64,000 bases of DNA from Peribolospora baueri (taxonomy: Eukaryota). The notes under the pieces were generated by a model. It saw only the letters and a list, made by a program, of their open reading frames with translations. It made no database searches and was not told where the DNA came from. Positions 1 through 64,000 of the stretch are shown here, one piece after another (positions within the stretch are counted from its first letter, which is position 1; each line of letters opens with the position of its first letter). The DNA lies in assembly GCA_029717555.1 (NCBI GenBank), contig JAMDHS010000028.1, positions 62,001-126,000 of the forward strand, read 5' to 3'. The translations under genes were made by a program, and so were the position numbers.

Positions 1-402
1 AGCCGGGCGGCGATCCGGGAGGGGATCAAGTACGACTCGGAGGACGACAAGGCGATCGAGCAGTGGGTGGAGCAGCACATCGAGACGACGTGGCACTGCC
101 TGGGGACGTGCTCGATGGCGCCCAAGGAGGGGAGCAAGGTGACCAAGTACGGCGGCGTGCTCGACCCGCGTCTCAACGTGCACGGGACACGGCGGCTCAA
201 GGTGGCCGACCTATCGGTGTGCCCGGACAACGTAGGTTGCAACACGTACTCGACCGCTCTGCTCATCGGCGAGAAGGCGGCGGTGCTGATCGCCGAGGAC
301 CTGGGCTACTCGGGCGAGGCGCTGAGGATGGACGTGCCGCCGCTCGAGACGCACGAGTGGCCCAACTTGAACGCGGGCCCGGCGCCTTACACGAGGGGGT
401 GA
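1..402 (+). CDS. AOX: Alcohol (methanol) oxidase, GMC oxidoreductase family; 3' end only, gene starts before the window
   Basis: Frame 1 reads YDSEDDKAIEQWVEQHIETTWHCLGTCSMAPKEG...GGVLDPRLNVHGTRRLKVADLSVCPDNVGCNTYSTALLIGEKAA, the AOX C-terminal catalytic His/Asn region; stop at 400-402. Confidence 0.93.
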   Translation, partial: SRAAIREGIKYDSEDDKAIEQWVEQHIETTWHCLGTCSMAPKEGSKVTKYGGVLDPRLNVHGTRRLKVADLSVCPDNVGCNTYSTALLIGEKAAVLIAEDLGYSGEALRMDVPPLETHEWPNLNAGPAPYTRG

Positions 403-675
403 AGTGGGCGACGACGGCACGGCACGGCGGAGCAGCGGGGGACATCCTGACTGACTTGACTGACAGACGGACGACTCGGCTCGATCAGCTGGGATGCGAC
501 TCGACTCGACTCGATTCTTCCAAGCTTGGTGCGCTTCTCTTTTCTTCCGCGTATGTCGTGGGCCAAAAAGGTACCACGAGCCTCTGCTCTCCTTTCTCGC
601 TGGGGTTTCGAAAAAACACAAAAAAGCGCAAAAACAGCGACGACGGAGGGCGCCGGAGACGGCACCCGGAGTCTC

Positions 676-754
676 CTTCCTTCCTTCCTTCCTTCCTTCC
701 TTCGGCTTATCGACGACGGGCCTGTGTGTGTGAATGAATGAATGAATGAATGAA
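676..754. repeat. Microsatellites (TTCC)n and (TGAA)n in the AOX 3' region
   Basis: cttccttccttcc... at ~676-702; tgaatgaatgaa... at ~731-754. Confidence 0.9.
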
Positions 755-1468
755 TTTGTCATCTCGTCGATCACCAGTGCCGGCTGGCGGCCCGACGCTG
801 TCTCATTTTTCTTTCTTTTTTTCTCTTCTCTCGTCACGTCTTGGCTCCCGGCGATCAGGTGCACGACGAAGGAAGCTGATTGCTTGGGCAGGCGCAAAAT
901 GAGACCTGAATGCGAAGTACGGAAGAAATGTCCGTCGAGCGGAGGGGCGTCTAAAGGCAGCTGGTGGGGGGCTAGCCGGTGCTAAGCGGCGGTGAGTCGG
1001 GTAGCCCGGCGGATGGGGTGGCTGCTAATAAGTGCTAGTGGCGCCCGGTCGGTCGGCCGAGCGCTCGGGCCTCGGGTCGCGCCTCCGCTTGGCTTGTCAG
1101 GCTTTCGCTTGGCTGGCTTGGCTGGCCCGCGTCGGCCTTGCTTGCCCTTGGCCGTGCCTTCCTCGTAAAGTCGGCTCACCGGCGCCCCTTCTTGACGCCA
1201 ACCATCGTCCTCCGTGCCTCCATCTCGTTCGCCATTCACCTTCTTCCTCACCACATCCCTCATCCTTCCCTCCCATCTTCTCTCGCTTCCCACCTGCACT
1301 CTCCCACCTGCACTCACTACCTCCCACGCTCCTTTCCCCCCAGACCGCTCCGACCGGAGTCTCTCGCCCTCGCCCCTAGGCCTTCTTCGTCCCACTCCCC
1401 ATCCGACTCACTGTCGACAGCTCCTCAAGCACACTCCCTTCACTCACCAGCGCCCCCACACGCCCGCC

Positions 1469-2776
1469 ATGCGCATCACCTCCGCCGGACTCCTCGCCCT
1501 CCTCGGCGTCTCCGCCGCCTCCGCCTCCCTCTTCTCCCACCACGCCGACAACGACGTGGCCAAGAGGAGCCGTCACAACGAGCTCGCCAAGAGGGCCGAC
1601 AACCAGATCGCCAAGAGGGGCGCCTTTAACGGACAGGGTGAGTATGCCCGGGGCGAGGAATATTGCGGTTGGACGGGCAAGCGCGGGTGGACGGACGGAC
1701 GGGTCGGTGGACCAGCGGTGGAGAGTTAGCGAAGACGAGGCAGTGCATGGCCTGAGTTGGAAGCCGGCCGACGCTCGTTCCCTGATCGTGCATATCGTGT
1801 TGGCGTGGATACCAAAAAAAGAGAAGAAGGCTGACCTCCCCATTCCCCGGGTGCCCGCTTCTCGTCCTCGGCTCTGCCTCGACTCCCACAGCCACCTGTG
1901 AGTGTGACCCTCCGCGACGCTGTCTCGCACGCTCTTGTGCCTCTTCGTCCGTACAGATGTCGGCTCATCCTCTCCCCTCCGTTCTCCCTTCTCCTCTCCA
2001 GTCTTCAGCGTCGGTCTCGGCGCTTGTGGAAAGTGGAACAGCGACAAGGACTACATTGTCGCTCTCAACGTCCCCCAGGTGAGCGTTCGTCTTGCTCGCG
2101 CCCCTTCTTCGCGCACCTGACGGCAAACGGCGGAGAGACTTCGATATACGACGATGAACGGCGTGGACGCTGATCCTCGCCTCACTTCCCCCTTCTTCTC
2201 CCTAGTACGGCGACACGGGCGTACTCTCTTGGTTCTGCTTCAAGTCCATCACCATCGAGTACAATGGCAAGCAGCACGAGGCCACCATCATGGATGCCTG
2301 CCCTGGCTGCGCCCACGGCGTGAGTGTTCTTTCTCTCAATTTGGTGGAAGTCGGCTCGTGCGGCCGCGCTGATCATCTATCCCTTCGTTTCCCTCCGTTC
2401 GTCACAGAGCCTGGACATGTCGCCCGCTCTGTTCCAGTTCTTTGCCCCCTCGTCGCAGGGCGTGTTCCAGATGACCTGGTGGCTCAACGACGGCTCTGGC
2501 AGCGGCCAGAGCTCCTCGTCGAGCCAGCACTACACCATCAGCTACAGCTCGGCCTCGAACAAGGCCAGCCCGACGTCGACTCACTGGACCTCTAGCTCCT
2601 CCACCTCCACCTCCGCCACGCCCACGCAGACGGGCAAGAAGATCTGCAAGAACAAGAAGAGGGGCGTCCAGAAGAGGAAGATCGCTCTTCGCGCTCAGAA
2701 CGCCAAGAGGGCCGGACACGGCAAGCCCCGTGTCGCCGCCGCCGCGAGGGACTTTGTGGAGCAAGAGGCCAAGTGA
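1469..2776 (+). CDS. Secreted expansin-like / RlpA-type double-psi beta-barrel (DPBB, loosenin-like) protein, ~244 aa, 5 exons
   Basis: Exons 1469-1637, 1892-1897, 2002-2078, 2206-2319, 2408-2776 splice in frame. Product: signal peptide MRITSAGLLALLGVSAASA, three KR sites, then GQATFFSVGLGACG...DYIVALN...CFKSITIEYNGK...ATIMDACPGC...SLDMSPALFQFF...MTWW, an S/T linker and a basic tail. Confidence 0.9.
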
Positions 2777-3603
2777 ATGGCCGTTGATGGGGGATGAGGT
2801 CTATCCGGCAGTCGACGCTCGACGTTCGGTGACGAGGACGATTCGGTTCGGTATCGTTCGGTCTGAGCAGTGCCGGCGTGCACTCCTCCTTCCCATCTCA
2901 CCTTCTCCGCTCCTCCCCTCCTCTCCCCGCCGCGTCTCTTCTTCCTTTGACTTGTACGCCCATCGTCGGCCCGCCCGTCTTTCCTCGTCCCTCGCCTCCC
3001 TCGTCGCTGACGTGGGGGGAAACGACCAGCCCGTCGATTTTACCCACTTGCTTCCTCTTCTCTTCCCAGCCTACGCCTTCTCCACCTTTGCTTGCCCGCC
3101 TACCCTACCCTCCCCTCCCATTTCGCGACAAATTGGGCTTATCCTTCCCGTCCTTCCTTCCGTCGCCGGCTCTACCCGATCGCCCGTTGATCGATCAACG
3201 AATGGTCCATCTCTCGTGGACGATCTCTTCCTCGCCTCCCCCTTCTCTCACATCGGTGTTTATTAGTTTCGGCGCCCCGTTTGTTTGTCATCCTTCTTCT
3301 TGCCCGGAATGACATGCCCCCGTTTCCTTCGTCGGGGTTTGGGCCACCACTTTTCCGTTCGCCTCCTGTCAGTCGGCGATATTCTACGCGAGTGCTCGTG
3401 GCGGATCCCGTGTGGCAGAGTCGAGTGTCTGCGGAGGGCGCTCGCTAGTGGTGTCGATCGTATCCAGTTTCGGCCTTTTGAGCGCCAAGCTCATGCACGC
3501 ACGCACGCCAAAGTGCCGTGCCGTGCGTGGGCATGCATGGCGTCGTGCTGCCGCGAGGTCGCTCGCAGCCACGTACATACGAACGAACATACATGTACGC
3601 GTC

Positions 3604-3626
3604 CACACACACACACACACACACAC
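3604..3626. repeat. (CA)n microsatellite
   Basis: cacacacacacacacacacacac. Confidence 0.9.
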
Positions 3627-4036
3627 GTCCTTACATGCTACACTGTATGCTACACCATACCAGTCAGGCGGACGCTGAGTCCAGACGGGGCCACGCCGGG
3701 TTCCAACTCGACCTCGGTACCACGGCTAGACTAGACGGTGGTCTGGCTCTTCCCATCTTCCTCTTCCAATGTCCGGGGGAGAGGGAGAGAAGAAAGCGAG
3801 GGGTGAAAAAAGGTCATTGGCGGAGGAAAGATGGGCGGTCGCCCACGACGATATCTACATATATATATATAAGAAAAAAGGGATTTACGACTTATGCGCG
3901 GCGTACCCCCACCCGAACCGAGTGCGTACCTGTCGCGCTGGGAGATGGGGAGATGGGCCGCGGTAGCATACATACATACAAGTGAGTGAGCCAAAAGGAG
4001 AGTGTGGTAGAAGGAAAGACAGGGAGGATGCGTGCG

Positions 4037-5954
4037 TTAGCCGACGCTGACGGGCGTGCAGCCGGTCTGGATGAGGCCATTCTCCGCATCTGCTTGGCAG
4101 CACACCGCGTTGGCTTTGCACGAGTCCGCCAGGGCGAGACCGAAAACGGCGCTGATTGGGTCGCACTCGAGGCCGATGCTGGATCGCACGCGAAAGAGGG
4201 GTGGGGGCCGTGTGACGAAGCAAGGGGGTATCAGCAAGATCGTGTCAGGTTTTCCTGGGACCGACTACGTCGGTCTTCGACGGTGACGGAGAAGCTCACC
4301 TTCCGATGAGCTCGTCGATGGAACCGACGAGCGCCAGAGCGAGCTTATCCGACGTGTCGTGAATCTGCGCGACAGGAACGGGAGCAGAGATACGTGTTTG
4401 GCATGGACACAACCCCACCTAGCAGCATAACCGCTAGCGCCGCATTCACTCACGATTTGGCTGCAACAATACGCAGCACCGACGGAGCATTGGTTTCGTT
4501 TCGTGTCCGGAGTATGCCAGGCCGTGGAGTTGTCACTCGGATAAGCTGTGGTATGAATGGGCTTACCGACGGTGGAGGTGGACGTGGGTGGCTGCTGAGC
4601 CGTCAAAGCGAGAGACGAGGAACAAGGCTGGCCCGGGGTAACAAAAGCCGCTGCGTTGCTGGTAGTCGGATAAGCCGAAGTAGTCGGATAAGCCGACGAT
4701 GGCGACGACGGCGACGACGGAATGGCCGACAAAGTCGAGTCCGAAACATTCGGCCTGATCGAAGACACTCCATCTTTGGTTGTCTTTGGGTACGCATGCG
4801 CCGACGACGGCGACGCTGAGCTCGACATGTTCACCGCGACGGAAGCGGGCGCGTTACTGGCCGTAACCGAGGGGCTAGCAGAGGGCGACGGCATTGTTAG
4901 GTTGGGTGCGCCTGTGAATAATGACCGATTTAAAAGGACCAACCGATCGATGAGAAGTCAACGGCAGGAGGCAGAAGAGCGAGCGACGGACGCACGTTCG
5001 CCGTCCTGGCTGACCGAGTTGTTGTTCACGTCCCCTCCTCCATGGTTTTGAGATGGAACGGGCGGCGGCGAACGGTGACCTGGTGAAGAATGGCCGAGGG
5101 AAGGGAGGAGATTGCGCGATGAGGGAAAAGAGCACGACCCCGGGTTCCGGATAAGCAACACACCTTGGTTCGGACTCGGATTCTTCGCCGTGAGGTGAGC
5201 TGGCCGAAGCAGAGCCGAATGACAGAGGGACGAACCGCAACGGCGATATCGTGAGCATCTGCTGTTCGTGGACGATGACTATATGCCCCCTGAAGAGCCC
5301 CTTAGCTCACACTGCTCTCCGTGACCGCCAGTGTGCTGAAGCGGAGGAACGTGATGCAATCCTAGCAAAGAACATGGAGAAAAGCGGATGAGTAGGAGCA
5401 GAAGTGCTACCGCACCAGAGACGAGTCCCACCCTTGTTCTTGGAATCAGGTTTCTTCTTGCTGCACTTCTTTCCCCTGCGAGCAACATGGACGAGATCGT
5501 GCTGAGACCCTTGGTGCACAGCGGACCGTAAGTCGGGCGAGGGGTTGAGTGGGCCGTCGTGGGCCTGCCGCATCGCGCCCGGCGGACGGAAGTTGGAAGA
5601 AGGGATATGAGGCGTGAAGCGAACGGTGCCGCCGGCACCGCCGCCGCCGCCACGGCTGGATGAGTCCGTGATGGTCTGACCGGAGCCGTTCCAACTTTTG
5701 TTGCCGCCACCAGATCCGAGGACTCCGAGGTCGCCGACGTAGCCACCGCCGTGCAGCACACCAGCGTGCCGATGGGGAGCCGCCAAGGCCGGACCGGAAC
5801 AAGAAAGGAAAACGAGGGTGAGTAGGGGGGAAAGGGCCGCGATCTGGAACAAATCAAAGATGGGGAGGGAGATGGGAAACAGAGAAAAGAAACTTATCAG
5901 TGGTAGCGAAGGATGGAGGACAGAAGAACGACAAAACAAATAACCCACCTGCAT
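4037..5954 (-). CDS. Class I hydrophobin with long G/S/P/T-rich N-terminal extension (hydrophobin A), ~417 aa, 8 exons
   Basis: Exons 5954-5949, 5843-5432, 5361-5311, 5199-5164, 5079-4996, 4911-4454, 4364-4300, 4178-4037 are all phase-compatible. Signal MQIAALSPLLTLVFLSCSGPALA. C-terminal KR|NQCSVGAAYCC...IGLECDPISAVFGLALADSCKANAVCCQADAENGLIQTGCTPVSVG* has 8 Cys spaced C-x6-CC-x29-C-x14-C-x5-CC-x12-C. Confidence 0.85.
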
Positions 5955-7309
5955 GCCGTAAGACTTCGTCGGTTGGTACGGAACGCGGAGTAATAAATAT
6001 GACAAGTAAAGGACGTGCTTGGAGGGCCGCGACGAGACGAACGAGACGAGAGAAAGAGATGACCGAGGAAGGAAAAGAGAACGATGAGCGACTTCCTGGC
6101 CCGCCTTTAAGGGCTAGGACGACCAGGGTCAAGGTACGTCCGTGTGGATCCCGAAGCCGAAGCCAAAGACGAGCTTCGAAGAAGAGAACGCGCCCAGTCT
6201 AGACGCGCTTCGCGTCTTCGTAATGTGAGCTTGCGTGACAGGCGTAAGGACGGACCCGACGACGAGGCAGCAATGGATGGCTTGAGAGGTCCTGAGGCGC
6301 AGGGAGGCGGTCCCAAGGATAGGAACGGAGCGAGCCGAGAGAGAAACATGGGCAGACGGAAACCGAAGCTCGTCCGACCACCGCACAGGCCAAGCTCTGA
6401 AAGGGAGAACGAACTGAGCTACGAGCGACGGTGTAGTCTCGCCGTCGCGCCTAGCAGATGGCGGAGCGGAAGCTGGAAAACCTCACCTCAGAACTTTACC
6501 CGCCTTCCAATTATCTGTTACGAGAAGGGGAAAGAGACGAAAGCAGATAACCGCAGCGGAGCCCTCCATAGCGAGGAAAGACGACAGTGAGGAGGTAAGT
6601 TGGACCTGGTATATGAAAGAGGCGGACGGTCGAGCCCAAAACTTATACAAGGGACAGAAGCTAGTGAAGATAGGTTGGCGGTGGGTCGTCTCCAGGATCG
6701 TGGGCTTACGACAGCCGCCTTATACCACGTCGCAATCCCCCTTTTGCACAATCGTCCCATTCAGAGACATCCGAGAATCGAACGTGAGGGAAAGAAGTGG
6801 ACGACAGCTAGTTAGTCGCTGTCACTCAGGGCCGCTCCTAGTGGGCGATTCGCAGAAGAACGAGTGCACAACTCGTAGTGTCTCTGCAAGGAATGAAGCG
6901 GGCGGCGGCGAAGACAGCGAACAGACCTGGACTTAAGCGCGCGGACCCTCGCCTCTGCGCACCCCCCGTGCATCTGTAAGACGTCGCGTGAGAAGCGGAG
7001 GTGAGGGAACGGCTAGAACGTGAGAGTACGGACTATGGACGATGCGACGCAGGGCCCATTCTCCTGAAAGGGGGGGGGCATCGACGGCGGGCGTGGGGCA
7101 GGTTCGCTCGGTCCAGCGGCTGCGGCGACGACGGCCCACTTGGCGCGACCGCAGCGGCTGATATCTGTCGAGTCTCGAGACGAGGCAGGCGATCCCTCGA
7201 CGACAGACGCATAGGATCAAGCCAACGTACAGGCAGACGTCGAGTCGATAAATGCAGCTCAAATAGGAGGCTCATTCGCGCGAAGACGTGGAGGGCGCGC
7301 TCGGGTTTC

Positions 7310-8916
7310 CTATTCATGTCGATCGACGGCTGACAATAGATACCTCAGGTCTCGAGCGTAGGCGCACGGACACGCGGGCTCCGTTCGGACCATTCGCACA
7401 TACGACCGGACCCCGGGCTTCAGCCAGACGATCAAGCGGTGGAGGCGGTGTTCCATCGACGGCGATGATTTGGCCGTTGGTGTACTGGGAAGTGGCAAGG
7501 AAGAGGATGGCGCCGGCCTGGAAGCGAAAGGAAGAAGGTGATCGCGAGTCAGGTTCCGTGCTCGGGAGTCTGTCTTAGCAGAAAGGAGGGACTGGGTCCA
7601 GAAATACGGATGCTCGACTTCCCTCCTCTCCCCGTCGGGGCCCCCCGGAAAGCTCGGCCGCTCAGCTCACCGTATCCCGATCATCGCCTGGCCTCCCAGC
7701 GGGGATACCCATCTCCATGCCTTCCAAGGTATTCTTGTTATCCGGCCCGGCTTTCTTTGTCATCTTAGAGGGGAAGACGCCCGGGGCAATGGCGTTGATG
7801 CGGAGCTTGATGCGCGCCGAGTGAGACTCGTGAGGTGGTTGGCGGCCTGATGGGGATACAGACGGAGAGGGAGGGATGGACGAAGAGATCAGATTGACCT
7901 TCGGTGGGGGGGCCCTCGAGATGCGTCGCGTTCGACGTGGCCGCGGCCTACTTACCGCTTTGGAAGCATTGTAGGCAGTGTTGCTGAGCGTGGAGGCGGA
8001 GCGAGCGGAGGAAGTTTCAGCCATCACTGCATGGACTCAAGCAGCTCAATGACCTAAGTAGACTCGCTGACTTGGCTGGCTTTGACGATGCCGGAAATGC
8101 TAGTCGTGTTGATGACCGTGCTACACCACCCCTGGCAGCTCTTGGTGCCCTTTTCGAGCAGGGGCAAAAAGGCCATGGTAGATAAGAAGATGCTCGATAT
8201 GTTCACATCAAACAGGGACGACCAGTCCTGGTAATTCTCGTTGTCGAAGTGTATCTTGCTCAGCTCCTCAGCTGAGAGCTCGCTCCAGGACCTGTCCGAG
8301 GTACTCTTGGGGCCGGAAATTCCGGCGCTGCTGTGGGAAAGCAAGTCCGGCGGAGGGCCAAGGAAAGGAGACGGGAGGGTGCGGGTGAGCGCATGTGCCG
8401 AGGATGGCCGAACGCACAAGGTGCCCTCACTTTACGAGGATGTGCAACCGCCCCTCTCGCCGCTCCATCTCACGGACGAGGTTCTTAATAGATTCCTTGC
8501 TTGTCACATCTCCTTGAAGGCTGCCCATCGCGTGGTGGGCAGACCGACGTAAACCCCGGATCCCTGGTCGTTGTCCAAAGCAGAGAAATGCTCACGGGAC
8601 CATCTCGCCCTTGATGTGTGGACCATCGTGCGTATTTGTGGCGTTCTCGAGGATTCCCTGACGACGAGACGCAATGTCTGAACGATTACGATGAACAGCA
8701 GTCGAAGCGGTTGTTAATACCGCCCGCAGCACCAAGTATGAGTACGAGGCTCGCCGAAACGAGAGTGGTTCTTAACTCACATACTTTGGCGCCGTTGGCA
8801 GCGAGCGCCTGGACCTGCATGAGACCGATGCCGGTGCCACCACCGGTGACGAGGGCAATGAGACCGGAGAGGTTGAAAAGAGCGGAGGCGGTGAGATCGT
8901 ATGTGGGAGCTCCCAT
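7310..8916 (-). pseudogene. Short-chain dehydrogenase/reductase (SDR), probably disrupted
   Basis: Motifs ALVTGGGTGIG, LQGDVTSK, ILVNSAG, AYNASKA (YxxxK), RINAIAPGVFPS, NGQIIAVDG. Splicing at consensus sites leaves phase mismatches just before AYNASKA (~7980) and after AANHLT (~7820), and the C-terminus is atypical. Assembly indels cannot be excluded. Confidence 0.7.
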
Positions 8917-9459
8917 CGTTGGTCTGACTGCGCAAACGGAAAGAGAGCCACAAGTGGAGACGGCGTTAGAAACGAAGACGAGAGCGCGAGATCTTCCTCT
9001 TTATGAGGCAGGCTGGAGGAGGTGATTCAAGGAATTTGGGCCCAGGATCTCGTCTGCTTCCAATTCGGACTGGCCACTCATCGACCTGGCCTTCCTTGAA
9101 TCCTCACGATGATGACCTTCGAGAAGTATTTTGCGACCGCCGTCAGAGGCGATCCTCGATTGTCGCGATCGGCCCGATCGGATGTGCCATCGTGTGCTAT
9201 TGCGCTCTCCACACCTTCGTGGCCGACCACTTATCAAGTCGGCCACTATACTGTATCTCGTCTTACAAGTGGGTGTTCGCTCTCACACCTGCACAGGAGC
9301 TTGAAGAGGGTCTCCGCCACGGAATCGCTAACCTGCGCACCCGTCTCGTCGATCTTTGCGTTCGTTTCCTTGCTTAGCGGTCTTGAAGCTAGCTCTGCAA
9401 GCGTTTGGTGGCTCATATTATGTACATCTGGCAATCATCACAGTGAGCGGCTTCTAAGG

Positions 9460-10224
9460 ACAACACGCATCCTGAGTGGAGAGCCTATGGACGCCTTCTT
9501 CACTCGGATGACGGACTTGCGACAACCTCTGCGAAGCCGGAGGGACGTTGACCGACGAGGACTTTACGCAAATGCTCCTCGTGCGAATGCCGGACTCCTT
9601 CGAAGTCCACAATCTGGCGTTTCCACATGGAGACGCTACCCTCGTCCGATAAGTTTATGCACGACGTCAAGCAGATCGAGAAGGAGATGATGCAGAAGGC
9701 TGCAGGAAACCTCCGTCGTCGTCTGCTGAGACTGCGATGGGGGCCTCAACCCAGGAACAATTCAAGGGCAAGTGCCATCACTGCGGGAGGGTCGGGCAGA
9801 AGGTGGAATGCCGAACGGTGAAGAGGGAGGATGGCGATAAGAACGACGGGGCCGCCCTCGCTTGGACCCTTTCCGCCGTTGACGCGCAAGCCCACTTGGT
9901 CGCCGACGCCCAGAAGAACGACTGGGTCCTCGACAGCGGTGCCAGTAAGCACATGACCAACGACAAGTGGGGAGTACCATGCCTTCAGCACTCCTCACCG
10001 CGTCACCATGGGGAACAACGCGACCCTGGACGCCCCAGGCTCGGGCGTCGGTCACGTCGTCTTCCCTGACGGCAGCTCTGGATTGATCCGCGACATCCTC
10101 TATGTGCCAGGATTGGTCGTGAACCTTCTCTCGGTCCCTCAGCTGAACGAGCGCGGAGAGCCAGAAGGGAAAGGTGGTCACCAAAGGACGCCTTCGGAAT
10201 GGGCTCTTCGTGCTCAACTTCGCG
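9460..10224 (+). mobile_element. Degenerate Ty1/copia LTR retrotransposon fragment (gag C-terminus, zinc knuckle, aspartic protease)
   Basis: EPMDAFFTRMTDLR, KGKCHHCGRVGQKVEC (CCHC remnant), WVLDSGASKHMTND protease motif, ILYVPGLVVNLLSVPQL; several frameshifts. Confidence 0.88.
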
Positions 10225-11601
10225 CATCCAATTCGCTGTCACCCTCCGCCACCGCCGGCTCTGCCGTTTCTTGGGTGTTGAGTGCCTGTGCGGGTGGCAT
10301 TTCGTTGAGAGGAGCGAAGTCGAGAACGCAGAGCCCATTCCGAACGCGTCCTTTGGTGACCTCCTTCCCTTTTTTGCTTTTGATCTTGGCCTCCTCGTCA
10401 CGCGCCTCAACGATGAAGCCGCGCTTGGTCAGCTGAGGGACCGAAAGAAGGTTCGCGACCAGTCCTGGTACATAGAGGACGTACGATCCAGAGCTGCCGT
10501 CAGGGAAGACGAGGTGAACGACGCAAGAGCCTGGGGCGTTCAGAGTCGCGTTGTTGCCCATGGTGACGCGGTGAGGAGTGCTGAAGGCATTATACTCCCC
10601 AAACCACACTTACTAGCACCGCTGTCGAGCCGGCAATGATAAGAGATGGCTAGGGGATGATGCTCGGAAGGAAACGAGAAACGACGGGTGCCACCCACGT
10701 TCTTCTAAGCGTCGGCGACGAAGTGAGTTTGCGCGGCAACGGCGGAGAAAGTCCAAGCGAAGGCGGCCCGGTCGTTCTTTTCGCCTTCCTCCTTCCTCAG
10801 CGTTCGGCATTCGACCTTCTCGTGCCCAACCCTCCCGCAGTGATGGCACTTGCCCTTGAACTTTTGTTTGTTCTTGGGTTGAATCGCCATCATAGCAGTC
10901 TCCGCAGACGACGACGGAGGGTAGAGTCTCCATGTGAAAGCGCCAGACTGCTTTGTGAACTTCAAAGGAGGAGGGCGTCGCTCGAGGAGCATATAGGTGA
11001 AGTCCTCGTCAGTCAACGTCCCTCCTGCCTCGCGTCTCGGAGGTCCATCATGCGCCCGAAGAAGGCGTCCATAGACTCTTTCGGCTCCGGGTGCGTCTTT
11101 TCGAGCTCCGAACGCAAATTGAACCTAGTCTTAGACTTGCCCGCGTGAATGTGCTCCAGGTCTGTCCACAGTTGCTTAGCCGACCTTCTGACATTGATCT
11201 GGCTCAACTGTGTCCTTTCGAGCCTATCGATGATCGCCAGCCTGGCAGTAGCGAGAACCCGCCGAAGGGCTTCGTGCGCCTGGTCCAGTTCGATCCAGTT
11301 GGAGTAATAGCTAACTGCCTCCTCCATATCGATGACGGCCTCATTGGGGTCGATGAAGAACCAGAGCCCCTTCGACTCTAGGATGTTCGTCATCCTCCTT
11401 CTCCGATGTAGTTCGTGGAGCTCAACTTCTGAGCTCCCTGCCAAGAGACGGCGGCGTTGTCCTTGACGCCTTGACCATGTTCGCAATCTTGGCCTGCCTT
11501 CGGGACGGCTCACCCGACCCTAGCTTGGGTGCGTCTGGCTCGGAATCGCCTCTTTCCAACGGAGGCGTCCCGGCCCTTCTGCCACCTCTCGAAGTCGATT
11601 T

Positions 11602-11613
11602 GGGCTCATAACC
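11602..11613 (-). promoter_or_regulatory. Primer-binding site of the half-tRNA(iMet) (Hemivirus/copia) type
   Basis: Minus strand reads ...TCCAACA|GGTTATGAGCCC immediately after the LTR, close to the copia-type PBS GGTTATGGGCCC. Confidence 0.8.
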
Positions 11614-11801
11614 TGTTGGAACTAGCGGTGGATGGACGGAGGTCGATGCTATTGGTTCATAAGAGAAGAGAGCATACAAAAAGGAAACCGCAGAGGTAGA
11701 GGGAGACGGCAGTACTAGGCCGCAATGACAAGTACAGTTGCCTACATAATCATGTCCGCTTTCAGCCGTGTAACCACGGTGCTCGTTGCCGCCGATCAAC
11801 A
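11614..11801 (-). repeat. 5' LTR (188 bp) of the copia element
   Basis: TGTTG...CAACA terminal inverted repeat, directly followed by PBS and gag. Confidence 0.8.
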
Positions 11802-12321
11802 ATATACACGCATCACGTGATCTGGTCTACATCAGCAAGAGTAATTGCACAGGCGACGCGCCCGCTTAGGACGACGTGTTCAAGGCGACCAACACCTTCC
11901 CGCCTTTCCTTGCTTGGTCGGATGAGGTTCGAAATCAGTGCGAGCGCCTCTTCTTCTCAGTTGCGCGCTTAAACTAGACTAGACCAGACCACTTGTGGAC
12001 CAGCCGGTGGACACTGACGTGATCTAACGACGTGATATGACATGACATGGCTCACCGCTCACCGTCCTAATCTCTTTTTCGAGCAGCTCGTCCACTCTCG
12101 CCTAATTTCTCTCCACGCGGCGTCTACCAGCAGCCGCACAAAAAGGCGCTTGCCGCCTTTGTTGCTCTTCTCCCTTCTTCTCCTTCAACCGCCACCGCCA
12201 GCACTGAACCGCCCTCTCCTCCCTCCCTCCCTCTTCCAGCTCACTCTTTCCGTCGTCTTGACATCCTTGCACTCGTTTGTCCTTCCACACTCCGTTATTC
12301 TTCCGACACGCTTCCATCATC

Positions 12322-14213
12322 ATGAAGAGAAATGTGAGGTCAAGGGCGCTATTTTGTTATAGCCAAATGCGAACCAAGTCGGAGGGACAGCGAGCTGACT
12401 TACTCCTCGTCGTTCCTCGCCCTCTTCGGACCAGCTCTCACTCTTTCTCACCACCGCCGTCATCGTTCTATCCACCTTTATTAGTGCCGAGGTTGTCACT
12501 CCGGTCCCTTCCGCTGGCGTCGGCAACGGCGTCGGCAACGGCGTCGGCAATGGCGTCGGCAATGGCGTCGGCAATGGCGTCGATAGTGACTATATGCAAG
12601 GCATCTCATTTGGAGCTGCCAACGGTGTCGACCAGGGCCTCGGTCAGGGAGTCGAACAGGGCGTCGACCAGGGCGTCGAACAGAGCGTCGACCAGGGCGT
12701 AGCTACCGTTTCTCCCGACCCCGTCGATCCCGTCCCCGGCCCGTACGTCTCGGAGCAAGTTAAGAAGCCCTTGCTCGCCGATGTTCCCGCCCAACTCCCC
12801 CTCAAGGCTCTCTTGCCTGTCAAGCGCTCTTCTAGCGCACTCGGCAGGAGACAGACAATCTCCGGAGGAGAGCTTGCCTCCCTTCTCCACGACACTCCGC
12901 TCCAGGGGCTCGGTATTGCCGACGTCTCCCGCCGTCAGGACGCTGAGGGAGTCCTCACTGAGCTTCCGGCCGAACTAACATCCTTGCTCGACCAGAGGAC
13001 TTCCCGCCGCTTCTTGCGCCGTCAGTTAAGCGACCTCACCGGTGTTCTGGATGAGCTTCCCCTCAAGGGCCTCGTTCCTGGCTCCAAACGTCAGGCCGGC
13101 CCGCCTATCAGGGCCATGTCTCGTGATCAGTTCCCTGCCAAGGCGAGTAAATGCGCTTTCCTCTCACTGCTATTCTCTCTCGAGAGTCGGCCATTTTAGT
13201 CGCTCGCCTCCGCGCTCGCAAACTAGCATTCATCGAGAACCTCATATCTTCCTGCTTACCATTTCTTCCAGGACGAACTCTCCACCGTGAATCCCCCACA
13301 AGATGATTTCTTCCTTGCCCCTTCGAAGCGCCGTAGCCTCACCGGTCTAACCGGCGGTTTGCTGGGCAAAGTTGCGCCTGCTCAGAGGCCCATCCTCGCC
13401 GGCGTTCCCGCCGTCTCCGATTCGGCGCCCGCCCCTCCCGCCATTGGATCAGCCGACCTAAGCCCTGAGGCGAGCGCCGGACAGGACGTGATTCCGGCCG
13501 AACCTGATCAGAGCGGGCAGTGAGTACGCCGACGCCGTCTTTCAGATGTACGAAGAGAGCTTGAAACGCGGTTTCAATCCTGAAAACGTGGTCATATCGG
13601 CCATATGGCTATCTGGTTATATGCGAACGCTCTCCCCTTTCCGGCAGATGCTCCATCGGTAGCGCCCAGTGCTGCAACCACATAGTCTCCGACGCCAGTA
13701 GCAGGGCGTCCTACTCCCTCTTCGGCTCCCTGTCCGACGCCATCGGAAGGTAAGATTGAGTCCGCAAGCTTGTACGCACGGTGACTTTCTGGTCTCTCAC
13801 CCTGTGCTCCTGTGTCGGTAACGGTTCCGGTCTGTCACATGGAAATGACAGCCTCGGCCTTGAGTGTGTCCCCATTGCCGCCGTTCTCGGTGCCGCCATC
13901 TCCGACAACTGCAAGGCGACCGCGGTCTGGTGAGCACGAGCCCCTCTCTTCCCGGCAGTTCGGCTCTCGACCTCATCTCTAACTGTCCCGTTCACCCTTT
14001 GAACTTCAATCGCATGCTCAGCTGCCAGGGCGTGACGCAGAATGGCCTCGTGAGTCTCGTACCGTTCTTTGTGTCTTGCCGTGCGGTGGTCTCACGTTCC
14101 AAGCTTAGATGTCTGGACATCGGAAGGCCTTCTGACGCTGACCTTGGCACCTCTGCCGTACCTCCCTCATCTCACAGATCAACGTGGGCTGCACTCCTTT
14201 GAGCGGCCTCTGA
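12322..14213 (+). CDS. Secreted repetitive Kex2-processed protein with C-terminal class I hydrophobin (Hum3-like architecture; hydrophobin B), ~403 aa, 7 exons
   Basis: Exons 12322-12333, 12435-13142, 13272-13519, 13648-13749, 13852-13929, 14022-14049, 14178-14213. Signal MKRNLSLFLTTAVIVLSTFISA, (GVGN)x5, GVDQ/GVEQ repeats, several KR/RR-delimited Leu-rich peptides, then QCSIGSAQCC...LGLECVPIAAVLGAAISDNCKATAVCCQGVTQNGLINVGCTPLSGL*. Confidence 0.87.
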
Positions 14214-14528
14214 GCGTCCTCGAAGAAGCCTCGCGACGAGGGTGATAGCGACAGGGCAACGCAGCAAGTCAAAACGAATGGAAGGCAACTTGGTTGTTGA
14301 AAGACACGCGGCCCTGTCATCGAAACTCTCGTAAATATTCAGTTCCGCGTTTTCTCCCCTTTCGCCCTCCTGTTGATAGCCTCGCTCCCATTTCGGAGGC
14401 ATTCGGACGCCCTTGTAAGTAAGCCAGGTCGGCCCCATTCGCATCAAACTGAAGGTCTTGTACATGGGAGGACGTCACAGGACGAACGAAAGAGATATGT
14501 ATGAAGATGTGGTCGGGACTGGTATGAT

Positions 14529-16144
14529 TTAAAGCAAGCTGTCCATTTTGCTGGTCGTTGTGGACAGGCCACGATTGGATGCAAATGGACAGAGGCAAAG
14601 CATGGCCGGGTGGTCAGCGATCGCTCGGATGAAAGAGCCCAGCAGCAGCTGGGACGTCAGACTGGCGAGGCGAGGAAGAGAAGGACAACATGGACCTATG
14701 GCTCACCTCATGACGCACAACACCGCTGCGATGATCTCGAATTGGTCGTCGTTCCTTTCTCCCATCTCCGTCTTCACCGCCCTCGCCACCTCCGCCATGC
14801 TGGCTCCCATCCCCGCTCCTGCGAGGTCGCCCGCTGGATCCACCGTGCTGCCGGCGCCGACCTCGGTCCGGCCAGTGCCTGCAACTCGAGGAAACGGCCA
14901 CTGGCCGAACTCTGCGAGGAACTCGTCACACTTGGCGAAGGCTGCCTCTCGCGCCTCGTAGCTGAGGTGGGTGAGGGCGTTCTCGAGCACGTTGGCCGCA
15001 TAGCTTGCGCATACCATGCACAGCGCCCTCGTCACGCGGAACTGCACGCCAGGCCCTTCCTCCTTGTAGAACTGGCCGGGGTGTACCGCAGGGGATCGAG
15101 AGGTGAGAAGGGAGAGCGCTCGGCGAAGGACGGCATCTTTGTAGGAGGTATCCGAGACGGGGTGGGTGGCCATGTCGAAGAGGAGGAAGTTTCGCTTTTC
15201 TGTGCGCAGCACGCCCTTGTCCACCAAGCCCTTGGCGAGTCGCTCGCGAACCTGCTTGAGCTGATAGCCGATCTTCATCACGTTCCAAGTCTCGCCTGAG
15301 AGCGAGGTCCAGAGACCGCGTATGAGCACCTAGGAAAAGAGAACCGAGACGAAGGATGTCGTCACACCTCGCCGGGACTCACCACTCATGAGGTCGATCC
15401 AGCTGTTGACGCTCATCTTCTCGCTCATCTTCATCATCTTCAACGCCTCGTCAAGGATGATCTCGTTTGTATTGCGGTCGTCGATGACCTCGATCAGCCT
15501 GTCCTGGAGGGCGAATCGCCGTCGGGCGTTGTCCTTGACCATCCCGATCCTTCGACGTAAGGCGAGCTCAATGAGAATACAGCCGCGGAGTGTGTAGGAG
15601 ATGTTGTCGTTCCAGAAAGAGAGGTAGCCCTTTCCTCCGTCAGAACGGGACGGGGAAGACAGACGGGAAGGATGGCGACGATCGGAGCGAAGGACGGGTG
15701 AACAAGAGAAGGGTACCCAGGCACAGAGCGACCACGAGAGCATATCGCGGGAAGCGTCCTACTCACTTGCTTATCCTTAAGCCCAAGTAGCAGTACCTCC
15801 TCCATGAGCGTCAATTTGGGACTTTCTCTCGCCTCCCCTTCGTCGTTCAAGTCCCTAGGATCATACGCAACTTTCCGGCTCCCCGCGATCGCGCTCGTCC
15901 CACCACCTCTTGATCCTCCCGTCCCGTTCGCACCTGATCCACTGCCTAACCTGCTTCCGGGACGCGAGCCTCCGCCGGACCGGTCATTCAAGGAGCGAGA
16001 GGAGGAAGAGGGGGACATGTACGACGAAGGCGGCGTCGGAGTGCCGGGCACTGAAGAGACGTCATCGCTGACCATACCGCTCCCGGCGCCAGCGCCCCCA
16101 GCGCCCACTCTTCGCCGGGAGAGACCGCCGCCGCTGCTCGACAT
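14529..16144 (-). CDS. VPS74: Golgi phosphoprotein 3 / Vps74 (GPP34 family)
   Basis: N-terminal [98 protein letters not shown]; spliced end SKMDSLL*. Confidence 0.96.
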
Positions 16145-16675
16145 GGCGAAGGAAGGAGGGCAAAGGTGTGAGGTTTGAGATCGAGATTCGAGCTCGAAGG
16201 GGCAGAGAGAGGTCAGGACATGTGCAGGTCTTCCGAGGCGAGGGTGAATCCGCCTTCCCGCTACTAGGCGGCGCCGAAGCAACGCCTGTGCACGGGTAAC
16301 CCTAACTTGCTCTGTCTTGAGACAATGTTCTCCAAACAGCAAACCTCCCACTTGGCAGGCGACGATGAGAAGTCGATAAAGTCATCACACGCCCGTTACG
16401 AAGCCCTCTCAAGGCGGTATAACAGATAGAAAAGAAGCAAAATCGACGTTTCAAAGCCGGGGGGGTATTAGGTAAAGATGAGCTGGCTCCGATATTGACT
16501 TGACTACTGGGACTCCCTGACAGGCGGGCCCATTCGGGAGCGGCGAGCAAGGCTCGTAGAGAAAGCGACAGACAGAAAGGGTGTGGACTGAGGATAGGAA
16601 TTTGAGAATCTGATAGCGAGCAGTAGCTGCAAGGTGTGTTCCACGGCGAGCAAAACGCAACGGCCCTTGAGGGCT

Positions 16676-17937
16676 CTAGTTCTTCGCTTTGCGAAGCAGG
16701 GCCATCTCGGTATCCGAGACGAAGGGGCCCCAGAGCCACTCGGCCCACTCGGCTGGATCAGAGAAGAGAAAGAACGAGTCAATGTCATGACTCCTTGACT
16801 CGCTCAGGTATGGCCTTCACTCACATTGGCTCGGATTAGAAGCGTGCCTCATCTTGACCTTGAGGGTGCCTTGGCCCAAGTCGGCGAGCTGGCCGAAGGA
16901 GCCTTTGGTGAGGTCCACATGCTTGGAGCCTTGGGCACACCCGGCACAAGAGTCCACAACGCGAGTGAAAATGCTGGTAGGGAGAAAATTCGGGAGTCAA
17001 ATAGATTCCGCTGGGGCTCGGCAAATCGACGGGACGGGCCTCAGTGACGCGTACCACTTGTTGTTTTGGGGGTTGCAAAGCTCAAGGAACTCAAAGCTGA
17101 AAGGATGATTTGGGCGGCGGGGGATCAGAACAGCCGACTGCAGGTCGACGGAGGGTTAAAAGACAACTCACCACCACGACTTGCCCACCCATCCTTCCAG
17201 GGTGACGGCCGAGATGAAGCTCTGGTCGGTGGGAGTCCAGTTGACCTGGGGCCAGCAGCTAGCGAACCGGGCGAGATGAGACGAACAAAGGGGGTGAGTC
17301 GCATGCAAAGAAAATCTTCTGAGTTCGCCGAGCATACCTGGGGTTCTTGAGGTCGTTGCCCGAGTACCTGGCGCCGACAACCGGAGAAAGGGTCCACACC
17401 GTGTCAGAGAATGAGAACCTGGGGCAGACAGCCATTGGGAGGCCTGAACGAGCAGCGGAAAATCTCACCAAGTGATCTGGACGTCCTCCGCATCGTTCGG
17501 TTGGCCAAGCGCCTTGAGCTGCTTGCTCAGGTCCAAGGCCGACTGGCCACGACGCTGCTTGGAGTGGCGCTTAATGCCGGCGCCTGCCATTTCCTCGTGA
17601 CCGAGGGCACGGCGCTCGGCGTTGATCTTGGCTTGCGTCAGGTTAGAGTACTTGAAGTCTGGGTGGACGCGAGATGAACGCGGAATGAGGTGCCCCACGT
17701 AAGCAGGTCAAATCAAACACATGCCGCATACGCGGGGCGATTTGTCCGCAGTGAGCAGGCACACTCACCGGCGTCCCCGGCAGTGAAGTCCAGCCAGCCG
17801 TCCCTCTCGTTGAAGTCATACTCGCGCGAGTAAGCGTGGGCGACCGAGTAGTCGCGGCCCTCCGCCGAGACGAGGGTGGGCGCAAGGGCGGCCAGAGCGG
17901 GGAATAGAGCGATGAAGGCAGCGTTAACGCGGACCAT
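16676..17937 (-). CDS. Second secreted expansin-like / RlpA DPBB protein (different subfamily from the one at 1469-2776)
   Basis: Signal MVRVNAAFIALFPALAALAPTLVSA; spliced ITWYSGNDLKNPSCW...WTPTDQSFISAVTLEGW...CFEFLELCN...KCIFTRVVDSCAGCAQGSKHVDLTKGSFGQLADLGQGTLKVKMR...WAEWLWGP...AKN*. Confidence 0.85.
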
Positions 17938-18852
17938 GGTTGATGCTCTGCGAGAACTATCAGACCAGACGAGGTTGAGTGCAGGGAAAGGGCTCTGAGG
18001 GGGAGGTAGGGATGTGAATGAAAGAGCGTCGGATTGGGAGGAGGGGAGGAAGAGAGAGTAACGGAAGAGGGAAAGCGAGGAAAGCTGTTGAACGGTTCGA
18101 GCGGGGAGGGAGTATTTAGCAAGCGAGGAAGGGCGACCCCACTCCGCCGGGTCCAGCGACGGCCGCCCAGGTCGATAGGCGTCGGCCCCCCTCCCGTGCT
18201 ATGCCCCTAGGTGGAGGCGGCTTGGCTCGAAGTTGAAACGCTAGAGGCGAGCGAAAGGGATGTACGATCTTGGCATCATCATCATCATCACATCTGAGCT
18301 GACAAACGTTATTTTTCAGCGAGTGAGGGCAGTTGAACTCCTTAATGGGACCTAATCGCATCTCACGGACTGGAAAAGGCGAGGGCAACCAAACCCCCTT
18401 TGTACGACCTTGACAGCTAGCTTGGGCTCGGCGCGAACGGTGAGCTAACAGTAGACGCCGTCGCCAGCGCCCCTTCGCCCGCTGTTGAAAAGCGACTCGG
18501 AGAAAGTGCCTAAGCGAAGGAGGAGCGCTTTCACTAGCACAGAGCGAACCGCCAGCCAGTTGAGATAGGGCAAGGGCCGGCCGTCGCCGGGCAGGCACGT
18601 CGATGGAGACTGACAACGAAGGTCGTCCAACGGTCGGCTACATACATACATAGAGTCTGACATCACCAAACGCGAGCCTCCTGCCCCCCGCGAATTGCAG
18701 TGGACGGCCAGAGGCCGGTCGCGCGGAGCGTCACCGTCGGTGCGAATGACGCCGGTGGCGCGGCAGAGCGAGCAGGGCGGGCGCCGCTCATCCTGCCCTG
18801 CATCCCTGCATTTGGAAGGAGCGTGTCCGGCGGGCGAGTGCAGAAGAAGCGG

Positions 18853-18872
18853 AGGTTCGACGCGTCGAACCT
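18853..18872. promoter_or_regulatory. Perfect 20-bp palindrome centred on an MCB-type ACGCGT, upstream of the Pol X gene
   Basis: AGGTTCGACGCGTCGAACCT, ~215 bp before the ATG at 19086. Confidence 0.5.
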
Positions 18873-19085
18873 AGCCGGCGGGATCTGTTGTGGAGAAGAA
18901 GATCGAACGGACTGGCGCAAGTTTGGCACGTCCTAAGATCGGCTGCGGCTGCGGAAGGTCGCACGAAAGCCGGAGGTCAATCCGCGATCGATCGACGGCC
19001 GTCGGCGGCGAGTCCGGAGACCGGCCACCAGCAACGCAAGGGCGCACGGACCTGCGCTGGCGCTGGAAATGAACGTATATTCGCC

Positions 19086-21977
19086 ATGAAGCGTCGTCGG
19101 CAACCACCTGGTGACGACGGCGACAGCCCATCGACCTCCTCTGGCAGCAGTCTCACCGGCTCTCCACCTGCGTCTGAGGCGGAGAAGGGGCGCAGCGGGA
19201 GAAGGTCGCACAAGGCCGCGAGATTGGGTCTCTTCGAGCCTGGCACCAAGGTTCATGTTCTGGAGCAGAAACTGGGCTCGGAAGAGGCGGAGGAGCTCCG
19301 TAAGGTGGTGAGCATCCTGAGCGGGCGGCCGCCTGTCTGGTCCGAGACGCTGACGCGGACGACCACTCCCCGTCCGCTGTTGGCCCTGGTTTGGTCCTGC
19401 TCAGACCTCCTCTTCAGGCGGTAAGAACGTCAGCTTGGAGGAAGCAAGAGTCGTCTTGACCTGTATTCGAGCGCCGCTTCTTCTCCGGCGACATGTTCCC
19501 GAAGGTGTAGCGGTAAGCGGTGCCTCTGTTTGTTTTGCTCATTCACGCGTCTGACGGTGTGCCCCTCTCTCATCTCGCTCTCATTCAGGCTGGCAAGACC
19601 TTCCTCTCCACGCACTGGCTCCTCGATTCCACAGAAGAGCGCCGCCCGCTTCCCTACGACGACTACATTATTTCTTTCCCCTCTCCTTCAATGGCATCCG
19701 ACGCGGGGAGGAGGGATGAGGGCATCAAGGGTACAGAGGTGACGGGTAACGACGCCAGTACGCCTCTCACCACGCCACCTACCAGTCCACTCTATCGTTC
19801 TGCGCTCGTCAGCCCACCTGCTTCTCCCGTTGTTGGTCGCCACCTGAACGAGGACAGCACGTCTAGAGAAGCCATGGCGAGTCCTACTCAGGCTCCCGAA
19901 ACACAACTTTCTCCCATCTACCCTTCCGCCTCGTACCCGTACACAAATGGCAGCTACGCCTGTCAGCGATTCTCCCCTTTAGTATGCGTGAACCAAGGTC
20001 TAGTGGACGAGTTGGAGACGATCCGAAGGGAGAGGACGCTGAGCGGAAACGATAGGAGCGCGTTGAGCTATGCTAGGGCTTTGAGCGCCATCAAGGCGTA
20101 CCCGTACAAGTTGGAGAGCGGCAAGGAGGCGGCTGGCTTGAAGGGCGTGGGTGCAAAGGTGGAGATGCTCGTAAGTGTCACTCCTCACGCGTGCCGCCTT
20201 CCGGAAGACCACACTTTTAGCGTATGATCCGCTTGGTCTGCTTGGTGTGACGAGCTCAACGCGAGCTGGTTTTGCTCTTTTCTTCAGGTTGACGAATACC
20301 TCAAGACGGGGCGGATCGCCGAAGCAGGTACTTGCATTTTTGCCCCGTCTATGCCGAGATTGTTATCTTTTCCTCATCCTCGCACCCATTCGTTCATATC
20401 GTGCCGTCCTTTCTTTCATCAGAAAGCATCCGTGCCTCCCCGCGGATGTCGACCCTTTCCCTCTTCAACGAGCTATATGGCGTTGGTCCCCACACGGCTC
20501 GCAGGCTCTACGCGGCGGGCTGTCGCAGTCTCGAAGATGTCGTGACGAAGACAAAAGGTCTCGCCTTAGGGGAGAGCGTAAGGGAGTCTGTGAGCTTGTT
20601 GGATGAGTTTAGCAAGAAGTGAGTCCCACGATTCGTTCCATGGGCTTTCGAGGTGCTGAAAGCCCGTTCGAGATGACCTTTTTGGCGTAAGCTGTGTCCG
20701 TTTAGAGGGACGTCGTATTGAAACGTCTTCCCTCCGGGAATTTCGGGGTACATAGGATACCACGCCGAGAGGTCGAGTTTATCGGTACTCTCATCAAACA
20801 GCACCTGGACGAAATCGACCCTAGTAAGTCGTCGGACTCTACCCTTGCTGTCTGACCCGTCCTCGCCTTTTCGCCTGCTCTCCGCTATTCTGATATCCGT
20901 TACCGCTGATCCTCTCCTCGGGCAGGCTGCGACTACGTCATCACAGGAGGCTACCGACGTGGCAAACCGCAGAGCAACGATATCGACATCGTCATTTGGA
21001 GTAACGAGGGCTCCGAGAAAGGCCTGTGCGAGAAGTTGGTCAGAAAATTGAAGGAAGCCGGTGAGCGGGTGTCGTTTTTATTGCTCGAGCGCAAAGCGGG
21101 GCCACGCGACTGGGTGAGGGATGGGAGGGTTGACGGATCTGAGCTCTTCTTTGGTTGGGCCTGGCGCGACAGGTCTGGTCACGCACATCATTGGCATGAC
21201 GGCGGCGGCTAGCGAAAGGGATCCATCAGTGCCGCCGAGGCAAGGGTGGGTGGGTCTGGGGGTCTGCTTGTGCCTTACTTCTCCTTTCGTCCTCCGTCTT
21301 TGCTTCATTGCGCCGCGTCTCGTCTTTGATTCTCCACTCCGAGCAGCACTCGAATGGATTCCCTCGATAAGGCCTTCGTCGTCTTTCTCCCTCCTCGCTT
21401 GCCATCGACGGAGGAGGATCCCAACCCTCCCTCGCCCATTCACAGGCGCGTGGACCTCATTTTCGCCGACAAGAAGCGGAAGGCGTCAGCTATCATGGGC
21501 TGGACGGGGAGGTGAGGACTTTTTCCAGGGACGTTCCAAGTCGACCTGAGCTCCCGCGCTTCTCGGACGCCAGGCTGATCGTTTCAGATGCGGTCGCGTG
21601 TGCAATCGCCCTTGCAGCATGATGTTCGAGCGCGACCTCCGGCGCGTGGCTAACGAGCGGTGAGTCGCAATGCGACACATGTCATGGCGTCCTTCCTCGA
21701 GCCAGATAACGAGCAGCATGCTACAACAACCATGCTCACTTCACGCCGATCTTCGCGCGGACCAGCGGCTACAAGTTCGATTCTTCTTCCATCACTCGTC
21801 TGAAAGGTGAGCCCTGTCTGCACGTCGTCTTCGTTTGGCGCCCAGGTCGTTCATCGTAAGTCCGTCCGGTCCAACGACGCAGACAAGCGCGAAGTATTTT
21901 GCGAAACGGAAGAGGACATCTTTAAGCTCTTCGGGCTCGACTATATTCCACCGGTTCTTCGGAACGCGGATGCTTGA
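19086..21977 (+). CDS. X-family DNA polymerase (Pol mu / Pol4-like) with N-terminal BRCT-like region, multi-exon
   Basis: YACQRFSPLVCVNQGLVDELETI...SYARALSAIKAYP (8-kDa domain), LYGVGPHTA (HhH), TGGYRRGKPQSNDIDIVI, RRVDLIF, MGWTGSMMFERDLRR (GW motif of Pol mu/TdT type), EEDIFKLFGLDYIPPVLRNADA*. Confidence 0.9.
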
Positions 21978-23889
21978 GATGCTCCTCCTCCGTGTTCACG
22001 TAGTACGTAATCGGGCCATTGTCGTTTTGCCTTTATTGCTTTGCTCTTCCCGGCCCTTTTCTTGCTTGGTTTGTGTGGTCGGTCCGGGTTTGTCACCTTG
22101 TCACCTCGGCCGACGGTGACGGTCACATTGTATGATTGTATACTTGGATAGTCGAACGATCCACGCGTGCTGCTGCTCCTGAGTCGCCTCCCCTCTTTCC
22201 TCAGAAATCTTGTCGTCGATGCACTCAGTGAGCTTCGACTGTTCAGCGACCAGGCGCAACCGTACGCCGATGATTTGTTGAAATCATAATCCCGTCCGCT
22301 GATTGCAAGGCGTGGTAACGACGACGAATACGAGTACACGAGATAGACACGATTACGGAGAGAACAGAGGCATCCAATCAAACTTTAGAGGGAAAGAGGA
22401 AGAAGTGGACCATGTGTTGGAGAGAGAGGGTCTAGAGACGTGGGTTGACGAGGACCGTGCGACATCGTCGCCATAGCGTCGACAAATTAGGAAAACCTCG
22501 GCTGGGCAAGCTAACACGCGAGAAGAAGGAGTCAAGCGAGTGAGTATTCAGAACAGGCTCTGTTCAAATTGCTGCGCAACGGCCATAACCGCTGCCATAC
22601 CATGCTCATGTTATCATCCCTTCGACATTAGGTCTCTCCATCGACGCACCTTCAGCCTCTCAACTGTATGATGCTGCGCCAGTCCGTCCCTCAGTATTTG
22701 AGGATAATGTCTGGGGGTCGGGTATAAAAGGTACCGGTGAGCGGATCATTTCGTCGCGATCGCCTACAAGCAGGAGAGAGCACGACAGCACGTACAGAGA
22801 GCATGGATGATTCCAGGAATCCAACCCAGGATGGTAAGCACTGGTGAGAAGGTGCAAAATATGAGCGGAGCAAATGAGGACAGGAAGCATCGGACATCCG
22901 AGTCAGCGCTGACTCCCGGGATGGCGCGACTCGCCACCTTGCCACCATGTTTGGCACGGGGGATAAAAGAAACGGAAATTCACGTATGTTAATCCAGAAG
23001 TCGACGGCGCAGCCACGCTCGAGGAAGACGCCGAGCGGCGGGGCAATGCACGCAAAGCTGGGAGAGGGGACGTGAAAGGAGCAACGATAAGGCGACAGTG
23101 GGCAGAGTGATCATTTCGACAGTGATGCTCACATGATCTTGATACTAGTGATGGGTCATGAAGGAAGCGGTTGAGAATAAGTGCAAACGGAGAGGTCAGC
23201 GAGGTCATCTGCGCATGTATATTCGTCTCCGGTCGACCCGCTTGCCCCACCGAGCTTGAGCTCGACGGCCATCCGATCCGGCCTCTCCATGACATGGGGT
23301 ATGGAACACAACCCACATGTCAGAGCAGGTGAACGGCATCTTGAGAAAATCCTCGTATACGAGCGAGCTTGCGGTTGTACGTGTGGAGTGTCCGTCGAAA
23401 GGGAAATATCACGAATGTCCTGAAGATACGAACGTGGTGGTGGTGGTAAGGTTAAATGTGACCCGGGAAGGCTGCTGGTGCTCATCACCATCAACACGAC
23501 GACCGTTCGGGTCTTGTTGATCGAGCTTCCCGGGTTTGAGCTTAATGCGCTATGACGCAACGTCCCGCAGCAGCCGATTGCGTCGCTCGACCACTGACGT
23601 TGACAGGACACCAGCAAACGAAATGATATGATATGGACTCGCATGATTCACAATACCGCTGGTACAGCGCTCGAGTCGAGAACGGTTGTCGAAGACACGG
23701 GATCAAACGCACGTAGCGGTACAACACCTGGCCAGCCGGTACTCTTCCACCCGCGATTCGTTTTCGTTCAACCCCGGCTTCGCTCGAGAGAGGAGGGGGT
23801 CGGAATTGCGTTGCGAAATCGCCGCTCATCCGTTTACCTTGGCGGGCGTTCATAGCTGACCTGTTTAACTGACTCGGCTACTCCACTGT

Positions 23890-24458
23890 CCCCGAGCCTC
23901 GCTCACCTCGGCAAATGCTCACTGCGGACGTGCAGAACGAAGCGGTGAGCGGGACGGACGGACCATACCCTAGTCTTACCTCGCCTCGGCCGACGCTTAC
24001 TCCTTCCTCCTTTCCCTTCTTCTCCACCTTCCCAAGGCGTACTACAAGCTCCTCGACGAGCATTGCCCGTACTTCAAGTCCGTCCTCCCCGGCATCGGTG
24101 GCGTCGGCTGGTTCGCTCACATCTACTCGGCCGGATGGAGCCGGGGTGAGTAGATGGATGTCAAAGGCAAAATGTCCCTCCATTTCGCCTTTGTTCCCGC
24201 ATAGGCACCGTCGCGGCGACGTATTGTGCTTGTGCTCCTAGTACGTTCCGCGGCTCGTACTAGGACCGGGCGACCGAAGATGGGGCTCGAGTCAAAACGG
24301 AGCGGCGAGTGGGATGGATCGACGCTGACGTCGTCGTCTTTCTCTCTCTCTTTCTCTCTTTTGTTTCTTTTCCTTCATCCCCTCGCCCGGCCAGATGTGG
24401 CATCTACGACGTCAACGGGACCATGAAGTTCCCTTTCAAGGCCCGGACGCACTGCTGA
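23890..24458 (+). pseudogene. 3' fragment of a GH17-like beta-glucanase gene, frameshifted
   Basis: ADVQNEA|AYYKLLDEHCPYFKSVLPGIGGVGWFAHIYS..(frameshift)..MEPG|CGIYDVNGTMKFPFKARTHC* resembles the C-terminus of basidiomycete GH17 proteins; no upstream exons recognisable. Confidence 0.6.
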
Positions 24459-25011
24459 GCTTTACCGTCGTTGTCCGTACAGTACCATCCATCTATGTTC
24501 TCTTTCTTCCTTTCCTTCGCTTGCGCCGGTATTGGTATACCCCCTCTGTGCGCCCCGCCCGTTTTATGGTTCCTTCCGTCTGTTACTTACCCCCGCCGCC
24601 GATCGACAGCTTGCCATAGGGCTGGGAGAGGGAATGAGCGAATTCCTTCTTAACCATGCAGTCCGGGGCTTAAGAACAACGAGGCCGCCGCTAGGCCGCC
24701 CAAAGGAACGTTGGCGCTCGGCCCCCACGAGCGTCCTCCATATTCTAGGCCATGGTCATGCCCACCCGGAGCTTCTTATCCACTAGAACACAGCCACGGA
24801 CTGGTTCGTTGCATTGCTGTTCGAACGTGCAAGACGACTCAAACGATAGGAGTGTGCGGCGGTATGCAAATTTAAGCCTTGAAACGTCACAAAAGGAAGA
24901 CATGGAGGGTCAAAGAAAGCGACGAGCAGGAAAATCTGAGCGGCGGTGTGTAGTTACCAGAATCGTGTTTCCGAGAACCGGGCGTGAATGACACCTGACA
25001 CCAGAAATTCC

Positions 25012-25704
25012 CTACGAGCACCCGTGGTTTGCCTCGTGTCCCCAGTTGCCTTTGAGGCAGTACTCCCGACAGTGACAGCGACGGACGCCATATTCCTCGG
25101 AGAAATCCCAGACCGCAGGGATGAGAGCGTCCATCGCCTGCTGACTGCTGAGCAGGGGGAGCGTCAGATTGGCCCGGCCCTGGGTAATCTCGAAGCGGTC
25201 GGCGGTCTTGTGCTCGCCGGTCTGGAGACGTCTGAGACCGAAAATGTTGTGGAGATCGTTTCTGAGCACCAGACTGGCAAAAGCCTCGACGAAATTGTCG
25301 TCCGGACCGACTTGTGCTTCGGTATCATCTGCAGCTGCTAGGTGGAATTCGAATTCGTACGGAACGAGGGGACCGTCTCGGACGGCCCACGCCCTTGGGT
25401 AGACGATGCCGCCATACAAGCAACCCTTACCGCGATCGAGGCTGTCTTTCATCTCGGCATCCATCTGCCAAGGAGTGCTGGTGTGCTCATACTCGACCAG
25501 CCGCTCATCTCCTCTAAGAGGAAAATGACGATGGAGGAGTGCAACGCCCATGTTCTTGGGTTTCCAGGCGAGGAACAGATCCTTGATTGGGCCGTATAGA
25601 ATGGTTTCGGCATTTTTTTGCTGGAATGAGTTGTAAGCAGTGCGCAAGCTGGGCAAAGATGCATAGAAGCCGGGATCATAGGTCTGGGTGGAAACGGAGC
25701 CCAT
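25012..25704 (-). CDS. Intronless hypothetical protein (~230 aa) of an uncharacterised fungal family
   Basis: Open ORF MGSVSTQTYDPGFYASLPSL...GVALLHRHFPLRGDERLVEY...YPRAWAVRDGPLVPYEF...IFGL, ending in a Cys/His-rich tail CHCREYC...HEANHGCS. Confidence 0.75.
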   Translation of the reverse strand: MGSVSTQTYDPGFYASLPSLRTAYNSFQQKNAETILYGPIKDLFLAWKPKNMGVALLHRHFPLRGDERLVEYEHTSTPWQMDAEMKDSLDRGKGCLYGGIVYPRAWAVRDGPLVPYEFEFHLAAADDTEAQVGPDDNFVEAFASLVLRNDLHNIFGLRRLQTGEHKTADRFEITQGRANLTLPLLSSQQAMDALIPAVWDFSEEYGVRRCHCREYCLKGNWGHEANHGCS

Positions 25705-25885
25705 GGTCGGGGTAATCGAGACGAGAGATGGGAACTGTGTGGAAATGGAGTTTCGGGAGGGGATCTCCTTGAGCTGTTTAAATACTTTCTTGGCCTCCTT
25801 AGCGGAAGCGCGCCAGTTAGCCCTCATTTAGAGGCTCAAACCCTTTTGACAATGACTGGATCGGACTAGACTCGACAACTCTACA

Positions 25886-26707
25886 TCAAATCAAGCTCCA
25901 TCTCCACATGACGCCTTCGATAAGGAAGCCACACGAACAATAGAGACCCACCGCTTCGAGGTTCTCCCCATCGACTTCAAGCCAGATGTCCTTTCGCCCC
26001 TCGCCGAGAACCTCGGCGACCCACGTCATGATCGCCCTAGCATACCCTCGGCGCCGAAACTCGGGCTGAACAAATAGCCCTGATATGTAGAGGGCGGAAT
26101 AGGTGGGATGTTCTAAAACGAGAACTTCGCCGAGGGGAGAAGAATGCCCCTCTCTTCGTTGAGATGCAGAGAGGTCGCCAGGAAGAGAGCAACCCGACGA
26201 AAGTGTCGTAATCGGCTCAAGGACAAAGGAACGTTGCGTCCGAAGTTGGAAAGTGCGCGCGGGGTACGCCCTCTTGAAATGAGCCTCGCCATCGTTGATC
26301 TCGAGTCCACGATCGGAGAGCCAACGTTGAGGCTGCAACGCTGTTAAGGAGGAAGGGCGGTGTTCGGTGTGGGCCCGACGCAGGCGCATCTTGTAGACCA
26401 TCCGCCAGGACGAAGGGGGGGAACCAGAGATGCACCAATTGCAAGCGCTGGGGTCCTCAGCGTAGACAACCAGACGATGGGGTTCTGGCAGGGGTTGACC
26501 CGCGAGTTCTTCCAAGGTGTCGTCGCCCAGTCTGAACATACTGTCCCCGTCGCGGGAATCTATGAATAGATACGTGGAATTAGAAGGCGCGTGGCGAGGA
26601 AAATCGGGATTGGAATTGGTGAAGCAGCGCGGCCCCTGGTGAGAAGTCTGGCGTCCGAACGAGGCGAGGTGAAGAGAGCGGAGCTGCTCGAAAATCGAAG
26701 GAGCCAT
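25886..26707 (-). CDS. GNAT-family N-acetyltransferase, apparently intronless
   Basis: C-terminal LYISGLFVQPEFRRRGYARAIM (acetyl-CoA motif A) and IWLEVDGENLEAVGLYCSCGF (motif B). Confidence 0.85.
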   Translation of the reverse strand: MAPSIFEQLRSLHLASFGRQTSHQGPRCFTNSNPDFPRHAPSNSTYLFIDSRDGDSMFRLGDDTLEELAGQPLPEPHRLVVYAEDPSACNWCISGSPPSSWRMVYKMRLRRAHTEHRPSSLTALQPQRWLSDRGLEINDGEAHFKRAYPARTFQLRTQRSFVLEPITTLSSGCSLPGDLSASQRREGHSSPLGEVLVLEHPTYSALYISGLFVQPEFRRRGYARAIMTWVAEVLGEGRKDIWLEVDGENLEAVGLYCSCGFLIEGVMWRWSLI

Positions 26708-26792
26708 GAGGTATTTGATCTCACGTCGCTCGGTACGCTGCTCATCTCCCATCCTCGTATATATGTCAATCTACAACGTCGCAAAAGGACTC

Positions 26793-26948
26793 AGTTAGAC
26801 GGTGTGGTGATGATGTATACTTCGTCGTAGTTGCTATCTACTCGGGAACCAGTGAATCTCGTGTTGTTCTAGTTACAAAGACCATCCTCACGTGACGGGT
26901 CACATGACAACTCTCCTTCGGAGCACTCAAGTGTCATGTTCTCTAACT
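26793..26948 (-). repeat. Putative 3' LTR (156 bp) of a copia element with AGT...ACT termini
   Basis: Begins immediately after the PPT GAGGGGGGAG; 7-bp terminal inverted repeat AGTTAGA...TCTAACT. Confidence 0.7.
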
Positions 26949-27675
26949 CTCCCCCCTCAAGACGATGTTCATCTTGACCGTCTAACTTCGGTTTGCCCAG
27001 ATGGTTGGTGACGACAACGGGTCCGTGGTCTTGGACCCTGAATTTGAGAGCATTTCCTTTGTCGGGATCTTGGTGAGGGCGTCAGCCGTGTTGTTACTCG
27101 TTCGGATCTCGCGGAGTCGAATGTGCCGTTTCTTCACCGCCCGTCGGATGTAGTGGTATTTGATATCGACGTGCTCGAACTTTTTGGTGATTCTGCGGAT
27201 CTTCCGCGGCTCGAATTGCGGCTTGGTTGTCTGACCGGATGATAGGTCGTGTATCCCATCCCAATTCACGGAGGAGGGATTTGAGGTAGGCCGCCTCCTT
27301 AGCGGCTTCGGAAGCAGCGACGTACTCGGCTTCAGCTGTCGACTGGGCAATACACTTCTGGGTTTGACTGCGCCAGCTGATGAGGTCTCCGAGGTGATAG
27401 AAGCAGTATCCGGTCGTACTCTTGCGATCCAGGTTCGGTTGGCCGCCGTAGTCTGAGTCACAGTGTCCAATGGAGGAGAGCTCGTTCGTGTTCTGGTCCC
27501 GGGTTGTGCGCGAAACGTTCGAGATGCTTGGTGGCAAACGACAGGTCTGGTCGCGAGCAGCCGGCCAACCACATGAGTCCTCAGTTGATCCTAAGGAACT
27601 TTTCTCTCCGGTTCTCGTCGACTTCACCATCGTATTTGGTCAGTGGTGTTGTGGGGAGAGGAGTCCACCTTTATA
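26949..27675 (-). mobile_element. Degenerate Ty1/copia RT C-terminus, RNase H and polypurine tract
   Basis: LMWLAGCSRPDLSFA, CDSDYGG...DRKSTTGY, ISWRSQTQKCIAQSTAEAEYVA, SDNQAAI, HVDIKYHYIR, NTADALTK; frameshifts; PPT at 26949-26958. Confidence 0.92.
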
Positions 27676-27743
27676 GAAAATCGAGAGCTGACGGGACTGC
27701 AGCCCTGGAAGGACGGGATAGACGGGCAATAGGGACTACTCAC

Positions 27744-28599
27744 AAAGGGCAGCGACACCCTTGATGCACTCCAAGTCCTCCGTCCGAAGCCCCTTCCCAT
27801 CCACCCTCTCGCTTCCGTCCGTTAACATCCCCGTACCGATCCTGAGTGCGAGCCAGCCGCCGGCGCTGCTCCCGCTCACGACGAGCCGATCCATATCCAT
27901 TTTCCCCTCCGCGCCCACCTCGGCCAATTTGGCGGGAAGGGAGCGGATGGCGAAGTGGACTACACAACATCTGAGAGGACGACGGGCAATCGGGTTTGAG
28001 GAGCGAGCTGCAAACGCGGCGAAGGCGACGGGAGCGGTCGTCGTTCGAAAGAACCGACGGCGGGAAAAGGGAGCGGGATCAACTGTCCATCAGCGGCTGG
28101 AGAATGCACGATGTTCGCCCGAAGAAGACGAAAAGGCGCTCAAACTACCCACCCTGTAGTCGGGAGAGATGACGGCAACGCCGTACTTCGCCGGCGCTCG
28201 CCTCATGTGAGGAGCGATGCCTGAGCCAGTTGAAAGCGAGGATCGAGAAGGCGAGGCACGAGGGGGGATGAACGTAACCTTCGTCTATCGGTCACCTTGC
28301 AATCCTAGCCCTTGCCCACCACTCCTCCTCTGCGTCCCATCGAGCGAACGCGAAGACAAAAGTAAGGCTTTCACCTTCCTTGGCATGTAATTAGAATGCG
28401 CCGCCACGCGCCACTCACTTTTACGAGAGCCTTGCACAAGGCCCCTGCCATGGAACCATAGAAAGGCGGGCACTCCAGCTCCCGCATTGGCACTGACGCT
28501 CTCCTTGGGCGGCAAGAGCACGTCCAAGGCGATGTTGACGCCCGCAGCGCGCTTGAATACGAACGTGAACTCTTCTTTGTTTTGAGTGGGTTCTGACAT
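27744..28599 (-). pseudogene. Alpha/beta hydrolase (HSL/Abhydrolase_3-like), disrupted and 3'-truncated next to the copia remnant
   Basis: LWFHGRGLVQG (degraded HGGG), VISPDYR, LAPQTRLP, VVSGSSAGGWLAL (GxSxG); stop/frameshift at ~27960; C-terminal half with catalytic Asp/His is missing. Confidence 0.75.
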
Positions 28600-28971
28600 G
28601 CCTTAATGATGGTATGTGGCTTGATAGCGTATTTCCGCCCGGAGATACTGAATAGGACTTGGTTGTCCGCGTTCAGGTGAACGGTCACTCTTGGGTGGAA
28701 CGGATCACCCCACAGGGGAGAGAAAGATCATCCGCGCTTCCGATCGGCCGCGGCAGACCAGACACACGCGCATAAATCACTCGACACGCGATGGGACAGA
28801 CGAGATCTTCCATGGATGGGAGATGGAGCAGAGAACACTACTAGTACAGACAAGCTTATCGCGTCTACGCGCGGGTGGAACAGAAGGGGAATGAAGGCAT
28901 AATAGGCCCAAGAGAAGTGCGGAGGGAAACGTCATAGTCGCACCGGTGAATCATACAGAAGAAACCAGACA

Positions 28972-29645
<674 letters not shown>

Positions 29646-30104
29646 TTCGAATGTGGGTGGGCAAAAGGGTTGGTGGAAAAGGTGCTTGGAGCGTAAGGCG
29701 TGTGCGTGCGTGGAGAGCGATGGAGGGAGGAAGTTGAGCCCGAGGTTCGGTGCGGGCGTGGTCGGGGTTATATGGACGCGGAGGGCGGCGCGACGTGACA
29801 GAGCCAAAGATGACTAGGGTTAGATCAGGGGAATTAACGGTGACGCGTCAGCGCCAATTCGCGACACGTCGCCATCAAATCTACATGCGTCGCCCTTGAA
29901 CGCCATTTGATCGCACTCGGCTGCGGCGACCGAACGACGGGGGAGGTAAACGTGATATAAGACTTAAAGCCCGTTCGTCGCACCAACGCCGGACCTCTTC
30001 CCTTCACCCATCCCTCTTAACACAACCGCTTCCACGCTCCGCCGTCGTCGACGCACTCAAGCCCACTCCCCCACCCTTTACTCAACCCATCTCCTCTCGT
30101 AAAC
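29646..30104. promoter_or_regulatory. Bidirectional H2B/H2A promoter
   Basis: ~460 bp between divergent ATGs; TGACGCGTCA palindrome at 29841-29850, AACCCT (minus strand) at ~29816-29821, TATA-like elements toward each gene. Confidence 0.7.
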
Positions 30105-30634
30105 ATGTCTTCTGGTGGCAAGTCTGGTGGCAAGGCCGGTGACGCCGCGCCCTCCAAGAGCTCCTCCCGCTCGGCCAAGGCTGGTCTCCAGTTCCCTGTG
30201 GGCCGTATCCACCGTATGCTCCGCAAGGGCAACTACGCTCAGCGCGTTGGTGCTGGCGCTCCTGGTGAGTTGCGAGGTTTTAGCGCTCCACTGTTGGTTG
30301 GCGCCCGTCGGACTTGGCACGGGTCGCAACCTGGTTTTGAATCGTCCGCTCATCTTTGTGTTCCTTCTTGTCTTTGCTAGTCTACCTCGCCGCCGTCCTC
30401 GAGTACCTTGCTGCGGAAATCCTCGAGTTGGCCGGTAACGCTGCGCGCGACAACAAGAAGACGCGTATCATCCCGCGTCACCTTCAGCTTGCGATCCGCA
30501 ACGACGAGGAGTTGAACAAGCTCCTTGGACACGTTGTCATCAGCCAGGGTGGTGTGCTTCCCAACATTGCCGCAGAGCTCCTCCCGCCCAAGACCAAGTC
30601 CAAGAAGGCTGGAACGCAGTCTCAGGAGCTGTGA
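30105..30634 (+). CDS. HTA1: Histone H2A with C-terminal SQEL (gamma-H2A) motif, 1 intron
   Basis: [17 protein letters not shown]...[45 protein letters not shown]...SQEL*. Confidence 0.98.
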
Positions 30635-31159
30635 TCGTCCCCCCATCCCGTTCCCCTTTTCCTTCTCATCCCCCGTATCCCATGTGCCTTGCCCTATCCT
30701 CTCAGCCGCGTGCTATGCTCGCCCTGTACTTCTAGGTCTCCTCTATGTCTGTACTTTCGGGAATCCATGCGAGCCTATTTGGCGGCCGCTCTGTCTTCGA
30801 TTCAATCGCGTCCCCCTCTCCGCTGCCCTGTGCTGATCCGATCAGGTAAAACAGCCGACGAGAGCTCGCGACTGTTGCATCGGCGCGCGCGTTTTAAGAG
30901 TGCCCATTCCGATACAGCCCAAAGTAAAGTAAAGTAGATACAGGAAGACAGGAAGAGAAGATGGAAGGCGAGACGCACGGAGGGGAAGGGAAGAGGATAC
31001 GGAGCGACCGACAAGAAGGACGAAGAAGCAGGTACGACACGAACAGGTTAGAGGGAACGACAAAGCTGGCGACGGAGGAGAGAGCCGGCTCCAAGACGGG
31101 CAACAGAGCGAAGAACGAACGAACGGAGCGCAACCGACGCCCTCCGTCCGACGATCAGA

Positions 31160-33263
31160 TCATCGCGGTCCGTGCGGGTCGACGGGGCCCCACCGGTCGC
31201 GCCTATGCGCCGAGCGCCTGATGGCCAAGCTCTTCCAGCCCGTACTACTAAAGTCGGTGTGCGCCGTCAGAGCTGCCCAGGAGCCGTCACCGTCGTCCCG
31301 CCAAACCTGTGTGTGAAAGGGGTGCGCGGGCGAGAGCGACGCTTCGAAATGAGCCTCCCGTCGCCTTCCCGCGCGCGCTCAAATACGCTGCAAGACCCAT
31401 CATGTCATGTCGCGTATGCGCACCTCAAAGTCCGAGCCGAGCTTGGGAGGGTCGGTCATGACGACCTCCCAATACATCCAGCTCTCCTGGTTCTGCGTAA
31501 GGTTGCCCGTCGTCTGACTGATCTTCGTCGCCTTGTCTCTCCCGCTGGCGCCCCACTCCTCGAGGACGAGGATCTGGTCCGGATTGATCGTCGCCAGCTC
31601 TTTGCGCTTTTTCGAGAGCGCCTTCGCCAGGCCGGCGGTCTCGTAGCTGTAGTCGTGCACGGCCAGGAAGTTTATTGCCGTGCAGTCGGTCGCCCAAGCT
31701 GCTGTTGAGTCGGAAAGGTTCACGCCACCTGGAGAAGAAAAAAAAATGGAGGTACGCCAAACTCAGCACGGTACTTTCGTGATGGGGCGAAAGAGAAGCC
31801 TTGGGCGCTCACCTCCCGACGAGACATATGCGGCCGAAGACGCGTCAACGAGGGCGAGCTCGGATGCGATCACGTCGGCACGTCGACATGTCCAATCGCT
31901 CGGTGTGCGTGCCGAGTACCTGGACGACCGAGCAAGGGTATCCTGTCCGTAAGCGCGCCGCCCGCAAGCCTCTGCCGGGCCTTCTTTCCTCGACGCCAGA
32001 GTCCAAGCGCCCAGTCTCACTCACCCTTGCGGCTCGTTCTCTGCCTCGAATGCATAGATGGCCGACCCACTGAGCTGAGCCCAAGTATAATCGTCCATAA
32101 AGGCGTTCTGGTGCCTGTAAAAGGCAGAGCGAAATACGGGCGAAAATACGAGAGTTGAACTCGGGGATTACTAAACCAGAAAGCGCCTTGAAAGGACATG
32201 AGAAGACGCTGACCTCATGATATGCCTGATACGGTCGTCGAAACAGGTGGCCAGGGTGTCATTGGTATAGAACCTGTTCGACACCGGCGAAGGACTGCGT
32301 GAGATAGACTCTTAGGGCAGCCTCGAAGGCACGTGGGACGAAGCTGTCGCATACGCTCTCGACCCGCTCGCTAGCTGGCTCCACACTCACCGGGACGCGT
32401 CGTGGACTTGCGGTGTCCGAGCACCGGCGCGAGCGATGCCGGCGGCGACGGCATATACATCAGTGCCCCCTGCAAGACACGCAGAATGATACGACGTAGA
32501 ACATGTCAGCTTGGACACGCTGCACTGCGGGTAGCGAGGACGTGCACGCGGCTGCATCACTCACACCAGCCGAGTTGGTAGCGGTCGTGAAGGGCGATGA
32601 TGAGTTGGATGTCTGTGACCGAATGCAAAAGGCATTGGCCCCGCCGCCGTTCATGAGCTGACTCGCCAGCGCATCCTCCTCTTCGTAGCCAAGCTCGTCG
32701 CCTCGGCTCGCCTCGGCGGCGCACTCACCCCTTTGGTAAGCCTTATACATGAGCGAATCAACAGCTTCCAAGATAGTATCATCATACACTCCAATCATCT
32801 CAGGCTCCACATCGTTGATGTACGATCCGCCAGAGCCTTTCTGGTCTTTTGGGACCGAAGTGATAAAGATGCGGAGTACCTTGAAGTTGGCGTCGGCCAG
32901 GGCGTCGAGCACTTTGTCCTGATCTGAATCGGGGAGGGTGTAGAGGTACTGTGGGGGGGAAGGGGGGAGATAAGTACGACGAGGGAGAGGGAGATGGGCC
33001 ACGGCGGCCCGGTGAATCCATGAACGCGTTTCGACGTCGTTCGCCCCCGCCTCCGTCCTCCCACGTCCGCCGCTACGCGTTGCGCGACCCAACTCGCCTC
33101 TTACGACGCGGCGTTCGGAGACTGGACTCACGTAGCTGTTCGCTCCAGCAAAGGGCGCCGTGCTCAATGAGCGTGTCGTCCCCGGCGCGAGGGCGAGGGC
33201 GAGGAGGAGCGCGGACAGCCAGGCGAGCACGCCGGCAGGACGCGTGGCGGCGAGGCGCGCCAT
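31160..33263 (-). CDS. Secreted glycoside hydrolase family 5 (mannanase/glucanase-like), multi-exon
   Basis: Signal peptide, FAGANSYYLY, KVLRIFI, LIIALHDRYQLG, AFEAENEP (acid/base), AVHDY, VLEEWG (nucleophile), WMYWEV. Confidence 0.88.
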
Positions 33264-34761
33264 GATGGTAACGAGGCGTGACGGAGACGAGGGCGAGGAA
33301 GGAGTGTGGTGGGCACCGTACGCGAATGAAGGAGTGTGGTGGGTACGGTACGTAAATGAAGGAGCGTGTTACCGACGTTGCGGAGCTGAGGAGCAAAAGA
33401 AGGAAGACAAAAGAAGGTGGGGGTTATGGGGGTGGAAACGAACGTGGGTTGCGCCGGTCTTGGACGAGCGAGGGGCGCGATCTGGATGTGCCTTCTGGAT
33501 GTGCGACAAAGAAAAGAAAGAAAAAAAAAAGGAGGGGAGCTGGCGGAGAACGAGGCGAGGAGCCGGTGAGCAGCTCTGACTCTATCCTGGCGGCGGCGAC
33601 GGTGCTGTGAAAGGGATATGGAGAAAGAGAAAGTGGAGAAGAGAAACGCGCAAAGGTGAGTATGGGCAGGCCGGCCACCTGTGCCTCCGATCCTGTGCCG
33701 AGGCGCGGAGCGGTGCGAGGTAGAGCGAGCAAAGCGAGCAAAGCACATCCAACAAAAGGGAAATAAAAAAATAAATAAAAAATAAAAAAGCAAGGGCTCG
33801 CTGGCCCGCACATGGGAGGGCAGGTGCAGGAAGGAGGACAGGGAGAAGGCGCTCGCCTGGCAGGCAGCAGAGCAGGCACGCCCGCCCCAGCGATAGATAG
33901 CGACAGCCATGGCACGCCATCCATCCAAGCCGAGCCGCATTCCTGTTCCTGTCCAGCCCACGGCGCGCTTCACCAGGCAATATAGGCAGAGAGACTTTGC
34001 TGCTGACATGGTCGCCAGTCAGTCAGGCCATCATCGTCGGCGAGCGAGCCAGCCAAGTTGGCGGGCCGAGCGCGACGAAGCGGAGCAGCTGCGGCGGCGG
34101 CCGAGCCGAGGGGGCGACGGCCTGTGCATATGGAATTTAATCCGAATGATCAATCAATCAATCAATCAATCGACGGACGGACGGGACGGACAGCGGGCTC
34201 GAACGGCGAAGCCAAAATTCGAGCACGGATTGTGCGGTGCATGTGAGGAACGAACGAACGGACGAACGAAAGAAAGAAGAGGCGACGGACGGGGCGAAGA
34301 CGAAGACGGCTGCGACAAGACGACGAGAGACCAGACAAACGTACCCAAGTACTTGTACAAGTATGCTTTCGCGCGCGATTCCACCGAGACGAGACGACAG
34401 GAGAAAAGCCAAAGCCAAAGCGAAGGTGAAAGGTGGGCGCGGCCTCGAAAGGTGTCAGGGATACTTTGTATATAGGAGATCCGGCCACTCCGGCCGGGCA
34501 GGTTGCAGCGAGGCAGGGGGATAGATAGATGGGTAAGCAAATACGTAGATAGATGGGTAGATAGCTAGGTAGGTAGGCAGGTAGACAAGACGAGCTGAGC
34601 ATCCCGTGAGAGCAAGAGCACCGTAAGGGCGCTGCGACGGTATAGTCCGACGGCGCGCCGAAGAAGATGGTATAGGTATCGTGGCAGGACAGATACAAGT
34701 CCAAGGAGGGAAATGCGAGCAGCGAGCAGCGAGTCAGACGAAAAAGCGAATCCCCTCATCT

Positions 34762-36736
34762 TCATCTCGGTCCCAACCGCGCCTTCTCAATGACCCATTC
34801 CGGATACGGCGATCGCTGCTCGGCCTGCTCTTGTCGTTGCTGGCCCCCGCTCTCCTCAGCAGACGGCGACGAGCCCACGTTGCCGCCGTCCGCCCGTCCT
34901 TCCCTTTCGCCCTCTCTTCCCTCGGCGATAAATCCGCCCGTGTCGCTCCCACCAGAAGCCCCCGCGTCCCGTCTCGGCGGCTGATAATCCGGCGGTAGCT
35001 CGATCACCCCGTCTTCATTCTCCTCCACCCCGCCCGGCTGCATTGGCACAGGCCCGGCGTCAGTGTGCCTGAACACCCGTGTTTGCCCGCTCGTTCGGCT
35101 GTTCAAGCTCGCTGCATGGCTGCTCGTGCTCAGCATCGGCAAAAGCGGCTGCGCACCATAGGCCGAGGAAGGGTAGAGAGTGCTGGACGATGGGTCGTGT
35201 GCGTGGGCCACCGTATGCGGGGACGACGAGTGGTTAGGGTCATCGTGCGACGGTGTAGGGTGCGGCGACAGGAAGTAGCCGTCCGCGGCCGAGCGCGGCT
35301 CCTGCAAGACGGGTCCGTAGCTCACGCCACCCGACGATGGATACGACCCGTGATGATACGACCCGGGATGACCGGAGATGACGGACTCGGAGTAGTCCGA
35401 CGCGTGGCCGACACCAGGAGGGGAGAAGTCCTGCATTCGGTAAGGCTCCACATCACCACCGCCAAGGCGAGCGTCCGAGTCGTTTTCCCAGAGCACAGCC
35501 TGCCGCGTCCGTCGTCGGCTCTTTCGTCGCTTGAAAAAGAGGAGCAGAGCGCCCAGACAGGCCAACAGGACTAGCGCCCCGAGCACTCCGCCGACGACTG
35601 GCCACGTGGTCTGACGGCTCTTGGAGCTAGCCTTCACAGGAGCGGTCGACGTGGCGGGCAAGAGGGAGAAGGGGGCCTGAGCCGGTCCGTTCAGACAGCT
35701 GGTCATATTGCCCGCTCCCACGGTGAGCGCGTTCGTTGTCCCCCCGCTCCCCGTCGGCCCATCATCGCCCATGGCGAGCACGAAGCGCGTTCCCTCCCGG
35801 AGTTCGAGCATCCAGGTGAAGTTGGACACCGGTCCGGCGGTGAACGTCATGGGCAACATATTCTCAGGCAGAACGGTAATACGGTAAGGTGCTTTCGCGA
35901 ATGTGCCACCTCCCTCGTTGGACGGCCCGCCGCCCCAGCTCACTGTAAAGTCCTGACACTCGACAGCCGGACCATTCCCGAAGAAGAAGTCCTGGTTCTC
36001 CGATGGCCCTGCGCAGAGGTTGGAAGGGCTGGCGGATATGGGGGTAATTACCGACGTGTTGCCGTGTTTTTGGGTAGCGTCCATTATGGATATGATGACC
36101 GAGGAGGGGTCTGGGACGCCGATGCGCCAGAGGTTGGGAAGAGTGTGGTTGTACGTCCAACTGGCGAGAGAGTGAAGGACGGGGGTCAGACGGCCAAATC
36201 ACCAAAGGGAGCAGCTTTAGCAGCTGCTCGCCACGAGCGCTGAAAACTCACATCTCCTCATCCATGTAGTCCATTGGTAGCACTACCGTGGACCAGCCAG
36301 CATAGAGCAGTCCGACGAGGAGCGTGTAAGGTGCCGTGCCCTGTGAGATACAAGAGACAAGGCGTCATAAACGACGAGGGCGATCAGCACCACCACCTCT
36401 CGACGCCTCGAAGAGCGGCCCGATGCGCTCAAGACGGCCAAGGCGACGCACCTGTGATGAGTTAAATGAGATCACAAGGTCCGCACAGGCGGTCGCCGCA
36501 CCAAGGCTGAGATCGAACGCGAAGGCCTGCTTGAGCGCACAGGCCGCGCCGAGCAAAGCGACCGGCAGGCAGACGCTCAAGCTTGATCGACGACTGCCAG
36601 CTGCGACGGGGACATGCGTGGACGAGGAAGCGCAAGTCGGTACGCCTTTGCGTCGCCGACGGGAGCCATGATCTACCGCCCCCACGGCTCCGGAATCCGC
36701 CAGACGGTGGGAGGCGACCGGCCGGGAGGCCTCCAT
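34762..36736 (-). CDS. Type I single-pass membrane protein (Cys-containing beta-rich ectodomain, TM helix, cytosolic PPxY); cell-surface sensor-like
   Basis: Hydrophobic signal-like segment LSVCLPVALLGAACALKQAFA; ectodomain ECQDFTVSW...APYRITVLP...FTWMLELREGTRFVLAMGD..SGG; TM VVGGVLGALVLLACLGALLLFF followed by KRRK; tail RVFRHTDAG...IELPPDY. Start codon uncertain. Confidence 0.75.
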
Positions 36737-37137
36737 TGTGGAGGTGGGACGGCTGGCGTAGGAGCGTGGGGCCCGAGCTGCAAGAGCCAGCGGCGAAGGC
36801 AGGAAGGCACTGTATGTGCAGGAGCGGCGGTGGCGGGAACAAAGCAAAGCAGACAGGAACACCGCTGCGCTGACTGTGACGGCGACGTGGACGGAGGTGG
36901 GGGAGGTGGCGCTGACAATCATCCGCCGAGCAGCCGTCGGCCGCTCTGCGACCTTCCCACATGCGCCCGTCAGGCACGGGCTGCGAAGCCCAGGCGGCAC
37001 GGTCGCATCGCACAGCAATCGACTGCGGCATGTGAGAACCTCATCACGTGACCCACCTCCAACTCAGCGACTACGCATGGAAGAACACAACTCGGTCCTG
37101 ACGTCCTGAGACGACGGACGATAAAGACAGCGCCAAG

Positions 37138-39858
<2,721 letters not shown>

Positions 39859-40945
39859 TATCCGTTTTCGTCTCGTTCCCTCACGCACCGATGGTTGCGA
39901 ACATGACCTGTGGGCCCCCATTAGGTACTCTTCGCTGCTTCTAATCCTCCTCCCGTACGGGTGCTTGTGAAGGGTGCTCGTGTGTAGATATGGGAGCGTA
40001 ATCTGTTTTAGTGGAGAGCGTGAAAAAAGGCACATACCTGTGATATGTTGAGATGGACGGCGTTTAAGACATCGATGGTGCTGGACAGGTGGTGCCGTTG
40101 CCAAGCGTGATGTGATCGAGGCCGTCCGGTTTCGGTGTGGGTCACGATGGGCTGGCTGGCCACCGTGTCTTCGTCGGCTGCTCGCTCGTCCGCCGACTTC
40201 TCCACTCACCATCACCTCTGGTCGTGCACAACCTGCTCCCAGCGTCCGCTCTTTCCTTCCTTTCCTTCCTTCCCTTCCTTTCCTTCCTTTCCTTTGCCTC
40301 CCTATTTTCGTCCGTCGGCCTCTTGCCCTGTCCTCCTTCGCCGCGCCGCCTCCTGCAGCTCCTGATCGCTAAACGTCGCCGGAAGGAAAACCGGAGGGCG
40401 TGCCTGCAGCCGAACCCGGTTCGCCCATCACCTTCCTACCCACTTATCATCCAGGACGTCGATTGGATCGTGCGCAAGCTGGGCCGGACCGCCTCCCTGC
40501 ACCGTCGCCGTTCCGCCCGAGTTCATTTCACGGCCTCTTCCCTTCCGCGTATCGCTCTTCCGTCGCATCACCCGACCACTCATTTGTGCAACCGTCGGTT
40601 TTGAGAGGGCTCGGTGGCTGTAGGGGGGGCATCGAAACAGCTGCCGCAACACTCATCATCGACGGCTCCGCACAAGTCGTTCGTTCGCTCCGCGTGTCGC
40701 ACGGACACAGACAGGCAAGAGGGAGGAATAGGGTACAGTGAGAGCGTGCAAGACATTGCCGGGGAGGGAGGTGGGAGCGCAGGAAGGACAGGTCTTGTCT
40801 CGCTCGTACCTTCGTCCGTGCGGGCGCCCGTCTGGAGCTGCCAGTCCGTCGTCGTCGAGAGTTAACGTGTAGGTCGTTCTGCTCCCTTCAACGTCTACTC
40901 GGTCCCCACCGATAGCGTCCTTATCGTCCGCAAGGGGGAAGAAAG

Positions 40946-43636
40946 ATGGACTTTGTCGAGTACCATATTGAGACGTCGCAGGACTTCTGGGCGGGTGAGT
41001 AGTCCAGACCAGGACTTCTTGTGCGCCCTCACTCTTTGCTGACGGCTTCCCGTCCGTTGCGCCTTCTTGCCACCAGAGCTCGATGATATTCTCAACCCTA
41101 TCCCACCACTCACCCCCACCCAAGTGACCGCCTCTCTCCGAACCTTCTTGCACTTCACTGCGGCGTATCACGACCGGTTCCTCGACGATCCTCGCGACCT
41201 CGAGCAGTCCCTGGACAGGCTGTTCGATAGCCCGCTTTTTGATCGGGAGCATCATGAGACGGGGGCGGAGAGCGTTGTGGAGGTGGTGAAGGGGGTGAGT
41301 TCGGCGTAGTCTTGTCTAGGGTGTAAAAAAAACGCTATCGCATGTTGTCAAGAGTGACATGACATACCCTCCTGAGCCCTCGCTCATCTACGTCTTGCGA
41401 TCTCACAATCTGTCCAGAGCACCAACCTCCGCCTACACTACATCGCCTACACCATCATCCTTCTCTATGGCCAAACTTCACCGTCTTCCATACCCCATCC
41501 CTCCTCCTCGCGACCGCCAAAGGCCGACACGGTTTCCCCACGGACGTCCATCTACCGCTCTCTCCAGCAGTCCTCGCGGGGGGCCATGATACCCCGGCTC
41601 GTTCACCATATTTGGGCCGGCTTCTACGCCTTGCAAGCTCAGGCGGCCTTGGGCGAAGCGCCCATCGATGGCGCGGACGCAATCGGGGAGACGAGCGAGG
41701 CGGTCAGGACGAGGTCTTTGCAGATCAGGATGCGTGGTTTAGCTATGAGGCTGCTGTACGAGATTTGCAGGGTGCAGAAGCTGGAAGAGGCGGATATACG
41801 TGAGTGCTCGGAATGTCGTTCCCAGTGCGAGGCCTGCTCCGTTCTTCTGACACCGACCGCTTGTATCGGTCCTTCGATCGGTCCTCAGGCGTCTTTGACG
41901 ATGCGTTCATCGATCACCTATTCGACTTGGTCGAAGAGACGAGATGTCAGCGCGACGAGAGCTTCAATTATGCGGTGATGAAGCTGCTGGTGCGTCGTTT
42001 CCTGACCGCTGATTAATGTCCGGCGTACTGGCTCACACGTTGCTTTTCTTCGCCGCTCGCTCATTCATGACAAAGGTCGCAGTGAACGAGCAGTTCATGG
42101 TGTCATCACTACACCACACCCACCCCCATCATACCCGATCGTTGCATGCTGGTATTGCCTCGCCCAACTACGCTCAGACATTCAGCTCGCGCCTGGACAC
42201 ACAGACCCCACCAGCCGGGTATTCGCACCAAGGCTCGGGTAACCCCGTCCTTGGCGTCCTCGCCTTGCGTCTCAACCGCTCAAAAACATTTGGAGAGAAC
42301 CTCATCTTCATGCTCAACCGCGCCTCATCTTCAGATGCCGAAGATCTCTGCATGCAGCTTCTCGTCCTCAAAATGTTGTATCTGCTGTTCACGACCCCGG
42401 AGACGGCGCATTACTTTTACACCAATGACTTGAAGGTGCTCGTGGATGTTTTTGTGCGAGAGTTGGTCGATCTTCCGGAGGAGAGCGAATCTGTACGTGG
42501 CTCAATGGCGTCGAAGGTCGGTCTAAGTATCGGCGTTCTCGCTGACCACGCTCTCATTTTGCTGTCCATCCCTCGCTCAGCTCCGACACACCTATTTAAG
42601 AGTTTTACACCCTCTTCTAACTCAAACCCAGCTTTGCACATACCCATATAAACGCCCTTCGATCCGACGCGTCCTCCTCTCCCTTCTCTCCTATGGTCAT
42701 ATTCGCGATATCAGCCCTACGACGCGGCGACTTACCGAACGCATCCTCAAAGCGGAGTGGTGCGTCGAGCTGGAGAAGTCGACGCCGGTTCTCGGGCTGG
42801 GAGGGCCCGGTGAGGCGACGCAAGCTAGGGTGGAGAGCATTGGAGGAGGCACTGCCGCGAACCGGATGCTCATGAAAAGCGTCAGCGTGGAAGGATTGCC
42901 TATCCTGAGCTCCTCTTCGCCAACGAGCTCTGGGAGCATGCGCAGCATGCAGGCTGTCGCAGCGGCCAAGGGGACGGGAGGCTCTCCGTCCCTGAGTCCC
43001 ACATTCCTGTACCCGGCGTCTGCCGGCGGTTCGACCAAGGGGCCGCACGAGTCTTCCTTGTCGAACGTCCTCGCTGGATCTCTTTCGCTCGACGCTACTC
43101 TGGCGGAGATCGACGTCAAACAAGGAAAAAGCCCGATCTTTTCGCGCTCCGCGCCCTCCACTCCACCGCGTCGAGTTTCGAACGCTTCGCTCGCGGACGT
43201 GCCTCATACCGCACGACAGGCCCCGTCCTCTCCGCTGGCCCGCAAGCTTGAGCATCAAAACGGCACTAGTACCAGCGACGCCAACTCGTCGGCTGACTCT
43301 GTCAAGCCGCAGCCGGAGGACTCCAACGGCGGCGGACACGAGGGCCGACCGATTCCACGACTACTTGTCGAATGTCCTTCCGGGAGCGGATCCTCGGAGC
43401 GTACTTCGCCTCTGCCGGTCCCTTTGTTGCCGCCTCCACGACCCGCTTCGTCAGCGGCGATACGCGCGCCTCACCAACAACCATCGGTGCCTCCGCCGAG
43501 ACCGCGCTCGACCAGCGGCGCCGCTCGTCCGCCCGGCAGCGCAACCTCCTCCGGCTTCAAACACCACCGCGCACCTCCTCCTCCTCCGCCCTCCCGCCTG
43601 AATCGCACTGTCAGCCCGGCCCACTGCAAAAGTTGA
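40946..43636 (+). CDS. LDB17: LDB17/Dip1/SPIN90-family Arp2/3 regulator (DUF2013 leucine-rich domain) with proline-rich C-terminus
   Basis: AVNEQFMV, SKTFGENLIFMLNRAS, LCMQLLVLKMLYLLFT, YFYTNDLKVLVDVFVREL, LRHTYLRVLHPLL; ends PPPPPSR...HCKS*. Confidence 0.88.
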
Positions 43637-44055
43637 TACCCCGCGCCGTCCTTTGCTTACCGATTCGTTCTTTCGCAAAACGTTGCTCGGAGCAGTTCGC
43701 ATCTGTGTCGCGCACCTTTCTCTGCCCTTCAACTATGACCTCTTGACCTTTTCATCCTGTTCCTCAACCGCCGTGCTTTCTTTGCAGTTTATCGTCCTTC
43801 ACCTACTCCCCCTCGCAATAGTAATAGTGCCCTCTTGAGCAGATAACATCTCACAGCTGGGGCTTCGTTCTCCGTGTACATGGTCGATAGTCATCCTCAT
43901 GGCAAACGGTGCTTGATTCCACTCCGATAACCAGGAAGAGAGGTTGGAGCACAAATGAGGTCCAAGGGTACTACGTATGTGTGAAATACACGGATCAGGA
44001 AAAGGCAGGGAAAGTCGATACGAAGACAAATGCTACATGGCTATTCCAGGCACGC

Positions 44056-47424
<3,369 letters not shown>

Positions 47425-47517
47425 GGTTGTATGGCGGAACTGCAACTACTGCAAGTGGGAGGTCCAAGTGGTATTTAGGAAAAGAGGCAGGAGGGAGCGC
47501 ACGGGAAGCTCGAAGGG

Positions 47518-47541
47518 ACGCGTCGCGCGCTGCCGCGTAAA
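47518..47541. promoter_or_regulatory. MCB-like elements upstream of MCM5
   Basis: ACGCGT at 47518-47523 plus CGCG and CCGCGTAAA, ~95-117 bp upstream of the MCM5 ATG. Confidence 0.55.
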
Positions 47542-48538
47542 TGAGCTGTTGCTGCGGCGACACCGGGCGTCTGGCTCGCCAATTGGGAGTACCGATGTCA
47601 AGAATGAAGACATATTCGTTCGAGCACAGTTGATAAAGCCCTTCTCTGGAGTGTGGTGCTGGTCGAGGTCATGTTTCGCGTTCCGCCATCCGCCATCCGG
47701 AAAACAAAGGAACCCGGTTGATGGGATGCCTACCCAAGCTCTACGTCCGTCTCAAAAAGAGTATATGACATTCCACAGAGTAATAAACATCTACAAAACT
47801 CGTGCGCGGCCTCCGCCGCCCATCTCCATGCGTCCGTCCGCTAGCGCAACGTTAATAAAACTCGAGTGAAGTTGCTCGAAGCGCTCAGCAGCGGCCGACA
47901 TTGTAGACAGAAATTCGTTAGTGAAGGGGAAAGGGAGGGGTCGACGCGCAACCGAGAGCAGGGGAATGTGCATGTGGGAGGAGCGGACAAAAAAGGTTTC
48001 ACGCCGAGAGTGCCGTCTCCTCTGCCGTGCTGAGAGGAGCCTTACCCACTCACCCAGCACTCTCGACTACTGCTCTGCTGTCAGAAAGCTAGCTAGAGCC
48101 GGCGTACACTGACTGCGTTTGACCGTGGCCTTCCCCCGGGTCACGGTCACGATCCGACGAACCCGGGGCACGGACAAGACATTCACGTGTGGCCTTGCCT
48201 TTGTGGCTCGATAAGCCGCGGAGGCCATCGGTGACCCCCCGCCGTCTCGGGGGGCTGAAGGTTCGGTATCCACCCTAGGACCGAATGAACCCAAATTTGC
48301 ACCTCGAGCAGAGAATATGGTCGTCGGAGAATCGGCAGAAGGAGTAGGTCACGAAGGTGGTGGAGAGAAAGACAGAAGCGTATGGCGGGCACCGAGGATG
48401 GTGGAGAGCAAAGCGCAAGCGTTTGGCGGGAACCGGAAACGTGTGGTCCAATGGCTTCGGCATGGGCGTGGATGGATGGAGCGGGTTAGGGTTGCACCTG
48501 GAATACTTAAGAGGTGCACGACCGGGGCAAAGCGCGGT

Positions 48539-49294
48539 TCAGCCGCCGTCGTCCGGCGACGTGTTGGCCTCCTCCCCTTCGGGCTTGAAAAAGGTGAGCA
48601 CCTTCCAGCGGGCGGCGCCGCCGCGCTCCTTTTCCCACCTGTCGAAACCGCGACTGCGCTGTCCGCCCATCTCGGCCATGAGACCGAGGTCGGTCCACTC
48701 GAGCCAGATGCCGGTGCCCAACGATCCCGGCGCTTCTTCTCCGCCGCCCTTGCGGGTGGGCTCGCCAAGAGCGGCGACCAAATCGGTGGCCGTGGTGGAC
48801 GGGTGGATGGAGAGGAAGCGAGGAGAGGCGCCGACGCGCAGAGGGAAGCTCGGCCAGGGCCTGTGAGCGTGCGCGTCGTCGTTCCGGGGACGAGGGCCCT
48901 CCTCTCGCTCCTCGCGGAGGAGGTCGTGATTGTAGACGTCGACGCTGACGAGCTTTAGCCTGTTCTCGTCCACGTCGTCGCGCTGGACGCTGCCGCCGAG
49001 AGGCTGCTTGGGGGCCGCATAGCCTGGGAGAGGCTCAAAGACGTAGCTAACGGCGTGCGAGGGGAGGTTGTAATAGACTGCGTCGGGGTACGACTTTATG
49101 ATGAAGGCGAGAGGAGAGCCGGCGCCGGCGAGGGCGGCGAGATGTGAGCGGAAGGCTTGAGAAGTGGCGAGATGGCCGAGGAGAGAGCGAAGAGAAACGA
49201 CGTCGGTCTTGTCATCCGCTGATGGTGTCGCTGTCGCCGTCGCTGTCGCTGACGTTGCCGTTGTCATCGTCGGCGTCGGCGTCGTCGGCGTCAT
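48539..49294 (-). CDS. Fungal hypothetical protein, intronless (251 aa)
   Basis: Uninterrupted ORF with high GC3 and motif-like blocks KSYPDAVYYN, DLVAALGEPTRKGGG, GIWLEW, RGFDRWE. Confidence 0.75.
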   Translation of the reverse strand: MTPTTPTPTMTTATSATATATATPSADDKTDVVSLRSLLGHLATSQAFRSHLAALAGAGSPLAFIIKSYPDAVYYNLPSHAVSYVFEPLPGYAAPKQPLGGSVQRDDVDENRLKLVSVDVYNHDLLREEREEGPRPRNDDAHAHRPWPSFPLRVGASPRFLSIHPSTTATDLVAALGEPTRKGGGEEAPGSLGTGIWLEWTDLGLMAEMGGQRSRGFDRWEKERGGAARWKVLTFFKPEGEEANTSPDDGG

Positions 49295-49953
49295 TTCGTC
49301 ATCTCGACCAGGGACGCATGCGCAAGCGGAGGGCAGGCCGGGCCGCAGCGAGGAAGGGCATGAAACGCGGGCGCGGCTTGGCCAGCAGCACGTGCACAGC
49401 TGCGGAGCGCGGGCGCTAGCGGTAGCAATGGCCGGGCGGGCGTGGGAACGGCTGCGGCAAGCGCGTCAGTGAGTCTGACTGGGTCGTCCTTTGGAGGGTG
49501 AAAAGAAGTTGGGGAAGAGAAAAGCGGGAGGAGAAGGAGGAAAAGGGGAAAAAAATGGAAATGGAAATAGCTGAAGGGGACGGTCGGTCGACTGACTGGG
49601 TAGCTCTTGCTCCGATGGGTGGATGCAAGGATGAAAAGAGGAGGACGGACGAATGAAAAAAATTGACCAGGCCAGCCCAGCCGAGGAGGCACGCGGACAG
49701 AGGGTGGGCGGCGCACAGCCGGGCAGACCGCGCTCGGGCAGAGGCGAGACGAGGCGCGGCCGAGGTCGGTTTTGTGCCCCGCTTCCGTCGACACGCTCTT
49801 CCTCCTCCTTCTCTTCCCTCCTCCATCCCACATCCACCACACCACCTCGCTCCCAGTCGTCTCTTCGCTCCTATCCATCTCGCTTCCATCCATCTCGTCT
49901 CCTTCTCGCTCTCGCTCCCGTTCCCCTTCTCGTTCCCCGTCTCGTCCTTAAAA

Positions 49954-51066
49954 ATGGCCAAGGTCTACGTTGGAAACCTGTGCGTCCCCTCGACGTCCTC
50001 CCTCGTCGACCGTGCGTCCCAACTCGCCACCCTCCCGGCCTGACCTTGTCTCCTCTTCCTCCTCCTCCCTCTTGTCCTCCCCTCATACAGGTCGTGGGGT
50101 ACCACCGATGATATCCTCGCTCAGACGTTCGGCCAGTTCGGTCAGCTCACCGACTACGTGAGTGTCGCAGACGAGACTGTCTCACCCATCCCCGACTCTC
50201 TGGGTCCATTTCATGCGCACATACGGGCTGATTCCCTGTGGCGTGCTTCCGTGCGATTGTCTACACCTCACCTTCTCCCCCTTTCAGATCGTCATGAAGG
50301 ACCGCGAGACCGGCCGCTCGCGCGGTTTCGGCTTCGTCACCTACCAGACCCAGCAGGAGGCCGACGCCGCCATCACCGGTCTCAACGACCAGGAGCTTGA
50401 CGGCCGGAGGATTAGGGTCAATATGGCCAACTCGAGGCCCGCCGGGTTCGTTCGCCACCCGTCTTCTTTCCTCCCTGTGCCTTGCTGAACTTACCCATCC
50501 CCTCGTCTCTACACGATCACTCCACAGTGGTGGAGGCTACGGTGGCGGTTACGGTGGCGGCGCCGGTTATAGCGCCGGCTACCCTCAGCAGGGCGGCTAC
50601 GGCGGTGGCTACGGCGGCGCCGGTTACGGTGGCATGCAGCAGCCCGGTTACGGCGCCCAGGGCGGCTTCGGCCAGCAAGGCTCTTTCGGCCAGCAGGGTG
50701 GTTACAACGCCCAGGGTGGCTATGGTGGCGCCGCCGGCTCCTACGGCCAGCCCGCGTGAGTATACACTTGTTTCTTTCGCTCGTCGGAGGGGACTCGCTC
50801 GTCGAGTTCCCTGGCGAAGCTTCATCGATTGCAATGCACATTGAGGCGGAGGCGGCGTCGTCGTGGACGGAGAATGGGCCAGACGACCTTGAGTCGCTCG
50901 GGCGGGATACTGTAAATGTGCGGGGGGAAAGGGAGGATAAAGACGAGGTGCAACGTGTTATATGACAACGTCTCGCTGATGTTGACATACTTAATCTTGT
51001 TGACTGCAAAGCGGCGGCTACGGCGGTGCTCCCCAGCAGCAGGGCGGCTTCGGTGGCGGCTACTAA
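49954..51066 (+). CDS. Glycine-rich RNA-binding protein (single RRM plus GY-rich tail; GRP/CIRBP-like), 5 exons
   Basis: KVYVGNL (RNP2), [15 protein letters not shown] (RNP1), [19 protein letters not shown] repeats, stop at 51064-51066. Confidence 0.93.
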
Positions 51067-53416
51067 GCCGTCTCGCCGTACCAACGGCGACGTTCTTGTC
51101 CTTGTCTGATCTTCCACGGCCCGCTGCGCTCTCTCCACGGTTCCATCGCGGTATCCCGTCGTTTGCATCGCCTCGGTTCGGTCTCCGTCCACCACCAGCA
51201 TCGGTCATGGCTCCTCCACCCTTTCTTCCTCCTCCCTTCCGAAAAGTAGTCCGTCGTCTTCTGCGCTCTGCTTTACCCTTTTCGTCCTTCAGCCTCGACT
51301 CTCCGGTTCCGGTTGTAACGAATACGTCTCGATTCCCCCTCCGACCCGTCGACCTCGACCTGATCCTTTCCTGCCATGTCCCCATGCCACCTTTCTCGCG
51401 TGCTCGCCGGCTGCCTCGTCGTCCATCTGTTCCGCCCGTCCTCTCCGTCCCGTCCCGTCCGATTCACCAGTCCGCCAGGTCGCCGACCCATGTCTGTGTT
51501 CTCTTCAAGTCGGATCGGAATGCGGCCCGGGGTCCAAGTTCAGTCCGTCCGTCCATGGTCACCGCTCGTGTCGTGTCCTCTTTACCGTCGCAGGCTGCCG
51601 CCCTTCGTCCAACCGAACCCCAAGATCAGCACTTGTACACCACGTCCCTTGCCGCCTTTTCTTTCTTTCTGTCGCCGCCTGATTCACGCCTCGCCTCCTC
51701 TCTGGCCTCGTCACTCCTTGTCGTTTTTTGTTCGTTTCTTCCCCCCTGCGTTTCTCGTCCCCGAGCCTCAACTAAACACCCGCCACTCGCTCCCTCTCCT
51801 CTTTTTTTTCTCGGTCGTTTCCATCGTTTTCCTTCTTCCCCGTTCTCGTCCCGCGTGTCCCGTCTTCTTCAGTACCCGTCACTCAGCTCGCAGCGCGCAC
51901 CTTGGGTGGTTTCGATCGCCCAACGGACCGATATCGTCGGCCGTTGAGCGGTCTGGTCTCGTCTCGCTCGTTTCGCCTCGTCTGGGAGATGAGCGTAGGT
52001 ACCGGTACATAGCTCGATCGCCTCTGTCGCTCCTCCCTCCCTCCGCCTTGTCCTTGTCGCGCGCTGTCCCTTGTTCATTCTCGTGCCGTGATTGACGCCG
52101 AAGATGGTGGCCCGTGCTCGCGCTCGTGGTCTCGTTGTTTTCTTTATCCCTGTGCTCGTGTTTTCCCGTCGATGCGCGGTGTCCGTGTCGTCTCGTCTCG
52201 TCGATTGTCGACGAGACGGCGCGATGATGGCCCGCTGGTGACGAGGCGACGCGGGCCACGCCCGGTCGTGTGTGTCGATCCCCGGTCGGCTTGGCTTAGT
52301 CGCGGCTTGCTTGGCTGCCTGTGTCCTCGGTCCTCGCGGCGTTGTCGCCAGGGTCTGTCTGTGTGTTTGCCTGCCGGTTCCTCTGGCTTGTCTGTCTGCC
52401 TGCCTGCCTACGTTGCTACTGCCTTGTCTGCCGGCGCCTACGATGGCGAGGAGAGGTGAGTACGGATCTGGGTAAACGAAGTAAAGATTGAGCGAGAGAT
52501 TGCGATGATTGCGATGATTGCGACTGCGACGACTGACGACAACAACGAACAGACAAATTTGGTGAGCGTCTCGGTTGGATGTGATGATGTGGGGAATACC
52601 GTTGTTGTATGTTATACATGGAATGTATGTGAATGGCAGAGATGGTGGTCCGTTAAGCATCAAGGGAAGATGTGAGAACGGCGGTTCGTCGTCGGTCGTC
52701 CCTTCTTTCCCTCTTTTTCACCCTTTCCTCCTTGCTTCATTTTGCAGGATGAAGACGGCGATGGCGACGGCGAGCGATGGAGCAGGTACCCAACTGTCGA
52801 AGTGGACTGATTTGATTGCGCATCCGTCCCTCCGTCACGAAAACTCTCCGTCTCCAGCCGCTGTCATTTTCCCATTCCCATTCCCATTCCCATTCGCCTT
52901 CTCCCCACCGGCCGGCTCGTCCCGTGACTTGACTGAAGTGGACCACGTTGGCTCGCACGTACTACTGCCAATGGGGCTTAGCCAGCTAGCCCGTTCCTTG
53001 TTGGTGGCCGTCGTCTCCGCTTGACTGACTGACTGACTGACGGCTTGTGAGCCTTCGTTTCCGTCTGCCGCTGCCGCTGTCGCTGTCACTGCCACTCATC
53101 GATCTCTCCCTCGCTGATCGTCACCGACTGGTTCGTTCGCCATCGCCCGACCACGCTTGTCTTGTCTTCTTGCAAGCGTCTTCTCTTCTCTTCTCTTCTC
53201 CTCTCCCCGCCTCCCTCCCTCTCCATCGCCCCCCACACACTCCTCCACTCGCCCCTTACTCGTCCCCCTCCCTCCACCACGCCCCGCCACCGCTGACCGG
53301 CGCGATGCGAAGACGACGATAGGCGCAGACCCACTCGACCCGACCCGCAACGCCTCCACTCGCCCTCCCCTCGTCGCCAATCGTCGACGTCGACCACTCG
53401 ATCCCCAAGCGAGACG

Positions 53417-53450
53417 AGACAAGACAAGACAAGACAAGACAAGACAAGAC
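53417..53450. repeat. (GACAA)n microsatellite upstream of the RhoGAP ATG
   Basis: agacaagacaagacaagac... Confidence 0.9.
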
Positions 53451-53543
53451 GAGACAGGATAGGACAGGACGACGCAACCGACCACGCCCATCGATACATA
53501 CCCCGCCTCGGACCTCTTCTTCTTCCTCGACCCTCGTCTCGCC

Positions 53544-56500
53544 ATGGCAGCCGCTCGCTCGCCATCTCCGCTTTCCCTACACCTCTTTTCTTCCCATTCG
53601 CACCGGAACGACTCCCTCGGGCCTGGCGGCGGCGGCGGCGACGCCCTCGGCTCCTCCGCTCCTCCCGCCAACGCTTCCATGACCTCGCTCACCTCCAGCG
53701 CCTCCGGCTCCATCACCACCTCCCGCGCCGGCTCCGTGCCCGCCTCGCCTTCGCCCCGCTCCCCCCTTCCATTGAGAGCGGCCGAGGAGCCGCCGGCGGC
53801 ACGGTCTCATCAGAGGACGACGATGATACTACCTCATTACCATCAGCAATACCCCCACCAGCAACAACAACAACAACAGCAACAGCAACAGCAACGACAA
53901 CAGCACTACCACCACCACCATCAGTCCAATCTATCTTCTAGCGCCTCTGCCGCCGCAAAGCTCGTCGCCAGGCGCTTCTCCACCAGGGCCACCGCCGGCC
54001 TCAGCTTTGTTGTCGCCGGCGCGAGCAGCGGCAGCGGCAGCGGCGACGCCGACCGCACCCCGCGGCCGTCCAAGGCGGCCGACAGAGACAGCAAAACCGG
54101 CCCGCCCGTGCCTCCCAAAAAGCCGGCGTTTCTGCTTGGCAAGAAAAGCAAGGCGGCCAGCGGCGAAGGAGCCAAGATGAACAGAGACAAGGTCGACGCC
54201 AAGGCCAAGGCCAAGAGGGCGAGCTTGGTCGGCAGCGTCGAATCGTCGGAATGGGTTCAGGACGAAGGCGCCTCGTCGTCCTCCTCGTGGGCCTCCAAGG
54301 GCGCCATCGCGTTCGGCAAGAGGAGGCACAGGACCACCCCCCTCGACCCACCTCTGAGGGGCATCGCCGTCGATGGCCCCGGCTCCTCCGCGCTGGACGA
54401 CGTCGGCGGCCGCACCTCCGCCTTGTTCTCTCGGCTCCCCTTTGGCAACACAACCGCCTCTTCCTCCTCTTCCTCCTCCTCCTCCTCCTCCCCATCCCAC
54501 TCCAACAGGCATGTACGCAAGTCCAGCACCGGCCCCATCTTGTGGTCCGTGCGAGGTCCGAGGAGCGAAGACGGCCACGTCGGCAGCACCCACCGCTCCT
54601 CCTCCTCCCTCTCCCACTCCCCCTCTTCCGCCCCCTTTCTCGTTCACAGCGCTTCCGTCGGCAGCGAGCTCAGCGCCGCCGTCAAGAAGAGCTTTGAAAG
54701 CGGCGGCGACGACGGAGGAGGAGGAGGTGGTGGTGGTGGTAGCGGCGGCTGGTCTCGAGGCTCCTCACCGCGCGAAGCGACGTCGTGGGACATGCTCAAT
54801 CCGCCTGCTGGCGCCTCCGTCCCCTCCGCCTATCATCCTCCCGCCCTCCCACCCCGGCTGGTGGGCGCGGACAAGCCGGACTTCCTCGAGACGCTCAATG
54901 GCGCCGATGATGTGTCTTGGCCCGCCGCCGCCTCCGCCGTCGCCACGGCTGGCAGGCAGCCTAGCCCGAGCCAGCGGTCGCTCACGTCCACTTTGGGCCA
55001 CGCCGGCGGACGCAGGCAGCTGCACATGCCACCCCCGGCTCCCGGTCCCCTCCCTCCCCCTCGTCGACACAAGTTTGCCTCCCCATCGGTTTCGTCCTCT
55101 GCTCAGCAGGGCGGCGGCGTCACCGGGCTCTTGTCCGCCGTTCCATCGTCTTGGAGCGGCGCCAGAGGAGCTGCGATCGTTAACAATTTGAACGGGCTGA
55201 AGGACGCGGTGGGGAAGAAGGGCTGGGAGCTCGTCAGAGGTGGCGGGGAGAGGCTCGGATGGAAGAAAGGGGCGAGCGTGGATTGGAGCAACCACCAGTT
55301 CTCCGGCGGCGGCGGCGGCGTGTCTGCCATCAGAGAAGACGAGGTGGGCGGAAGAGGCACCGGCGACTTCCCTGATGGCAGCCTCCATCATCCCCCGTCC
55401 GCCACCATGGGCGACGATTGGACATCTTGGGTCCGCGCCGCCGCGCCCCGCTCTCCTGGGCCGCGGGGACGGAGCGGATCGGCGTCCGCTTCGCTCGCTT
55501 CTCCAGCGTCGGCCTCTGCCTCTCACGGCCACGGTCATCCTTCTCACGGCCAGGTGTACGGCATGGTCAGGAGCCCCGGCGCGGGCTCCGGTCAGGCTTT
55601 TGGCCGTCCTTTGCGCGAAGGCGTGCTCAGGACGCGGTTGCAGGCGCTGGAGTCTCGAAAGGGAAAAGGGAGGACGCCGCTCCCTTCGCCCCGGGCCGGC
55701 GGCGGTACCTCCGGTTGGGAGTCGGACAGCCCCAGAGACGCCCGCACGCCCACGACGCCCGCGGTGGCGGTGAGCAGAACGGCGCCGCCGGAGAGGCTCG
55801 AACTCCGTCTTCTCGGCCACGACCTCGGTCACGGTAGCCTCGGCGTCGGCGCCGATTTCGCCGCTACCACCGCCGCTACCGACACCGACATCACGCCGCC
55901 GCCGACGCCTGCAAAGGACGCCTTGCGGCCACCGCTAAAGAAACCGCGATCGCCGATACCGTCGCCAGGGGGAGGGATGGGAAAGAGAGGAACCTTCGGG
56001 GTAAGCCCCCCTTCTCGACGCCTCCTAACCTCTGAAGAGGCTCGGAGGCGGTACCTTGCCGCCGTGGCGGCGAGGTGCTTGGATCATTTGGATAGGTGGG
56101 CGCCGCTTGAGGAGGGTATTTATCGGGTTAGCGGGTGAGTGGAGGTGCTGCTTCTTTTTTCTTTCTTTCTTTCTTTCTTTTTTCGTCTGTCGACGTGTCG
56201 ACGTCTCCTGACTTTCTTTTTCCCTTTGCTTTTCTTTTCGTCTCGTTTGAAGACGCTCTTCCCATACAGGCCAGCTGCGAGGTATTTTCGACGCGGGGCA
56301 CGATATGGATCTGTTGGATAAGTCGCCGGCGGACTTGGATATTAATAGCGTTGTCTCTGTTTTTGTGAGTCTCCCTTTTTTTCTTATTTCCTCCCCCTTC
56401 TCTTACTTCCTTCAATCCCTCCTGACCGCGGCTTGGCCCCCCGTCAGAAACAATATCTCCGCGAATTGCCCGAGCACTTGCTCACCGTCCAACTCGCCCC

Positions 56501-58038
56501 TTCCTTCGATGCCGTCTGCATGGAGCACCTCGGTCAGAGGGCGACGTCCATCGACGCCCTCGCCTTTGTCGCCGCCACAAAAGCCATCGAGGGCGACGAC
56601 GAGAGCCTGGCCAAGGAGCTTGCCCTGCTTGTCCGACAGTTGCCCGCCGTCAATTTTTACCTCCTCCGCGAGATTGCCGATCACCTCGGTAGACTGGCCG
56701 ACTACGTGGCAACAACAAAAATGCCGCTGAGCAACCTTTGTCTCGTGCTGGGGCCGAGCATGCTCCTCACTGCCACCATGTTCCGCGTCCTCGTCGAGCA
56801 TCGCGCCATCCTCTTCGCCGTCGGGTGCGAGCTCGACACGGAGATCGAGGCCCTCGACGCCCCACCCGTCCCTTCGCCCGCGCCGTCGACTTCCAACCCA
56901 CCTTCGCCGTCACGGATCGCCGTCCGATCCGAGCGGCCCTCCCCATCGCTTCCGCAACCGCAACCGCCGCCGCCGCCACCGCCGCCCAAGGCGAGCCCCG
57001 CTCTCTCCTCTCCCTCTACCGGGTCCGCCGCTTCCTTCGTCTCCGCCGCGCCCTCTTTCTCCCACACCACCTCTACCCCCGCACCGCCGTCGCCTCTTCC
57101 GGCCCGTCGACCGACCGACTCTCCGCCGTCCACAGACTCGGCCGCCGCCCCGTCCTCCTCGCCTTCGTCTGTCATGCACTTCTTCCCAACGATGTCAACG
57201 ACGACGACGACGACCACCACCACCACCACCACCGCCGCCACGGCCGCCGGCGTCGGCGTCGGCTCTGGCGCGGGTTCGTCGACTAGCCAACAAACCTATC
57301 ACCCCATCGCGGCGCTGTATAGCGCAGAGTCGAAGGGGGGCATGCCCGAGTTGGACCTGCGGGGAGGGCAGGACAAGGACAAGGACAAGGATAAGGATAA
57401 GGATAAGGATAAGGAGAAGGGCAAGGAGGAAAAGGCTGCCAATGGGTCGGAGGGAGCGGCCAAGGAGGTTGTCGGCGGTGGGGAACGGCCTGCGCCTGTG
57501 ATTCCCATTCGTCATGTGAGTGCCCGCGACTGTTCGTTCCGTTCCGCGACCGACCGCGCTGACCCGATGGATCGATCTGCCCTTACTCCCTCATCCGTTT
57601 CCTGCCAGCGCTCGAGCTCCTTCTTCAGCTCTTCTGGCGCCAATACGGCAGACAGGCGAAAGGTGTTTGACGAAAAAGTGATGAGCAGCAGTCGGCCATC
57701 GAGCCCGTGTCCTTCCATCTCTGCCTCAGCAGGCGCTGCTGGCACTGGCATGGGCGAGGATGGGCAAGCGGAGGTGGGGCAGGAGCTGGACGTGGACGTG
57801 CACGATGCGGTCGAAGTCGTGCGTACCTCCCTCGCACCTTTCACGCCTACGCGAGTCGACCTGACGCCCTTCTCTTTTCCCGACTCGGCAGATCGGCTCC
57901 CCCCAATCTCATTCCGGTTTCCCTTCGCGTGTGACCGGCTTAGGCTTGGGCGAGACGGTCCAACAGCTATTCTCCCAGCAGCCATCGTCGTCGTCGGCGC
58001 CGCCGTCGCCGTCGCCGTCTGCGTCTTCGTCCAAGTGA
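53544..58038 (+). CDS. Large Rho GTPase-activating protein with long low-complexity (polyQ, polyS, polyG, polyP) flanks
   Basis: RCLDHLDRWAPLEEGIYRVSG (arginine finger), DINSVVSVFKQYLRELPEHLL, LPAVNFYLLREIADHL, TKMPLSNLCLVLGP; 3' exons and stop at 58036-58038 inferred from splice consensus. Confidence 0.85.
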
Positions 58039-58292
58039 CAGACAGCCCTCGTCCCGTCTCTTTCTATCTGTCTGTCCCCTTTGTCTCGCGTGGCCATTCG
58101 TCTTCCATCCCATCACCTTTTCTTTTTTCCCCTCTTTTTCGTAGGTATACAAGCAACTTATGTGACTGATTATCGGTAATTCCAAGCGGCTAGACTGAAC
58201 TGAATCAAAGATCGACCGACCCGGAACTGCGCTGTCAATCGAACGCTCTCCGTCTCTGTCCCTGTCTGTCTGTCTCACGCCTGCGCGGGGAC

Positions 58293-60132
58293 ATGGGAGA
58301 GAGAAAGAGACACGACACGAAGGGCAAACCGGGAGCAAGGCCGAGCCCTCCTTCATTTCCGAGCAGGCCCATCCACGACTTCCTCATGCAAGGCGGCCTG
58401 GCCCGTCGGCGTCTGTAGACCGAAGGTGCGCCCCATCTCCATCTCCATCTTATCTCCATCTGCGAGTGACGAGCGCCTGACGATCTCGTTCCCTCCCTCC
58501 CGCCGTCGTCGCCGTCGTCGTCGTCGTCCATGACATCGACGTGCGGGATGGTATGGTATGTGACGCTGATTGACCGCAGCACAGGAGGATGGCGCGACGA
58601 GTCCGACAAGGACGTCCCAATGCGGCCGCCACCCGCCGCTGGGATCCGCCGGCCCGAGGATTTCGCCCGTTCCCAGCGCGAGTACGGACGCAGACGATCT
58701 CGCCATCGGCATCTGCCAAAGTTTGTCGACGCGAGAGGGCTCAGCACGCACTCCGACCCGGAGACGTTCTTCAGGACGTCCTTCAGCGGCACGCACAGAG
58801 GCCGCTCATCCGGCGTCCTCATCGACGCCTCCCAGATCTGTGCTCAACGTTCGCCTCGAACGCGTCCGCCTTCGGACCATGACGTCGCGCCTCGCGACGA
58901 CCCGCTGCACGACGCGCACTCGCTCGTCAGACCCAAATCCGCTCCGGTGCCGAATCGCACTGGCTCCCTCGCCGTGCCTCTTCAACGCGTTCCCGACGGC
59001 GGCCCTTCTTACTCGTCCAGCTCATCAGAGGGCGCGGGGAAGACCGCGACGGATCCGAGGCTCGCCATCGGGTCCTCTCCACATTACCACTACTACTCTT
59101 CCTCCTCCTTCTCTTCCCCCGTCTCCGCCCTGTCCCTGTCCGACGTCCAGCACGCACGGCACGAGCCCGGTCGGACCCAGCTGACTGTCCGCAAACCTCT
59201 CCGCGTCGGACGCGGTGCCGTATCTCGCCGGCACGTCCGAGTTGGCTTCGTCGACGCTTTCGTCTCACCCCAGTGGCGGCTCGGGAAGGTGCGCCTTGAG
59301 CGGACGCTCGGCCGATAACTCTTCTTCTTCTGGCGGCGGTCTACCCTGCCCGGTCGGGTTTTGTGGACGCTCGTCGGGAAGTCACGGCCGCCGCGGCTCG
59401 TCGCGACACTCGCTCTCCACCGAGGTCATTCACGAGGATGGATCGCGAACACGAGGCGGAGGGAGAGTCGGTGGGCGCGGGAGGGGTAAAGCGCGACAGC
59501 GGCGGAGAGGACAGGTGGCAGAGCCTCTCCGGTCGCGGCGGCTGGAGCTGGCAGCGGAAGATGAGGCTGAGGGAGCGCGAGGACTGGTTGACCGAGCGCG
59601 TGGTTTCCGCTTTGCGCACCAGGCAAGCCAAGGGCGACGAGGGCGGTAGATCGTCAGGCATGCGCAACGGTGTCGGTTTTCAGCTTATCCACCTTGCCGA
59701 GGAAGCGGAATGGGCGGCGGACGACGGTCGCGAAGGCTCGGCGGAAGACCGTCTGTCGGACGAAGCGACCGTGGTTCATTCCACCACCGGCCTCGGTGGC
59801 GTCCACGATGAGCGTCGGAGACGGCTCTGCTCCTCCGTCGCGTTTGCGCATCTCGCTCGACCGTCTCTTGGACAGCTCCGTCGGCCGGACACGCGTTCCG
59901 CTTAAGCTCTGGCGTGAGTGTTGGGTCGTCGTCGTCGTCGTCGTCTCGAGCGGACTATTCAGGCTCGTTCGGCAATCGATCTGAGCTAGCGGGCGGAGAC
60001 GGCTTCTGTACGGAGACGGAAAGGGAGACGGATGAGGAGGAGGAGAAGGACGACGAGGACGACGACCAATCGGTCTACTCGGCCTTTGACGCCGACGCGG
60101 AGGTCGACGTCGAGGCCGGTCGACCAGCGTGA
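58293..60132 (+). CDS. Possible low-complexity hypothetical protein, broken by several frameshifts
   Basis: Protein-like segments (PKFVDARGLSTHSDPETFF, LREREDWLTERVVSAL, acidic tail DDQSVYSAFD) switch frame near 58410, 59210, 59450 and 59810 without intron-sized gaps. Confidence 0.35.
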
Positions 60133-61111
60133 AGAACGGTCGTCGGGCGTCCGCTTTTCTGTATCGTTGCGAGAGATGCGCCATTGCGTGGGCCGGCCGG
60201 CCCGACAGGATGAGGACGAGAACGAGGCCAACCCACTCGCCGTCCGACCGTCCGACCTATCTGTCCAACTGGTTTCTTTTCCTCTCGATCTCCATCTCTC
60301 TCTTCTCGCTCAGGTGTTCCATTCCTCTCATTCTGACGTCTCTCGATCGACCTTGCGCGCATATACCCAATGCAGTTCAAACATACGCACATATACATAC
60401 CCTCGCCTCCCGTTATCGTCGTCGTCGTGGTGCGTCGCATGAGTTCGGTTTCGTCGTCTCGCACCCGTCCCGTCTGCGAGTCCTTTGTCCCTTTGGGCCG
60501 GGCCTCCTTTCGATCGCCGTCTGCTCTTTTCTTTGACCGCCTTATTTTGCGCGACGCGACGGGTCGTGCTGCGACGCAACGCGTGTAGGCGGGGGAGGGC
60601 GGGCGGGGAGGAACGTGAAGAGGAAAGTGAACGTGAGGTGGTGTGGAGGCGGAACGTGAACGCGACTGTGGAACGGAAAGGCGACGGTTCGTTCCGTCTC
60701 GCTCGAGCGTACAACAATCTAAAACCTAAATCTAGTACTCATGTGAACGGGTCGGGGCGATAGGGGGGGAGACGGATAAACGGAGGGCGGACTGGAAGTT
60801 AGAAGGGGATGGAGGGATGGTGGAGGGCGTGCGCGCACGTGCACGTGTCCGACGTGATGTCTGTCGGGACGAGGTCGGGTGGAGCGCACGTGGAGCGAGA
60901 GCGGACGTGCGTGGCAGTGGAGATGAGATGAGATGGTACGTCCCGGGCGGAAGAGAAGGCCCAAGCGAAGCGGCTCGAGGGAGGGAGTTAGGGTGTTAAG
61001 GGAGGGAGTAGGAAGCTTTCTACGTGCTGCGGCGGTTGGTGCTGCTGCTGCGTGCCGCAACGGTCTCCGTGCTCACAGGCAAAGGAGCGAGAAGGAGAAG
61101 GAGGAGGAGCA

Positions 61112-61142
<31 letters not shown>

Positions 61143-62658
61143 AGCGCTCTGTCCTGTTTCGTATCGCCACGCACAATCCCCTCCCGCCTCACCGACACGG
61201 TACGTGCCAGCGGGCCCTGGCCGGCAGCGGGGGCTTGTGAAGGAGAGAGAGGGAGGGAGAAAAGGAGGAGGGAAAGAAGGCAAGGAGGCCAGGCAAGCGA
61301 TGCAGATGGAGATTTTTTTCTCTTTTTTTTCTTTCTTCTTTTTTTTTCTTCCTTTTTCTTCCGCGTCCGAGGCGCAGATCGGCGGCGGCGGCGGCGGCGG
61401 CGTGGTGAGTAAGTGAGATGAGATGGGACGAGGCTGTCGGCCGTATTTTACTTAACTGCCGTACATACATACACATACATACACTAGTCGCATTCGCATG
61501 ACCCATCGGACGTGGACGTGGACGTGGGATGAGATGAGATGAGATGAACAGGCAGACAGACAGATTGGCGCAAGCCACTAGGTGCGGTGCGCCGCCTTGC
61601 TGCACGTATTACATATCTCCATTCATACACACCTATTTACCTACGCGCATGCGACGCTCAGTCGGCGTGCGACGAGACGAGGAGAGCATCGGGTCGAAGC
61701 TTCTTCGTTTCTCCCTAGCGCGCGCGGTTACGAGTCGGGGCGTTGCGTTGAACTGAACTACTCGGTGGTAAAGGACCTGGTGCACTTAGTTCGTCACCAC
61801 CGTCGTGCTCGGGTAGCTAAGCGAAGACGGGTGGAGCCGGAAGAAGGAGAGGGGAGGATGATGAAAGAGGAGACAAACGTGGTGCCTTCTTTCCGCGACG
61901 ACGACGCGAGATGACATGACAGCGAGACGAGACGGTCGGTCGTCGTCGTCCTGAAATTTTTCTTTTTCTTTTCGCATGCCCATCTCAGATGAAAGATGCG
62001 CTTTATCAGGACCCACGAGCTACGGACGGACGGACGGACGGATGCTTGGGTCATTCCGCTTCCGCCGTGATCGTCGCCATCGGGAGATGGGGGTAGAGAT
62101 TGGAAGTGAGACAACGGACACGGGGACGGCGCAACCGCAAGTCCGCGGCGGATTGCTTGGACGGGCCCCCTTGCTGGCTGGCTTGCTGTCTCTTCGCTTC
62201 ATCTAGTTCATTCTGGCGAGACAACTGGACAGACGGCGAGACATTCGTTTCTCCTCGTCCGACCCTACACCCTGACTGACTCGACGGCCCCATCCATCCA
62301 CCTTTCTTCCTTCCTTCCTTCGTTCGCCGACCGGCGGCGCAGCGGGTGGACTGCAAGGTGCGCGGTCGGCGGCTTGTCGATCCGGCGAGGCGATCTAAGA
62401 GGAGTACGGACGGAGGGTGGTTAGGTAGCTTAGTGGGAGCTAGTGTCATCGCTTGCAGAGTAGCGTTTCCTCCTCTGTCTACTTGCCTGCTTGCTTCCTT
62501 ACTTGCTTGCTTCCTTACTTGCTTGCTTGCTTGCTCCCTTTCTTCCTTCCGCTCCACCAGCTGATGCGTCCGTGTGACACAAGGGACGGGCGCGAGCGTG
62601 CCTACTGATCTCGGGACCACGAAGGGCGCGTTGTGCTGTCCCACGCCGGCCGTGCCTA

Positions 62659-62775
62659 CCTATCCTATCCTATCCTATCCTATCCTATCCTATCCTATCC
62701 TGTGCTCGCCTATCCTTGCCTGCCTGCCTGCCTCGCTTGCCTTTGCTTGCCTTTGCTTGCCTTTGCTTGCCTTTG
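62659..62775. repeat. (CCTAT)n and (GCTT/GCCTTT)n simple repeats
   Basis: cctatcctatcc... about 8 copies, followed by gcttgcctttgcttgccttt... Confidence 0.85.
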
Positions 62776-63528
62776 CTCCCCTCTCCACGCACGCCGCGCC
62801 ACGCCATGTCCGTCTGTGCCTATTCATGCCCATGACCGTGACCGTGATCGTGACCGTGACCAGCGTGAGCGTGACCTAACTGACCGCGTCGCGCACGGAA
62901 GACCAAGTCCGACGAGCGAGCGAGCGAGCGATAAGCACCACGTCGCCCGTCACCTCTCGCCTCGATTGGATTCCCGTGCGCACGCGCGCGAGAAAGACGA
63001 AACGAAGCCAAGCCGAGCGCGAACTAGGCCGCCGATAGCCTTGCCGTAGTCAGCTTAGCGCTGCTCGTGGGCGCAATCCAAAGGCAACAAGGGCGAGAGC
63101 GAGCGCGCGACGGCGGACGAGCGGTTAGCGAGCCATTACAAGCGCCCCTCTAATCGTCCCTGCCGCCTTCCCCGTGTCTTCATTTCAATCCCGCCTTGAT
63201 CCTTTTCTTTTACTTTTTTCTTTCCTTTCCTTCCCCCGTCTCACCGTCAGTCAGCAAGCCAGCCAGCCAGCTCAAGCCGAGCCTTGGGTTGGGACCCCCC
63301 ACGCCCAGCCCACGCAGACCAGACCAGACAAGTCCCCGTCACTCACCCTTGCCCTTACCCTCGCCCGCCCGCCCGCCCGCCCGGCTCTTGTCGCCCGCCC
63401 TTTTCCCTTTACGCCCTCGCCCCTCCTCCTTTTTCTCCTCTCAACTTCCACCATCTCTTTTCTCTTCATCTCCCTTCCTCCCGCTCCCCATCCTCGCTCC
63501 CTTCCCATCCCTTCCCTCCCCACCAGCC

Positions 63529-63993
63529 ATGTCCGCTCAAGACACCAAGCCCGTCGAGCCCACTCCCGAGGCCGCCCCCGCTGCTGAGGCCCCCGCTGCC
63601 GAGGCTCCTGTCGCTGAGGCCCCCGCCACCGAGGAGCCCGCGCAGACCGAGGCCGAGGCTGTGACCGAGGCCGCCCCCGCGGACGCTCCCAAGGCCGAGG
63701 AGACCGCCGCCGAAGCCGCCGCCCCCGCCGCTGAGGCTCCCAAGGTCGAGGAGGCCGCTGCCGCCGAGGCCGCCCCCGCCCCCGCCGCCGAGGAGGCCAA
63801 GCCCGCGGAGGAGGCCGCCGCCGCCAAGGACAAGGAGACCAAGGACGAGGCCAAGCCTGAGACTCCCAAGGCTGCCAAGCGCGAGTCCATCTTCAACAAG
63901 CTGAAGACCTTCCTCGGCGACAAGAAGGAGAAGTCGCCCAAGAAGGAGAAGAAGGAGGAGAAGAAGGCGGAGAAGAAGGAAGAGAAGAAGGAG
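63529..63993 (+). CDS. A/E/P/K-rich low-complexity protein, first exon; gene continues beyond the window
   Basis: MSAQDTKPVEPTPEAAPAAEAPAAE...KRESIFNKLKTFLGDKKEK; strong codon bias (GCC, GAG, AAG); GTCAGT donor at 63994. Confidence 0.8.
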
Positions 63994-64000
63994 GTCAGTT

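Follow-up and report, generated by a model that had tools for sequence, protein, structure and literature searches.

A mirror-ordered locus of DPBB and extended hydrophobin genes in Peribolospora baueri, probably assembled from parts of different ages

Results

Organisation of the locus

The window (the whole stretch of 64,000 nucleotides that was analysed) contains, towards its start, two genes for secreted DPBB proteins and two for hydrophobins, arranged around transposon relics:

1469..2776, plus strand: DPBB1, secreted loosenin-type protein with a single DPBB domain, 244 aa (predicted gene model)
4037..5954, minus strand: hydrophobin A, 417 aa, C-terminal class I domain after a KR site (predicted gene model)
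6098..6109, minus strand: TATA-like element followed by GGCGGGCC, 156 nt upstream of hydrophobin A (word search)
7440..8916, minus strand: short-chain dehydrogenase (SDR) pseudogene, 3' end approximate (weak adh_short match, E 4e-4)
9459..10228, plus strand: decayed copia-type fragment with gag end, zinc knuckle and protease region, no LTR (DNA and profile matches)
10229..10308, no strand: 80-nt spacer at the palindrome centre, continuing the minus-strand element (self-comparison)
10224..11801, minus strand: truncated copia-type element with one LTR, gag and protease region (Retrotran_gag_2 and Pol_BBD above cut-off)
12322..14213, plus strand: hydrophobin B, 403 aa, class I domain (predicted gene model)
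14529..16144, minus strand: VPS74/GOLPH3 housekeeping gene, flanked by hydrophobin B and DPBB2 (GPP34 above cut-off in two exons)
16676..17937, minus strand: DPBB2, 247 aa (predicted gene model, homologue search, tree)

The order is thus DPBB1 (+), hydrophobin A (−), SDR (−), copia (+), copia (−), hydrophobin B (+), VPS74 (−) and DPBB2 (−); gene models and profile matches located every part on the strand claimed for it in the earlier note. In the predicted models the four secreted genes are open spliced frames with canonical donors and acceptors, and one GC-AG intron is found in hydrophobin B. All four proteins start with a hydrophobic stretch (best 10-residue Kyte-Doolittle mean 2.3-2.8, as in the four short hydrophobins of the genome), which by this heuristic agrees with the proposal of signal-peptide precursors, and all four carry dibasic KR or RR sites. 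Such Kex2-type sites are not a mark of the locus; they are family-wide, occurring in 8 of 10 unlinked paralogues (5/5 other modelled DPBBs and 3/5 other hydrophobins).

The DPBB proteins

DPBB1 is encoded by exons 1469-1637, 1892-1897, 2002-2078, 2206-2319 and 2408-2776. Its closest copy is on contig C635 (71% identity); a paralogue on C35 is 58% identical, and the domain of the latter matches PDB 9CE9 (3e-25), a loosenin-like protein according to an excerpt of PMC12779228. The DPBB1 family resembles loosenins (Bjerkandera Loos1, Phanerochaete PcaLOOL12 and PDB 9CE9) in its single secreted DPBB domain, its Asp motifs and the lack of a CBM63. Unlike them, DPBB1 adds a pro-region with three [VLI]AKR sites, set within a 24-nt tandem repeat (1544-1619) before the domain, a Ser/Thr linker and a basic tail carrying three further KR.

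DPBB2 (exons 17937-17769, 17658-17469, 17367-17338, 17258-17172, 17096-17055, 16973-16825 and 16752-16676) belongs to a DPBB subfamily that is conserved among basidiomycetes and has a long N-terminal region, represented by an atlas cluster with 135 Basidiomycota members, and is the only member detected in a search of its own genome. It is 61-64% identical to mushroom (agaric) homologues. The subfamily homologue P0001 is nearest to domain 1 of EXLX1 (7WVR, 3e-7), and a literature search found no functional study of it.

In alignment both proteins conform to the loosenin type (secreted DPBB, conserved Asp motifs, no CBM63), and the scanned exons of DPBB1 and DPBB2 gave no match to the expansin C-terminal Pfam domain. 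PF03330 is weak for both, with 29.8 bits for P0001 against a cut-off of 28.8, 19.3 for a DPBB2 exon and no match for the DPBB1 exon. The two are only 24% identical and a joint clade is rejected (p-AU 1.5e-34), which places DPBB2 in a subfamily separate from the loosenin-type DPBB1 family. The caution in the earlier note that the DPBBs look like different subfamilies, and that part of the symmetry may be chance, was well founded.

The hydrophobins

Hydrophobin A is encoded by exons 5954-5949, 5843-5432, 5361-5311, 5199-5164, 5079-4996, 4911-4454, 4364-4300 and 4178-4037, the three small middle exons being the least certain. Its extension is His/Gly-rich and then Ser/Thr/Pro-rich, without repeats. 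The last exon scores 47.3 bits with PF01185 (cut-off 23) and matches the PDB hydrophobins 7S7S and 2NBH at 1e-7. A word-indexed protein search with this exon returned four candidates, none of them scored; because HMMER detects relatives of hydrophobin A, this is a failure of sensitivity.

Hydrophobin B (exons 12322-12333, 12435-13142, 13272-13519, 13648-13749, 13852-13929, 14022-14049 and 14178-14213) begins with Gly-Val-Gly-Asn and Gly-Val-Asp/Glu-Gln repeats, has four to five degenerate Leu-rich units of 23-38 aa bounded by RR or KR, with Gln after four of the sites, and a Pro/Ala linker that joins these units to the class I domain. The domain is split over short exons, one of which alone gives 15.4 bits (PF01185). 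An ESM Atlas search with the N-terminal exon gave no usable match.

A and B share the class I pattern C-X6-CC-X29-C-X14-C-X5-CC-X12-C (spacing 6,0,29,14,5,0,12), close to the Tricholoma vaccinum motifs C-X6-CC-X32-C-X12..18-C-X5-CC-X12-C given in an excerpt of PMC5147985. The precursors (417 and 403 aa) exceed the small size, about 100 aa, expected of class I hydrophobins; the predicted C-terminal products past the last dibasic site are 82 aa (A) and 142 aa (B). Extended hydrophobin precursors are already known.

A third long hydrophobin, C, lies 74 kb from B on the same contig (C208) and appears intronless in its sequenced part. Its domain gives 53 bits with PF01185. B and C share a repeat unit in a pairwise shuffle test (z 4.1, 0/300 shuffles), on which this link rests; searched against its own genome, the repeat region of B found itself and one match at E 0.9. 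Hydrophobin A shares no repeat unit with either.

Domain identities are 68% for B-C, 54% for A-B and 48% for A-C. The trees used 10 of 27 matches; the top profile-search rows P0124 (2756 aa) and P0125, a repeat protein lacking the hydrophobin Cys pattern, were omitted. That A and B would be each other's closest paralogues is contradicted by identity and by the best tree, where B pairs with C (89/91); a clade of A and B is nevertheless not statistically rejected (p-AU 0.11 and 0.32). A, B and C fall on one side of a weakly supported branch (63/83).

These results bear on whether A and B also came to the locus separately, with no local duplication. Such full coincidence would fit the closer kinship of B and C, the unalignable N-terminal extensions of A and B (z 0.1) and the fact that A and B have only one domain intron in common. 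That intron, in phase 2, is absent from the four short hydrophobins, however, and A, B and C group together, have exactly the same Cys spacing, are all the long hydrophobins of the genome (3/7) and lie on one contig within 76 kb. We consider separate arrival rather unlikely. Because the three form a clade, if a weakly supported one, it is still likely that the hydrophobin, on its own, underwent a local inverted duplication long ago. Four-fold sites are identical at 14/22 positions for A-B and 15/27 for B-C (small counts), below the 86% identity between the copia arms, so the hydrophobin split would be older than these arms.

The T. vaccinum genes hyd3 and hyd4 offer a precedent: in the excerpt of PMC5147985 they are a head-to-head class I pair derived from a local inverted duplication, with 62% identity. 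A and B are likewise head to head. The T. vaccinum pair is 1.2 kb apart with a shared promoter, whereas A and B are 6.4 kb apart, separated by a pseudogene and transposon relics, more diverged and provided with long unrelated extensions.

The transposon core and the mirror

The minus-strand copia element has an LTR (11801-11614) with TG...CA ends, an adjoining primer-binding-site-like word, gag and a protease region, as in Ty1/copia LTR retrotransposons. At least 47 of its 62 genome matches fall on the LTR, and the family resembles Ty1/copia also in its many solo LTRs. Unlike intact elements, both copies are truncated before the integrase and reverse transcriptase, with neither a complete pol nor a second LTR, and these relics meet tail to tail, forming an imperfect palindrome centred at about 10268.

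The right (minus) arm is 94% identical to a copy on C23 and 86% to the left arm. The left (plus) arm is 86% identical to both its partner and the C23 copy; over 129 nt it is 88% identical to a copy on C329 and 80% to the right arm. Local fold-back of a single copy was considered and is not favoured, because both arms have a closer counterpart outside the locus; copies are few, and unequal rates or later overwriting are possible.

To the left of the core, exons 1-4 of the SDR gene are open (189 aa), and exons 5 (7983-7956) and 6 (7846-7671) are out of frame, which bears out its description as a pseudogene.

The mirror reported near 10.27 kb exists in gene order, strands and palindrome centre; it does not extend to the sequence of the halves. 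DNA homology between them is confined to the copia arms (9459-11102) and a stretch of 84 nt, 73% identical, in the coding sequence of the hydrophobins. The starts of the hydrophobins lie at unequal distances from the centre (4314 nt for A, 2054 nt for B), as do those of the DPBBs (8799 nt for DPBB1, 7669 nt for DPBB2), and SDR and VPS74 have no mirror counterpart. In neither the DPBBs, the hydrophobins nor the copia arms are the mirror partners mutual closest paralogues, as partners made by an inverted segmental duplication would be, and inter-arm homology does not go past coding motifs. For the DPBB pair the tree test refutes birth by inverted duplication, as proposed earlier; for the copia pair that proposal is unsupported. 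A single inverted duplication producing both DPBB-hydrophobin halves would explain the exactly mirror-like order and strands and the central palindrome, and a fold-back structure recurs in this genome at the C329 copy. Such an origin is hardly credible, though, with DPBBs of two families whose split predates the separation of this lineage from the mushroom line. On sequence grounds, the mirror is put together from differently aged parts, not by one duplication, and is largely coincidental.

Linkage and upstream sequences

A search for look-alike windows in other genomes found none. In the fetched flanks there was no DPBB gene at the other intact hydrophobin loci (0/5) and no hydrophobin near the other DPBB genes (0/7); the flanks of hydrophobin C, C118, C35, C59 and C640 are cut by contig ends. 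Linkage of the two families was seen at 0 of 80 VPS74 loci, which are partly redundant and from distant fungi (45-76% identity in the VPS74 exon); 24 include 3 kb or more of upstream sequence, and 24 include 3 kb or more of downstream sequence.

No promoter is shared by the four genes: DPBB1 and A converge, and so do B and DPBB2, with VPS74 between them. Shared upstream 6-8-mers are not above those of other quartets (0.18-1.0 of 715 quartets equal or exceed the observed value), in a test of low power with 13 upstream regions. The TATA-GGCGGGCC word before hydrophobin A recurs upstream of a DPBB gene on C644 and of hydrophobin G, an unlinked gene on C656, and is absent upstream of the other three genes of the locus. 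As a regulon mark it was rejected, since its 8 genome sites equal the reversed control and 5/8 do not precede a secreted gene; relaxing the pattern yielded 10 sites against 7 in the control, and 0/9 of the new ones precede an evident secreted gene.

Discussion

We favour, with a probability of roughly 0.6, a composite locus whose parts differ in age and whose genes act individually. An extended class I hydrophobin would have duplicated locally long ago, giving A and B head to head, and C would have arisen later from the B line. Between A and B, the SDR gene would have decayed and two copia copies of different age, from a dispersed family, would have come together tail to tail. DPBB2, which is old, conserved and present once, and DPBB1, from a dispersed loosenin-type family, would have reached the flanks independently. 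This independence is assumed, because in a null model of uniform gene order, with 7 hydrophobins, 9 DPBBs and an assumed 7,000-9,000 genes, the probability that a given hydrophobin pair has two DPBB genes nearby, calculated post hoc, is only 2-3e-5.

The same figure, naive as it is, speaks for a selected cluster, as suggested in the earlier note, in which hydrophobin and loosenin genes, unrelated to one another, came together and are kept so by joint switching-on during aerial growth, at the spore surface or on contact with a host surface. So do the concentration of 3/7 hydrophobins on one contig, the intactness of all four genes although those between A and B decayed, the developmental regulation of hydrophobins and of the DPBB/loosenin family in mushrooms described in an excerpt of PMC10282164, and the 3/8 genome sites of the TATA-GGCGGGCC word that precede A, hydrophobin G and a DPBB gene. 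That word was picked post hoc and stands at one of the four genes, however; convergent gene pairs, unremarkable upstream words and the lack of linkage at the other loci of this genome and at the distant VPS74 loci argue the other way, and the family pair was itself chosen after its sighting in a very large scan. We judge a selected, co-regulated cluster improbable. A fuller version appears at least as doubtful: a co-expressed surface-building cluster of an early-diverging basidiomycete, recruited gene by gene, in which the loosenin-type pair softens wall or substrate, Kex2-processed hydrophobins coat the surface and B is an independent Hum3-like chimera with repellent peptides. Our literature search found no description of a physical hydrophobin-loosenin cluster; if co-expression and conserved linkage were true, the locus would be one, genetically tying wall loosening to surface coating. 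As found, it adds new members to known families, and it illustrates that a mirror gene order need not imply inverted duplication.

In the composite locus each gene most likely works alone, as its family does. From family knowledge, Kex2 would trim the secreted precursors, the hydrophobin domains would assemble into a water-repellent surface layer and the DPBB domains would bind and loosen chitin or plant-wall polysaccharide. Hydrophobin A may free its domain from a glycosylated low-complexity stalk. Hydrophobin B may also release short Leu-rich peptides, much as Hum3 and Rep1 do in Ustilago.

The comparison with Hum3 and Rep1 made in the earlier note suits B and not A, which has two dibasic sites only and no Kex2-delimited repeats. 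Excerpts of PMC4617103 and PMC13514795 describe Ustilago maydis Hum3 as a repellent-hydrophobin chimera with 17 repeats of 31-36 aa. B (and C) resembles it in having a putative signal peptide, several Arg-delimited Leu-rich units and a C-terminal class I domain, with units that in B are fewer, degenerate and more variable in length. Their helical hydrophobic moments (0.39-0.59, without a control set) are not above those of other segments. No similarity to the units of B was detected in the N-termini of P0139 and P0130 (z −0.4 and −1.0); P0139 is the Ustilago sp. hydrophobin 3 record, which includes little repeat sequence, and P0130 is a related repeat hydrophobin. The domain of B falls outside the clade formed by the hydrophobins of Ustilaginomycotina (96/93). 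Neither repeats nor domain clade points to homology, the named Hum3 record being repeat-poor; B would at most act like Hum3 and is not its orthologue.

The lineage itself appears deep-branching: Dna2 shows 50-55% identity to each of the four basidiomycete classes sampled, and in a tree of 23 of 120 matches it takes a deep position that lacks support. A Hum3-like protein with apparently unrelated repeats in such a basidiomycete makes hydrophobin B, to us, the most interesting piece of the locus. Hydrophobins B and C point to more than one origin of the architecture seen in smut Hum3, in which repeats are combined with a hydrophobin. The seemingly intronless C also recalls the intronless hydrophobin retrocopy of T. 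vaccinum in the excerpt of PMC5147985.

Gene models of the locus

The four genes described earlier as a mirror-ordered surface module are real and lie in that real order. The window corresponds to C208:62001-126000. Spliced models, which are predictions, were built from coordinates. In the list, positions refer to the window unless a contig is given; C numbers denote contigs of the same assembly and L numbers denote loci.

Features of the locus and its surroundings
1-402, left flank: 3' end of a GMC oxidoreductase gene
1469-2776, + strand: DPBB1, open spliced model, 244 aa
5954-4037, - strand: hydrophobin A, open spliced model of eight exons, 417 aa
12322-14213, + strand: hydrophobin B, open spliced model, 403 aa
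17937-16676, - strand: DPBB2, open spliced model, 247 aa
19517-21500, right flank: helix-hairpin-helix (Pol X-like) gene
C208:1-1022 (L010): hydrophobin C, 61 kb upstream of the window and about 74 kb from hydrophobin B; its 5' end is cut off by the contig start

The gene content, order and strands given in the earlier note agree with these models, the copia fragments, VPS74 and a centre near 10268. The oxidoreductase at the left edge is presumably alcohol-oxidase-like. The introns of the DPBB1, hydrophobin B and DPBB2 models are GT-AG, plus one GC-AG; GC-AG introns occur in three of the seven hydrophobin models (B, F and G; window 13143, L013 and L129). The first exon of hydrophobin A has only two codons, as in hydrophobins D-G, the four short ones elsewhere in the genome. 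Its three small middle exons are modelled according to the best reading, which is not proven. All four predicted proteins start with a hydrophobic segment and carry dibasic KR/RR sites. The frame of the SDR pseudogene is open over 189 aa and is followed by two exons out of frame. The C-terminal tail of DPBB1 (window 2630-2776) is strongly basic, contains three KR sites and one unpaired Cys, and is missing in the closest paralogue (C635).

Origin of the locus

We regard the locus as probably composite (probability about 0.6): the hydrophobin pair is old, the two DPBB genes are unrelated and the transposon debris is younger. Its genes are further members of known families. The closest paralogue of hydrophobin B is C, with domain identities of 68% (B-C), 54% (A-B) and 48% (A-C), a B+C clade support of 89/91 and a DNA-level identity of 74% for B-C versus 65% for A-B. 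B and C also have in common a Gln-initiated Leu-rich unit (11 of 17 core residues, z 4.1, 0 of 300 shuffles); the extension of hydrophobin A gave no match to B or C in the shuffle comparison. By identity and tree, A and B are thus not each other's closest paralogues, but the A+B clade stays unrejected (p-AU 0.11 in one test, 0.32 in another). A composite locus with wholly independent hydrophobins is, in our estimate, unlikely. The pair is likely to have arisen by an old, local inverted duplication that involved only the hydrophobin, because A+B is unrejected, A, B and C all fall on one side of a branch with support 63/83, these three are the only long ones among the seven intact hydrophobins found and share a contig, and one intron position missing in D-G is common to A and B. 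The proposed origin resembles that of hyd3/hyd4 of Tricholoma vaccinum, for which a local inverted hydrophobin duplication is on record (PMC5147985). A lone hydrophobin exon at C329:441530-441613 (L170), which resembles that of hydrophobin G, keeps its splice donor and lies amid retroelement-like frames; we read it as a relic or captured fragment.

The copia family is dispersed, with 47 of 62 genome matches, a lower bound, on the LTR and longer copies on C23 and C329. The word beside the LTR is a putative copia-type primer site. In an alignment of 661 ungapped columns, the right arm matches the C23 copy at 94% and the left arm at 86%, while the left arm stands at 86% to the right arm and the C23 copy alike. 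A 129-nt piece of the left arm has 88% identity with the C329 copy, as against 80% with the right arm. Since each arm is closer to a different outside copy, the two are best read as copies of different age joined tail to tail. The arms retain 86% identity at unconstrained sites versus 14 of 22 four-fold sites (small numbers) between hydrophobins A and B, so the arms postdate the hydrophobin split. The palindrome at the centre is uninformative about the genes on either side. The C329 copy (C329:254477-254773, L025) has its own inverted repeat at the end (305 nt, 85%), and the C23 copy has one of 61 nt (95%). Relative to the right arm, a 60-nt gap is common to the left arm and the C23 copy. A 71-nt piece of the right arm (window 10627-10697) is 100% identical to C186:85521-85591 and is possibly a recent templated insertion.

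A co-regulated cluster of surface genes, as the earlier note suggested, kept together by selection, is improbable. Its co-location statistic is small: two DPBB genes in seven slots around the given hydrophobin pair have P 2-3e-5 under a uniform null (7 hydrophobins, 9 DPBBs, an assumed 7,000-9,000 genes), which ignores clustering of secreted genes and applies to a family pair chosen post hoc from a very large scan. Tests for a genuine link were negative or weak. In about 0.5 Mb of flanking sequence in total, some of it ending at contig ends, no DPBB gene lies at any of the five other intact hydrophobin loci, and no hydrophobin lies near any of seven other DPBB genes. Neither family was detected by tblastn or profile search in 80 metagenome VPS74 loci, all of distant fungi (only 24 with 3 kb upstream and 24 with 3 kb downstream). 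No promoter is shared between DPBB-hydrophobin neighbours, and the shared upstream 6-8-mers are ordinary among 715 quartets drawn from 13 upstream regions. A search of Creative Commons PubMed Central and bioRxiv (abstract starts) found no paper on a linked hydrophobin-expansin cluster, which does not prove that there is none. A TATA-like word plus GGCGGGCC lies 115-217 nt before hydrophobin A, hydrophobin G, which is unlinked, and one of the DPBB genes, that of C644 (window 6098-6109, C656:28268 and C644:52830), which are three of its eight genome sites (control, 8). It was rejected as a link of the locus genes, being missing at the other three, and its other five sites show no secreted gene.

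The two DPBB genes belong to different subfamilies, as the earlier note had suspected. DPBB1 is 71% identical to the C635 gene; DPBB2 has 61-64% identity with three proteins from mushrooms (Vararia, Lentinula, Macrolepiota) and is the sole member of its kind found in its own genome. A single inverted duplication centred near 10268 as the source of both halves is refuted: DPBB1 and DPBB2 share 24% identity over the domain and their joint clade is rejected by the tree test (p-AU 1.5e-34), blastn of the left against the right half finds nothing beyond the copia arms and an 84-nt stretch of hydrophobin coding sequence (73%), the paired genes lie at unequal distances from the centre, and neither SDR nor VPS74 has a mirror partner.

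Kex2-type sites and predicted functions

The Kex2-type sites noticed in all four genes are indeed present, but are not particular to the locus. They are a family trait, because KR/RR precedes the domain in all five modelled DPBB paralogues elsewhere (C59 and C640 excluded) and in three of five other hydrophobins. A putative Kex2 pro-domain is given for about 30% of 120 fungal effectors in PMC8528282. DPBB1 has three KR sites in a 24-nt tandem repeat, each with an aliphatic residue at P4, as preferred according to that account; the DPBB2 sites are weaker.

From family knowledge, each of the four genes would most likely act as its family does. Both hydrophobin domains have class I spacing; a profile of the two and their relatives best matches the solved basidiomycete hydrophobins 6E9M, 2NBH and 7S7S, and the named relatives closest to them come from Acaromyces, Wallemia and Ustilago. 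Hydrophobin A has seven sequons, and one of its KR/RR sites precedes the first Cys by two residues. It seems to be a hydrophobin carried by a stalk that is cleavable and probably glycosylated; cleavage would free a domain of 82 aa. The sites in hydrophobin B delimit units of 23-38 aa. This design is like that of Ustilago Hum3, described as 17 amphipathic repeats followed by a hydrophobin (PMC4617103) and as chimeric and largely redundant (PMC13514795). Hydrophobin B may work like Hum3; it is not Hum3, since its units resemble none of the Hum3-clade N-termini compared and its domain branches elsewhere in the tree. Hydrophobin C, with no intron in the sequenced part and near-perfect 92-aa repeats of Arg|Gln-delimited Gly/Leu units, is the clearer Hum3-like precursor of the two. 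DPBB1 is loosenin-type; its C35 paralogue matches PcaLOOL12 (9CE9; PMC12779228) at 3e-25. DPBB2, queried through its homologue P0001, belongs to an ESM Atlas cluster whose 135 members are from Basidiomycota.

Genome and lineage

The assembly is fungal and 22.7 Mb in size. Dna2, encoded on the same contig, is 50-55% identical over the best segment to Agaricomycete, Tremellomycete, Microbotryomycete and Ustilaginomycete proteins alike. In a FastTree analysis of 23 of 120 matches it is deep-branching, within none of these four basidiomycete classes (placement support 0.32 and 0.0), and no close relative of this genome is among the best 120 matches (L015/L016). The organism is a basidiomycete rich in introns. 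The collections reached contain no close relative of it, and all comparative tests here are limited accordingly. The genome has at least seven intact hydrophobins and one relic exon; such a number in a deep-branching basidiomycete lineage may interest specialists. It has at least nine DPBB genes; 9-27 expansin-like genes per mushroom genome, called highly volatile, are reported in PMC10282164. The C35 DPBB gene (C35:1500-2693, L128) seemingly encodes, towards the C-terminus, a further DPBB-like domain in degenerate form (profile E 4e-5).
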